This document shows, piece after piece, positions 1-64,000 of a stretch of 64,000 bases of DNA; positions within the stretch are counted from its first letter, which is position 1; every line of letters starts with the position of its first letter. The position numbers were made by a program, and so were the translations under genes. This DNA comes from Camelus ferus. Its lineage: Eukaryota. The notes under the pieces were generated by a model. That model ran no database searches. It had not been told where the DNA came from and saw nothing but the letters and a program-made list of their open reading frames with translations. The DNA lies in assembly GCF_009834535.1 (NCBI RefSeq), contig NC_045699.1, forward strand, positions 74,586,001 through 74,650,000. Direction: 5' to 3'.

Positions 1-151
1 TTGCCCAGCACCCCTTACCCTCCCTGGCGACAGAGGCTGCAGATGACAGTGGCTGGGGATGCGTCGGGGCCTGCCCTGTTGCTGCCTCCTGGTCCCCCAC
101 GCAGACGATCGGCTTCTGAGCCGGACTCCAGCGGTAAAAGGCAGTTCCCTA

Positions 152-248
152 GGGGGAGGGTGTAGCTCAGCAGTGGAGTCCCGGGCTCAACCCCCCGTGC
201 CTCCACCAAGATAAATGAACCTAACCACCTCCGCCCCCAACCAAAAAG
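152..248 (+). mobile_element. tRNA-derived SINE, Vic-1-like (camelid), internally deleted copy
   Basis: GGGGAGGGTGTAGCTCAG head (Pol III A box), TCAACCCCC B-box remnant and AAATGAACCTAACCACCTCC-A-rich tail. The central GCATGCTTAGCATGCACGAG block is missing. Confidence 0.7.
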
Positions 249-649
249 CTTTTATTTTTCATTTCAATTCTCAGAATATCTGTATCAGATGCTGAGCTAA
301 ACTGAACACATACAAGTCTCTACTGTTTACACACATTGAAGATGGAACCAGCTCACAGCATCCTAGGCTGTATGCACGGGGACTCCACGGGGGGACGTGA
401 GAGGCCACCTCTGCCCACGTCGATAACGTAGCCAGCTGGTCAGGCACCCAGCGAGTCAGTCGTGTAACCCTCGGGTGCTGTGCGGCCTGGGTTAAAGTCT
501 CTCCCTCCCTGGCTCCCACTCCGGGACTTACAGCCAGGTCTTATGTCTGTCTTACTGGTCACCCTGCTCTCGCCTTCCAGGATGAAGAGTGAGCAACCCC
601 GGAGATCAGGGTTTCAGAACGGAGGGTAAAGCTCAGCAGCTGCTTTTCG

Positions 650-860
650 CTTTTTACATTTTTTATTGAGTTATAGTCATTTTACAATGTTGTGTCAACT
701 TCCAGTGCAGAGCACAACTTTTCAGTTATACAGGAACATGCATACGTTCACTGTCACATTTTTTCTCCGCTGTGAGCTACCACCCTGCACACATTTCCCT
801 GTGCTGTGCTGTATCACCTTGTTTAAGCAGTGGCTTTTTACAACAGGGCTCGCCCCGCTG
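650..860 (-). mobile_element. LINE-1 3' end fragment
   Basis: TTTTATTGAGTTATAGTCATTTTACAATGTTGTGTCAACTTCCAGTG is the typical reverse complement of an L1 3' UTR/poly(A) end. Confidence 0.7.
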
Positions 861-2869
861 TGTGGCCAGGCAGCAGGTCCACCTCGGAGCGTCCGCCCTG
901 GCTCCCTGCCGGCTCCCCCGTGCACACTGCATCTCCGCCGGGGCCTCACCCGTCTTTCCCTGCAGCCTGGGTGCCGGGCTGGCTCGGGCATGTGCATGAC
1001 CACACTGTACCAGCCAGGTCTGAAGAAGAGCCACGCTCACTGGTCACACTCGGGACAGTGAAGGAGGAAAACCCGGGCTCCCCGGATCCTCAGGGAAAAG
1101 CTGTGTCTGAGGCTCTGACTTCAGGGAGGGGAAACCTGCACTGCCCCTGGCTCCCTGCCCATCCAGATCACTCCTCACCCCCAGCCTCCGACCGACCATC
1201 TCTGTGCTTGGCCAGAGAGTCAGCCTGCTGGACCCACCCTCAGATGGCACCCTCCAAAGGCAGTCACCTGATGTGTCCCCCCCCGCCACCAGTGGGTCTC
1301 CGTTGACCAGGGTAGAGCTCACGGCTCTTCCCAGGTCTACAAGTTCCCGACGTGGCTGGAGGGAACGCAGCAGTTATGTCTTCCTGCTCACAAGACAGAG
1401 GGCGCTGCTCCCAGGATGGGGCACAGAGGGTGTCGTGGCGGGGCAACGGCAGTGGCCCTGAAAATTCAGATGGTGCCTTCCGGAACCGAGGGGCGAAGGG
1501 GGCACAGCCCCCCACGCAGCCCTGCTTTCCTCTGACGGCCCCAAACTAACCACCACACAGAGAAGCCGGAACCTGGGCGAGCCCTCCCCATCCCGAGCCT
1601 CCGCGAGGGAAGGCAGGGCTCGGGAGCGAGGCCGCCCTCCACACAAAGAAGCTGGAACTTTCCAGGTGGCCGCCCCCAACTCAGAGAACGTGCAGTAGAC
1701 CTCTCTCCCTTCTGCCGAAGGAGAACCGAAATAGAACCATTTCCATGGCTCGCGGGAGTTTTGAGACTGAAGTGTGAACCTTCTCGGAGCCAGTTCATCT
1801 CCTGGGAGCGCAGGAGCCTCTTCGAGACGCGTTCTGCCCGAGTTTGCTTCTGTGGCCGCACGTGCCGGCCTTTCAGCCCTGACCCGTAACATCCCGACCC
1901 AGGTTTTCATCTCTAAGCCTGGCAATCTTTTAGTTTCTTGACCTGTTTTCACCAGCCTCCCCCACCGAATGTAGTTGGCACAACGTTCCTAAGGTTTAAC
2001 AAGTTAACTCTCTGCCTGAAATTTGGACCGAAAGAGCTGCTGGTGGCGTTTCCGAAGCTCGGGGCACGAGCAGGTGCTCCCAGAGGAATAAAGTCCTGGA
2101 CGGTCTGCGGTGCCCGCAGGGCAGCTGCCCGGGGCGGTGCTGTGGGAGGGTGGCCGGCACTGGGCCCACAGAGATCCCTGCGGGGCCCAGCCCGAGGACA
2201 CTCTGTCCTGGGGTCCCCTCCTTCCCGGGGCGGCCCACGTCCAGTGGCCTCTGTTCAGGGGGCGAAGGGCCAGGCCACTTCCCTCGATGGGATGATCTGA
2301 GGGGTCTTCTCAGCCAAGGCCCCCACAGCGCCCACATCACAGCCACCTCCGCTCACCCAGTCCTGCGTTCCCAGGGCGCTCCAGCCTGCCCCCCACCGCC
2401 CCTCATGTCTGTGCGGACTGACCTGAGACGGGCTCCTGCCCCAGAGCCCCTGGCCCGAGACGTCTGATTTCTGCCGGCCGTTGTCACTTTGCCTTCGTCA
2501 GTACGTTTTCCTGCCTTTGAAGGGGCCCCTCGATCCCAGCCTGAGCACCCCCGTCCAGCCACCTCCCAGTGCCACCCCAGGACCCCCTCTGAGGAGAGGA
2601 CAGTGACAAATCTCCCCAAATTGCCTCATGAGAATAATTTATTTTCTGAAAGAATCTGAGAGACAAAATCACAGAAACATCCCGCTCTTGTGTGAGTAAA
2701 TGGGAGGTGACGTGCCTTCACTTCCGTTTATGACACACCGGGTCCCCCGAACACGTTCGTCTCAAGGCGCCTATTTTCTGCCTCCGTCTCGCTGCCTTAT
2801 AAACAGACGCTCTTCCAGTCACGTTGTCCCTTGCAATGGTAAATAATAAACGGGGTGAAATCCCCTGGC

Positions 2870-2975
2870 AGCCGTCAGCTTGTCCTCTGTGTCTGTGAGT
2901 CTGGTTTTGTTTCGTAAGTAAGTTCATTTGTGTCCTTTTCTAAGATTCTACGTGTAAGTGAAATTCATGCCAGGA
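2870..2975 (-). mobile_element. LINE-1 3' UTR fragment
   Basis: TGTCTGTGAGTCTGGTTTTG...AAGTTCATTTGTGTC...AGATTCTACGTGTAAGTGA matches the L1 3' UTR in antisense. Confidence 0.6.
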
Positions 2976-2989
2976 AAATTCTGAGAACC

Positions 2990-3835
2990 TGACACTCAAG
3001 AAATAAGCTGAATAGAAGTCGCTTCTGAGGCAAAAGATTTAAAAAGTGGTTTCACACAATAAACGCTGGAGAGGGTGTGGAGAAAAGGGAGCCCTCGTAC
3101 ACCACCGGTGGGAACGCAGGTTGTGCAGCCACTGTGGGAAAGAGTATGGGGGCTCCTTGCAAAACTCAAATACCACATGATCCAGCAATCCCACTCCCCA
3201 CTCCTGGGCACATGTCTGGAGGAAACTAATTTGAAAAGCCACCTGCACCCCAATGTTCACAGCAGCACTATTTATGATAACCAAGACACAGAGACAGCTG
3301 TGTCCATCGACAGATGACTGGGTAAAGAAGCTGTGGTGTATCTATACAACGGAATACTACTCAGCCATAAAAAAGGATAAGATAATGACATTGCAGCAAC
3401 ACAGATGGACCTGGAGATCATCATACTAAGAGAAGTAATTCAGACAGAGAAAGAAGAATACCATATGGTATCACTTACATGTAGAATCTAAAATAAGGAC
3501 ACAGATGAACTTATTTACAAAACAGAAACAGACTCACAGACATAGAAAACAAACTTATGGTTACCAGAGGAGAAAAGGAGGGGTAGAGATAAATTGGAAA
3601 TTCGGGATTTACAGATACACACTACTGTATATAAAACAGATGAACAACAAGGTCCTACTGTAGAGCACAGGGAACTATAGTCAACACCTTGTAATATCAA
3701 TTAAAGAAAGAAAAAATGCCTTGTAATAGCCTATAATGGAAAAGAACACAGAAAGGAATATATACGTGTATAGCCGAAACACAATGTTGTGCACCAGAAA
3801 TTAACACAACATTGTAAGCCAACTATAATTCAATT
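2990..3835 (+). mobile_element. LINE-1 (end of ORF2 plus 3' UTR)
   Basis: Degenerate ORF2 C-terminus (GGAGAAAAGGGAGCCCTCGTACACC, CCAATGTTCACAGCAGCACTATTT) followed by 3' UTR motifs (ACAGATGAACTTATTTACAAAACAGAAACAGACTCACAGAC) and an A/T-rich end. Confidence 0.85.
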
Positions 3836-5689
3836 TTTTTAATGGTTTTGCAGAAATAGGATTTCCAAAGGCCGACTCGAGTGGGCAGAGGTCCTTGGAC
3901 CGGGTCTGGGTGGAGGGTGTGTGCGGCCACACTCACACACGTGAATGTCCATACATTCCATTCAGTACTTAGTACAGGTTAATTTTTGTGTCTATGAAAG
4001 CAATGCTCATGATGTTAAAAGCTGAAACAACATAAAGAAGTCAGCAGGAACAACACAGGTGCCCTGGCCGGCCCCCCACCCTGCGCCACTCCGCCGAGGA
4101 AGGCACACTGCTGATGGTTGCTGGCAAGTTTGGGGGGGAAACAACACGCTCTGCATCCGCTCTGCTGGGTAGCAGGGCACCGGCCACCCCCACGGCCGTC
4201 TCTGAGAGCAGCCCGGCCTGGGCTTTACGCGGCCCTGGGCCCCCCCGGCGTGTGGACCCGCCTCCTTCTCTCCGGGCAGGGCTCAGGGTGCAGGACGGCA
4301 TCCTTGGCTCCACCGCCCCTACTAAGGGCTCTGTAGGGTTTCTGCTTTGTTAAATGAAGAAGCGTCTTTGTAGAGACCGGTGTGCAGGAACTGCGGGAGC
4401 AGAAGCTCAGGACAGGGCCTCCGAGCGGGCCGGCGGGCTGCGAGGCCTCCAGGCGCCACGGCGCCTGCCCGCACTGTGGCAGCGCCGTGACTCGCAGAGG
4501 GAAGACGGGCACGAGCGAAGGGGCCTCTGGCTCCTCTCGCTCGCACTGGCTCCGGCTGTCGCCTGGAGGTCCCCCGCTCCCTGCGGAGACGAGCAGGGAG
4601 CAGGACCCTCTGAGGGTCCTCTGCCCCTCGACAGGAGCGGTGATCACCCGGGGCCCCAGAGTGGCCTGGACGCCCAGCCGCCGCTCCTGTCCCTGCTCCC
4701 ACCGCTCACCGCCTGGGGGACAGCCGAGCCACTGACTGTCCTAGAAGCGCCTGGCCTGGACCAAGCAGAGAAGCCAGGGGTCCCCCTGCCTTGGAGAAGG
4801 AGGCCCCCTACACGGGGGCCGACGGGCCCACCGCAGGAACGGTGGGAAGGCAGCCCGTGGGCGGATCTTGGGGGACCCCGAACCTGCACAGTTAGGGGCT
4901 TGATTACGAGGAAAACTGGAGTCCCTGACGCCGCCGCTCACAACAGGGACGTTTTGATTAAAAACAGATGCCGCCCCTTGCTCCTCCAGCGAAGACCTCA
5001 CAGCGTGCGGGAGATAAGGCTTCCTAAAAGGCAGAACATAGCTACGTGTTCCTGTGCGCGCGCTCACACGCGCGAGCCTGCGTGTGCCTGCGTGTGTGTG
5101 CACGTGTGTAACTGGAGGCCAGCGGCTTCAAAAAGGAGGGCAGAAAGCCTCTCCCTTCCAGAACCTGTTTGTTACCCGTCACTCCCCTGGGCACCCGATT
5201 CCCACAGGGATCTGTAATTCCTGCCCCTCCGTGTCTTCAAGTGCTGTCTCATTCTGAAACTCAGCCATGAAATGGGGGCAGGCTCTCAGTGTGGTAGAAG
5301 CTGCCCCGGGCTTTGCCCAGAGCCGGAAGCCATAAAGGAAACTTGACAGATTTCGGCTGCATACTGATGTAAACCTTGTGCACTGCACACAAAATCAACA
5401 AAACACTAAATCCAAAGGTAAAAGAAAAGTGGCACGCTGAGAAGTAAACGCAGTGCACAGGAGTGTACGGGGGGACGCGCCAGACCCTCAACGAGAGAGG
5501 TCCTGGAATGAGAGGAAGGCCCGCCACCCAGCAGAAAAACTAAAGACGCACGGAGAGCGCGCACAGGCAATTCCCAAGCGGCTGACAGCACGGTGAGACA
5601 CTGTCCTGCGTCGCCAGCAGTCACAGGAGTTAAAGTCAGAGCGGAAAAGGCACGTTCTACCTGTGAGATCGCCGGAGACAGAACGGAAC

Positions 5690-6156
5690 AAAGAATAAAA
5701 TCACGCCATTTGCAGTAACGTGGATGGACCTGGAGGTCGTCATTCTAAGTGAAGCAAGCCAGAGGAAGACAGACAAATACCATATGATATCGCTCATATG
5801 TGGAATCCAAAAAGCACAGAGAAAAGAGGACGCTAATGAACTCATCTACAAAACAGAAACAGACTCGCAGGCGTAGGAAACAATCTTAAGGTTACAAGGG
5901 AAAGGGGGTGGGAAGGGACGCACTTGGGAGTTTTAGATTTGCAAATGTTAGTCACTCTGTATAAAAACAGACTGAAAAAACCCCAGGTTTCTTCTGTATA
6001 ACACAGGGAACTGTGTTCAGTATCTTGTAATAACCTTTCATGAAAAGGACTATGAAGACAAATGCATGTACGCATATGCATGACTGGGACATGCTGCTGG
6101 ACACTGGAAACTCACACACTGTAACTGACTGTACTTCAATTAAAAAAAAAAAAAAA
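5690..6156 (+). mobile_element. LINE-1 3' end with poly(A) tail
   Basis: GCCATTTGCAGTAACGTGGATGGACCTGGAG...ACAAAACAGAAACAGACTC...ACTGACTGTACTTCAATT followed by an A-run at about 6142-6156. Confidence 0.85.
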
Positions 6157-6364
6157 GAAACGGAACGACACCACCCAGGCCCCTTACCCACCCGGTGGGC
6201 GGACCATCAGTCAGCCGGTCATTTCTGGAGGGCATTTTGGCCACAATGCACCATGGTCCTTGGCTAGCGGTGCCTCTTCCAGTAATCACCCCTAAGGAAA
6301 GGCTCAGCCCACTTCCAGCGACACATCACGGAAGCCATTCATCACAGCCCCGTTCAGGCCCTGG

Positions 6365-6450
6365 CGTGGGGAGGACACAGCTCAGTGGTCCCCGGTGCAG
6401 GCCCAGGGCACCTCCTCTAAAAATAAATAAATAAACCCAATGCTCCCTCA
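6365..6450 (+). mobile_element. Vic-1-like SINE, internally deleted copy
   Basis: GGGGAGGACACAGCTCAGTGG head joined directly to TCCCCGG, then CACCTCC and an AAAAATAAATAAATAAACC tail. Confidence 0.55.
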
Positions 6451-6769
6451 AAATAAATACATTTTAAAAATAAAAGCAAAGTAAATAAAAAACAAAAACT
6501 GTGGAGAAACATGCCAAAATATTTGTCATCTGTGTTTCTGGGTCATTAGGTTATTAATTAGGTACATTTTCCCAAACTTCCGGTAATGAGAAAATCTTAT
6601 TTATTAAAACCGTTTGCTGAAGCATTAATACAATGTTTTCATGGGTTTCTCGACACTTGGCCCCCAAATCCCCCAAGGTGATTAGACTAGAAATAGCCCC
6701 CTTCTCGTTCCCACAGGAGAAAGTTTCTGATTTTTCATCCTGTCCAGCCCCCGGCACTTGTCTTTAAAG

Positions 6770-7560
6770 CACCTTTATTGCGGTATAAGTATTGTACACA
6801 ACACTATACATAGTCCGATGTACAGTTTGAAGAATTCTGACAGATGTGCACACCCACGACACCACCGCCACAATCAAGACAGCTAGCACTTCCATCTCTC
6901 CCCAGGAGGTGACAATTTCTACTTCCCAATTAATCCCTCCCCACCCCCTTTCCCCCCTGGTAACCGTAAGTTTGTTCTCTATGTCTGTGAGCCTGTTTCT
7001 GTTCTGTAGATGAGTTCNNNNNNNNNNNNNNNNNNNNNNNNNNNNNNNNNNNNNNNNNNNNNNNNNNNNNNNNNNNNNNNNNNNNNNNNNNNNNNNNNNN
7101 NNNNNNNNNNNNNNNNNNNNNNNNNNNNNNNNNNNNNNNNNNNNNNNNNNNNNNNNNNNNNNNNNNNNNNNNNNNNNNNNNNNNNNNNNNNNNNNNNNNN
7201 NNNNNNNNGCCATCTGTCAATGGACACTAAGGTTGCTTCCACGTCTTGGCTGCTGTAAATAGTGCTGCTGTGAACACTGGGGTGCGTGCGTCTTTTCGAA
7301 TTATATTTTCCTCCAGATACATGCCCAGAAGTGGGATTCCTGGATCATAGTTCAACTCTATTTTTAATTTTTTAAAGGAATCTCCACACCGTTTTCCACA
7401 GTGGCTGCACCAAACAACATTCCCACCAGCAGTGCAGGAGGGTTCCCTTTTCGCCACAGCCTCTCCAGCATTTATTGTTTGTGGACTTTGTAATGATGGC
7501 CGTTCTGGCTGGCGTGAGGCGGTACCTCAGTGTGGTTTTGATTTGCATTTCTCTGACTAG
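6770..7560 (-). mobile_element. LINE-1 fragments (antisense), interrupted by an assembly gap
   Basis: The minus-strand ORF track gives L1 ORF2-like text ([42 protein letters not shown]) plus L1 3' UTR motifs. Confidence 0.85.
7018..7208. other. assembly gap (191 N)
   Basis: Run of N. Confidence 1.
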
Positions 7561-8589
7561 TGATGTTGAGCATTTTTTCAAGTGCCTGTTCGCCATCTGA
7601 ACCCTGGCACTTTCTAGACAGGAAACGAAACCCCAGTTCACTCTCCTATATGTCTGGGTCAAGGAGGCCAGTAGGGATGGACAGACAGACTGTATTTGTG
7701 TCTTGCTTTCAGTCTGCCCACACACACACTGGTCTGGCTCAGTCCCCACCGGCCCTGGACCCCTGAGCAGCACCGGGATACTACGAGCCCTGGGCGAAGA
7801 TTTCTGCACTGTTTGAAAAACAAAAAGAACTGGAAGGACCTTCAAGGCCACACAGTCGGTGAAGAGACCAGAAATAGAATGCGGCTAATAGTCCCTGGTG
7901 GGTTCCTGGAAGACAGCGCTCTCTCTCCCCTTCCCAAACTGGCCAGATGTCCAGCAGAGATGTGTCTTTAACATCTACTTCCTCCTGCGGGCACCAGGCT
8001 GCAGGTGCACATGGGGAGCTGGCCCCAGGTTGCCCCAGCCTCAGAGAGCCTGGAGGCCAGGCCTGGGGCCTGCACACACTCAGGGCCCCTGCTGCTCTGA
8101 AGTCCCCCAAGGCTTATATTTCACCCTACTTCCCGCTTCCCTGCCGCGGGCTCCTGCCCCCGGCTGTTCATCCCGTCTCAGCCTCGGGGTCCTTATCCCT
8201 AAGTCTAGGCTGAAGCAGGGGGCACAGACACATAGAAGCATCCGGCAAAGGCAGCTGCAGGCCTGGGCAGCTTTCTTGGAGAGAAGGCTGGCCCTGCAGC
8301 CCGGAGCTCAGAGTACTTGAGGGCGGTGGGGGGGTGTCAGCAGGAAGAACTCCTGCTTCCAGGGAGCCTGGCTTAGCCTTGAGCTTCGCGCAGCCTTAAG
8401 GCAAGGAACCACTCCGCCAGCCGGGAGGGGGAGGAAGGGGGGGAGGGTACGGTGCCGGGCACACAGCGGACACTGGACAGGTGGGAGCTTCCAGTAACGG
8501 CGCAGCTGAAGATCAGAGTAGCAGGATCAACGCTCCACTAGCCCACCAGCGGCTCCCCGGCCGCCCACACCTCCCAGCCTAACCTTCCC

Positions 8590-9790
8590 ACCGAGGGACC
8601 GCGGAGGCAGGGCGGTGTCTGCCGACGCGGCCACTCAGCGCGCGCCCCTGGCGCCGGGCAGCTGGGGCCCGCCGGGGACAGGGTGCTCGACAGCACCGGA
8701 GGGCCCCCGCCTCCGGCCGGGAGCGGGGTGGAGGTCAGACATCAGCCGACTACTCACTCCAACCGCACCAGGCGCGTTTCGGGGGCCTGTCCGAGTCCGG
8801 GGAGGGGTGGGGCGTCTCCGAAGGCTCGGGCCGCCTCCGGGCTGGGCGGGCGGGCGCGGGCGCGGGGCGGGCGCGGGGGCGGCGCGCGGCGCCCGCGGCT
8901 CCTCCGCAGCGCGGCCGGCAGGTGGGCGCGCGCTCGCCGGGCGGGGGTCCGGCCGGGCCGCGCGCCTCCCCCGGAACTCGGCCGTGCCATTCCCATGATG
9001 CCCAGCCACCGGGCACGGCTTCCGGAGCGCGGCCGCCGCCGCCCCGCCGCCGCCGGTAGGTCCGGGGTGGGGGCTCCACGGGCCGCCCCGCCCCTCGCCG
9101 CGCGCCCCGCCCCCCCCCGCGCACCACCCCCACCCGGCGCCGGCGGCCCGGCCCCCTTCGCGCGGGGACCCGCCGCCTCTCCGGGACTCGGCGCGCGGGG
9201 CGGGGGCCGGAGGGCCGGCGCCCGGCCGGGCGGGGCGGCGGGGGCCGGGTCGGAGGGCGGGCGTGCAGGCCGCAGCGCGGCGCCGGCCGCCGGGGAAGGG
9301 ATCGCGGCGGGCGGGGCGGGCTCGGCTGGGCGCCGGCGTCGTTACCTGGCCGGGCGGGGATCGCGGCCCCGGAGACGGCTCTCGGTCCTCCCCCCCACCC
9401 CGCCCCGCGCTCTCCGCGCCCGCGTTCCTCGAAGCCGGCCGGGCGCGCTGCCCAGGTGAGGCGCAGGTGAGGGCCCGCGGCGGGACGGCTTCCGGCCTGA
9501 CCCCGGCGCTCGCGGCTCACCGCCCCGAGCGCGGCGGAGGGCCGAGGGCCCGGCGCTCCCGAGAGGGGCGGTTCGCGCCCTGCGCCCCGCGCAGCTTCCG
9601 GGAGGGTCACCGGGCTCCCCGGCCGGCCCCTCGCCCCCAAGCCCACGAAGCCCAACATACACCCCGGGGGCGCAGCCCTGCTTGGAGGCCTGACCCCTTC
9701 CCTGCCGGAGGGCCCGGTCGCTGCTCCAGGCGCCAGGATCCCTCCCCGCTGAGGCCGCGCTGGGGGTTAGCACCCCCAGGCCGGGGGCAG
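8590..9790 (+). promoter_or_regulatory. PPP1R26: CpG island / PPP1R26 promoter and non-coding 5' exons
   Basis: Very high CpG density with several GGGGCGGG GC boxes. Candidate donors at CCG|GTAGGT (about 9056) and CAG|GTGAGG (about 9456 and 9467). Lies about 3 kb upstream of the coding exon, whose acceptor is CCCTTTACAG| at 12350. Confidence 0.75.
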
Positions 9791-12525
9791 GGGAGCAGCC
9801 CGTGCTCCGGGTGAAAGATCAGGGCGGGGGCAGCCGGGAGGGTCTCGCCTTGCCTCGGGGCCCCCAGGCACAGGCAGTGAACCTGCAGCTTTGCTAGGGA
9901 GACGTCCTCGCCCTGTTGTAAAGTCTCACCTTCCCGCAGGCCAGGGTCGAATTCTAGCCAACGCCCACTCCGGGCTGGCCCTGCTGAGAGGGCCCTCTTT
10001 CTGGGCCTGGTGCCCTCACTCGACCCTCCCCTCCCTAACCCTGGGGGAAAACTGGGACTGGGAGGTAAGAAACAGGAGCTGTGCAGCTTTGGGGTGCACC
10101 CAGGAGATGTATGGGGGGCATCTCGTGCAGGGAGCCAGTCTATCAGGTTGATAAGCATTAGCAGGGATCTGCCCTCCTGGAGGTTAGTGTCTAGACTGAG
10201 AAAAGGTCCAGGCACCCTCCTCCACTTTTCAAATTCTGGCACCACGGGGCTTTGGTGTGCAGACCTGGATGTCCCCACAGCCTCCTTCCAGACCCAGCTC
10301 TGGGGCCCTGGGGTGCAGGGTGGCAATTTGGCAAAGTGGAAGCCCCTGCCTTCAGCTCACAGCCTCTCCAAGCACAGCTCAGGGGAGTTTTCCAGAACGA
10401 TTCATCTCACAGAGCTGATTGTTTCAAAGCCACAAGCTGTCGCCGGAGACGCCCTCTGAATTTTTAACCTCATTCTGGCACTAGGTAGTTTGACACTTCA
10501 GAAAACCATTCACTGAGAGTCCGAGCTCTCTACGCACGTTTAAGAGCGGTGACCATGGTCAGCTTGGTTAGAGGGGATGAGCGGTTCCCCTTTGGCCCAC
10601 GCTGCTTCCTGAGTAGTAATCCTGCAGCCCCGTGCACTTGAGCTCGCCCCTGGGCCCGTCTTTTAAGATGGCATTGATGTTTAAGGAGTTCATATTTTCG
10701 ATTCAGACTCTTCACAGCCCAAGGGCTACGCGAATGTCTCGTGGTCTCTCACTTTGCTGAGGCAGCTTGAATTATTACCGCAGTGTGCAGGGTGGGCACA
10801 GGCCAGTGACAGAGCCCTCCCCCCTGCACTGCTGGTCCCCAGGGGTCTTCGGCCATGGCGGGGGGTTCTCCCGGGAGGGGGCTGTCGTGGGGTGCTAGAA
10901 CCTGAGGACTGGTAGACGGCTGCACGCGCTCCCCCAGCCGCGTCACCACCTGACGGTGGCAGACCTATGGCCCAGAAGAGCTGCACTTCAGTTGTGATTA
11001 ACTGTATTAGCTTCAAGGTAGGTCCTTCCAGAATTTAACTCTGAGCCCTTGAATTACTGCAGTTTCTTTCCACCCGAAATATCTCCCAGCCGTGGCTTCA
11101 GCCCCTGAGTTAGGACTCTGAGCCTTCAGTGCTGCCAGCAAACGTCCACTTAGTAAGCGGGCGTGGGACGCCACAGCATGTCCATGGAGGGACAGAGACC
11201 CGGCCCCCCGCGCTGTTCTGCAGACGTCCCATGGAGCCTTGTCTTGAAGAGCGTTCCAGGTGACTGCTGCCTATTCTTTTACGTGGCAGTTTAGCGAAAC
11301 TAAACTTTTTTTTGAGTGCAAATCAGCAATAACAAAGGGACTTCCTTCTGAATCGGTGGCGCCCTCTGGTTAATTGCTGGTCGCAACTGTTTGGGCACAT
11401 CTGTGCCTAGGTGGCCGGGCCAGGCTTTCTTGGAAAGGACTGGGGTGTGTAAACACAGGATTCTGTGTCTGTCGGAAGGAAGCTTCTAGCGGAGAAAGAT
11501 CTGCATTGGAAGCAAAGCAAACACACAGACCACTTCCAGCCACCCACCGAGGTCCGGGGTGGTGACGGCCTTGCCCAGCTCTGTTTGGGGTGGGAACTCA
11601 CCTTCCCGTTTCCATAGGTGCTCCCAAGCGCCCCTCTTGCATCTCAGCTGCTCTGCATTCCAGTTTGGGACCCGGAAAAGTCAGAGAAACGTTCAGAATT
11701 AACCGTTACATGACATGTCTCGCGGCTTTCTAACCTCCTGCGCAGGGCCTGCGCCCCGCTCCTCTCTGCGGCAGTGGTCCCAGACCTTTAGCGTAAAGGC
11801 TGCTGGGAGCAGATCTTCAGAGTGTTCCTGAGACCGGCCCAGCGGCTCTGCTGACCCGGCCACATTTGGTCCGAGACGTGGAAACTGGGAAAGCCACACT
11901 GGATGAGAAGGGGCCCGTGACTGCGTTCAGGGGAACTTTTGTGCTAATTAGTGAAAAATAACGATGTGGTCCCATGAGACCACCTGGGAAATACACAGTT
12001 GACATTTTCAAACAAAAGGGCTTTGGTGTAGATGGTTCTGTAAAGGTGTTTGGAGGAAGCACATCAACTCGCTCACGTCACGTAACTTCTCATTTCAGGA
12101 GCTGCGGTTCCCGACAAGGCGGGCCGACCCAGGACGTCTTGCTGAGCCTGGATTCACACCAGGCATTCTTTTCTGCCTGCAGAGAAGCACTTGAGGCTTT
12201 ATCTCAGTGGCACCTCCTGACCTTTGTTTCTTTACAGAGAAGATGGACAGACGGACGGAGAAACAAGGTTCATGTGGGCATCCGCCGGCTCCATGCAGGC
12301 GGCTCAGACGCGTCTTCTCATGAACCTTCTCAACCATTCTCCCTTTACAGCTGAGGACGCCGAGGCCCAGGAGGCGTGAGTGGCTTGCCCGGCGGACCCT
12401 CGCCAAGCCTGCCCGGGCGCCGTGACCGGACCTCGGGCCCCATCCCTTCGTGCCATCTCCTCCAGGATGTGAAGCCGGCAGAGAAGCCAAGCGCCGCCTC
12501 TCTGCCTGCCCTCTCGTCTGCTAGG

Positions 12526-15500
12526 ATGTTTCTCATGAACGCCCCTCCTGTGCTCGCTCTCCAGTCCAAATGGGAGGCCTTTGGGCCACCCGGGATCTGT
12601 AGGTTTCCCGGATGCTTCTCAGAGCCCAAAGAGGGCGTCTCGAGAACAGCGGTGAGCGCCAAGGTGCAGATGGTCATCAGCACACTTCAGGGCGACGGGG
12701 CCGCTCTGGGCATGAGCGGCGAGCATGCCCGGCCGAGAAGCCAGAGGGCAGAGAGAGGCTGCGGCGCCCGGCTGGCCGCCAGCCCTGCCTTTGCTGCCTG
12801 TGGTCTTGCTGCTGGTTTTGACCCCAAGGGTGAGGAGGAGGCCGCAGACCTCGGCCCCCTGGTGCTGGATTCGGACAGTGACGACTCCGTGGACCGGGAC
12901 ATCGAGGAAGCCATCCAGGAATACCTGAAGGCCAAAAGTGGCGCCGCCCCGCCGCCCAGGGCTGCAGACTCGGCTAGTCGATGCAAACCAGAGCCACCTC
13001 CGAGCAGCGCCCCAACCGCCCTGGGTCCCCCAAACCTGGCAGCTGGCTCCAGCCAGGGAGCAGGCAAGGACCAGGGCTCTGCCTCCCCAGCCAGTGTGAG
13101 CAGCGATGACTCCTTCGAACAGAGCATCCGGGCGGAGATCGAACAGTTCCTGAGCCAGAAGAGGCAGCGCGACACCCCGAAAGGCGGCACCCCTGCCGAC
13201 AGAACAGCAGAGCCCAGCGACGGCCCTGCCCCATCAGCGCGCAGACCCAGCAGCACCCCTGCCGACAGAACACCAGACCCCAGCGATGGCCCGGCCACGT
13301 CGGTGCGCAGACCCAGCAGAGAGCCGGTGGTCAAGGCGCACCAGCAGGACCTGGCCGGCACCTGTAAGGAGTTTGTCTTCCGGAAACCTCCCCGGGCCGC
13401 AAAGTCCGGTGCGCTGCCCAGAGGCCCCAGGTCCAAGGTCACCACCGAGCCTGCATCCACCGCGGGCCGCCCTGCAGAGGCAGCCCCGAGCAAAGGTGGG
13501 GTCCGGAGGGGTGCTGGCTCAGGGAGGAGGAGGAGGAGAGCCAGGGGCACGGCCCCAGTGTGCGAGACGACTGACTCCAGCAGCGATGATGGCATCGAGG
13601 AGGCCATCCGGCTGTACCAGCGGGAGAAGAGGAAGGAGGCCAGCGCCGACCCGCCGCAGAGGGCACCACGTGCAGAGGAGAAGGGGCCCGGGCCCCCCGC
13701 ACACGGTGCCTGGCCGGAAGCCCTCAGGAAAGCCCTGGGCAAGAAGAAGCCGGTGGCCGCCAAGCCCTCGGACCTCACCCCTGGTGGTCTGGACCCCGAC
13801 CATCCCTCCAAGCCCCCCAGGGAAGTCACAGCTCCTGCACCTCCAGTACCCACAGCCGCCAAAGGCGACCTTGTGGACCGGGCCCCATGCCGGGCAGACA
13901 CATCCACCGAGCTGATGTGCGCTGAAGCCATCCTGGACATTTCCAAAACGATCCTGCCAGCCCCCCCAGAGGGCAGTGACAGACCCCTGCCCGCCAGCCC
14001 ACTCCCTTATCCCCCAAACGTGCCTTCCCGCTCTGACGGCGACAGCAGCTCCGTGGACAGTGACGACAGCATCGAGCAGGAAATCCGGACGTTCCTGGCC
14101 CTGAAGGCACAGTCAGGAAGTTTGCTGGCCGGAACGGAGACCTGCCCGCCGCCACCAGCACAGAGCCCACTGCCATCGCCCGGCCTCAGGGCCCCAGCCT
14201 TTAAAACTCCAGACCTGTCGCTGAGCTGCAAGAGGAAGCGTGGAGGTGGAGGCGTCGGCAGTGCGGCACGGCCGTGCCCACCCAAGAGGACCCGAGAGAC
14301 GGCCATGGCGCAGGAAGGGGCCCAGGACACGGACCGCGGCCAGGGGAGAGCGCAGTCCGGCCAGGGCAAAGCCAGCGAGGCTCTCGGAAGGGAAGGCGAG
14401 ACCAAGGGCCAGCCTCTCCCCTGCAGGACGGTTGGGCTCGGTGACGAGCACGCAGCCCAGGACATAAGGGGGACCTCGTCACCCGGCCCTGGGAAGGCGG
14501 CCGAGGTGAGGCAGGTGGATGGGAAGGGGAGCTCCGAGGACAAGAGCAGCTCGCTGGACAGCGATGAGGACCTGGACACGGCCATCAAGGACCTGCTGAG
14601 GTCCAAGCGGAGGCTCAGGAAGAGGTGTAAGGACCCCCGAGCTGGGTGCAAGAAAAAGGTCAGATTCAGCACCACAGAGACGCAGTTCTTGGATAAACTA
14701 GGCGGCTTCCAGAGAGACTGGAAAGACAGAAGCCCACACTTGCTGAAAAGTTGCCTCTCCAAGTCCAAAAAAGACGACAGGGATTCCCCAGGGAGACCTC
14801 CACGTGTCCTCTGCAGGGAAACGGAGAGAGCAAAGTCAGACTGCACTGCCACCGAGGACGCACCCCCGGCTCTCCGGTCCAGGGTCAGAGCTACGGGAGG
14901 GAACCTGTTCTCCAGTGAAACGGAGGCCCATGAACTTGCAGGTCCAGCCCCAAGCCCCAGTTCCCTCTCCGATGACAGCAGTTCTGTGGACAGTGATGAC
15001 AGCATCGAACTGGAGATTAGGAAGTTTTTGGCAGAAAAGGCCAAGAAGTCCGTGAGCGGATCAGAAATTCAAGGAGGGGGTCCCACAGCTCTTGGGACAG
15101 GGAGCATGGCCAGGCCAGAACCGCCATGCCGGAAGGTGCCACCTCCCGGCCCAGCCCTTCATCCCGGCGTGTGCACGCGGAGCCAGAGAGCCAGGGCGTC
15201 CTCACAGCAGGCCGAGGGCCCAAGGGGCCTGGGGAGAGCCTTCACTCCGGCCGGCAGGAGCAGCCCCAGCGCCGAGCAGGCCTGCCTCCCTGCAGCCCTG
15301 GCCAGATGTGTGACTGTGTCTGCCAAAGGCTCACCAGCCGGTAGGAGAAATGTTTATGCTCACAAAGACCAGAGCACGAGAGGGGCCGAGCCTGTCGTGG
15401 GGGAGAGCGCTTTCGGTCAGCTGCCGGGCTGTGTGGACCCCGGTGCCCGGGCGGAGAGCCGGGGCTCGCTGGCGCTGACCCCAGGCGCCCAGCAGGACGG

Positions 15501-16119
15501 GGGGCCCCGGGCCGGCCTCGCCCCACCCTGGAGTGACTTTGCGCCCCGGAGCCGGCTGCAGAGCGCATGGGCGCTGAGCTCGGGGGGCAGGGATGCAGCA
15601 TGGAGAGGGGGCCTCGGGGGCCAGAGAGAGAAGGGGTCAGAGGGCCAGGCCCGGGGCTCACCCAGCCTCGGGATGGACCCCAGGCGAGGCCTGCCCTTTG
15701 CCGGCTTCTCCCCGCTGCTCTCCAGGCAGCTGTTCCACTTTGGGAAGGGCATCTCCTGGGGGGGCAAGCAAGCCAGCCTCTTCAGTCCCCCCCTGAGTCT
15801 GCCTCTGCAGGGCCCGTCCTTCTCGACCTTCCGAGGGACCCAGGCCGGCCACAGCCCTGTGTTTGGCGGCTCTCACTTGCTCGTGAAGAAGGAAGGGGGC
15901 CACTGGCCGCACAGGAAGTCCCAGGTGGGGCTCAGCCTGCAGGGCAGGAGGAACTCGGGGCCAGAGGAGAGCCTCTTAGACCTGGGGTGCAGGCAGAGGG
16001 TGAGGGACCGAGACGACGAAGACCAGGAGGCGCTGGGTAGTGACGCCAGCGAGCTGAGCGACACCTCGGTAGAGGAGGGTGGCGGCCCCGGGGCCAAGGG
16101 CACCGTCCTCAAGCTGTGA
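12526..16119 (+). CDS. PPP1R26: Protein phosphatase 1 regulatory subunit 26 (KIAA0649), 1197 aa, single coding exon
   Basis: Uninterrupted ORF. The ATG at 12526 gives MFLMNAPPVLALQSKWEAFGPPG, matching the recalled PPP1R26 N-terminus. Contains DSDSDDSVDRDIEEAIQEYLKAK and a PP1-docking RVxF motif KVRF at 14656-14667. The track's 12376 start is a GTG 50 codons upstream. Confidence 0.96.
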   Translation: MFLMNAPPVLALQSKWEAFGPPGICRFPGCFSEPKEGVSRTAVSAKVQMVISTLQGDGAALGMSGEHARPRSQRAERGCGARLAASPAFAACGLAAGFDPKGEEEAADLGPLVLDSDSDDSVDRDIEEAIQEYLKAKSGAAPPPRAADSASRCKPEPPPSSAPTALGPPNLAAGSSQGAGKDQGSASPASVSSDDSFEQSIRAEIEQFLSQKRQRDTPKGGTPADRTAEPSDGPAPSARRPSSTPADRTPDPSDGPATSVRRPSREPVVKAHQQDLAGTCKEFVFRKPPRAAKSGALPRGPRSKVTTEPASTAGRPAEAAPSKGGVRRGAGSGRRRRRARGTAPVCETTDSSSDDGIEEAIRLYQREKRKEASADPPQRAPRAEEKGPGPPAHGAWPEALRKALGKKKPVAAKPSDLTPGGLDPDHPSKPPREVTAPAPPVPTAAKGDLVDRAPCRADTSTELMCAEAILDISKTILPAPPEGSDRPLPASPLPYPPNVPSRSDGDSSSVDSDDSIEQEIRTFLALKAQSGSLLAGTETCPPPPAQSPLPSPGLRAPAFKTPDLSLSCKRKRGGGGVGSAARPCPPKRTRETAMAQEGAQDTDRGQGRAQSGQGKASEALGREGETKGQPLPCRTVGLGDEHAAQDIRGTSSPGPGKAAEVRQVDGKGSSEDKSSSLDSDEDLDTAIKDLLRSKRRLRKRCKDPRAGCKKKVRFSTTETQFLDKLGGFQRDWKDRSPHLLKSCLSKSKKDDRDSPGRPPRVLCRETERAKSDCTATEDAPPALRSRVRATGGNLFSSETEAHELAGPAPSPSSLSDDSSSVDSDDSIELEIRKFLAEKAKKSVSGSEIQGGGPTALGTGSMARPEPPCRKVPPPGPALHPGVCTRSQRARASSQQAEGPRGLGRAFTPAGRSSPSAEQACLPAALARCVTVSAKGSPAGRRNVYAHKDQSTRGAEPVVGESAFGQLPGCVDPGARAESRGSLALTPGAQQDGGPRAGLAPPWSDFAPRSRLQSAWALSSGGRDAAWRGGLGGQREKGSEGQARGSPSLGMDPRRGLPFAGFSPLLSRQLFHFGKGISWGGKQASLFSPPLSLPLQGPSFSTFRGTQAGHSPVFGGSHLLVKKEGGHWPHRKSQVGLSLQGRRNSGPEESLLDLGCRQRVRDRDDEDQEALGSDASELSDTSVEEGGGPGAKGTVLKL

Positions 16120-16716
16120 GCGCGCCCCCGGCCGAGGCGCACGGGGAGCAAGTGTGCGCGTCCCCGCGCGCGTCTGACACTGAGGTCACAGTGCGGGGGG
16201 GGGGTGCCCGGAGGACCCCGTCAGCCTGTATATCTGTACACTAACACGAAACGATGTTTTTATTTAACAGATGTGTCCTGGTAAATATGATTTTTGTAGC
16301 TTTTTTGTAAATTATTTAAAGTGCTGTAAAAAATATTTTTAGCAAATGCTGTCGTCCAATTTTGTAGGGCGTTCCTCGCCCCAGTTCTCGGTCGTCTTCG
16401 CACAAGTCTTAGATCCGCAAACGCCTGGGGTTCCACCCGGCCCAGCCTCTGCCCTTTGGGGCGACTGCTGGTGGAAATACATCTCACGTAAAAGAGCCCC
16501 CGGTCCCGGGAGCCCCGAGCGCGACTTCTGAACACTGCCATCACCACCTCCGAGCGGAGAAGCGTCTCAAAGCACAAAGGCCGGCAAGCAAACCGGCCGT
16601 CCCGGCTGCGTGTGGAAGTCCCGCCAGAGCTCCCCAGGCAGGTCCCCAGCTCACGCCTGCAGCCCATATGGTTTAATGTCCAGTCCCGTTCGATGATGAC
16701 ATGATTCTAACAGCTC

Positions 16717-16722
16717 AATAAA
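16717..16722 (+). terminator. poly(A) signal of PPP1R26
   Basis: AATAAA about 600 nt after the stop, followed by U-rich sequence (CTCTTTT, CTGTTCTTCGTTTTT). Confidence 0.65.
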
Positions 16723-18059
16723 CCTCTTTTTATACAAGAACTGCTGTTCTTCGTTTTTAATCACAAGGTGACAGCTGGCCCGCATCAAGTGTCCTTGTCT
16801 TGATCGGTGCAAGCAAAGTGGTCCAGACTTCTGAGAACCCAGGGCAGAGCCCAGCACCCTCCAGGGCCGGGAGTAGTCAGGGCTGCGCTCCGACAGCCTT
16901 CCCCGGCCTGCCCGCGTCGCGGCTGCGGGCCGGGCCTGTGTTCTCGCCGCGCAGCACGGGGTAGAGCGAGGCGTCCTATGCCTTCTGCTCGGAGGCGGGA
17001 GGGACAGCTGCGTGCACAGGGCTGGGTGCCCAGTCACGACATCTGCACGGCGACTGTCGGCAGACTTTCCGCAGCCGCCGTGGGTGTCGCACCTCACCTC
17101 TGCAGTTCAGCTGCGATGGGCCTGGAGCAGGGCTTACTTTGCAGCTGACCTTCGTTGTTCTTAGAATGAGCAAGTGAATTTTCTACACATTGTCCACCCC
17201 TGGGGTTTTAGCAGGAATTCACTTCTGTGCCCAGATGGGGACGTGCACCAGCACCCACGGTCAGCGTCAGCTGAGTCAGACGCCGTGACGAGCAGGTCCT
17301 GTGGCCTCCGTGACTGTCCTTGTCTGCACGACATGCGTGTAATATCTCCTTGGTCGAAAATTCATTCACTTAAATGCTTCCAAGAACAATTTATTAATCC
17401 ATGCTTTAAATTTGATTTAGTTTTTAGGGACTGCTTTTAACACTTGGAAACAAAAATCAGCTTGTTTTGTACGTAAGAACTGGTTTGGGGTTTTGTTTTT
17501 GTTCTTGATGCTAATCAATCGGGCACTGCTCATGAGTCAGTTTATGTAGTCTGTCATCTGCAGAGTTGCCTCTGGGGGATGTTGATGTGAAACCCCAGCG
17601 TCTGGGCCCTGTCAGTGTCCGCCCTGTGCCGTCAGGGCCTTTAGCCTGAGCACCTCTGCCGCCGCCCATCCCAGGCTCCCCGAGCCTTCCTCTCCTCCCG
17701 CCTCCCCAGCCCCATTCTGTGTGCTTACCGGCCATCCCTGGATTGCCGACAAGCCACACCGCATGAAAGCTTTTGCTTCCACACCCTACATCCTGGGTCA
17801 ACCCTGGCACACACTGAGGCCAAGGTCAGAGGTCCCCGCGCACTGTCTGGAAAGGGACCTGCAGTGGGGCAGACTGGAGCACTGTCAGGGAGCGATGCCC
17901 GGCTGTGCGTCTGCCGCTCTGGCCCGGCTCCTCCGGGGATCCGGGCCCGACCACGCGTCCCGGGAGCTGCTGCACGAGGTGGTAAACGTGTGCCCTCTTG
18001 TAGGAAGAGGCTCGGGGAGGATGTGTCACCAGATGGAACTGTCGTGACTAAGACCCGTG

Positions 18060-18140
18060 GCGGGGAGGGTGGAGCTCAGCGGCAGAGCGCTGACTTAGCA
18101 GCACGAGGGCCTTGGTTCAGTCCCCAGGGCCTCCACGAGC
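18060..18140 (+). mobile_element. Vic-1-like SINE
   Basis: GGGGAGGGTGGAGCTCAGCGGCAGAGCGCTGACTTAGCAGCACGAGGGCCTTGGTTCAGTCCCCAG, with A and B boxes. Confidence 0.75.
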
Positions 18141-20204
18141 AGCAGCAGCAGAAAGACCCACGGACAAGCCTGAGCCAGAGAAGCCCGCTTGCTTCCCGAG
18201 AAGGGGCCACGGGGCCTTCCCCTCCCTGCAGGGAGGAGGGAGTGGCCCCATCTGGGCTGTCTAGTCCTCCGGGGAGGGAGGGAGGACAGGGTCTTCTAAA
18301 GGGAAGAGTCACTCCTGACTGCTGCTCCAGGACCTGTCTTCCGCAGGGTTTCCCCAGCCGAGACACACTCACGCCGGGGAACCAGGCACTCAGTCCAAAC
18401 ACTAGCGCTTTATCTGCTCATGTACACAGCATTGCCCCCTCAATGTCGCATCTCTCTCCTTGAAATTAATTACAGGCCCGTTTAGAGGGGGAGAAAGCAC
18501 CTCTACCATCCACCCCTGTAACCGCAGCCGGGTGTGAACCAGGCAAGGCTGCTGCGGACGGGGAGACACACATTGTCTGCAGAATCTCTTGAGGTTTCTG
18601 GTGCTCTATGTGTTGGACGTAGGGGACTCCCCCTGCCAATGTCAGCACATTTCACTCTGTATTTGGAACCATTTATTCTAATTGGAAACAAAAGATGAAA
18701 TGTCACTGAGGAAAAATACACAAATGAAAACGCACCTTTAGAGTAAGTGGTTACTGGGTTTCATCCGACTCAGCAGCTAAATGACGTGACTGGTGAAGTG
18801 TTAGGAACGTCTCTTTGTCGACGTTTCATTTCAGAGCGGAACAAAAAGGCGGATGAAGCCAAGGCTGGCGGCGGCGGGCGGAGAAACAGGCTTTCGGGAA
18901 CTGCCGTGCGGTTTATCAAATCACCTGCGGAAACTGGTTTCTGTTACCCTCTCTGTTCCGATCACCTTTTCCAGTAATTATTCTGACTGGATTTGAGCTT
19001 TTGGAAGAACTCAGTACAGAGATCAGAAAAACGATGGCTGTCGCTTCCCTTCCATTTTTCACCCATCCGCTCCGTGTGCTCTAACCCTGAGCAGAAGGCA
19101 TGTTCTTGCACAGTTCAATCAGACCTGTCAATCTAAACTTCACCTTCCCTCGACACAAAGGTCCCAGTTTGAAAGTATGTTTAAAAAGATCAGTTTCATA
19201 AAGTGTATCATCACTGGAGTTCCTGTGTGACCTGTGCAGAGAGTTAGGGTGGGTCTGGGGGTCACCTAGCCCCTCCCAGGAATTTCAGGGCCTGCTGCAG
19301 GGCGCCTCCTCTGGGCCCTAATTTCCCATCTGAAAACGGAGGCACAGGAGTCAGGCTTGCCCCCAGGCATGAGCATCAGACGAGGCGACACCGGCAAAGC
19401 CCTTGGGACCCTGGAGACATCAGACAGGCGGGCGGGGGCACAGCCGGCCGGCAGCTCACGGGGCCCAGGCGCCAGAAACGGGAATTAGGAGCCTGGGCTG
19501 GAGACGGTGAGTTTTCAGTAGGACGGGCACACGTGTTACACAGAAGGTATTTCTGTTTTCTGCCTTTCTGTTTATTCCGTGTACAGAGTTTAACTTTACA
19601 CGGACTCATTAACACCTGTTACAGAAATACTAGTTATTGGCCATGACAGTTAACTAAAGCACGTCCTGACTGTGATGCCAGATTAACTGGCATCTGTTCT
19701 GTCCATGGATGTCAGCCCAACTGGTCCTCCGAGCCTGCGCCCCGACACGGCCACCCGCTGAGAGCCAGCCCCGCGGTCCCTCGCACACGCGTGTGGCTGG
19801 GCGACGCCGTCTTGTTACAGGGGTGCAGACGCGCCGGGGCCGAGGTTGGAGGGGAAAGCCACTTCGCCTGCTGGCTTTAGCCTCACCGGGACAACCGGCA
19901 CCTCCCCACCGGCCGTAGGGGAAGGGATTCCTTCCTTTCCTTGAGTTTAGAAACTGGGTCGATCGGGTGTTCTCTTTCTTGTTTTATTTGAGTCTAAATA
20001 CAGAAGCATTCTTGTATTTTGATATTTTTAATGAAAGCTTGTAAACACTAATTTGCAGCTCGACCCCCGGTGTCTCCGCTGACTTTCCAGCTGAGAAGCT
20101 GGATGTTACACAATCCTGGCTTCAGGCTCAGCTTTGTGTTTTCTGCTCAATATATTGATTTTTCCTGGAAACCATTTCCCACTCCAAACTGAACGTTAAG
20201 AATG

Positions 20205-20290
20205 TTGCCTGCATGCATGAGGTCCTGCGTTCAATCCCCAGAACCTCCATTAAAAAGAAAAATAGAAGTTAATTTAAAAATAAATTAAAA
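20205..20290 (+). mobile_element. Vic-1-like SINE, 5'-truncated
   Basis: GCATGCATGAGGTCCTGCGTTCAATCCCCAGAACCTCCATTAAAAAG followed by an A-rich tail. Confidence 0.7.
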
Positions 20291-21095
20291 CGCACCAAAA
20301 AGAGATTAACAATAATTTTTTTTAAACCTAAAAAGAGTGTTGCCAAAATGTTGACTTTTGTGTAATAATAATAAAAAAGTTTTTAATGAAGAAACAATCG
20401 GTCATGGCATTGAATTTCTTCCCAAATCCTTATGTGAGTAAAATCTCTTCGGGTCAAAGTCTGTGTGGACAAGGTGGCAGTCGATGGTCTGTGGCAGTGA
20501 TTTCTTCTGTCTGGCTCCAGCTCTTTCCAGGTCTCCTGCGACGAGCAGGCCCTGCTCCCACACAGCAAGGGGGGCAGCGTCGCGTCTGGAAGATGCTGGA
20601 GGACGCATTCTGTCGTGGAGAATGTCCCTGTGCGGAGGGGTCTCTGCATCACAGCAAACGCTGGCTGAGAACTGACTACACAGAGAGGAACGTCCCCTTA
20701 ACGCAGTTATTACCCCTACTTGAGAAGGATGTATTCTTCCCTGCCTGCTGTTAACTCTTTATTGAAAATGTAAGCTGAACACCAAGTGGAGCACCACCAT
20801 CACCGTCACCCCACCCCTCGCCAGCCTCGTCTGTCTTTCCCGCCTCCGCCCCAGCCCTCATCTGTGGCCAGAGGACGGTCAGTCCGACTCCAAGCATGGC
20901 CTCTGGGTCAGGGCCAGCAAGGGCTCCCCCGCCTGCTCCCACCTGGAACTGCCCTCTCGGGGTCTGCTCTGCTTCCCTGCCCAGCTCTCGTCCACACCCT
21001 GGGCTGGGCATCCTCCCCTCCCTCCATGGCCTGGCAGGATGCCTGAGAACAGAAAATCTGCTCTGTAACTTGTCACGAGTATATAAATGGCTCCC

Positions 21096-21176
21096 GGGAG
21101 GAGGGGTGGAGAGTAGAACGCATGCTTAGCATACACGAGGTCCTGAGTTCAATCCCCAGGACCGCCATAAAAAAGA
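21096..21176 (+). mobile_element. Vic-1-like SINE
   Basis: GTAGAACGCATGCTTAGCATACACGAGGTCCTGAGTTCAATCCCCAGGACCGCCATAAAAAAG. Confidence 0.75.
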
Positions 21177-21190
21177 TTTTGTATTTAAAT

Positions 21191-21319
21191 TCTTTTTTCT
21201 TTTTTTTTTGGAGGGGATAATTAGGTTTTTTGGGTTTTTTTAATGGAGGTACTGGGGATTGGACCCAGGACTTAATGCATGCGAAGCATACACTTTACCA
21301 CTGAGCTACACTCTCCCCC
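21191..21319 (-). mobile_element. Vic-1-like SINE, full length
   Basis: Reverse complement reads GGGGAGAGTGTAGCTCAGTGGTAAAGTGTATGCTTCGCATGCATTAAGTCCTGGGTCCAATCCCCAGTACCTCCATTAAAA...CCTAATTA plus an A tail. Confidence 0.85.
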
Positions 21320-21490
21320 AATTTCTTTTAATTAAAAACGAAAAACAAAAAAATGGCTCTCAAATAAAGACACAGGGAGGGCTATCTGGGCATTCCCAGC
21401 ATTCAGGCCGAGACTGGGGTCCCAGGACACCCACCGCCCTGTTCCTTGACTACAGATGACTCGGGAATTCAGGGCAAACATGGCAAGGCC

Positions 21491-21496
21491 TTTAAT
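21491..21496 (-). terminator. probable poly(A) signal (ATTAAA) of PIERCE1
   Basis: TTTAAT on the + strand about 235 nt past the PIERCE1 stop. I saw no AATAAA closer. Confidence 0.45.
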
Positions 21497-21729
21497 GGGA
21501 AGGCAAGCTCTGATCCATCTTAGATGTAAAACGGGGGGGGGGGGGGCACCACAGCCCTGGTGGCATGTTTTTCTAACCTAGAGAGGAAAAATACTATATT
21601 TGCAGGGGAAGAGTAAAGCGTGTCCCTTTACAACTGGGCAGATTATCAAAGACTAGGGCTGGCGACTGTCCAGACCGTCACCGCCGGCGCCGGGAGGGCC
21701 CTGGACGGAGGGTCTCCCGCCGCTGCCCC

Positions 21730-24700
21730 TCAGTCGCAGATGGACGGCTTGTTGGCCCGGTAGCTGGGGTGGAAGTTGAACCGGTCGAAGGAGGTGATGT
21801 AGTTGTCGGGACCTGTCACGATGCTCTTCTCCATGTACACGTTGAAAGTATTGTTCTGGAACATTCCACCAGCTGCAAGTTGTTTAGAAAATCTATGCGA
21901 ATTTGGATAAAATACCTTCTGGAAGTGAAAAGGGAACACTTGGATTAGTGATGCATGGTAGCGCTCTGGAGCAGTCAGTCACGAGGCATTTCTGGAAGAA
22001 GAATAAGAATTTGTAAGAAAAGGTCTCTATCCCTAAGGAGCAGAGAAGCCAGGGTGGGCAGGCTGGCCCGGGTTGCCCCTGACCTTCCCACTTCACGCCT
22101 CATGTCAGGCAGTAAGTATTACCAGTACCTCCTTCCACTAGGACGTGGACAGGAGGGTCCACTACGGCCCCCCGGACGAGGCGCTGCCGCACCTGGGCCC
22201 GGCACCCGGGTCAGGCCCAAGCGGCACCCGGGTCTGCGCCTGCCGGCTCTGCTGCTGGGGCCAGTCACCAGGCCGCTCTGCGCTGGAGCTTCCCTTCTGT
22301 GGAAAAGAGCCAACGTCAGTGGGCTTCAGCCTTGCCTGTGTGTTGGAATCCCTTGCGGAACTTTGAAAGGACCCTGATGCCCACACCCCACCAGCCGAGG
22401 GGGCCGGGGACGGGCTGCCCTAGCGAGGCGAGGCCGCCGGCGTGTGCGGCCCCCGAGGGTAGGAATCGTTCCGGCAGCACAGCATCCTCAGGTGACCTTG
22501 AGGTTTCTGACGCCAGTGGCCTGGACCACTGCCAGGTAGTACGGCCGGGACAGGCGACCTGTTCTCGGCCATCCTTGTGTCAAGGGGTCACTTGGCGTTT
22601 TATCTCTTCGGCAGGAAGCAAGTGCAAAGAGAAAGGGCTTCAGTGCGTCGTTTAATAGGGTTTGTTTTTCAGGGCAGTTCTGGGTCCACAGAGAACCTGA
22701 GCAGGGCGCACGGACTTCCCACACCACCTCCTCTCCAGGACACACGGGGAAGCCTCGCATCAGCCTGGTGCCCCCACGACAGCTGAGCCAGTCCCGACAG
22801 GTCATTGCTAACTGAAGCCCAGAGCCTACGTCTGGGTCCGCCTTCTGTGCTGTGCGTTCTGGGCTTTGGCAAGCGGATGGTGAATGACGTGTGCCCGCCA
22901 TCACGGCGTCACAAAGAATAGCTTCCTTGGCTGTATTTTCTAAAATGCAAAGAAAGCATTTTTGTTTTCTGTTCCCACATGGGAAGTCCACACTGAGGGC
23001 GGCTCAGTGAGTCCAGAGGCCACGTCCAGGTCAGGAAACTGCACACCAGGCTCCAGGCAAAGCAGGCTGATAAGGAGCAGGAGCAACTCCTCCCACGCTC
23101 GCCTCCTGAGAACCTGGTGCTGCGCCTCACAGAGCCCCGCGAGCCAGCCAGTGCCTCTTTTATGAAAAGCAAAACATTCGGGCCTACGTTGGTGAGTCCT
23201 CTGTCATTTTCATGGAAACAGCTGATCTCTGGGGAAACTTGGAGCCGCCTGATTCCAGAGAGGGGTCCTGAAGCACTCTAGAAAGCTTCTAGGTAAGTAA
23301 CCTTCTCGTCAGAGCCCTACCTCCCATGCACATCAATTAAATAAGCTAATATCCAGATCTTCTAAATGAGGAATAGTCTAAGAGGAAAAACACGGCCACC
23401 CCACAATGGGTGGCCCTGCTGTCTTGAGTACCTAGGGGATGCTTACGCTGGTCCCTCTGCCCTTCTCCTGGACCCAGCGGGGGCATCAGGGGGTTCCAGG
23501 ACGCCCTCTGCAGTGAGAGGTCGATCTCAAAAAGGGGTCGGGTTCCCCCAAAGGCACACAGATCCCTGCGTCCTTCTGTAACCAGTGCTTTGGTCAGCCA
23601 GTGCTACCTCTTAAGGCGGCAAGTTAATAGCTAATAAAACAAGGTATTATTCCAAAAAGAAAGCAGTTCTTCGTTTACTTGCCTCAAAACTTACTGCTTT
23701 CGGTTGCAAGAGTTGGTTGGTTGTATGAGTGAATGGGGCCAGGCCTTTGGGATGTCGTAAGCAAGTCTACATGCAATTTTTTCTTTCTCTCTCTTTTTTT
23801 TCAATCTAGGTAGTTTATTTTGGAGACAAAGCAGTACATGCCCTTTTTTCACCCTTTAAATGCTTCATTGCTAAATTCATTCACTCATTTATTTCTACCC
23901 TCCCCTGTCGCAAAAGGATTTGCGGGATCCTTTCCACTTTGTGACGTTGGAACTCTGAGCCCCTCCGCTCCTCCTCCCTCCACGCTGTGCTGCCCTTTTG
24001 AGACTTTCAGGGTTTCAGCCTCCTGCTAGAGACGCCCCACCCACACACACGAGCACGCGCACCGTTCTCTGCTTCCTGCTTACCGGCATCTCATGCACCG
24101 TGGGGGCTCTGCTCCCGTAAGCTTGGTTACTGGTCCTGTACACTGAGGGGGGACTCCTTGGCCCTGGCAGATGAGAAACATACTTTATTTTCCACTCACT
24201 TACTCTAAATTCTGCTCAAGCCACAGCTTTCACATATTGGGTCCATGGAGCCTTGTTGGAAATGCCCCAGGTTGGTGATGCCGCGGTGAACCTGGGCTCC
24301 TGCGGAGCGCGAAGCTGGCCTTCCTGGCAGGCTCAGCCTCCCGGGCCCCGCCCCTGCTGAGCTCTGCCAAAGCCCCGCGGACATCCCAGGTGGCAAGTGC
24401 TGGCCCTCAGCCCTGGCGGGGCCTGGGCCCAGGCCGTCATTTCCCGGGTGGGTGGGCGGGCTGGGAGCGGAGGGGCCGCCCCCAAGGGGAGGGTCCCTCC
24501 TACTTCTGAGCCTCCAGGAGAAAGTTTCACAGAGCGGCGGCGGGGGATTCAGACACCCCAGCTCCGTCGCGTACTAACTGCGGGCTCTCGGGCAAGGCAC
24601 TATCTTTCTGCATCCCAGCTGTCTCTCCTGGGAAATGGGGATGATAACAGAGCCAAGTGTACAGGCCGGTGGAGGCACTAAGCGAGGGGCAGGGAAGGCG

Positions 24701-25280
24701 CCGCCGGCGGGGTCTCAGAGGCTGCGGCGCAGGAAAGCTCGCAGGCCACGCCCCTCAGCAGCCTGGTGATGGACGCGTCGCCGGAGCCCCCGCCCCACCT
24801 CCGGCAGACGCGTCTTCTCAGCCTAGGGAGGAGAGGGGACGCCACCCGCCCCGGGGTGCGGCTGGGCTCAGCCTGGGCTGTGGGATTTCCCCTGGGGCAC
24901 GCCCTGCCCCGTGTCACCCCACCGAGGGGTGGGAAGCTTCAGGCAGCACTTCTGCGCCCCTCTGATGGTTGACGGGGACCCCGCTTTGACTTGGGGCCAG
25001 GCTGGGGCCCGGGATCTCTTGCACAAAGAGCTATCTAGCAGCGCGCAGGGCCAGCTGGGCATCGGTCGGCTGGACCGGCGGCCTTTCTTTCCTCTTTGCA
25101 TGCCGGGTGGACCCTGACCGGACTCCCTCGCCCTCACCTGTAGCCCCGAAACCACGCCGGGTTGTTGAACCTGGCCGGCAGGTCCTCGCTCACGCGGTAG
25201 TAGTCACTGGTTTTCTCCGGGGTGCCCTTGGCCTTGGGCTCCTCCGGCTCCGCGCACACCTGGGGGTTCTCCTCGGACAT
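21730..25280 (-). CDS. PIERCE1: Piercer of microtubule wall 1 (C9orf116), 136 aa, 3 exons: 25138-25280, 24084-24162, 21730-21918
   Basis: Spliced product MSEENPQVCAEPEEPKAKGTPEKTSDYYRVSEDLPARFNNPAWFRGYR/AKESPSVYRTSNQAYGSRAPTVHEMP/KVFYPNSHRFSKQLAAGGMFQNNTFNVYMEKSIVTGPDNYITSFDRFNFHPSYRANKPSICD*. All junctions are GT-AG and in phase (143+79+189=411 nt). Matches recalled C9orf116. Confidence 0.95.
24585..24660. mobile_element. MIR SINE remnant
   Basis: GGGCAAGGCACTATCTTTCTGCATCCCAG...GGGAAATGGGGATGATAAC resembles the MIR core. Confidence 0.5.
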
Positions 25281-26304
25281 CTCGCCTCCGTCCACCCGAG
25301 CTTCGGGGACAAGAAAGAGCAGACAGGAAACAGCCTCTCAGCCCGCGGGACCACGAGGGTCCGCGCGGCGTCCTGTTGCCAAGCGACGGGACTGGTCCCC
25401 TGCGTGGGTGGGCGGGGCCCTTAAAGGCGCCGCGCCGCGGGGACCGGGCCCCACGGCTGGCAGGTGGGGCAGAAGTCCGAGGTCTAGAACCTTCTGTGGC
25501 GAGCAGCCCAGGCCCTGTGCTGGCCGTGAGGGTGAGGAATTGCTTCCCGGGGTTGCAGTGCCGAATGCCTTATGGTCAGTAGCCATTGGCCCAGACACTT
25601 GCCAACGTTTTCTCAAACGCAGTGGGAGGCGGATTTCGGGACGGAGGAACCTCGGGCCCTGGTTCAGGTTCCCCAAGGCCGCTCCGCAGGCAGTGAGCTC
25701 ACGCTCGCCGTGTGGGCTTCTTGAGCCCCCAGCCCTCCGACTTGAGGCCCCCCCCATGAATTAGACTCCAGATTTGCCTAACTATGGAATTCTTCTAAGA
25801 CAAATGTTGTTCAAAAATTAAAACGCTTTTGGACAAGCGAGAGGTGGTGCTGTACTGGTCGGAGGTGAGGGCGGTCCCCATCGCTCGGCGGGTTCCCAAG
25901 GGGGCGACTGGGGGCCTCCTCCGCCTCCGGGCACCGTGCAGGGAGCGGGCGAGGACCCCTGGAAGGGGGACGGGGCGGGGGGACCTGCCCCCCAGGCCCC
26001 GCGCTTGCCCGGACCCCGATCCCGACCCCGCCTCATGCGCGTCCGCGGTGCCGGGCAGATGTGGGGCTCAGGGCCTCGTGCGTCCGGAGGACGGCGCGCT
26101 CCGACCCGAGGCGGGGGCCAAGGGGCGGGGACGCGTCGCGAGCGGGGCTCCCGGAGCGAAGCCGCGGGCGCGCAGTGGCACCTCCGGGCCTGCAGGCGGC
26201 GCTGCGACAGAGGCGCGGCCCGCGGCGGAAGGAGGAGCCGCTCGTGGAGCCGCCGCGTCCGCCCGCCCGCCTCTCGCGTCCGCCCGCCTCCCTGTGTCCG
26301 CGCC
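25281..26304. promoter_or_regulatory. bidirectional CpG-island promoter shared by PIERCE1 and MRPS2
   Basis: Divergent ATGs about 1.0 kb apart. CpG-rich, with GC boxes and an X-box-like element at 25375-25387. Confidence 0.75.
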
Positions 26305-29234
26305 ATGGCGTCCGGCCCGGCGCTGCCCCGGCTGCTCGGCGCGGGTGAGCGCGCCGGGGCCCTGGGGCCGGGGGCGCGGCGCGGGGCGCGGCGCGGGGCG
26401 GTGGCCCCCTTCCCGGGCCGGGGGCGGGCGGAGGGAGGCGGGGGGGGCGCGCCCCACGAGCCCGCTGTCCCCGCAGGTGTCCGGCGCAGGCCGCTCCGGC
26501 TGCACCTCGTCCCGACGGCGACTCCAGGCCCGGCCGGGCCGAGCAGCAGGACCCTGGGGAGCGCCGCGGCCCCCGCCGCCCGCGAGCCCGGGAGCAGCAG
26601 CGGTAACGCCGGCTCCTCGGCGCCGGGGGAGGGGGGTGAAACCGTCCCGCCGGGGGGCCCAGGCGCCCTGGGTTTAGACGTGGGCCCTGGAGGGACGCGG
26701 GCCCCCGGAGCCCCCGGCCCCCAGCAGCCCCACCTGCTGGGCCGCACGCGCTTCCAGGGGCCTCGGCGCGGGGGGCGGGGGGCCGCCGACCCTTCCCGGA
26801 ATCCTGGCCGTGTTTCCGCGGGCGGCTGGACGGCACCGCCGGGACTTCAGGCATCAGCCAGGCCCCTACTTTCCCAGTGAGGGTTTGACCAGGTTTACCC
26901 GGGGCGACGCCACCGTCAGACTTGGCCTCTACCTCGAGTCTCCAAAGAGGCCCCTGTGGCCCTGGGCCCCCTCAGCGTCTGGGCTTCCCGCCCTCCCCGC
27001 CCGCGGCCCCCTGGACTGGGAGCAGGGGCCCAGACCCTGCATCCTCCCTGCCTCCCCGCCCTAGATCTCAGCGAGAGGATCCTCAGCGAGCCCCTCAAGC
27101 ACTCTGACTTCTTCAACGTCAAGGAGTTGTTCTCGGTGAGAAGTCTCTTCGATGCGCGAGTGCACCTGGGACACAAAGCGGGCTGTCGGCACAGGTGGGT
27201 GACGTCCCTGGTGAGTGTGGTGATTCCTCCAGGGGTTTGGGACCCTGCCTTGGGGTCCAGGGCCACTCCAGTTTTTGCGAGAGAACAGCCCCCTCTGCCT
27301 CCAGATGGGATCACTGACCCCAAAAACGGGCAGGTGTTTATGCTCAGATTCGGTTTGTTCCCCGCTCCCATGCGTCTAACTGGGTACCTTGGAGTGGGGC
27401 CCATGGTCCTGGGTGGGGACAGGCCAGCAGCCGGTCTTGTGAACCGGTGATGGATGAGGGGGCTGCCATGGCCGCCCACATCTGGAGGGGAGGTCTGGAA
27501 GATTATGCAGACAAGTAGAAACTGGCTCAGTTTCTTCACAAAGTTGTAAGATGGCTGAGTTGGAAATGGATTGAAGGGGCAGGTGGGAGGCCACTGGGGG
27601 AGGTGGTTGTGGAAGTTCAGGGGGAGGTGACGGGCCCAGTTCCTGGGGGCAGAGTCCGGGTTGGGGTTGGTGTGGGGGGACAGAGCAGGTGTTGGTGTCC
27701 TTCCCTGAGATGGTCAAAGCCACATCAAGGCCTGGGGGACATCAGAAACTTGGTCCTGTGCCAGGTGACCTTTCGGCCACCCCAGTATTGATGTCACACA
27801 GGCCCTAGGAGGGAGTAGCCTGGGCCTGGGGGGCACCATGTCAGGACCTCTTGAGAACATCTGGAGAGGAGAGGAGGTCCCAGGCAGGACCTCTGGGCTG
27901 CCAGCATCTTAGGTTCCAGGAAGAAGGAAAGTGGCCAAGAAGAGGGAGGGAGGGCATCCACTGTGGGCAGCTACCCAGAAGTCACCTGAGGTGAGGGCAG
28001 GTGGAGGTCGTGGGGCCTCGAGCAGTCTGTTGAGAAGAAGGGACTGAATCCAGATGCGAGTGAGCAGAAGAGTGAGCAGGGGTTGAGGACCAAGGGACGG
28101 TCTCCTGCCCCCATCTCTCCGTCCTAGTCAGCCAGTCTGTGCCCTTGGGGCTCTCCTCCCGGGCCTGGCTGGCTTCTGTTCTGTCCCCTCACACTCGCAG
28201 CCCAGGGCACCCCCTGCTCTGCTGGTCCCCCAGGCGGGGTGGGGGAGGGGGAGGCAGCCTTGGTTGTAAAGCCTCAGAGACGGAACTGCAGCCGGCCCAG
28301 CAGTACCAGCAGAATGGTCTGCGCATCGCGTGGGCGTGTCCAGACAGCCGTGTGGCATGAGCTGTTAGAACCCCCATGCAGCAAAGTGGAGGTTCCGAGG
28401 TCGAAGCCGCTTGCCTGAGACGCGGAAGTGGCCTGTGGCCCAGCCTGCCCTGCCCCCGCCCCCACCCCTGGCTGCCTCTGGCCGTCACTCCTGGGACGAG
28501 GCGCTTGCCGCTCGCATCGCACTGAGGGGCTGCGGGCTGCGGGCTGCACCAGCCCCGTATGGTGTGTCCCCCGTGGAGGGGCCGAGGGGGCCCGTTCACA
28601 CTGGCCTTGGTGCGTGTCTGGCAGGTTCATGGAGCCGTTCATCTTCGGGAGCCGCTTGGACCAGGACATCATCGACCTGGACCAGACGGCCGCACACCTG
28701 CAGCTGGCCTTGAATTTCACGGCCCACGTGGCCTATCGCAAGGGCATCATCCTGTTTGTGAGCCGCAGCCGGCAGTTCTCACACCTGATCGAGAGCACGG
28801 CCCGGGACTGCGGCGAGTACGCGCACACCCGCTACTTCAAGGGCGGCCTGCTGACCAACGCGCCCATCCTCCTGGGCCCCATGGTGCGCCTGCCCGACCT
28901 CATCATCTTCTTGCACACGCTCAACAATGTCTTCGAGCCCCACGTGGCCGTGAGGGACGCGGCCAAGATGAACATCCCCACCGTGGGCATCGTGGACACC
29001 AACTGCAACCCGACCCTCATCACCTACCCCGTCCCTGGCAATGACGACTCGGCCCCCGCCGTCCACCTCTTCTGCAGGCTCTTCCAGACCACCATCAACC
29101 GGGCCAAGGAGAAGAGGAGGCAGGTCGAGGCCCTGTACAGACTGCAGGGCCCAGAGGGGGCCGCGGGCCGGGCTCCAGCCTACCCTGCTCCCCCAGGAGC
29201 GCAGGCCGGGCTGGACTTTGGTCATTCCCGTTGA
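26305..29234 (+). CDS. MRPS2: Mitochondrial ribosomal protein S2 (uS2m), 301 aa, 4 coding exons: 26305-26344, 26477-26602, 27065-27194, 28625-29234
   Basis: [14 protein letters not shown].. Arg-rich targeting peptide; [48 protein letters not shown]...[17 protein letters not shown]...PVPGNDDS uS2 signatures. GT-AG junctions in phase (906 nt). Confidence 0.97.
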
Positions 29235-29698
29235 TGGGCCACCCTCCTCCTGGGTGAAGCAGCAGCCAAGCCCGTTCCTAAGCTGGGAACAGCCCCCCAT
29301 GCCAGTCCCCTCCCTCCCCCTCCTCCCTCCCCCGTCGTCCCAGGCACTGGGTCCCTGCTACTAGGAACTTCTCAGCAGCTGCCCGCCCAGGGCTCCACGT
29401 CAGACCCACGACCCCAGCAGGCTCCCAGGGCAAGCGGCCTGTCCACAAAGGACCCATTGGGAGCCACCTTGCCCCTGGGTCCTGCAGTCCTTGCTTCTAC
29501 CTCGAGATGAGCCCCCCCATGTGTTGGCAGGGTTCTCACACCGGGTCGACTTTTACTCTCAGAACACCCCGAAGTCAGGCTGCTTCCTGCCGCCTGGTTT
29601 CAGGAGCTGTTTTGTAACATGAGGCTGCAGGGCGAGCCACTCCAAGATCCTGTCTGGGTTGGAACTGGCCGGGCAGAGCGGGCAGCACAATTCCAACA

Positions 29699-29704
29699 AA
29701 TAAA
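29699..29704 (+). terminator. poly(A) signal of MRPS2
   Basis: First AATAAA seen after the stop, about 465 nt downstream. Confidence 0.65.
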
Positions 29705-31582
29705 ACTGGGCTTCCAGCAGGACGGTGCCCGGACCATCAGGTCTGCAGTGTGGTCTGTGCTCTTGTCTCTGCTCGCCCCCGGGAGCGCACAAGACTCATC
29801 TGTGCCCTCTGGTGCTCTGGCTTCGGGAGGCAGACGTGCAGACGTGTTGGGTGGGAGGGCGGAGGCCCTGGCTGTGCCTTGGCACCGTCCTCCGTGCTGG
29901 GGCTCGGAGGCCTTGGGACCTGCCCGCGTCCTGAATGGTCAGGAAGGACGTACGGACGCTCGTTCCCGGGTTTCCTGGGTGCTCCCTCGTCAGTGAGGCC
30001 TGGGGTGAGGTGCGGGCCGCTCTTTCCGGGAGCCTGCCCTGTGGCGCTCAGCACGTTCGCTCCCGGTGTGCCTGACCGCCCCCGGGAACCTGTCTGCTGG
30101 CGAGGGTCTGTGAGGGCGGGGCAGGCTGGCGCACGGGGGCAGGAAGCCGAGTCCTGGGGTCCACTCAGCGTCTCCTTTCAGAGAGGGGGTGCGTGCTGGA
30201 GGTTCCTGGTGTTCTCTGGAGACACGCTGGGTTCCTGGTTCAGAAGGTGCAGGAAACCGAGCGTCTCTTTGAAAGCACCGACTGACCAGTCTTGCTTTGA
30301 TTTGCAAACGTGAAGTATGAAGATGCAGATCTGTAGGCAGGTAAACCGAGGGGCCCCCCCCAGGGCTTCCCCCCACTGGAGACCCCGTGTGTGGGTGTGG
30401 GTGAGTTTCCCCGAGCAGGTGGCCTGTGGGGAGAGCCAGCAGGGCCGCCCCTCGGCGTTCAGGGAGACCCCCTGTGGGAGCCGAGGGCCTGGAGATGAGC
30501 ACAGTGTGGAAATGCTTCCTGGCCGTCCATGCACAGGAGTTCCCGGAGCACAAACTGGGCCTCCCCAAGGCTGCAGGGGGTCCACACCACCCCTCAGAAG
30601 CGGGCATTTAGGGCACCACAGGCAGCCTGGGGGCGGTGAGTGACACGCAGGGAGACATGAGTACACAGGAGCCGTGGGACTGGCTGGAGGGGAGCAGCCC
30701 GGGGGGACAGACTCCCTGGAGCACCCCTGCCTCACCCCATTCCCTAGGGGACCCTAGGATACTTAGAACCCGCTATGGATCCAGGCAGTGAAGACCAGCA
30801 GGGGCGACAGCAGTGTCTGAGTCACTGGCTGTGCTTCCAGCCCGGGTGCTGGGGGCAGGGTGGGCAGGAGCGGCGTACCCAGTGGGTGTCCCAGTGGACA
30901 AGCAGAAGCAAATGAGCCCGATGGGTCCAGCTGCACGAGGACCAGAGCCAGGGTCGGGGCCTCTCTGGGAAGAGCAGCGAGGGGACCAGAGGGGCTCAGG
31001 TTGACGGAGCGGGCGTGGCCTCAGCCCTGCGGGAGGGCACCTCCAAGTTTGCCTCCCTGGCGGTGAACCCCAAGAGATGCCAGAAGCTCTGAAGGGGGTG
31101 AATGCGCCTAGCCTTGGGGGCACGAGAGGAAGGGCCGCCCCCGAGCCCTCGACTTGCCCTTTATGCCTGAGCTCTGGGCCCTGCCCGCTGGCCCCGCAGG
31201 CGCCTGGAAGAGCCGGGCTCCGGACTGGGCAGGTGCACCACGCCCCCAGCCTGGGCCAGGACAAGCCTAGGGCGACCGTGGGCACAGAGGGTCTCCAGAA
31301 CCAGGCCTCGGGATGGCTGTGACCAGACGCCACCCAGACACCTCCCCAGGGCCCCGCCCAGGGCTTCGCCTCTTGAGTGCCCAGTCCCCCGCCAAGAAGC
31401 TGGGCCCCTCCCTTCACCCACCAGTGCCGTCCACCCCGGGCCTAGGCCGGGTGCGAAGACAGTTTGCACGTATTTGTAAGGCTGACCGAGACAAGTCTTT
31501 GTGTGCTGTTGCGTTTCAGGATGTGAACATGGATATTTGGGGATTGTTTTTGAACTGCCTTTCCTTTGAAAATTGGCCCCCG

Positions 31583-33865
31583 TGTGAGAATGAGTCAGCC
31601 CTGAACCCGTGAGAGACCTGGGGTGGGGGTGGGGGTCACAGCAGACCCCGGGGGGGAGCTGGCGGCGCGCCTGGTGCCTGCCTTCCAGGGCAGCGACCTC
31701 TCCTATGTCACCATCTTCCTGTGCACCTACCGAGCCTTCACCACCACGCAGCAGGTCCTGGACCTGCTCTTCAAAAGGTGAGCCCCCGCCCGCCTCCTGG
31801 CCGTGTGACTTGGGAGCGCCACTTCAGCCTCGCCGAGGCTCCGTTTGCGCCTGTGAAGGCCGGGCTGCCCAGAGGCCCGGCCGCACGGGGCTGGCAGGAC
31901 ATCGGGTGAGCGTGCACGGCGCGACCCTGTGCCCGGCCCTGCGGGAAGGGCTGCCGGGGCACGTGCGGTTCTTCCTGAGGGTTTCCTCTCCCCCGCAAAG
32001 AAGCCCCCGCCCTTAGGCAGGGCTGTCTTCCCGTTTGTGAAGGAGGTTCCGGGTTCCGTCGCGGGGCGGGGGCCCTCCCAGAGCAGGGGTCACTGGGCGC
32101 TGGCTGAGCCCACTCAGATAGCTGTAAGGGGCCGACTCGGGGCTACACACGGGGCCCCCACTGTGCGCAGGCGCTGTTTCAGGCCTTTGGCGTAAGTCAG
32201 TGACTGGGGCAGATGGAAACCCCTGCCCTCCCGGGGTTCCACCCTGGTCGGGGGGTCAGCCAGTAACACCGGACGTCACAGCAGGTACGGTAGATGTGAC
32301 GCCCTCACGGCCTCCTCTAGATACGGATGCATCCTCCCGTACTCCGACCAGGACGGCGGGCCCCAGGACCAGCTGAGAAAGTGAGTAGGCTTTGGGTCTG
32401 ATGGAGGGGCCTCCTGTCTCCAAGATGGGGACTTTGTGGGGCTGAGGCTGCGGAGGGGCTGGGCAGGGCTGAGGTCTGGGGGCCTCTCCTGCGGGAGGAA
32501 AGGAGTCAGGGAGCTGTGGCTGGGGTCCTGAGTCCCCAGGGAGAAGAGGGGAGGCTGGGGGCTCAGAGCCGCCCCCTGAGAACATCCATCCCCTCCCAGA
32601 TCTGGGGCCCAGGACAGGAGATGTGAGGGGCGAGCTGCTCACACGTCGGCCTCGTGCCCCAGTGTGAGTGCTCGGCTGGGGCTCACGAGAGCTCAGTCGG
32701 GGCTCGGGGGCCGGCCGTGTTCCCAATCCCGAGAAAAGTGTCACTGGGGTAATGAGGCTGACACGCGGTGCGGAGACAAAGGCAGCCCTTCGGGGCTGAG
32801 CTGCAGGCTCAGGTGCGCGAGGCCCAGGAGAGCCAGGCAGGGGCCACGCTCTGCTCGTCCCCTCCTCCCTCACACACTCATGCAGCACCTGCCGTGTGCC
32901 GGCCAGGCCAGTGTGATGGAGTAGACGTGACCCTCCCTGCCCTCCTGCAGTTTCCCACTCCAGTGAGGAGGGCCTGGGGTCGGACAGGAGTGAGTCAGGT
33001 TCCCTGAGAAAGGGAGAGGTGGTCACCACGGATGGAAGGCTCCCTCCCACGGAGACTGCCCGCCCCACCTGCTGACCAGGCTGCCCCTGTCTGGGTGGGC
33101 TGGGGCGGGGCTGGCCTCCGGATGGGCAGGGATGGGCCCCAACACCCAGCCGCCTTGGAGGTGCCATGGGAGGGCAGTGCAGAAAGAAAGCCCAGGCCTC
33201 TGACTCTGTCGTGCCCCGTCCCCCACCACTGCCTACCCCCAGTGCCATCTCCTCCATCCTGGGTACCTGGCTGGACCAGCACTCAGAGGCCTTCTGTCAG
33301 CCACCGGACTTCCCCTGCCTCAAGCAGCCGGTGGCCTACATGCAGCTCAACATGCCTGGCTCTGACCTGGAGCACCGCGCCCAGCTTCTCCTGGCCCAGC
33401 TGGAGCATGCTGACCTCACCGAGACAGAGCCAGAGGGTGAGGAGATCCCGGGGAGGGGGGTTGAGCACGTGGGGAGGGGCCCCAGAGGCCGCTGCTGGGC
33501 AGTAGCAGAGGCGGGCCTCAGACCACTGGCGTGCTGGACCACAGGCGGGGAAGTCGCCCTGTGCCGGATTCTCGTGCCAAGGCTCCTGTAAAAGGCGGCA
33601 GGACGTTTTCTGTCTTTGGAAAGGCACCATTTGGAAGGCGGGCATGTCCATCTCCTCTGTGGCTTCACCGCTGTCTCAGCGTCTCATGATGGCTCCAGCA
33701 CCAGCTCCGGGACCATCTGAAGATCTGGACCAGCCACAGAAGCACCAGCAGAACTGAAGCCAGAACCAGAGCCAGAGGCATCTCCATCAACAGGTGCGCC
33801 AGGGTGGGAGCCAACAGCACTGTCAGTCCCATCAGCACCTCTGCGGCTGGAGCCCGGCGCGGCGG
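31583..33865 (+). pseudogene. unprocessed, truncated RALGDS duplicate (REM-domain exons): 31583-31777, 32285/32321-32380, 33243-33436, degenerate Pro/Ala/Glu-rich exon at about 33690-33865
   Basis: Translations CENESALNP*ET, LVPAFQGSDLSYVTIFLCTYRAFTTTQQVLDLLFKR, YGRCDALTASSRYGCILPYSDQDGGPQDQLRN and AISSILGTWLDQHSEAFCQPPDFPCLKQPVAYMQLNMPGSDLEHRAQLLLAQLEH closely match recalled RALGDS. Introns are retained with GT-AG. There is a TGA at 31610-31612, a +1 frameshift before 31671 and no AG at the expected first acceptor. No CDC25 or RA-domain exons were found. Confidence 0.88.
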
Positions 33866-34019
33866 GGACAAGGCCCCGTGGGAGGCCACCCTCAACTCGC
33901 TGCCCCAGGACGTCCCTTCCCTCTCTTGTTTCTGTTTTTGTTTTTAATTTTACTTTCCCCTTTCATGTTATTTGTGATGCTTTTTATCTTATGTCTTAAT
34001 ACAATCAAGCTTAACTTTT

Positions 34020-34275
34020 TAACTTTATATTGAGCACTTGAGGAGCGCGTAGTCCACTCACGTGACCTTCAGGCCTGTCTCAGAGCCGACCGCCTCACTC
34101 CCCAGAAGGAAGCGCTGGACGGAAAGCCGTCGCCCCCCGGCCCTCCCTCCCCCGCCCCCCACACCCCCTAACCTGCTTTCTGTCTCTGTGTCTTTCCCTG
34201 TTCTGGATGTTTCCATAAACGGAATCGTGCAACACGCAGCTTTTTGTGTGTCTATTTTGAGAGAATAGTTCACTT
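34020..34275 (-). mobile_element. LINE-1 3' fragment
   Basis: The minus strand reads TQKAACCTIPFMETSRTGKDTETESRL, typical of old L1M 3' ends. Confidence 0.65.
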
Positions 34276-34849
34276 TTGTTTTTTTTTTATACCTGAAATA
34301 GCACTTCTGTTACATGAAGGGGAAATCCCGATGGAGTAAAGGTGGAATGCACAGAGTGAAGTCCTTTCGGCAAACACGTGCACAGTCTCAGGGCAGAGAC
34401 CCCGTTCTAAGTGTGACAGCAGCTCCCGATGACAGAAGGGACACGCCCGGCTCCTCCCGGGCCGAACAAAACCGCGAGAAACGCGGAGAGAGCGGGTGAG
34501 GCCGCACCCAGACCTGAGCTGCGCTCCTCACGCCCAGCAGAGAGAGGGCGGACCCCCCTGCGGGCCCCGAACTCTCCAAAGTCAGTGCTTTTAAAACATG
34601 CAATTCCAACGAGAGGCCGCACACGTGGTCAGTACGTGTCAGAGACGCTTGACCTCACTGATGGGGACACGCAGACGTAACCACTGTGGAGACAGCACCG
34701 GCCACCGTCACACTGGCAGGTTCCTCGTCTGGAGGTGACCAGCCCTGGGGACGACGTGAGGGGCAGAGGCCCCCCGGGCCCCCCAGAGGGAGGTGTGGAG
34801 GACACGCCTCTCTGGGAGAACCGTGTGCATGCTGCGGCGCTAAGCCTAG

Positions 34850-35200
34850 GCTCACCCACAGGAGTTCTTGCACAGGGTTTTGAGATGTATTTTCAAGTGA
34901 CCCATCACAGCGTTGGCCGAAATGGCAGGGACCTGGAAACAACTCTAGTGTCCATGGAGGGGGACGGGGTCCATCAGTCCTGGTCCACGCGGACGGGCGG
35001 TGCTATGCAGCTGCCCCAGTGGGTGTGCGGGTCTCCGTGCTGACAGGGGAGATCCAAGGGGTCCTTTTTCATGAGATACGTGTGGACAACCATCTGCATC
35101 CAGGAGCTCGTCTGTAAGACTACATGTATCTCATGTCAACATGCAGACACGTGTATATGTAAATGAATCTGCATCTCAGACAGACAGACAGAGACAGAAT
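34850..35200 (+). mobile_element. old LINE-1 (L1M) fragment
   Basis: CATCACAGCGTTGGCCGAAATGGCAGGGACCTGGAAACAACTCTAGTGTCCAT resembles the L1 ORF2-end/3' UTR. Confidence 0.45.
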
Positions 35201-35299
35201 GAAACCAACAGAGCCAGAGGGAGACACACCGAACCGCTCACGACGGTTGTCCTGGGGTGGGACTCGGATCTCTCCTCCTTTAGGTGATGTGAGATTTTT

Positions 35300-35480
35300 T
35301 GTACGTGTGTTTGTGTGCATGTGTGTGTGCATGTGTTTCTGTGTGACACGTGTGTGCATGTGTGCCTTCCCGTGTGTATGCAGGAGCGTACACGCGTCTT
35401 GTGCAGATGTGTGCAACATGCATGTCTGTGTAACATGCCTGAATGTGCATGTGCACATGTGTGTGTGTCTGTGCATGGTC
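35300..35480. repeat. degenerate (TG)n/TGTGCA simple repeat
   Basis: TGTGTGTGCATGTG... arrays. Confidence 0.8.
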
Positions 35481-36059
35481 GGGGGAGATTCCAGAACATT
35501 CCCCCGGCTACACAGTTCTTACTCCAGTGGTGGGTGGTCCCATCCCCACCAGACCCAGAACCTTCTCTGAGCCCTCCAGCCTGGACTTGCAGCCCCTCTG
35601 CTGGGGATGCATCACCGTGTGGTCACGACAAAGCTCGGGCCCCCTTCTCGGGGGTCTTCCCGCTGCTCCTGAGGGGTCAGCCACGCTGTTTGTCCCCTTT
35701 AATGGCTCCTCACACACCAGTGACACTCGTGTGGCAGGAGGGAACATCTGCTCCATGGAATTAGCCTGGCACGTGCCCCGCCCACCGAGAGGCCCTCGGA
35801 GTCACCGTCTCGCTGGTCCCTGGCAGCGCTGCGCGCGGTGCCCTTCGCGGCCGGTCCAGGCCAGACCCGTCGGTGTGTTAGACTCACGGCAGGGAGCCCT
35901 GCAGGTGCAGATGGGCTGAGGGGCGGGTCAACTCCCCTTGAGGTGGGAGACCATCCCGGATCATCCAGGCGGCCCAGAGCAGTCTCACCTGTTGGGAGGG
36001 GCAGGGGGATGGTTAGAGAGGGGGGACAGGAGGATGGGACAGGGTCAGAGTGACGCCCG

Positions 36060-36200
36060 TGGGGTGACTGCGCTGGACGCTGCTGGCCCTGACGGTGGAC
36101 AAAGGGGCCGCCAGCCCCGGGAAGGCGGTGGCCTCTAGAGGCTGAAAAAGGTGAGAAAACGGATCCTTCCCAGGGGCTCTGGAAGGGAACCAGCACGAAC
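36060..36200 (+). mobile_element. MLT1 (MaLR) LTR fragment
   Basis: GGCCTCTAGAGGCTGAAAAAGGTGAGAAAACGGATCCTTCCCAGGGGCTCTGGAAGGGAACCAGC resembles the MLT1 3' half. Confidence 0.5.
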
Positions 36201-36339
36201 TAGAAAAACAACCCTGGTCTGTGAAATGGACGGTTCGTTGGGGAGGCCGCCCTGCCGTCTGGCAGATGAGGATGCGGGGCTGGTCCGCTCGGGAGAGGCA
36301 GGAGGTGGCTCTGCACGGAGGGCCTGGTCCAGGCCCGTG

Positions 36340-36498
36340 GGAGTGTGTGTCTGTGCTTGTCTGTGTATCTGTGCGTATGTGTGCGTGTCCGTGTGTCTGT
36401 CTACGTGTGTCTGTGTGTCTCTGTGTGTGTCTGTGTGTCTGTCTGTGTGTCTCTGTGTGTCTGTGTGTCTGTGTGTCTGTGCATATGTGTGTGTGTCC
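36340..36498. repeat. (TGTGTC)n/(TG)n simple repeat running into a gap
   Basis: TGTGTCTGTGTGTCT arrays directly visible. Confidence 0.85.
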
Positions 36499-36824
36499 NN
36501 NNNNNNNNNNNNNNNNNNNNNNNNNNNNNNNNNNNNNNNNNNNNNNNNNNNNNNNNNNNNNNNNNNNNNNNNNNNNNNNNNNNNNNNNNNNNNNNNNNNN
36601 NNNNNNNNNNNNNNNNNNNNNNNNNNNNNNNNNNNNNNNNNNNNNNNNNNNNNNNNNNNNNNNNNNNNNNNNNNNNNNNNNNNNNNNNNNNNNNNNNNNN
36701 NNNNNNNNNNNNNNNNNNNNNNNNNNNNNNNNNNNNNNNNNNNNNNNNNNNNNNNNNNNNNNNNNNNNNNNNNNNNNNNNNNNNNNNNNNNNNNNNNNNN
36801 NNNNNNNNNNNNNNNNNNNNNNNN
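36499..36824. other. assembly gap (326 N)
   Basis: Run of N. Confidence 1.
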
Positions 36825-39800
36825 GTGGTGGTTCACAGTAACAGGAAGTTCTCTCACAGTTTGGAGGACAGGTGTCTACAACCAGGTGCCGTTGGGAAGT
36901 CACCCAGGGCGTGTCCTGAACCAGTGGCGTCTATGGCCGCAGCCCAGCATCTGAAGCCCTGGACACACGGCTGCCCGGGCTCTTCCTAGGGTGGGGCTGG
37001 GTGTCCCTGTGACCTCTGCCCCCTGGTTCCTGTCATCCAGTCTGACTGTCCTGGTTCCTACGAGCTGTGAGAGCCACAGGACCATGGCCCTGAACTGTAT
37101 TTCCACATAAACCCACTGGAGAGCCTTCTGGCACCTGTAGTCAGAGCCCCGGTTGGCCAGATGCTTATAAAGAACAGTTAGCCCGGCGGTGCCAGCACCG
37201 GGGTCTGTGCAGAGCCGGCGCCCAGCGTCCTAGGCTCTGTCCTCAGACAGAAGAACAAGAGACGTGACTGCCGATCGTGGAGAAAAGTTTACTGGGTGAT
37301 GAAGATAGTCTGGAATCAGATGGTGGGGGGGCCAGGACGGGGGCTGTGCCTCTCAGAGGACGGGGAGGGTTTGCGTGGGGTTTCTGAGTTTGACGTGGAG
37401 CAAAGGTGCAGTGACCGGCGTCCTTCACTGGCCACCTGGCCTGGGCAACCTCCCAGCTGTGGCCTGGGACCCCTTGATGCTGAACCCTGAAATGGTGGGT
37501 GGTGCTGCTAACTCTGCAGGGCCAGCCCCGCAGGCTGGGGGTCACCTCCATCTGCCAGGTGGACAGCAGGGCCTTGTAAGCGCTGTGGACACCAAACCAG
37601 AGACTCAGGTTCCAGATGATTCTTCCTGACAAATTCTAACCAGACCTGGGGGTCAGGTAGCTCCTCTGCACAGACAAGGTGCTCCGTCCCAGGCTGGGGA
37701 CAGAGAAAGGACACCCCGGCCACCTGACCCAGCATGTGTGCAGGAAGGAAGGGCTGGGTTTCCCACCCAGGGAACTGCCGGGACCATGATGTGGACCGAC
37801 AGGGGAGAGGCGCAGCGAGAAGGGACAGTGGCCGGGAGGCTGTGAGGCTACACCAGATCAGGGGCAGTGGTTTGACCAGCGACCTCCTTCTTCTGAGTGT
37901 CCTCTCGGGAGGAGTGGTCCCAGGGCCTGCAGTACAGCCCCCAAGGTGAGCAGAGGATACGACAGGCGGGCTGTGGCATCCATGGGGGCATCCATCCATC
38001 CTCAGAGCCCCTTCAGGAGAGACCCCACCGCTGAGCAGTGAGGAGGTCAGCGGGCCGACACCCCAGGGACAGCACCCCATGGGGGTGGGGGGCCGGTCCC
38101 ACCTCTGCCCCTGCAGGCCCACCGCGGACACCCTGGCTCCCACCTCCCCGCTGGACCAGAGGCTCTTGTGAGGGTCTCCGTGCTGTTCAGCCTCCTCCCC
38201 CCACCCCATCCTTCTCAGGCTTCACCCCCGTGCCCCCTCCATCTCCCACCCATCTCAGCAGCCGCTTCCCGGGGGACCCAACTGAGCAAGAGTTGGAGGA
38301 AACGCACCAGGAGCAGAAAGGGAGAAGCAGAAGTGCCACGTTTGCAGGGAAGTTAGCTCTGTGCGGTCAGACCCGCGGGCTCCACTTCCCACCCCTCTCT
38401 GAGTGCCTCCCCCACACTGTGCCCACGGCTGCCACTGCCGTGGGGACCTCTGACCTGGGCCTGCAGGGCTGCTCTTGCTTCGGGGCCACTCCTCGGCCTC
38501 TGCCCCAGAACCAGGCCCGGGTGGGGACAAAGCACAGTGGTCCGATGGCAGACGTGAGCCCCCACGACGCCAGCTGCCTCTGAGAGGCTGAGGTCCTCCG
38601 GGGCCTCCGGGGTCCGTCCCCTGGGAAGTGCGGGCTGTAGGATTCTGTTCAGATCACGCTGCTTCCCCGCTCATCTCAGCCCTGACCGTCCTCCCCGGAC
38701 ACGAGGGCCCTGCAGGGTCCTGGCCTCCCTGCAGCCCACGGCCCAGCCCGGAGCCCTGCACCTGGACGCCCTGCAGGCCGGGCCAGGGGTGGGGAGGTGC
38801 GGACGGCACTGGGGAGCGGGCTGCCGGGCTCGGGCTCCCAGACAGAAGAGAGCGTCTCCACGGCGGGCCCTGCTGCCCTTGGCCAGGAAGATGGACCCCA
38901 GAGTAGGCTCCTTCAAGCCCAGGCGCTGGGCGCAGAGACCCCCAGCTCCGCCCAGGCTTCTCCAGGTGGAGGGAGGCCTCCCGGGCAGATCTGAGGAGGA
39001 CTGTCTCCTGTCGGGTCCAGCACCCCCAGCCCGAGTCTTAGCCCTTGGTCGTTAAGCCCTGGCCCTGGCCAGGCACCAGCCCCTTCTTTGCACAGCCCCT
39101 CGGGGGCAGCCAGGTAGGGGGACCCACCGCTTAGGGGCAGGGCAGCACCAGGCAGACGAATGGTCCAGGGCCCGGATCCCAGGACAGGGGCCAGTGGATC
39201 AGGCCCTGCTCACCGGGTCCCCCCCCACCAGGCACCCAGTTTGATGGCCTCACGCCATTGCAGGGACAGTGGGGCCAGGAGAGTTGTCATTACAGAAAGT
39301 GGAACATATACCACCAAAGCCTGAGATGGCCGGACCCCCAGACACCCCTAGACTGGTGAGGGGCTTGCACTGCCGGGGGAGCCCCATCTGGTGTCTCCTT
39401 GTCAGGGAAGGAAGTGCCTGAGCCCCAGCATCTGCGTGCAGGGCCTGCTGTGCCCAGGAGGGGCCCGGGAAGGCTGGCCTCCCCCACTGGGGGCTGTGGG
39501 CCTGGGACTTGGGAAGTTGCCCTGACCCTGAGTGGAGGGAGCCCCCTTGTCCCCAGTCTCCAGGGAGGTTGGTCTGGGGTCACCCTCCCACCACGAGAGA
39601 GAAGACCCTGGACGCTGTTGCCTGGCTGTCAGGCAACGCATCGCCAAGCCCCAGGGTGATTTTGGGAAACTGCGGTGTTGGCGTCAGAATATGCGGGCAA
39701 GGTCACTGCTGAAGTGATTCCCTCCCCGGGGGCAGCGCCTGTGTCCAGCCAGGAGTGGGGGAAGGGGCAGGAGCAGAATCCCGCCCCAGCTGGGGTCCCC

Positions 39801-40749
39801 GTGTCCTGCTGTCCCCATCCTGGTGGGCCTGGGCCAGCCTGGCCCCTTCCTGCGTCCTCCACTGGGGGCTCCCCTCACTCCTGCCTCGGCCTCCAGCCAG
39901 CGGGGAGCCAGGGGGCCAGGCCATTCCCACCTGCACAGGTGACCCCACCTGAGGACTGGAGCTGACCCTGTCATCCTCACACCCCTCCCCCCACCCCCAG
40001 GACCAGGGAGACCCGGAGCTTCACGGGCGTCAGACCTGCAGGAACCCCCACGGGACCTCGGGCAGGGCTGCCGGCACCCACCTCTCCCCTGACTCTCATG
40101 CCTCTTGGACTGAGACAGGACCAGGGAGACCCAGGACAGCAGGGGTCCTCCCACCCTTCCACCCCGCGTCCACACCCCCTCCCGGTCCCAGCCCACCTGA
40201 GGGACCCCACAGACAAGCAGAGCCACCGAGGATGCGGAAGCTCTTTATGTGAAGCCAGGAGAAGGGGTAGGGGGCTGGGGGAGGAGGGGGAGATGGGGAC
40301 GCCGAAGGGGGCGAAGCTGCCCAGGCCCCCGGGACAGGGCTCCTTCCAGGTCCTGTGGCACAGAGGTCCTGGTGGTGCTGCCACTGGGTGCTCCCTGCCC
40401 TGGAAAGGGGTGGGGGTCATGAGCCAGGATGGCAGAGGGGGAGGGGGCTGCAGTGGAGAACCAGGTGCGGGGCTCTCGAGGGCTCAGCAGGAGGGATTTC
40501 CCACCTGCTGGGGGCGCAGCTGTGGGGATACGGCAGGGCCGACAGCCTCCCTCCTGCACCCAGCCCACGGAGTGCTCACCCAAAGCAGATCTCCCAGCCA
40601 CCCAGGCTCCCCGAGACAGCCGGGAGGCATGGCCCACGTGCAGGGGCCCCGCCTGCCTGGCCCAGGAGGGGTCTCCTGCCCCGCGGGGAGCAGGGCTGGG
40701 AGACCGACCCTGTGGCCTCTCAAGCGTCCTCTCCCGCTGCTTACTTACC

Positions 40750-43297
40750 CTAGGCTTCTGGAGAGCAGGTTTCTGCAGAAAGAGGAAACACAGTTCAGAA
40801 GAGCCAGGGAATCCGCTGGCCCAGGGCCCCTTCGCCAGCTGACACTTCACTTGACCCAGAAGGACAAGCCCGGACCAGAGGTGGGCTGTCCAGTCAGGTG
40901 TGCTCTGCTGACAGGGCCACCGGGGCAGCCGGGCAGGAGCGGGCACGGGCGTTCCTCCTACCGCTTTGCCGGGGGATGAAGACCTCCAGGTGTAGCCCCT
41001 TGGCTTCTGCGACCTTCTTGAAGTCCTCCAAGGCCCCTGCGTTGTTCTCAGGGTCCCTTCCTGTGGGGGAGACCGGGAGCCAGACGGGAGGGTGAGGGTA
41101 GTAGTGGGGGGCACCGGCATCTCCATCCCAGTCTGGAGGAGTGATGGGCCGAAGGCTGGCTTGGAGGACCCCGCACCCGTGTGGGGCTGGACCCCGGGGT
41201 CCTCGGCGGCCGGGAAGAGAGCTCGGCTGGAAAGGTCGATCCAGGAGCCTCCGGAGGGCTGGGGCGCCCTCGCAGCAGAGCTGGGAGGGGCGGGAAGTGC
41301 TCTTGGAGGACACGCCTGAGACTCTGCCTGGGAGTGAGGACCTGCCTGGCTTCAGAGGTGGCGCAACCGTCTCCGGCCCTCAGGTCCCTGCCGTCCCCCC
41401 GGACTGGCATTCACACAGCTCCTGGCCATGGGGACACTCAGGTGACCCTCTCGGGGGCCTCCCGTCTGCAGGCAGGGACGGAACTGACGCTCCAGTGCCT
41501 CTTTGAGCCTCCTCCCTGGAATTAAGCCCCAGGGGCTGGAATCCCCTTCCCACATGTGGCCCGCCTGTGACACGGTGACATTCGGATGCCTGCCCACTCG
41601 GCCTCTGCTCCTCCCGTGCGCCCCTGCCGAGATGGGACTGGGCGCCTGCATCCTGAACTGGGCGTGGGAACCAGTGCTTCCTCCCGGGGCGTCTCCTGAG
41701 GGCAGGCGGGGGGAGGGGGTGCAGGGGCTGGGACGCGGGACCCTCACCCATGAGCTTCGCCACGCGGATCTGCTTCCCGCCGAGCTCGCCTTCGCAGTAA
41801 AGGATGTAGTGGTCCTTCACCGCTGACGGTGTGATGTACACCACGCGCTTGCCCCCGTCTGGAGGGGGAGGGCCCAGCCTTGAGCAAGCCCAGGGCCCGC
41901 CGGGAGCAGGTTCTCCACCCAGGCCGTGGGGCCCCACCTCCCAGGAGAGCGCACGCCAGAGAGGTAGTCACACCCCGCCCAGCGGGTCACAGGGGGCCTT
42001 GGGGGGTGGGGGCTCCAAGAGGCTGGAGCCTGGGGAGCTCAGCTCCGCTTCTGGGCCTGACATGTGGCCGCCCTGACCTCGGGCGGGCCAGTCCCTCCTG
42101 GGACAAACCCATCAGCCTGGTACGTGGTGTCAGGTGTCCGTATCTTTAAGGCAAATCGACCAGTGGGAGGGGAGGGAGGTCATTCAATGGGGTCAGAAAG
42201 GAGGGGGGCTTCTCAGGCTCAAAGGCTGTCCTAGACGCACCCCCACCCCCCACCCCGGCTGGGGCTCTGGGACTCACAGGCCGTGTATTTGCCAGGCTCG
42301 CTGGCTCTCTCCAGGACCAGTGTCTTGTCCCGGCACTGACCGTCAATCCTGGGACAGAAGCCACACAGCGACGCTGCCTGGGGTGCGCCCACCTTGGAAC
42401 CCAGCCCAGCCCCGGCAGCGCTCCCCCACCCTCACAGGCGGCCACGGGGAGGACAGTGCATCAGCCACCCCCAGTCCAGACACCAGCTGGGCCGTCAGTG
42501 TCTCACATGGCAGCTCCGGGGGTCTCCCTTGGTGGTGGGGAGGGGCAGCCGGCAGTGCTCTTCCCATCCACAAGGTCTCACCCGGGCTCATCCCCTGCAC
42601 GGCTACTCCGGGTGAGGCAGGGCGCCCTCAAAGCTGTCCAGTGCCGAGCGTGGTGGGAGGGGCTGGGAAGGACACCTGCGTGGTCCGCCCACCCCACCCA
42701 GACGCTGGCTGTCCTGGTGTGGGGCGGGGAAGCGGGGAGGCCGGCGGCGACACTCACAGAATGGTGGCCTGGACTTCCAGGTTGCCTCCCTCCAGGACCG
42801 TAAGGTTCATGGAAGTCACCGACTCTGGTTTCTTCATGGGAATCTCCTGGTCTGCGGTCGCGGCCTTCAGATACCATTTCCCTGACACCTGGAGAAGGCT
42901 CCCTCCAGTCAGGGCTCAGGTGCCACCCCCCACTCTGCAGCCCCAGACTCTGCCCAACCCTGGGGCTGGAGCTCAGTGTGCTTTCCTGCCCCGCCCCCAG
43001 CAAATGCCCAGCATCCTCGCCAGACACCCCCAAGTGTGGGCTCCAGCCCTGCAGCTCAGCCCGGACCATGGGCCCCCTGTCTGGCTCAGGGCCCTCTGCT
43101 TCGTCTGACCGTTGCCTCAGGGGCAGGGATCAACGCCCAACCCTAAGATGCACGCCTCCGCCTCTCTCTGCACACCCCCAGCCCAGCCTGTCCCATCAGA
43201 GCCTCACGTCCTGGCCCAGCCCGCCTGAGGCCGGGGGGTCCTGGGCCTGCAGGGCAGCAACGAGGCCGAGGCTGACGGTCAGGAGCAGGGTCCTCAT
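40750..43297 (-). CDS. LCN1: Lipocalin-1 (tear lipocalin / von Ebner gland protein / Can f 1-like), 174 aa; coding exons 43208-43297, 42758-42888, 42278-42348, 41748-41858, 40962-41060, 40750-40772; non-coding last exon from about 40352
   Basis: [174 protein letters not shown]. Has a signal peptide, the GxW motif and lipocalin exon phases 0,2,1,1,1 (525 nt). Closer to LCN1 than OBP2; exact orthology among LCN1 paralogues is not resolved. Confidence 0.9.
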
Positions 43298-43381
43298 CTC
43301 CGGGGCTCTGTGCTCACGGCCACCCGACAGGTCACCTGCTGGGGCTGGGAGAGGCTATGCCGGCCCCTCACACGGCCGGCC

Positions 43382-43387
43382 TTTATC
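43382..43387 (-). promoter_or_regulatory. TATA-like GATAAA box of the LCN1-like gene
   Basis: GGATAAAGG on the minus strand about 85 nt upstream of the ATG, the only AT-rich word nearby. Confidence 0.4.
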
Positions 43388-43809
43388 CTCCTCCGCCCAG
43401 GGACCCTGCGGAACTTGGCACAAGCTACCGACCCGGCCCTTCCTGGCCGCGAACCGTGGTAAATTCTGCAGAGGAGCAGGTCGACGTCCGCATTGCTGAC
43501 GCTTGTTCACCACCCGTGGCTGTCTCAGCACCGCCCCCCGAAGGAACCGGTCCACAGGTGTCGTCTGCGGGGGAAGTGGTGCCAGGGAGGGTGTGGCTGG
43601 GTCTGAGAGCGTCCCTGGGTGGCTCCTTAGCCTCGGATTCAGCACCAAAAAAGAGACACCTGCTGTGTGAACATGGCGGTGTATTTGAAAGTCTACACCC
43701 CGACAAGACCCGCAGTAAGGAGGCACTTGGACCCCCGCTGCCCCATGCACGGAGCATGCAGATCAGACACAGGAAGGGAGAAGCAAGATGGCAGAGCCGT
43801 GAAGAGGTG

Positions 43810-43940
43810 TGCATGAACACACACGGACGCACGCGCACACACCCTTACATACACACGTGCTTACGTGTACACGTGCACACGCACACATGCACACACCCAC
43901 GTGTGCACGTGCACATGTATGTACTGCACACACACACACA
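43810..43940. repeat. degenerate (CA)n/CACGTG simple repeat
   Basis: CACACACGGACGCACGCGCACAC...GTGCACATG arrays. Confidence 0.75.
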
Positions 43941-44041
43941 GAGTCAGGACCAAGGAGAAGCACGAACTGGTGCATGGAGCTGAAGCCCTGGCCCAGGAAG
44001 GTGAGAGGACAGCTGGGCCACCTCCAGGGTCACCTCCGATA

Positions 44042-44503
44042 TGTTATCTGTGTCTGTGACCCCCTCTGCCTCACAGTGAGGTGAGAAGCCCCATGAAAAG
44101 ACCGGCAGGACCCCCAGGCAGGGCCACTGCTCTCCTGCCAGCACCATCCGGTTCCCTGGCCCAGCGGCTTTATCTCACTTTTTACCTCTGAAACTGCTTA
44201 CTTACCCCTAAAATTCTATTGGTTCCCTGAGCTCACTTCTGATTGGTCCATTTCTACAAAGCTTGTTCCTAATTAGTCAACTTTCGTTACACCTCATTTG
44301 CATATGATGTTGCAAAGTGTAAAACTGGCAGCCTATAAAGGCCTGTGCAAACCCACAGACGGGGTCCAGAGCTTGGAGTGTTAACTCTTCTGGGCCCGCT
44401 GGCGTAATAAACCTGAGTTCTCCAGCTCTCCGAGTGCTGCTGGGTCTCTCGCCCGGATCCAGGTTGCTGTCACAACTGAGCTGTAACCCTTTGAGCTGTA
44501 ACA
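44042..44503 (+). mobile_element. solo endogenous-retrovirus LTR
   Basis: Ordered U3-R-U5 layout: two ATTGG (inverted CCAAT), octamer ATTTGCAT 44296-44303, TATAAA 44334-44339, AATAAA 44406-44411, terminal TGTAACA 44497-44503. The 5' boundary is uncertain and no target-site duplication was found. Confidence 0.75.
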
Positions 44504-44739
44504 CACTTTTCTACAGCAACAGCGGAGCAGAGCAGGGGCCACGGCCGGGGGCAGAGGCTACGACCAAACAGCTCAACAGAGAATGATGACAACACGGCCG
44601 CGGAGAAAGTGCACCAGTTCCACATCTTCATTAAAATGAGCCGAATTATCTGCAAAAGTAGCCTGTGAAGAAAAGCAGGTTTAAGACAAACACTCAGTTC
44701 AGGAATGTACTCCAAGAAACAAAAAGTGTGACTTGCATT

Positions 44740-45920
44740 TTACAAGCGCAGCAGTGTGATGAAGATGCCTCAAGATGAAAAGGAACAAGAAATTACGCCA
44801 TTAGAACTGGGCAGAATATGGACAACACGGAGCTGGGAGTGCAAACCAAAAATACTGAAGGTGAGTGAGCACTGTGGTGAGTAAAAATCCGATGGATAAA
44901 TGCAGAACCTGACACGGTAAAGAGGGTTCGTGACCGGAAGACGGTTCTGATGAAATCAATGGAAACAGAAAAAGGCAAAAGAGAAGGTGAGATATTGGAG
45001 CAGACTGAGCAACCCCAGCCTCCAGTGGGCAGCAAATGGCGCTGAGGACAGTACCCAGAGGGCAGCAGCTCTGGAAAACAAGAAGAAACCCATCCTCTCG
45101 TGCCCACGCAGACACGTGCACACGTGTGCACCTCCACACACGCACGATGCCAGCAACTCTGATCCTCTACTGCCTTGAAAGCACTGAGAGCTTGTTTAAA
45201 GTGAGGAGGGGAGCAAAGACGTTTTAGTGGATATTTAAACGCACACAAAACAAAATGATGTATGCTTGCATGAGTTCATAGAAACAAAAGAAATGCACCT
45301 TAAGCCAGTGAGAACTGTGTTTTCCGTGAGAATGGAGATGGGGTGGGTGAATAGCTAATGCATTGTAAAGACAAAGATGCCAACCGGATAAAAGGTAACT
45401 TAAGGCAAAACGCCTCAGTAAGGATGAAAAGGGAACCAACAGCACAGTGCCGTGAAGTCGAGGGCGCACGGCGTCCAAATACAGGCCAGCCCAGGCAGAC
45501 GGGAGACGAGGGCTGCTGACACAGCGCAGTCAGGGGTCAGGACGGGAGACATCAGGCCTTCTGCCTGAGAAGCAGGGCTCTGCAGGCCCGACGTTCACGC
45601 CAGCGTGGAACCTTCTGCACCAAACGACAGAGCGTGTCTACAAAGCCCCTGTGCCCGCCACAGCTAAGGAACGACATTCTTCTAGATACACACGCGGTCA
45701 TCATAAAAGCCGCCCACATCCCGGTAGCACGGGGAACTCCTGAGCCGAGACGACGGGGCCTGCCCTGTCTGACCTCAAAGCAGTGAAATGAAATCCTCAA
45801 CGCACAGAGTGGTCCGTAAAGGCAAATCCAAACTTTAAAAATGCCCCTAAACAATTTGTGGGTTAAAGAGGAAATCACAATTTTTTAAAAATGCAGAATA
45901 TTTAAAACCAAAAAACTATA
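44740..45920 (+). mobile_element. old LINE-1 ORF2 (endonuclease-region) fragments
   Basis: A-rich degenerate text such as ACATTCTTCTAGATACACACG...CAATTTGTGGGTTAAAGAGGAAATCACA matches the L1 ORF2 5' part. Confidence 0.6.
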
Positions 45921-45953
45921 AACATGGCAGATATTAAAAGAAAAGACACACAC

Positions 45954-46275
45954 TGTGGTTGGAACGTCTGTGTGCTCCCCAAACCCTAGTCCCCAGCGTG
46001 ATGGTGTTAGGGGGTGGGGCGTTCAGAAGGCGATTAGGTCGTGAGGGTGGAGCCCCCACGAGTGGGATTAGGGCTCTTATAAGAAGGCCCCAAAGAGCCC
46101 CCTCACCCCTTCCCAGAAGACCACCATCAGTGAGCGAGCAGGTCCTCACCCAACAGCGGGCCTGACAGCACCAGGATGGCGGCGCCATCCCCCAGAACTG
46201 TGAGCAACGAGAGTCTGCTGTCTAACCCGCCCACCCTGTGCCCTCCTGTCCTGGCAGCCCCCGTGGATGGGGACA
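45954..46275 (+). mobile_element. MLT1A/B-type MaLR solo LTR
   Basis: TGTGGTTGGAACGTCTGTGTGCTCCCCAAA...ATTAGGTCGTGAGGGTGGAGCCCCCACGAGTGGGATTAGGGCTCTTATAAGA...CCCCCAGAACTGTGAGCAA. Confidence 0.75.
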
Positions 46276-46329
46276 GCACCATCACAGAAACACACAGAGG
46301 AAAACAGCTATGGCCTCAGATGCTTTTAT

Positions 46330-47150
46330 CAAACAACAAGAAAAATGAAAGTAAGTGGGTTATGCATTCAAATCTAGAAACAATAAAAATAACCCAAAGA
46401 CATTAGAAGATAAAAAATAGTGAAGACCGGAACCAGTGAGCTAGACTATAAAGAAAAATAGAGAGAACCCACAAAAGTGAAACCTGCTTTGGGGGAAAAA
46501 GGCATTAAAATAGGTAAACTCCTACCAAGACTGCAAAAACATTTAGAAAAGCAACAATCAAACAGCATGAGGGGTGATGAGGTGATGTAAATGACAGCTA
46601 GAGAGTGAAGAAAACCTCAGGCCACAGTGAAGGGGGCCGCGGAGGGCGCGCCCGGCGGGTCCCAGCACTCTGCGAGGAGCAGCACGGCCAAGAGGAGGCA
46701 AGCTGCGGGCTGCTGGGCGTCCAGCTGAGAAAAGAAAAACTCATTCAGAGAGCGACACGCGCCCAGTGCTCACGGCAGCACTAGTTACAACTGCTGGGAT
46801 GGGGAAGCCGCCCAAGTCATCAACAGGTAAAGGTGTGTGTATGTGCCTTGGAGTACTACTCAGCCATGAAAAATGAAGTATTGCCGTTCACAGCAACATG
46901 GATGGACTCACAGGGAACTATGCTCAGTGAAGTAAGTCACAGAAAGACAAATGCGGTAGGTATCTCTTAAATGTGGAATCTAAAACTACAGCACACTAGT
47001 GAATATAACAAACAAACACAAACAGACTCACAGATACAGGGAACAAAGCCTGGTCGCTGGCGGGGAGAGGAGGGGAGAGTGGGGAAGGGGGTTAAGAGAT
47101 ACAAACTATGATGTATAAAATAAATAAGCTATAGGATTAAAAAGAAGAAA
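46330..47150 (+). mobile_element. LINE-1 fragments ending in a 3' UTR
   Basis: GAGTACTACTCAGCCATGAAAAATGAAG...CAGCAACATGGATGGACT...ATGTGGAATCTAAAA...AAACAGACTCACAGATACAG. Confidence 0.75.
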
Positions 47151-47407
47151 AAGAAGGCGTGTTGTCACAGGACCGAGCAATAGATCCACAGATCAGCAGC
47201 AGGCCCGGGCGCCCTGGGCAAACCCAGCTGTAGCACAGGGGACGACAGTGTGTGTGGGGACAACATTAGACAAACAGAACTTGTTATCCACGTGGAAAAG
47301 ACACACAAACGCAGTTCCTACCTCACACCACACCCAGGTAACTCCTGGCAGATTAAAAGGCTTAGCTGGGAAACACAAACCTGTAAAACATCTGTCAAAG
47401 AAAGTGA

Positions 47408-47500
47408 GGGCAGGGGCAGGGTGTGGCTCAGCGGCAGGGCGCGTGCTTAGCACGCACGAGGTCCTGGGTTCTACCCCCAGCACCTCCACTAAACAAAATT
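47408..47500 (+). mobile_element. Vic-1-like SINE inserted in L1 debris
   Basis: GGGGCAGGGTGTGGCTCAGCGGCAGGGCGCGTGCTTAGCACGCACGAGGTCCTGGGTTCTACCCCCAGCACCTCCACTAAA. Confidence 0.8.
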
Positions 47501-48559
47501 AACTGTTTTTTAAAAGAAGAAAGTGAGGGCAATGCCTGTGTGACATAGAAGGAAGTCCTCCGGGTACATAGAGTCCAGACAGAGGAGGGCCAGTGACCGA
47601 AGGCAACGCTGGCCGCTTGGTTACTGCAAAGTGTCTGTACGCAGGTCCGCCAAGGACTCCCACAAACCAACGAGAGAAGGACAACCGACTGGACAGAAAC
47701 GTGGCCAAGGGTATAGAAGGGGAGGGTGGTCAGGGGGTGAAGAGATTGAAACGGAAGGGGCCGATCTCAGCCTGAGCCCGACGGCATTTGCCATGGACAA
47801 CAGGGATTCCAGGCGTGGTGCCCGGAGTCCTGATCCAGCGGCCCCGTGACCAGGCACCACGTGGCAGTGCCCCGGCGCACCCTGGGCCCGTAGTTCTGTG
47901 CTCGGAGGGCCCCCGGGAGGCTCCTGCACGTCCGGGGTCAGAGGTCCACGCCCCGAGGTAGACCGCCCTCATCCCAGTCCAGTCCAGACCCAGCCCCCTC
48001 TGTCTGGGATTGCTGGATAGTGTGACGTGTGTCCTCACACCGTGTGGTTTTATGCTGTTTTGATGGTGATCACACCAAGTGGAACTGATCAGAATTCCCA
48101 TTTACAGCCCAAACCTACAGCAGAGCCACACTCAGCACACCTGTGTCGGAAGCCACGTGTCTCACGTGTTCCGACTGATAGAAGAGATGTTCACACACTG
48201 GGGTCTGGGGACGCCGCTCCGGCTTACACGTGGGTTAATGTGAGCGTGACGCTGACCACAGCAGCCTGCGTGCGGCCCATCCAGCAAGCACTGTGCATCT
48301 GCTTTCGTTATTAAAGGAAAGGGTCAGGGGTGAAGGGCGTCCAGGCTGAAACTAAAGACCAAGTGCCCCTCCTCCTGGGACGCCAGTGCCGGCCCTCCTT
48401 CCATGCTGACTCCTGCCCGGGGGCCAGGGCCACACCGACTCGCTGGACGTGGACTTGCCGATCTGAGCGGGGTTCTTTTGAAACCTTGGAGAAACGTGTC
48501 CCTAACCGGTCAGCACTCCTTGTTCTTGACAGGACATAAAACTGGGCTGGAACCTGCAT

Positions 48560-49280
48560 CTCCGGGACCGTTTCCCAGAGCCGCCTGGGACGCGGGCTTC
48601 CGCGCTGGGCCTGCGCTTGCCTCGGGTGAAACTCTTTCCCTCTCTTATGATTGGTTGTTTCTTGATTCTGTTCGTCGCCACGACCATCGGCAGGAAGAGC
48701 GAATGTCCGTCCCCCAGGCTCTGAGCCGCCTCCCTGTGCTCTTTACGGGGCCTGGTGGAGAGGCGTTTCACAGGGAGCGGCGTCGGGACGGCGGGGACGC
48801 CAGGAACCGGAGCCCGGGGGGGGGCCGGCAGGGCCGGGTCACGTGTGGCGGGTGCTCTCGGACGGGGTGTGCGCGGCCCTTGCCGGCCGTGGGGTGTGGA
48901 GGCCTGCTGGCTTTCCCACCCCCCTGATCGCGCGTTCTCAGATCTAACCTGCGTCCAGAAGGTTTACTGCTTTTGCTCCCTGTCCAGGCCGTGCGTCCAT
49001 TTGCCCCGTCGAGCCTCCCAGGGCTCCAGGGTTGGCCCCCGCCCCACCCCCCACGGCAGGCAGGGGGTGCTCTGCACAGCTGGTGCGTGTCCTGGTGGCT
49101 CGGGTCTCCCCCCTCCCCCGACCTGGGCTCACGAGGCCCTGGGGCGTCGGCCAGCTGAGCCGAGTCCAGATGTGGACTCGAGCCGGGAGCCCGCCCGGAG
49201 GGGAGCCCAGGGCCCCGCGGGCAAGGCGCGGCTTCCAGGAAAGGTCAAGCTGTGTTTGCGTTCCGGCTCGTTCTCCACCT
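48560..49280. promoter_or_regulatory. orphan CpG-rich segment with promoter-type motifs
   Basis: Dense CpG, ATTGG at 48650-48654 and GTCACGTG E-box at 48838-48845. No gene start was identified nearby. Confidence 0.35.
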
Positions 49281-49910
49281 TGAGCCCCTGCGAGGCTCCC
49301 CGGCTTACCTGGACACTGGATGGCTTTGTGCGCCGGCGTGCTCTGTGTCATGGAGAATGTCACACAAACAAGGCCGTGCCCAGAGGCCACCTAGACCCAT
49401 GTCCGCCCGTCTCTGCTGCCAGGTGGATGCCAGCGGACGTGGCCTCCCGGGGCAGCTCTGCCAACCTTGCCCCGCTGCTCCCTCGGTGTGGGGAGTCCCC
49501 CTTCCCAGAGCAGATCCCAGGGAACGGGATTCCTGTAGGCAGGCTCTCCCAGGGGCTGGCACCTGGGACCTCAGCAGGCCCCCTGATGTGGTCAGTACAG
49601 GGGCCCCGGCTGGACAGCCTTGGCTGGCCAGGGAGGAGGGGCCTTCCTGGGAGCACCCTAAGCTCCTGGCCAGACGTCTTCCTGTCTACTGGACACCTCG
49701 CTCTGCAGCTGGGAAAGGCCCGGGCAGGGGACTGGTGGGCCAGCCCCATCACTGCCCCCAAACTGTCTCTGCACTTTGCCTGAGGACCCCAGGAGGCACT
49801 CAGAGAAGTAGGAGGGAGGGAAGGAGGAGCCACAGGTGGGAACCCCCCAGAAAGGGGCAGCATGAAACCACTAGGTGCGCCTCCCAGGAACTCTGGCCTG
49901 GCCTGGCGGA

Positions 49911-50016
49911 CCCAGGCAGGGCCGGGCAGGTCCAGGCAGGGCCGGGTGGACCCAGGCAGGGCCGGGCAGAACCAGGCAGGGCCGGGCAGGTCCAGGCAGG
50001 GCCGGGCAGACCCAGG
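49911..50016 (+). repeat. 20-bp GC-rich minisatellite, 5 copies plus a partial
   Basis: Units (C/T/A)CCAGGCAGGGCCGGG(CAGG/TGGA/CAGA) start at 49911, 49931, 49951, 49971 and 49991. Confidence 0.95.
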
Positions 50017-53000
50017 GTAGCCAGGCCTCCGGCCTCCGAACGGCGGTTTCTCCCGCTCCCCCAAGCAGTGGGCGCTGGCGTCCAGGTGGGGCCCTGAGAA
50101 CAGGGGCTGCGCGAGGGATGCCCCACCCTCTGTCCTCCTTTCTGAGCATCTGCCTCCCCCAGGTGAGCGCCAGGAAGGTCCCTTCTGGGCTCCAGGTGGA
50201 CGTGAACGTTTTGTGATGCAGAAAGTTCTTTTTGGTGAAAGGCTCAGAAATGCAGATCAAGGCATATGAGTAAGACCCTTATCCCCGCCTTGCACAGAAT
50301 CGTGAAAGTGTGAAGCTGACCTAATGCCTGAGGTGAGGAGTGGACAAACGGGCAACGAGAGAGCTAAAGCGTCGAGGTCTTACAGCCTTCTTGGGAGATC
50401 TTCTGCCACGATGTATCAGCTTTGGGGAAAAAACAAGTGTTCTCAATATTGAAGACACGTGTAAGGAGAGACGCCACCGTTTACCTGTCCAGAACTCTGC
50501 CCTCCGTGGCCAGCAGACGCACACGCAGAGGCACACGGGGGAGGGAGCCAAGTCCCCATCCGCACCGCCCGCCACCCAGGGCACACCCGCCTCTGACCAC
50601 TGCTGGCGCCTTCCGGAGCGTCCCAGCCCTCCAGTTCCACCGCTGACACGAGAGTGACGGCCTCTGCACGAAAACACACCGCCTCTCACTTACGAGCAGG
50701 GAACATCATCCACGTTTCGGGCACGAGCAGGAGGAATTTCATAAGTTTCCAAAATTGGAGTTTCTAGACCAAATGGCGGGCGCGTTAGTGTTAGAGGTGC
50801 TCCAGGGAAGCCCTGCCCACCCCTCCGGCTGCTACCGGCCAGGGCCCAGCATCCACCAGGGCCGATGGTGCCCTTGGCCTTGGCCCTGAAAGGGGCTGTC
50901 CCCAAGTCCCCCTCACAGTGAGGGAGGCGGCGTTGGGAGGTGGGCAAGGGGCCGGCTCACACCCAGCAGCCTCGAGAAGCCACCCTCTCTGCGGCCCCGG
51001 ACCCCCCCTCTCCCTGACTGCCCACAGTGTGCCCACGTGGGCACTTTGAGGACGTGAGCACGCAGGGCGGGCAGGAGGGCTCCTCTGTCCCAGTCACCCT
51101 GGGACTGGCCCAGAGATGCTCTCCCATTTCTTTCCTTTTTCAAGTTTCATGAGCCCACATACCAAGTACCGTCAGGAAGGCTGCCCCCTGGTGGGGGGGC
51201 TGACAGAAGAGGATTTTTAACTCCTACTTCTGAGTTTCCAGCATTTTCTGATTTTCATATAATCAGAATCCAAAAAAAAATTTCACATTAAATAGAAGGC
51301 AATTTGTTTTCATCATAATTTTATATTTCTAAGGAAAAATAGCCATCGCCTGCAACCCCGGCCACCCCCGGACGCCCCAGGAGTCTGACGGGCTGCAGTC
51401 AGGCACACGGTCAGCCTGCGGGCGACTGAGCCGCTGGGGCAGCTCGTTGTCTCCTTGTAGGCGTTGAATGCCTTTTTCCCGGGCTCTCCTGGGCAGCTTG
51501 GCGACAAGTGAGGAGGGCTGGCGGTGTGCTCGGGCTGCTGTGCACGGCGGGACAGCGTCATGATGCTGGTGGTGAACTCGGTACCCTTTCCCCCTCCGTG
51601 CACCCCTCTCCCCAACACAGACAAGTGTCCTCCAGGGTGCTGACCACCCTCCCGGCTCCAGGATGGGTCCGATCGACCTAATGGTGACCCATCCCTCTGG
51701 TCGGTGACTGTTCGAACCCTCAAGTAGAGCTGGGGAGAGTTCCCCAGGCCGTCACAGGCAGCACCACTGCTGACTTCCAGCCACGAGGAAGGGGCACCCA
51801 GACAAAGCAACAGGATGTGTCTCCAAAACCGCAGCCACTGACCTTTCAGACTCCAGCGGTGAGCCGTGCCCATCTGCAAGCGCTGACGTCCTCGCCAACA
51901 ATGGTGCAGGTCACGGCCCCCACGGGACACAGCACCCGCATCCGTGTGCGCGCGGCTTCGGCTGGCTCGGCCGGTAGCTGGCTTGGAGCCCCAGCGTGGA
52001 CCGCCCGACAGCGGGCCAGGCGGGCCGCTAAGTTCCAGGGGTCAGTTCGACAACCACCACCTTTCATAAGCTAGAGAAATCACGAGCTCTGTCTTGCTCA
52101 CAGTTTGCAGGGCCCCGTCTGCCTTCTTTGTTTCGGGGAAGGGGAGCTGTTGCAGGTCACGGAGGGAACGCTCCCAGAGCCAGAGGGGCGAGGCCAGGAC
52201 TCCCTCCTCGCCGCGGGCTCTGCCCCAGCCCCAGCGGCGGGAACTCCTTGCAGCCCTGTGGGCGCCATTGTGGGAGCACTTCCAGGCCCCCCTTTGCCTG
52301 GGTTGAGGGGCAGAGCTGCCTCCAGATCAGCCTGACGCCTCCCTTTTCACAACTTCACAGACATGCGCGTCTCACCCTGTGATGTTCGTCCACCCCAGTG
52401 TGCAACTCAGCGATGCTTAGGGTGTTGGTAGCTCTGTGCGGGCTTCAGGAAAACCGAGTTTTTGAACATTCCCATCATCCCCAGAAAGGCAACATCCTGG
52501 TTGCCAACAAGGAGGGTCTTGTCCATGGTCCCCAGTGAGTGGTCCAGGGCTCTGTCATGTTCTGCACCCCCAGGTCCCTAGTCCCCCAAGTCCCCAGACT
52601 GCCCCTGCTCAGAGGACCTCAGAGGGTAGAAAGCATTTTCCAAGGACCTGGAGGACAGTGGGTCACAGATGGAGAACGAAGTCCAACAGACTCTTCTGCA
52701 AGCTTGTGGGACCTTAGGGGTCCCCCGTCTCGGCACCCCGCTTTACAGAGAGGGAGCTGAGGCCTCATCTCCCGTAGCCCCTCCACAATAGGTGGTCTCA
52801 TCCCTGTTCCAGGACCCCCAGACCCTGTCTTCTCCAGGGAGCTCTAGGGGTGACCCCAGCCCAGGCAGTGCCCAGGGGACCCCCCCCCATCAGCCTGCAA
52901 TCTCTCCCTTCCCCATTCTGTGGGCCTGGGCATGCTGCTACGATGCTGGATACCCCTGCCCCTGGCAGAGCTGCCCCCAACCTCCTTCTCACCCCTCTCA

Positions 53001-53829
53001 CTTCCCCCCTCAGGGCAGTCAGTCAGTGTGTGTGCGCGTGTGTGTGCGTGCGAGCGCGCGAGGCTACCCAGGGGAATGGGCCCCACATGCGAGGGGTGAG
53101 CAGGGGTCCCCCAAGATCTGAGGGGCTCTCATTCCCAGTGTAAACCCCAGGGGAGGGTTGAGTCTGGCCTGATACCAAATCTAGTACGTGGGCATTAAAA
53201 CAGGGAATAAAACCCAGCCCTGGTGCCACAGTGAGACACGGCCACAGGGCGCAGACCCAGCCAAGATCGTGGTGCGATGTCTCTGTCAAACCCGCAGAAG
53301 AATTCAGGTGCCAGGGAGGTTCTCAAGGAGCACACAAGGGCCTCCAGGATGCTCTAGGCTGAGAGCCCAAATCCCAGCCATCACACCTGGAGAGAGAGGC
53401 ATGTTTCCTAAGGACCCTGGGGCTGGCTCGTGGCACCTGGAGGACATTGGCATCAAACACAGAAAACCCTCCATGTGTCAGAAGAGCCCGGAGCTGAGAC
53501 GTGGGCACGTGATGCCTCAGGGCAACTTCTCCAGGCAGGAAACAGACCGAGGGCGTCGCACACTGAAGTGTGTCCTGATGCCTCCTTCAGACGTGGCCGA
53601 AGGGAGTGAACACATGAGAGAGAAGTGTCTCAGAGGACAGAGCCCTGAGGACAACGCATCGGAGCCACCAAGCCAGGGCTTCAGGGACACCCACCCCCAG
53701 AGACCCAGCCTGCCAGCAGACGCGGAGCCCGCCACCCTTCCCCCACAGGATCGCCCAGCCCTTCGCCTGCTCTTGGTCCCCAGTGCTGAGCCCTGGGCCA
53801 GGGTCACTCCTACTCTGGCTGGAAGGTGT

Positions 53830-54333
53830 GTGACGTAGGGGACCCCTGCAGGACACAGACCACGAGACCCTGGATTCAAGCGTCGCGTCCTGGCTGGATG
53901 AGACTTGGGGAACATGAGACAGAAGGTGGGGGAAGACCCTCGAGGCGCAGAAGGGAGGTGAGCTGGTGTGGCCGAGAGCAAGGACTGAGCAGCAACTCGG
54001 AGGACGCGGCAGAGTGACTCTGTGCCTGTGTCGAGCTTTTGAAGGATTCCGGCTCCTTCCTGACCTGTGTGCCTTTGCCACTGCTGTGAGACCAGCACGC
54101 CACGGTCAGCCCACCACTTAAAGCACAAGGGGCTTGCGGAGCTAAGCCAGCTCAGACCAGCCCACCTCCTGCCAACACAAACCTGTGAAAAGAGATCCAG
54201 CTGAGAACCATGGAGCACAGGTGAGCCCGGCTGGAGCCAGCCGGTCCAAGCTGACACCCCGGCGGGAAAGCTAAACTGGTTTATGGCACCAAGACTTTGT
54301 GCTTGTTTGTTACACGGCAGTAGCTGACTGATC
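53830..54333 (+). mobile_element. MLT1 (MaLR) LTR, 3' part
   Basis: Ends with TTTGTGCTTGTTTGTTACACGGCAGTAGCTGACTGAT, the characteristic MLT1 terminus. The 5' boundary is uncertain. Confidence 0.55.
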
Positions 54334-54344
54334 CTATTGTTTTC

Positions 54345-54860
54345 TCTTCAGGTGATCTCATCCATGCCTGCCACCTTCGTCACCAAATACACATGGGTGA
54401 CGCCAAAGTATCTGCCTCTCACCCAGGCCTGGACTCCACCTCCCCCCAGAACACCTGCATTTGGGTGTCCCAGGGCTGCTCAAGCTCCGGCCCACCCCGG
54501 TCTTCTCCAGACCACCGCGTTGCCTTTCCAAGTGGCCCAGAATCCGTGTCCCCATCTACATCTCCACCGCTCTGGGGTTTTTCAAAGACCGTTTATCTTC
54601 CAGGGAGGCCCTGTTCCCCGAGCCCCACCATCACTTTCTTAACTCCCACCACCCTTCATTTCTCAGCTCGAATGTCTCTTCCTCCAAGAAGCTCTCTCTG
54701 ACTCCTCATCCCTGTCCCGGAACAGGTGGGACCTGCCATTGTTTTGCAGTTGGTACCTGTAAGCGTGTCTCCCTGGGCCTGTAACTGTGTGCTCGGGTGA
54801 CTGCGCTGGTGTCTGCATCCCCCAGTGACGGAGCTGCGTGTGCCTGTTTCGCTCACTGCC
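54345..54860 (+). mobile_element. LINE-2 remnant
   Basis: GGTGATCTCATCCATGCC...GGTGACGCCAAAGTATCTGCCTCTCACCCAG...GGGAGGCCCTGTTCCCC resembles the L2 3' region. Confidence 0.5.
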
Positions 54861-55318
54861 CCCCACGGCCAGCACCACACCCACCACGTGAATGCGCGGC
54901 GCTAGGCGAATGGCTTCCTGAGCAAGGACAGGATGTCAAGGAAGACACGGAAGGTGGCAGAGACGCTGCAGAGAAAGCACGAGGCAGGCCGCACTGGACC
55001 GGCCGTGGTCTGTTTCGCAGCAGGTAAGGGACTGGCAGCGTGTTTCTGCCAGGGGATCCAGAGGACACAGGCAGAAGGGAGGCTCCTGGCTTGGCATCCC
55101 CTGGCCAGTCAGCACGTGCCCTCCCACCCCTATCCCTTCGTGATGATAAAGGGCCCTGCTGGGCTCAAGTCGTGGCACCATCAACGGCTTGGGGTCACCA
55201 AACTCCTCTCAGCAAGCAGTTGGATATGCAGACCTGCAATTTGGAACAATGCTCCCAGGGTCCAGGGGGACCACAAGTCGAGCTTTAAAGGGGAGAGCTG
55301 GTGGACAGCAGCTTGCTC

Positions 55319-58434
<3,116 letters not shown>

Positions 58435-59431
58435 CGTCGCCCCCTCCCTCAGCCACCCGCCTGGATGTCCAGGGGCAGCCAGGCAACCTGCGGCCTCACA
58501 CCAGCCTAGTGGGCCAACCCGGGGCGGGGAAGGGGGAGGGCCCTCGGAGCCGCACAGCAGCCAGTGGGCGCTGCCGGCCTGGGACGGCCGAAGGTGGAGG
58601 CTATGATGTTCCCGGGTCACCCCCCTGGGCCTCGGGTCACCGCGTGTCCCCTGAGCTAATGCACCAGGCTGGGAGGCTCCTGGGCACCTCCACCCCGGGG
58701 GCTCCCTTCACGGGAAGATGCGCTCACAGAAAGCACGGCCTCTGTGAAGTCGGGGCTCAGCCGCTGCTGGAGCTGACACCAGGGCTGCCTTCCCGATGCC
58801 CTTGGCAGGTACTGATGTGCCTGTGTGCACGTGTGCGTGCGTGTGAGGCACCCAGTGCGCACCCCGCCTCACCACAAGCGACGGCAGCCCCCAGCTCCCA
58901 GCCTGCCTCCCCCGAAGGCCCGTGCTCCTGCCAGGACTTGAGGCACAGCCCCTCCAGAACACAGGAGGACAGACAGGCTCAGGCCCTGCCCCTGCCCCAG
59001 AGCCCCAGGCCAGGAAAAGCCAAGCCTCTACGCCCCGGGCACCCCAGCAAGCACCCCCTGGGCACCGATGCAAGTTTCCTCAGCCCAGCGCCCTGCCCAC
59101 ACCTCAGCAGGACCACGGGCAGACCAGCCCCCCGTCTGCCCGGGGCCCATGGTCACCCCTGCAGAAGGAGCAGCCGCCTCCAGCCCAGCCCCCACCTCCA
59201 GACCAGGGCCTGGGTCCAGGCCCTCCCAGCCCCGAGGGACTCGGCGGGGACGGCTGCAGGCCAGCGCTCTGGTCCCAGAGCCGCTCTGTGCCCTGCAGTT
59301 TGGCCCTGGAGAGCCCACCCCACCCTCCTCCTCTCCCTGCAGCGACCAGGGCCCCAAGAAGGCCACTCCACGACAGCTCTTCTGACGGCTGGGACACAGA
59401 CCAGAGGCATCAGCGTGGATTGTGGAACCAC

Positions 59432-59437
59432 TTTATT
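59432..59437 (-). terminator. poly(A) signal of LCN6
   Basis: TTTATT on + (AATAAA on -), about 130 nt into the last exon. Confidence 0.7.
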
Positions 59438-59565
59438 TGAATCGGCAGAGAGCGCCCCTGGGAGCAGCCAGCCCGACACCCTGCAACCGGGCAGCTGAGT
59501 GTGCAGAACAGGGTCTGGCCACCTCCACCGGACACGGCGGGCACCGTCCCCAGGGACCGTGGCAT

Positions 59566-62500
59566 TCACTGAAAACCGAGAAGAGCACAGGGGACCCGGG
59601 CTCGCCCTGAAAGCCATCAGCTTCCCCGGCCCCCAGCCTGCATGGCAGCAGGGCCGCTGGAAAGAAGGGGCCCCGAGAGACCCAGGCCCCTCCCACCACC
59701 CAGGAGCCTGGGGTGCTCGGGAAGGCTGCTCACCTGGAAGACCTTGTGTGCACAGGTGACTGCAGGGGAAGCGAGACGGCTGTGAGTACTGGGCGTCTCC
59801 CTGCCCAGCCGGGCGCCCAGGACAGTGAGCAGCCACTGACCACCCAGAGCCCCACCTGAGACGGGGGCCAGCCCCGCAAGCCCGACTTTGGGCAGGGAGG
59901 AGGTGACTCCTTGAAGACCCCTGCCTGGCTCCCTGAGGCCCGGAGGGTCCCCAGGTCCAGCAGAAGCTGGCGAGTGGCCCCATGCTCCGTCCCCCAGCAC
60001 GAGGCGACACTCACGGTCCCTCTGCAGCGTGGCCTGCTGCTGAGACAAGAAGCCCAGGCCTTTGCTCCACTTGGTGAAGAGGCTCATGGCCTCCTGGCTG
60101 GCCAGCTCTGTCCGGCCTGCGGGGCAAGACGCCCTCCTGAGACCCAGGCCTGGGGCTGGGGAGGACGGGTCTGCAGCAGGACTCGGACGGACAGGGACCC
60201 TGCACTCCTCTGACCCCAAGGCCTCTGACCACGTGCAGCCCTCCCCCAGCCCTGGACCACGTCCCTCCCTCCACGCAGGGTCCTGAGCAGGGATGAGGCC
60301 AGTGGGAGTGAGGAGCAGAGCATGGCCACTGTCTCATGTCGCCCAGGGCGGGCAGGGGACCGGTGCAGCCAGCGGACAGTCAGAAGCCCCCAGCGAGGCT
60401 GCGGCTGGCGGGCAGACTGCCTGGGGCGTCCCAGCCCCACTCACTGTACAGCTCCACGGTGCCAAAGGCCTCGTCCGCCAGCTCCAGCTGTGTGAACACC
60501 ACGGCATAGTCTCTGAAGTTGGTGCCCAGAACCCGGTACTCCAGCACACCCAGGGCTAGGAAGGAGGTGCCCCGAGGGAGGGGCCTCAGACCCAGCGGGA
60601 GGCCCCTCCCAGTAGGCAAGGGCCCCAAACCCTGGCCCCCTGGTCCCTGGACCCCCCCAGGTGCCAGCACACAGAGCCTCACAGTGGTTGATGGATGGCG
60701 TTGATGGATGGCAGGTGAGTCCCAGCTCATGTCAGCTCACGCCCCCTCACCCTGTCCCCCTGGGGCCAGAGCACTACAGAGGGAAGCCTGGGGTCCCGGC
60801 TGAATGTGCCAGGTGCGGCTGTCCTCTGACCTCAGGGTTGGCACCAAACCTCTGACAAAACTAGGTCCTTCCGCTTCCCGGGGGAGAGCTGCACTGAAGC
60901 CGGGGACGGAGTCGCCCCGCCCCTTCCCGAGCCGCTGGCCCTGCCCGCAGAGGGCGGGGGTGCTGCCCGGACAGAGGGCCCGGGGCGGCTGGCGGCAGAA
61001 CCCCGGTCCCGAGGACGGCCGGGGAAACGCAGCCGTCCCTGCGCTGCCCAGAGGGGCCTCAGCGGCCGTCGGTCTTACAGGGGTTCCAGAACACCCATCC
61101 GGAATTTTGCTTCAGCAGTTCCACAGTGTGCAGGTGGCACCTCTCCAGCCTGGAACAGAAGGGGATCCTCCGTCCCCCAGCGTCTGGGCGCAGGACGAGA
61201 GGAGGCAGGTTCTGCCGCCCTGAACTGGCCGGCGGCCATCGTGTTCACAGAGGGGATTCGGCCTCTGTCTTGGTGGCCCCAGTTCCCGGAAGCCCTGCTC
61301 TCCACCAAAGCGACCCGTCAGGGAAGCGGGCCGGCCCAGGGCCGGCAAAGTGCAAAGTTGCTCCCTCGCCTCCCGAGAGCCCTGGTCCTCCAGCCCCGCG
61401 TGAAGACGACTCAGAAGCCCCCGAGAGTCAGACAAACAGGGGCATCTGCAGTTTTGGATAAAGGGATGCAGCAGCCAGTAGGGGCCCGTGGCCCTGAGCC
61501 GTCAGCCCTGAGAATGATCAGACCTGCTTTTGCCGGAGCAGCGGGAGCCGCTCACCACAGCGCTCCGGGGAAGACACAGGAATAACCAGGAAAGGCGTGA
61601 ATGCAAGGGCCGCCAGCAAGAGGGAGCTGTAACCCAGCAAAGCGCACCCCGGAGCTGTGAGACCCGGAACCGGCGAACAGAGAGACAGATGGAAGGGACG
61701 GGACGGACGGTCCAGAGATACAGCCAAGCACAGAGGAGGCTGGTGCGTGAGGAAGAGAGCGTCTCAGGTGAGTGGAGCAGACGCGGGCTGCAGGGTGCGG
61801 GGTGCCGGGCAGCTGGGCTGTCCTCTCGGGAACAGCGGTCACGCCCCACGTCTCCCCAGGGCACAGCCGGTGCACCAGGGAGGTGCGTGGCCTCTTGGCA
61901 CAAGAGGCGGAAAGGCTGCCTTACTCACCACGCACAAAACCCAGAAGCCCTAAAAAAGCAAGCCTGGTTTACCTCCACACAAAGATAAAAAAAATCGTTC
62001 CCATCCAAAACTCCTTGATGGTCTGAGAAAAACAACAAACGGGGAAATCTATCTGCAACTACCTTTTACCGCAGGCAGTGGCCAAAATCCCTAACACTTA
62101 AGGGTTCTTACAAGTCAGTAAAAACCCACCCGAGGGAAAATATGCCAAAGGTATGAACAGACAGTGGGTTAAAGGAAACACAAAGGCTGAAAAGCAGGTT
62201 CCCCCAACCCCAAGTCCTCAAGGTTAGAGAAGGTGGTAAAAACGAACACGGCCAGGAACACAGGGACCAGGCGCCCCGGGCTGGCACCAGCTCAGGGGAC
62301 CGGCCTCACACGACACGGAGCAAAGCTTCCAGGAGGACGGGCGCACTTTGACTCCCGAGGGTTCACCCTCTGAGGCCAGCTCACAGGACTCCCCAAAGTG
62401 CGTTTCCAGCTGCAGAAGCCTGGAGACCCCTGGCAGCCGCCCGCAGAGCACGGGACCGAGAACTACACAGCCGTAAAAAGGAACAGAGTTCCTCCCAAAA

Positions 62501-64000
62501 TGTCATAGTCACCACATGGCCCAGCAATCCCGCTCCTGGGTGTGTCCCCCAGAAACTGACAGCAGCGTCCCGAAGAGATGTGTGCTCACTGCAGCCCGAG
62601 CTGGAAGCAGCCCAGGTGCCCGAGCTGGAAGCAGCCCAGGTGCCCACCGACGGACGGCGGCATAAACAAGTGTGGCCCATCCGCACGCTGGAACGTTACT
62701 CATTCTTAAAAGGGAGGAAATCCCAACACAGGCGGCAGCATGGTTGAAGGACACGAGGACATTATGTGAGTGAAACAGGCCAGTCACAAAAGGACAACTA
62801 TCGTGTGATTCCACTCACACGAGGTGCAGAGGAGTCAAACTGCAGAGAAAGAAAGTAGGTGGTGGGGCCGGGGCTGGGGGCGGGGCGGGGGCGGGGGGGA
62901 GTGTCTGATGGGGACAGAGGTTCCGTTTGGGAAGACGAGAAAGTTCTGGAGATGGATGGTGGGGGTGGTTGCTCAACAGCACGAATGTGCTGAGTGCCAC
63001 TGAGCCGTGCACTTAGAAGTGGTTAAGGTGGCAGATCCTAATGTTTATTCTACCACAATTTCTAAACGTCAGCAAAGACAAAAGAGAATACAACGCTAAA
63101 AGGTTCAGAAGAGGGCAGGGACCCAGGGGCTGACAGGGAAGTGCTGTCCACGGCGTCAGACCACGCGTGTGCTCACGTGAGGCCACCCCACCCCCGCAGC
63201 ACAGCGCCCTCGCCGCCGCCTGCCCGCTCCCGCCCGCCCCACTCCCTCCAGCCGGGCGCATGATCCGCTCCACGGGTCAGAGTCAACCGAGGCTCAGCCT
63301 GATGCCACGAGCCCAACCAGACAAGCGGCCTCAGTGACCACACCCCCGGGGGATCCCATTTCCCAGAGAACCAGTGGCTCTTGGGCACAGATGCACGGCC
63401 CACTTTACCTGGGATTCAGCAGGGCCTTGCACAAAGAAGAGACCCCTCCAACCAGCCGACCGGGGACCCGGAGCAGCAGGCAGGGCGGCCAGAGGCTGCC
63501 CCTGGCCCCAGGCGAGAAGGCCTGAGTCCCACCTGGGCGCCCAGGCCAGGAGTCCGGGGATGCAGGCCCAAGAGGCCAGGCAGAGGGTGGGGCTCAGAGC
63601 AGAGCTCAGGGTGGAGGGAGGGAAGGGCGGGGACGGGGGATCTGGAGGGTGCCTCCCCACCTGTGCCGGGAGGCCAGCATCTTCAGGTTGTTTTCAGGAG
63701 TGAGGGTCACCACGACCCCCTCAATGTTCTTCGTGGCCTTCTCCACCGCAAAGTCCCTTTCCCCCGAGGCCACGGCGACCACGTACCAGGACCCCAGAAG
63801 CTGATGGAGGAGGAGGGGGTAAGGCAGGCTGGTCCCTCCCACCCCTGGGCCATCCTCTGGGTCCGGGAGCCCGGGGCCCGGCAGCCCGTGTGGTCTGAGC
63901 TGGCACCACGGGGGCCCAGGAGCCATGTGGCCCCAAGGAGTCCAGGCCACTAAGACAAACATGGCCCCAGACGTGTGTGGCATGAGAGGACTGTTACCTG
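59566..64000 (-). CDS. LCN6: Epididymal-specific lipocalin-6, 5'-partial; exons 63998->64000 (last codon of exon 1), 63661-63800, 61079-61149, 60445-60555, 60015-60116, 59734-59759, 59566-59568 (stop)
   Basis: Q/LLGSWYVVAVASGERDFAVEKATKNIEGVVVTLTPENNLKMLASRHR/LERCHLHTVELLKQNSGWVFWNPS/LGVLEYRVLGTNFRDYAVVFTQLELADEAFGTVELYS/RTELASQEAMSLFTKWSKGLGFLSQQQATLQRDL/TCAHKVFQ/*. The exon-1 donor CAG|GTAAC falls at the window edge. Matches recalled LCN6. Confidence 0.93.
62480..63075 (+). mobile_element. LINE-1 (L1MB-like) 3' end in LCN6 intron 2
   Basis: ACATGGCCCAGCAATCCCGCTCCTGGGTG...GGACATTATGTGAGTGAAACAGGCCAGTCACAAAAGGACAA...GGACAGAGGTTCCGTTTGGGAAGACGAGAAAGTTCTGGAGATGGATGG. Confidence 0.85.

Follow-up and report, generated by a model that had tools for sequence, protein, structure and literature searches.

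A partial RALGDS copy at the MRPS2 boundary

The window considered here is a stretch of 64,000 nucleotides of Camelus ferus contig NC_045699.1 (positions 74,586,001 to 74,650,000, forward strand). Its plus strand carries, at 31577-33865, four consecutive exons of RALGDS (A to D) together with parental introns, on the strand of MRPS2 and 1.88 kb 3' of the AATAAA of that gene (29699-29704). An earlier note on this DNA, made from the letters alone, had described four RALGDS-like exons with native introns about 1.9 kb past the MRPS2 poly(A) signal on the same strand, and this description is borne out by the position of the signal and by tblastn, Pfam and alignment to a complete primate RALGDS (locus L006), all of which agree. 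Together with two pieces further upstream the exons make up what we call the relic, which lies exactly at the MRPS2 boundary and whose features are collected in Table 1. In the Camelus bactrianus locus L001, which is 98.5% collinear with the window, a Pfam Ribosomal_S2 gene is called at 4357-7544.

Table 1. Features of the relic and its upstream neighbour, in window coordinates
Feature	Position	Strand	Remarks
MRPS2, coding region and 3' UTR to AATAAA	26035..29704	+	upstream neighbour of the relic
Scrap of RALGDS CDC25-domain exon, 72 nt	31016..31087	+	blastn; reads LREGTSKFASLAVNPKRCQKL*
Remnant of the exon preceding A (3' half, 31218-31272) and start of its intron	31218..31437	+	alignment to L006
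Exon A, first half of REM domain	31577-31777	+	donor GT 31778; 31650-31777 intact
Exon B	32285 or 32321 to 32380	+	both parental alternative acceptors kept; donor GT 32381
Exon C, second half of REM region	33243-33436	+	frame open; donor GT 33437
Terminal coding exon of the camel gene models	33624..33757	+	P0003 and P0104 map here
Exon D, 5' part, Pro/Ala/Glu-rich, decayed	33699..33865	+	starts after CAG

When the N-terminal model of primate RALGDS (P0042) was compared with the window by tblastn, matches were obtained at 33241-33411 (E=2e-28), 31656-31778 (E=1.6e-18) and 32283-32378 (E=3e-15), with 86-91% amino-acid identity, and Pfam RasGEF_N was matched at 31650-31778 (E=1.6e-10). The presence of RALGDS-like exons at these places, far above chance, is confirmed. 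Exon A is 80% identical to L006 48807-49020 (blastn) and its intact piece translates as ...LVPAFQGSDLSYVTIFLCTYRAFTTTQQVLDLLFKR. Exon B translates as (YGRCDALTASSR)YGCILPYSDQDGGPQDQLRK, the long form from 32285 adding YGRCDALTASSR to the short form from 32321, and the first 42 nt of the long form are identical in camel, right whale, gray whale and the primate parent. Exon C, which reads NAISSILGTWLDQHSEAFCQPPDFPCLKQPVAYMQLNMPGSDLEHRAQLLLAQLEHADLTETEPE, is 87.7% identical to the primate parent and 88.2% to a ruminant parent, while exon D has a TGA at 33755-33757, in frame from exon C, and loses its similarity to the parent by about 33865. Searches of PDB sequences with single exons gave marginal matches to the SOS REM domain (E about 0.4) or none, and the output of tblastx between loci was dominated by GC-rich noise.

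The introns are parental as well. Splice dinucleotides are canonical at the native junctions of exons A-D, apart from the lost acceptor of exon A, intron lengths are similar to those of L006, and intron sequence can be aligned to it, for instance at 32465-32530 and 33097-33242. Exon B with its flanks is 81% identical to L006, an intron segment 80%, and exon C with 146 nt of upstream intron 79%; the intron before exon D is still parent-like at 33608-33647, and the copy found in whales aligns to L006 without a break over 1,089 nt. Thus the relic shares with RALGDS its intron positions, the two exon B acceptors and parts of the intron sequence, and since the parent's introns are kept at their native positions it is a DNA-level duplicate and not a retrocopy, as the earlier note had concluded.

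Compared with RALGDS, the relic is without the first coding exons, nearly all CDC25 exons and the RA domain, and it carries stops and a frameshift. In the comparison with L006 neither the 3' part of exon D nor the CDC25 exons that follow it had a match in or near the relic, and RA-domain sequence had none either. The copy had been said to decay in the Pro/Ala/Glu-rich exon and to end before the CDC25 exons; this holds downstream, but the 72-nt CDC25 scrap lies upstream. Without a CDC25 catalytic domain or an RA domain the relic is not an exchange factor of the RalGDS family (RALGDS, RGL1-3).

Upstream of exon A the relic is a mosaic. The CDC25 scrap is the start of its exon (LREGTSKFASLAVNPKR...), which the parent has 4 kb 3' of exon D, and it is 85.7% identical to L006 54919-54981 (E about 1e-12, blastn) and 83% identical to positions 4241-4312 of a ruminant RALGDS contig (L008). 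Whales have an orthologue of the scrap (L002 9435-9503), abutted by a second copy of the exon B region; this second copy, upstream of the scrap, is clear in whales and, in camel, is not above shuffled background. Between the scrap and exon A lies the remnant of the preceding exon, for which alignment of 31218-31437 with L006 46892-47079 gave a local score of 72, as compared to 27.9 +/- 4.6 (maximum 47) in 200 shuffles. The remnant is present in both whales too, the right whale keeping its GTGAGT donor, and the intron that follows it (1.9 kb in the parent) is mostly deleted in camel. The resulting order (CDC25 scrap, preceding exon, A, B, C, D) differs from the parental one, and this lack of collinearity implies that two partial copies were made or that the relic was rearranged internally and then lost pieces by deletion. 

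The camel copy is disabled at its 5' end, where the earlier note had already recognized the missing acceptor AG, a TGA at 31610 and a +1 frameshift; all three are confirmed when the camel copy is aligned with those of the whales and with the primate parent. The parental acceptor CCCCAG|TAT has become CCCCCG|TGT (AG>CG), the in-frame TGA occupies 31610-31612 and is accompanied by a 1-nt insertion, and 31577-31649 is garbled, a G-rich stretch of about 55 nt being heavily substituted. With it the first REM helix (TLEKLVEHL) is gone, no in-frame ATG lies ahead of the camel REM frame, and the original frame from the upstream exons is lost. Camel exon A covers positions 10-49 of the 106 of Pfam PF00618, which is short of a whole-domain match. 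The suggestion that the copy, if expressed, would encode an isolated REM module with no GEF activity therefore stands as to the missing GEF activity; a whole REM module cannot be produced in camel since the first helix is garbled. Judged from its sequence, the camel relic would make neither a working exchange factor nor a complete REM domain. 

The same site in camels and baleen whales

The window is 98.5-99.3% identical to C. bactrianus chromosome CM109909.1, on which gene calling gives PIERCE1(-), MRPS2(+), a product of 195 aa (+) and a lipocalin (-). In the Bactrian camel, where the earlier note had proposed to look, the mosaic is present after MRPS2 (98.5% identical, RefSeq LOC105068620). 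Right whale and gray whale have PIERCE1(-), MRPS2(+) and then a REM-containing "RALGDS-like" gene (+), and the interval from MRPS2 to the relic is wholly collinear, at 98.5% in C. bactrianus and 72-73% in whales. Camel and whales also have in common the CDC25 scrap and the truncated exon that precedes A. Since Camelus, right whale and gray whale all have this mosaic after MRPS2, the relic predates the split between the camelid and whale lineages. This is the basal split of the artiodactyls and occurred roughly 60 million years or more ago. Stoat and chinchilla fragments of RALGDS also exist, for which sequence comparison could not demonstrate orthology to the relic. The stretch near 34020, just downstream, which the earlier note had taken for an L1 fragment, is single-copy among the sequences compared and orthologous in whales.

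The lesions at the 5' end are lineage-specific in kind: camel has the cluster of TGA and frameshift, gray whale a TAA and right whale a 2-bp deletion, while the acceptor of exon A is lost in all three alike. Exon A is intact in a blue whale model (P0093), and the whale models match Pfam RasGEF_N (PF00618) over positions 1-104 of 106.

These comparisons bear on whether the relic is a misassembled piece of the true RALGDS set beside MRPS2. The high protein similarity to RALGDS (86-91%) is what such an error would give, and nothing further points that way. The same junctions are found in the independent chromosome-level assembly of C. bactrianus and in assemblies of two whales; more than 20 DNA runs, from two organisms, contain 81-89% of the 31-mers of the relic region, and the relic has private lesions and an out-of-order CDC25 scrap. 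A separate RALGDS is moreover listed in C. bactrianus (PMC5571153). The earlier note had itself raised a misplaced piece of the real gene and the lack of any other RALGDS as threats to its reading; the collinear C. bactrianus and whale assemblies and the published gene table for C. bactrianus speak against both, and we regard misassembly as effectively refuted.

The region has a published history of rearrangement. Yamamoto et al. (2017, PMC5571153) described several inversions and translocations of the ABO-to-MRPS2 and FAM69B-to-KCNT1 blocks in mammals, with MRPS2, GBGT1 and ABO as block ends and lipocalins of the LCN1/3/4 type at the junctions. The relic adjoins the same MRPS2 boundary that ends these repeatedly moved blocks. 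Their paper discusses the glycosyltransferase and lipocalin genes, whereas LOC105068620 figures only in a supplementary gene-order table, without comment. In that table (Suppl. Table 2) the C. bactrianus column has LOC105068620 after MRPS2 and, separately, the order CEL, (tRNA), RALGDS, GBGT1, LCN9, so that the relic was already annotated and a separate parent is on record, the parent lying between CEL and GBGT1 and the relic beside MRPS2. The cetacean columns read RALGDS, GBGT1, MRPS2, C9orf116, PPP1R26. At the primate locus L006, GBGT1 lies upstream of RALGDS on the same strand; from this strand order, the cetacean gene order and the position of the relic downstream of MRPS2, the whale relic is expected between MRPS2 and GBGT1, on the strand of the parent.

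We consider it most probable (roughly 0.78) that the relic is an unprocessed, that is DNA-duplicated, partial pseudogene of RALGDS, which arose as an ancient local duplicate, was later rearranged, moved with MRPS2 in camelids and is decaying. It has the native introns, lesions and truncation that characterize such pseudogenes (lost acceptor, TGA 31610, +1 frameshift, TGA 33755). In a probable sequence of events, part of RALGDS would have been duplicated locally in a stem-artiodactyl or older ancestor, presumably while MRPS2 adjoined GBGT1-RALGDS, an order found today in cetaceans, carnivores and rodents. Deletions and rearrangement may then have produced the mosaic, and in camelids a later, published rearrangement would have carried MRPS2 and the relic away from the parent to a place beside lipocalin genes. 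The event in question would be the one designated XIV in camelids, which joined the GLT6D1/LCN side to GBGT1 (PMC5571153) and thereby may have left MRPS2 and the relic beside other lipocalins. The relic would then be a shared, dated marker for the MRPS2 side of a repeatedly rearranged mammalian breakpoint region, and it shows that a piece of the RALGDS neighbourhood travelled with MRPS2 in camels. The description and main interpretation given in the earlier note are thus supported; the relic is bigger, older, more scrambled and slower in its decay than was expected. It is also ordinary in kind and already annotated (as LOC105068620), and not recent or private to the camel. 

Unequal change in exons and introns

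Changes were assigned to lineages in a triplet of camel, right whale and primate parent. Camel-specific change amounts to 6.2% in exons A-C as compared to 12.1% in introns (Fisher P=4e-4), and whale-specific change to 1.7% as compared to 6.2% (P=1e-4), the relic exons having changed about 2-4 times more slowly than the introns. Synonymous and non-synonymous changes were mapped over codons 8-139, for which the neutral expectation is 1:3. On the camel branch, with the garbled stretch excluded, 10 synonymous and 9 non-synonymous changes were counted (P=0.008 against neutrality); the corresponding counts are 0 and 6 on the whale stem and 1 and 3 in gray whale, and 11 and 18 with all relic branches pooled (P=0.076). 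In the whale copies nine of ten exon changes are therefore non-synonymous, as expected without protein constraint. The relic has thus probably not been neutral throughout, conforming only partly to the neutrality expected of an unprocessed pseudogene, and it is now decaying separately in each lineage.

The time at which relic and parent parted was approached with the introns flanking exon C, in a quartet of camel relic, whale relic, ruminant parent (RALGDS contig L008, recovered from a gut metagenome) and primate parent. The informative sites (15 grouping the relics together, 13 grouping the whale relic with the ruminant parent, and 7) describe what is essentially a star, with no long stem specific to the relic. 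This implies that relic and parent stopped sharing a history about the time of the artiodactyl radiation, and that moment could be the duplication itself or the end of a period in which gene conversion had homogenised the two.

Conversion might also account for the slow exons on its own, if the relic were a neutral pseudogene whose exons are parent-like only through repeated conversion from a nearby RALGDS on the same strand, which in whales would still be near (cetacean order RALGDS-GBGT1-MRPS2, PMC5571153). Whale exons show one synonymous change in about 100 sites against 5-6% in introns, with mostly non-synonymous change otherwise, as if they had been reset and had then drifted; the introns show no relic-specific stem, and the camel copy, now far from the parent, is 3-4 times more diverged than the whale copy. 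Conversion should, however, homogenise the flanking introns too, and these are about as distant from the ruminant and primate parents as orthologues are, while synonymous change of about 10% in camel equals the intron rate, which this scenario does not predict. Weighing both sides, we find it unlikely that conversion of an otherwise neutral copy is the whole explanation. For the decaying partial duplicate that we favour, the slower change of the exons would be a leftover of either earlier coding constraint or gene conversion by the parent, and the relic offers a small test case for telling gene conversion from residual selection.

Gene models, transcription and REM-only relatives

The relic is covered by RefSeq/Gnomon models in both camels, LOC105068620 in C. 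bactrianus (P0003) and LOC116663377 in C. ferus (P0104), and by "RALGDS-like" models in right whale (P0033), blue whale (P0093) and gray whale (P0025). All belong to the same locus and use the same exons B and C, and the exons of the camel models each match the window at 98-100%, but the models disagree among themselves and the annotated ORF differs by species. In the camel models exon A is translated in a wrong frame and left through a new donor at 31906, and an out-of-frame start is needed, while the whale models, with predicted products of 169-272 aa, begin at accidental or upstream ATGs. Three GT-AG introns of the camel models (31451/31615, 31906/32320 and 33437/33623) are foreign to RALGDS, the last of them ending at a new acceptor AG (33622-33623) that lies 75 nt upstream of the native exon D acceptor. 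A Pfam scan of P0003 gave no match.

The last acceptor has its homologue in the right whale model P0033, and an acceptor common to camel and whale models would be surprising if the prediction were driven by homology alone. RNA libraries that carry the label "reproductive system metagenome" contain 64-75% of the 31-mers of 31200-34200, an interval that is four fifths intron, so that these 31-mers may be DNA carry-over or unspliced RNA. The shared new acceptor and the RNA-library 31-mers make transcription of the relic possible, and the camel copy would at most yield a spliced transcript that is probably non-coding or codes for junk. The match in a camel EST paper is Rgl2.

A different view of the locus would be that it is a working or recently working REM-only gene, a decoy or regulator of RALGDS or Ras that was selected in artiodactyls and still codes in some baleen whales. 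The exons are 2-4 times slower than the introns, dN/dS on the camel branch is about 0.3 once the garbled stretch is set aside, the models of right whale and blue whale take in the entire RasGEF_N domain, and the architecture recurs in a diverged REM-only family annotated in many mammals. In camel, however, the REM frame has no in-frame ATG ahead of it, and the first REM helix has been lost along with the acceptor and the frame; the start of exon A is interrupted by a stop in gray whale and by a frameshift in right whale, whale changes are 9 non-synonymous to 1 synonymous, and the annotated ORFs differ between species. Taken together, we consider a REM-only gene of this kind very unlikely. For a decaying partial pseudogene the importance lies mainly in annotation and in the reconstruction of genome history: the locus is labelled as protein-coding, "uncharacterized" or "RALGDS-like", and in camel it would be better treated as a pseudogene.

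The diverged REM-only family consists of "RALGDS-like" genes annotated in camel (L011), pig, toothed whales, bats, carnivores, rhino, elephant and tree shrew. Its members are likewise intron-containing partial copies of RALGDS, extending from the exon before A to the Pro/Ala/Glu-rich exon, without a catalytic domain. A search of the literature for REM-only RALGDS-like genes found no paper, and the recurrence of REM-only copies in many mammals, as the relic and as the diverged family, hints at a gene class that has seemingly escaped examination. We also entertained the broader proposal that REM-only RALGDS derivatives are a real mammalian class, to which the relic would belong as a copy that selection kept for tens of millions of years, that still codes in some baleen whales and that died recently in camels, and we hold this to be improbable. 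If it were true, such derivatives would be catalytically dead modules that modulate Ras-to-Ral signalling.

Family and relic differ greatly in age and place. The family is much older, being 50-64% identical to the parent in protein and 70-75% in exon DNA, and in camel it lies on a different chromosome from the relic. Membership of the relic in this family is contradicted by a FastTree tree of the REM region of 22 sequences, in which short branches join the relic copies to the parent and the diverged family forms clades of its own.

Exon B and a RALGDS-type transcript

Long-form exon B begins with 42 nt, at the alternative 12-codon insert, that show no difference when the camel and the two whale relics are compared with one another and with primate RALGDS, the parent. 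The intron flanking this stretch differs by 23-40%.

A spliced, RALGDS-type transcript contig of 952 nt (L007, from Logan SRR22936539), which could derive from the parent or the relic alike, retains the intron following exon C. The Tyr preceding ENES is replaced in it by Cys, a substitution also present in the hyena model and in the relic of the camel, and it has the SSVDGG motif found in the gray whale and blue whale relic models.

Sequence beyond the relic

Past the relic, the next gene called in the C. bactrianus locus, which is collinear with the window, is a lipocalin on the minus strand (window coordinates in the table below); the published gene-order table (Yamamoto et al. 2017, Suppl. 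Table 2, PMC5571153) names it LCN1. The minisatellite-like repeat that adjoins one of the two N runs resembles a tandem repeat in intron 1 of primate RALGDS, a likeness that is probably that of generic GC-rich repeats.

Both whales have about 2 kb of repeated sequence 2-4 kb beyond the relic; on the opposite strand, it resembles RALGDS exon D, the exon rich in Pro, Ala and Glu. This resemblance may represent an expanded inverted array or, alternatively, simple low-complexity similarity.

Coordinates of features in the camel window and in the compared loci
Feature	Sequence	Position	Strand
Other N run	window	7018-7208	
Start of long-form exon B	window	32285-32326	
Minisatellite-like repeat	window	36343-36498	
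N run (assembly gap)	window	36499-36824	
Lipocalin gene	window	40745-43291	-
Repeated sequence, one whale	L002	13977-15970	
Repeated sequence, other whale	L003	14732-16700	
RALGDS-like locus and inverted stretch beyond it, stoat (Mustela erminea)	L004	7019-12000; 20974-21401	
GBGT1 last (catalytic) exon, Pygathrix	L006	5366-6132	
RALGDS intron 1 tandem repeat, primate	L006	35200-35700	
Diverged family member, Camelus ferus CM020778.1	L011	10001-16129	

Other RALGDS-like loci and primate GBGT1

The stoat RALGDS-like locus holds pieces of RALGDS in a scrambled sequence of order (the linker ahead of the RA domain, the first-exon region and exon C) and, about 9 kb further along and inverted, homology to window 34124-34829. 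It may be the same neighbourhood as that of the relic, in which case the origin of the relic would be pushed back beyond artiodactyls.

Sequence comparison also identified a partial, intron-containing RALGDS copy on a camel chromosome other than that of the relic (L011), with exons 70-75% identical to those of the parent. It belongs to a diverged REM-only RALGDS-like family, on which our literature searches found no paper; further members noted are the proteins P0097, P0106, P0111, P0148 and P0096, together with P0100, P0102, P0113, P0117 and P0118.

In the primate locus, the Pygathrix GBGT1 catalytic exon reads as two overlapping open reading frames in different frames, which suggests a frameshift; the gene may be a pseudogene here, or the assembly may be in error.
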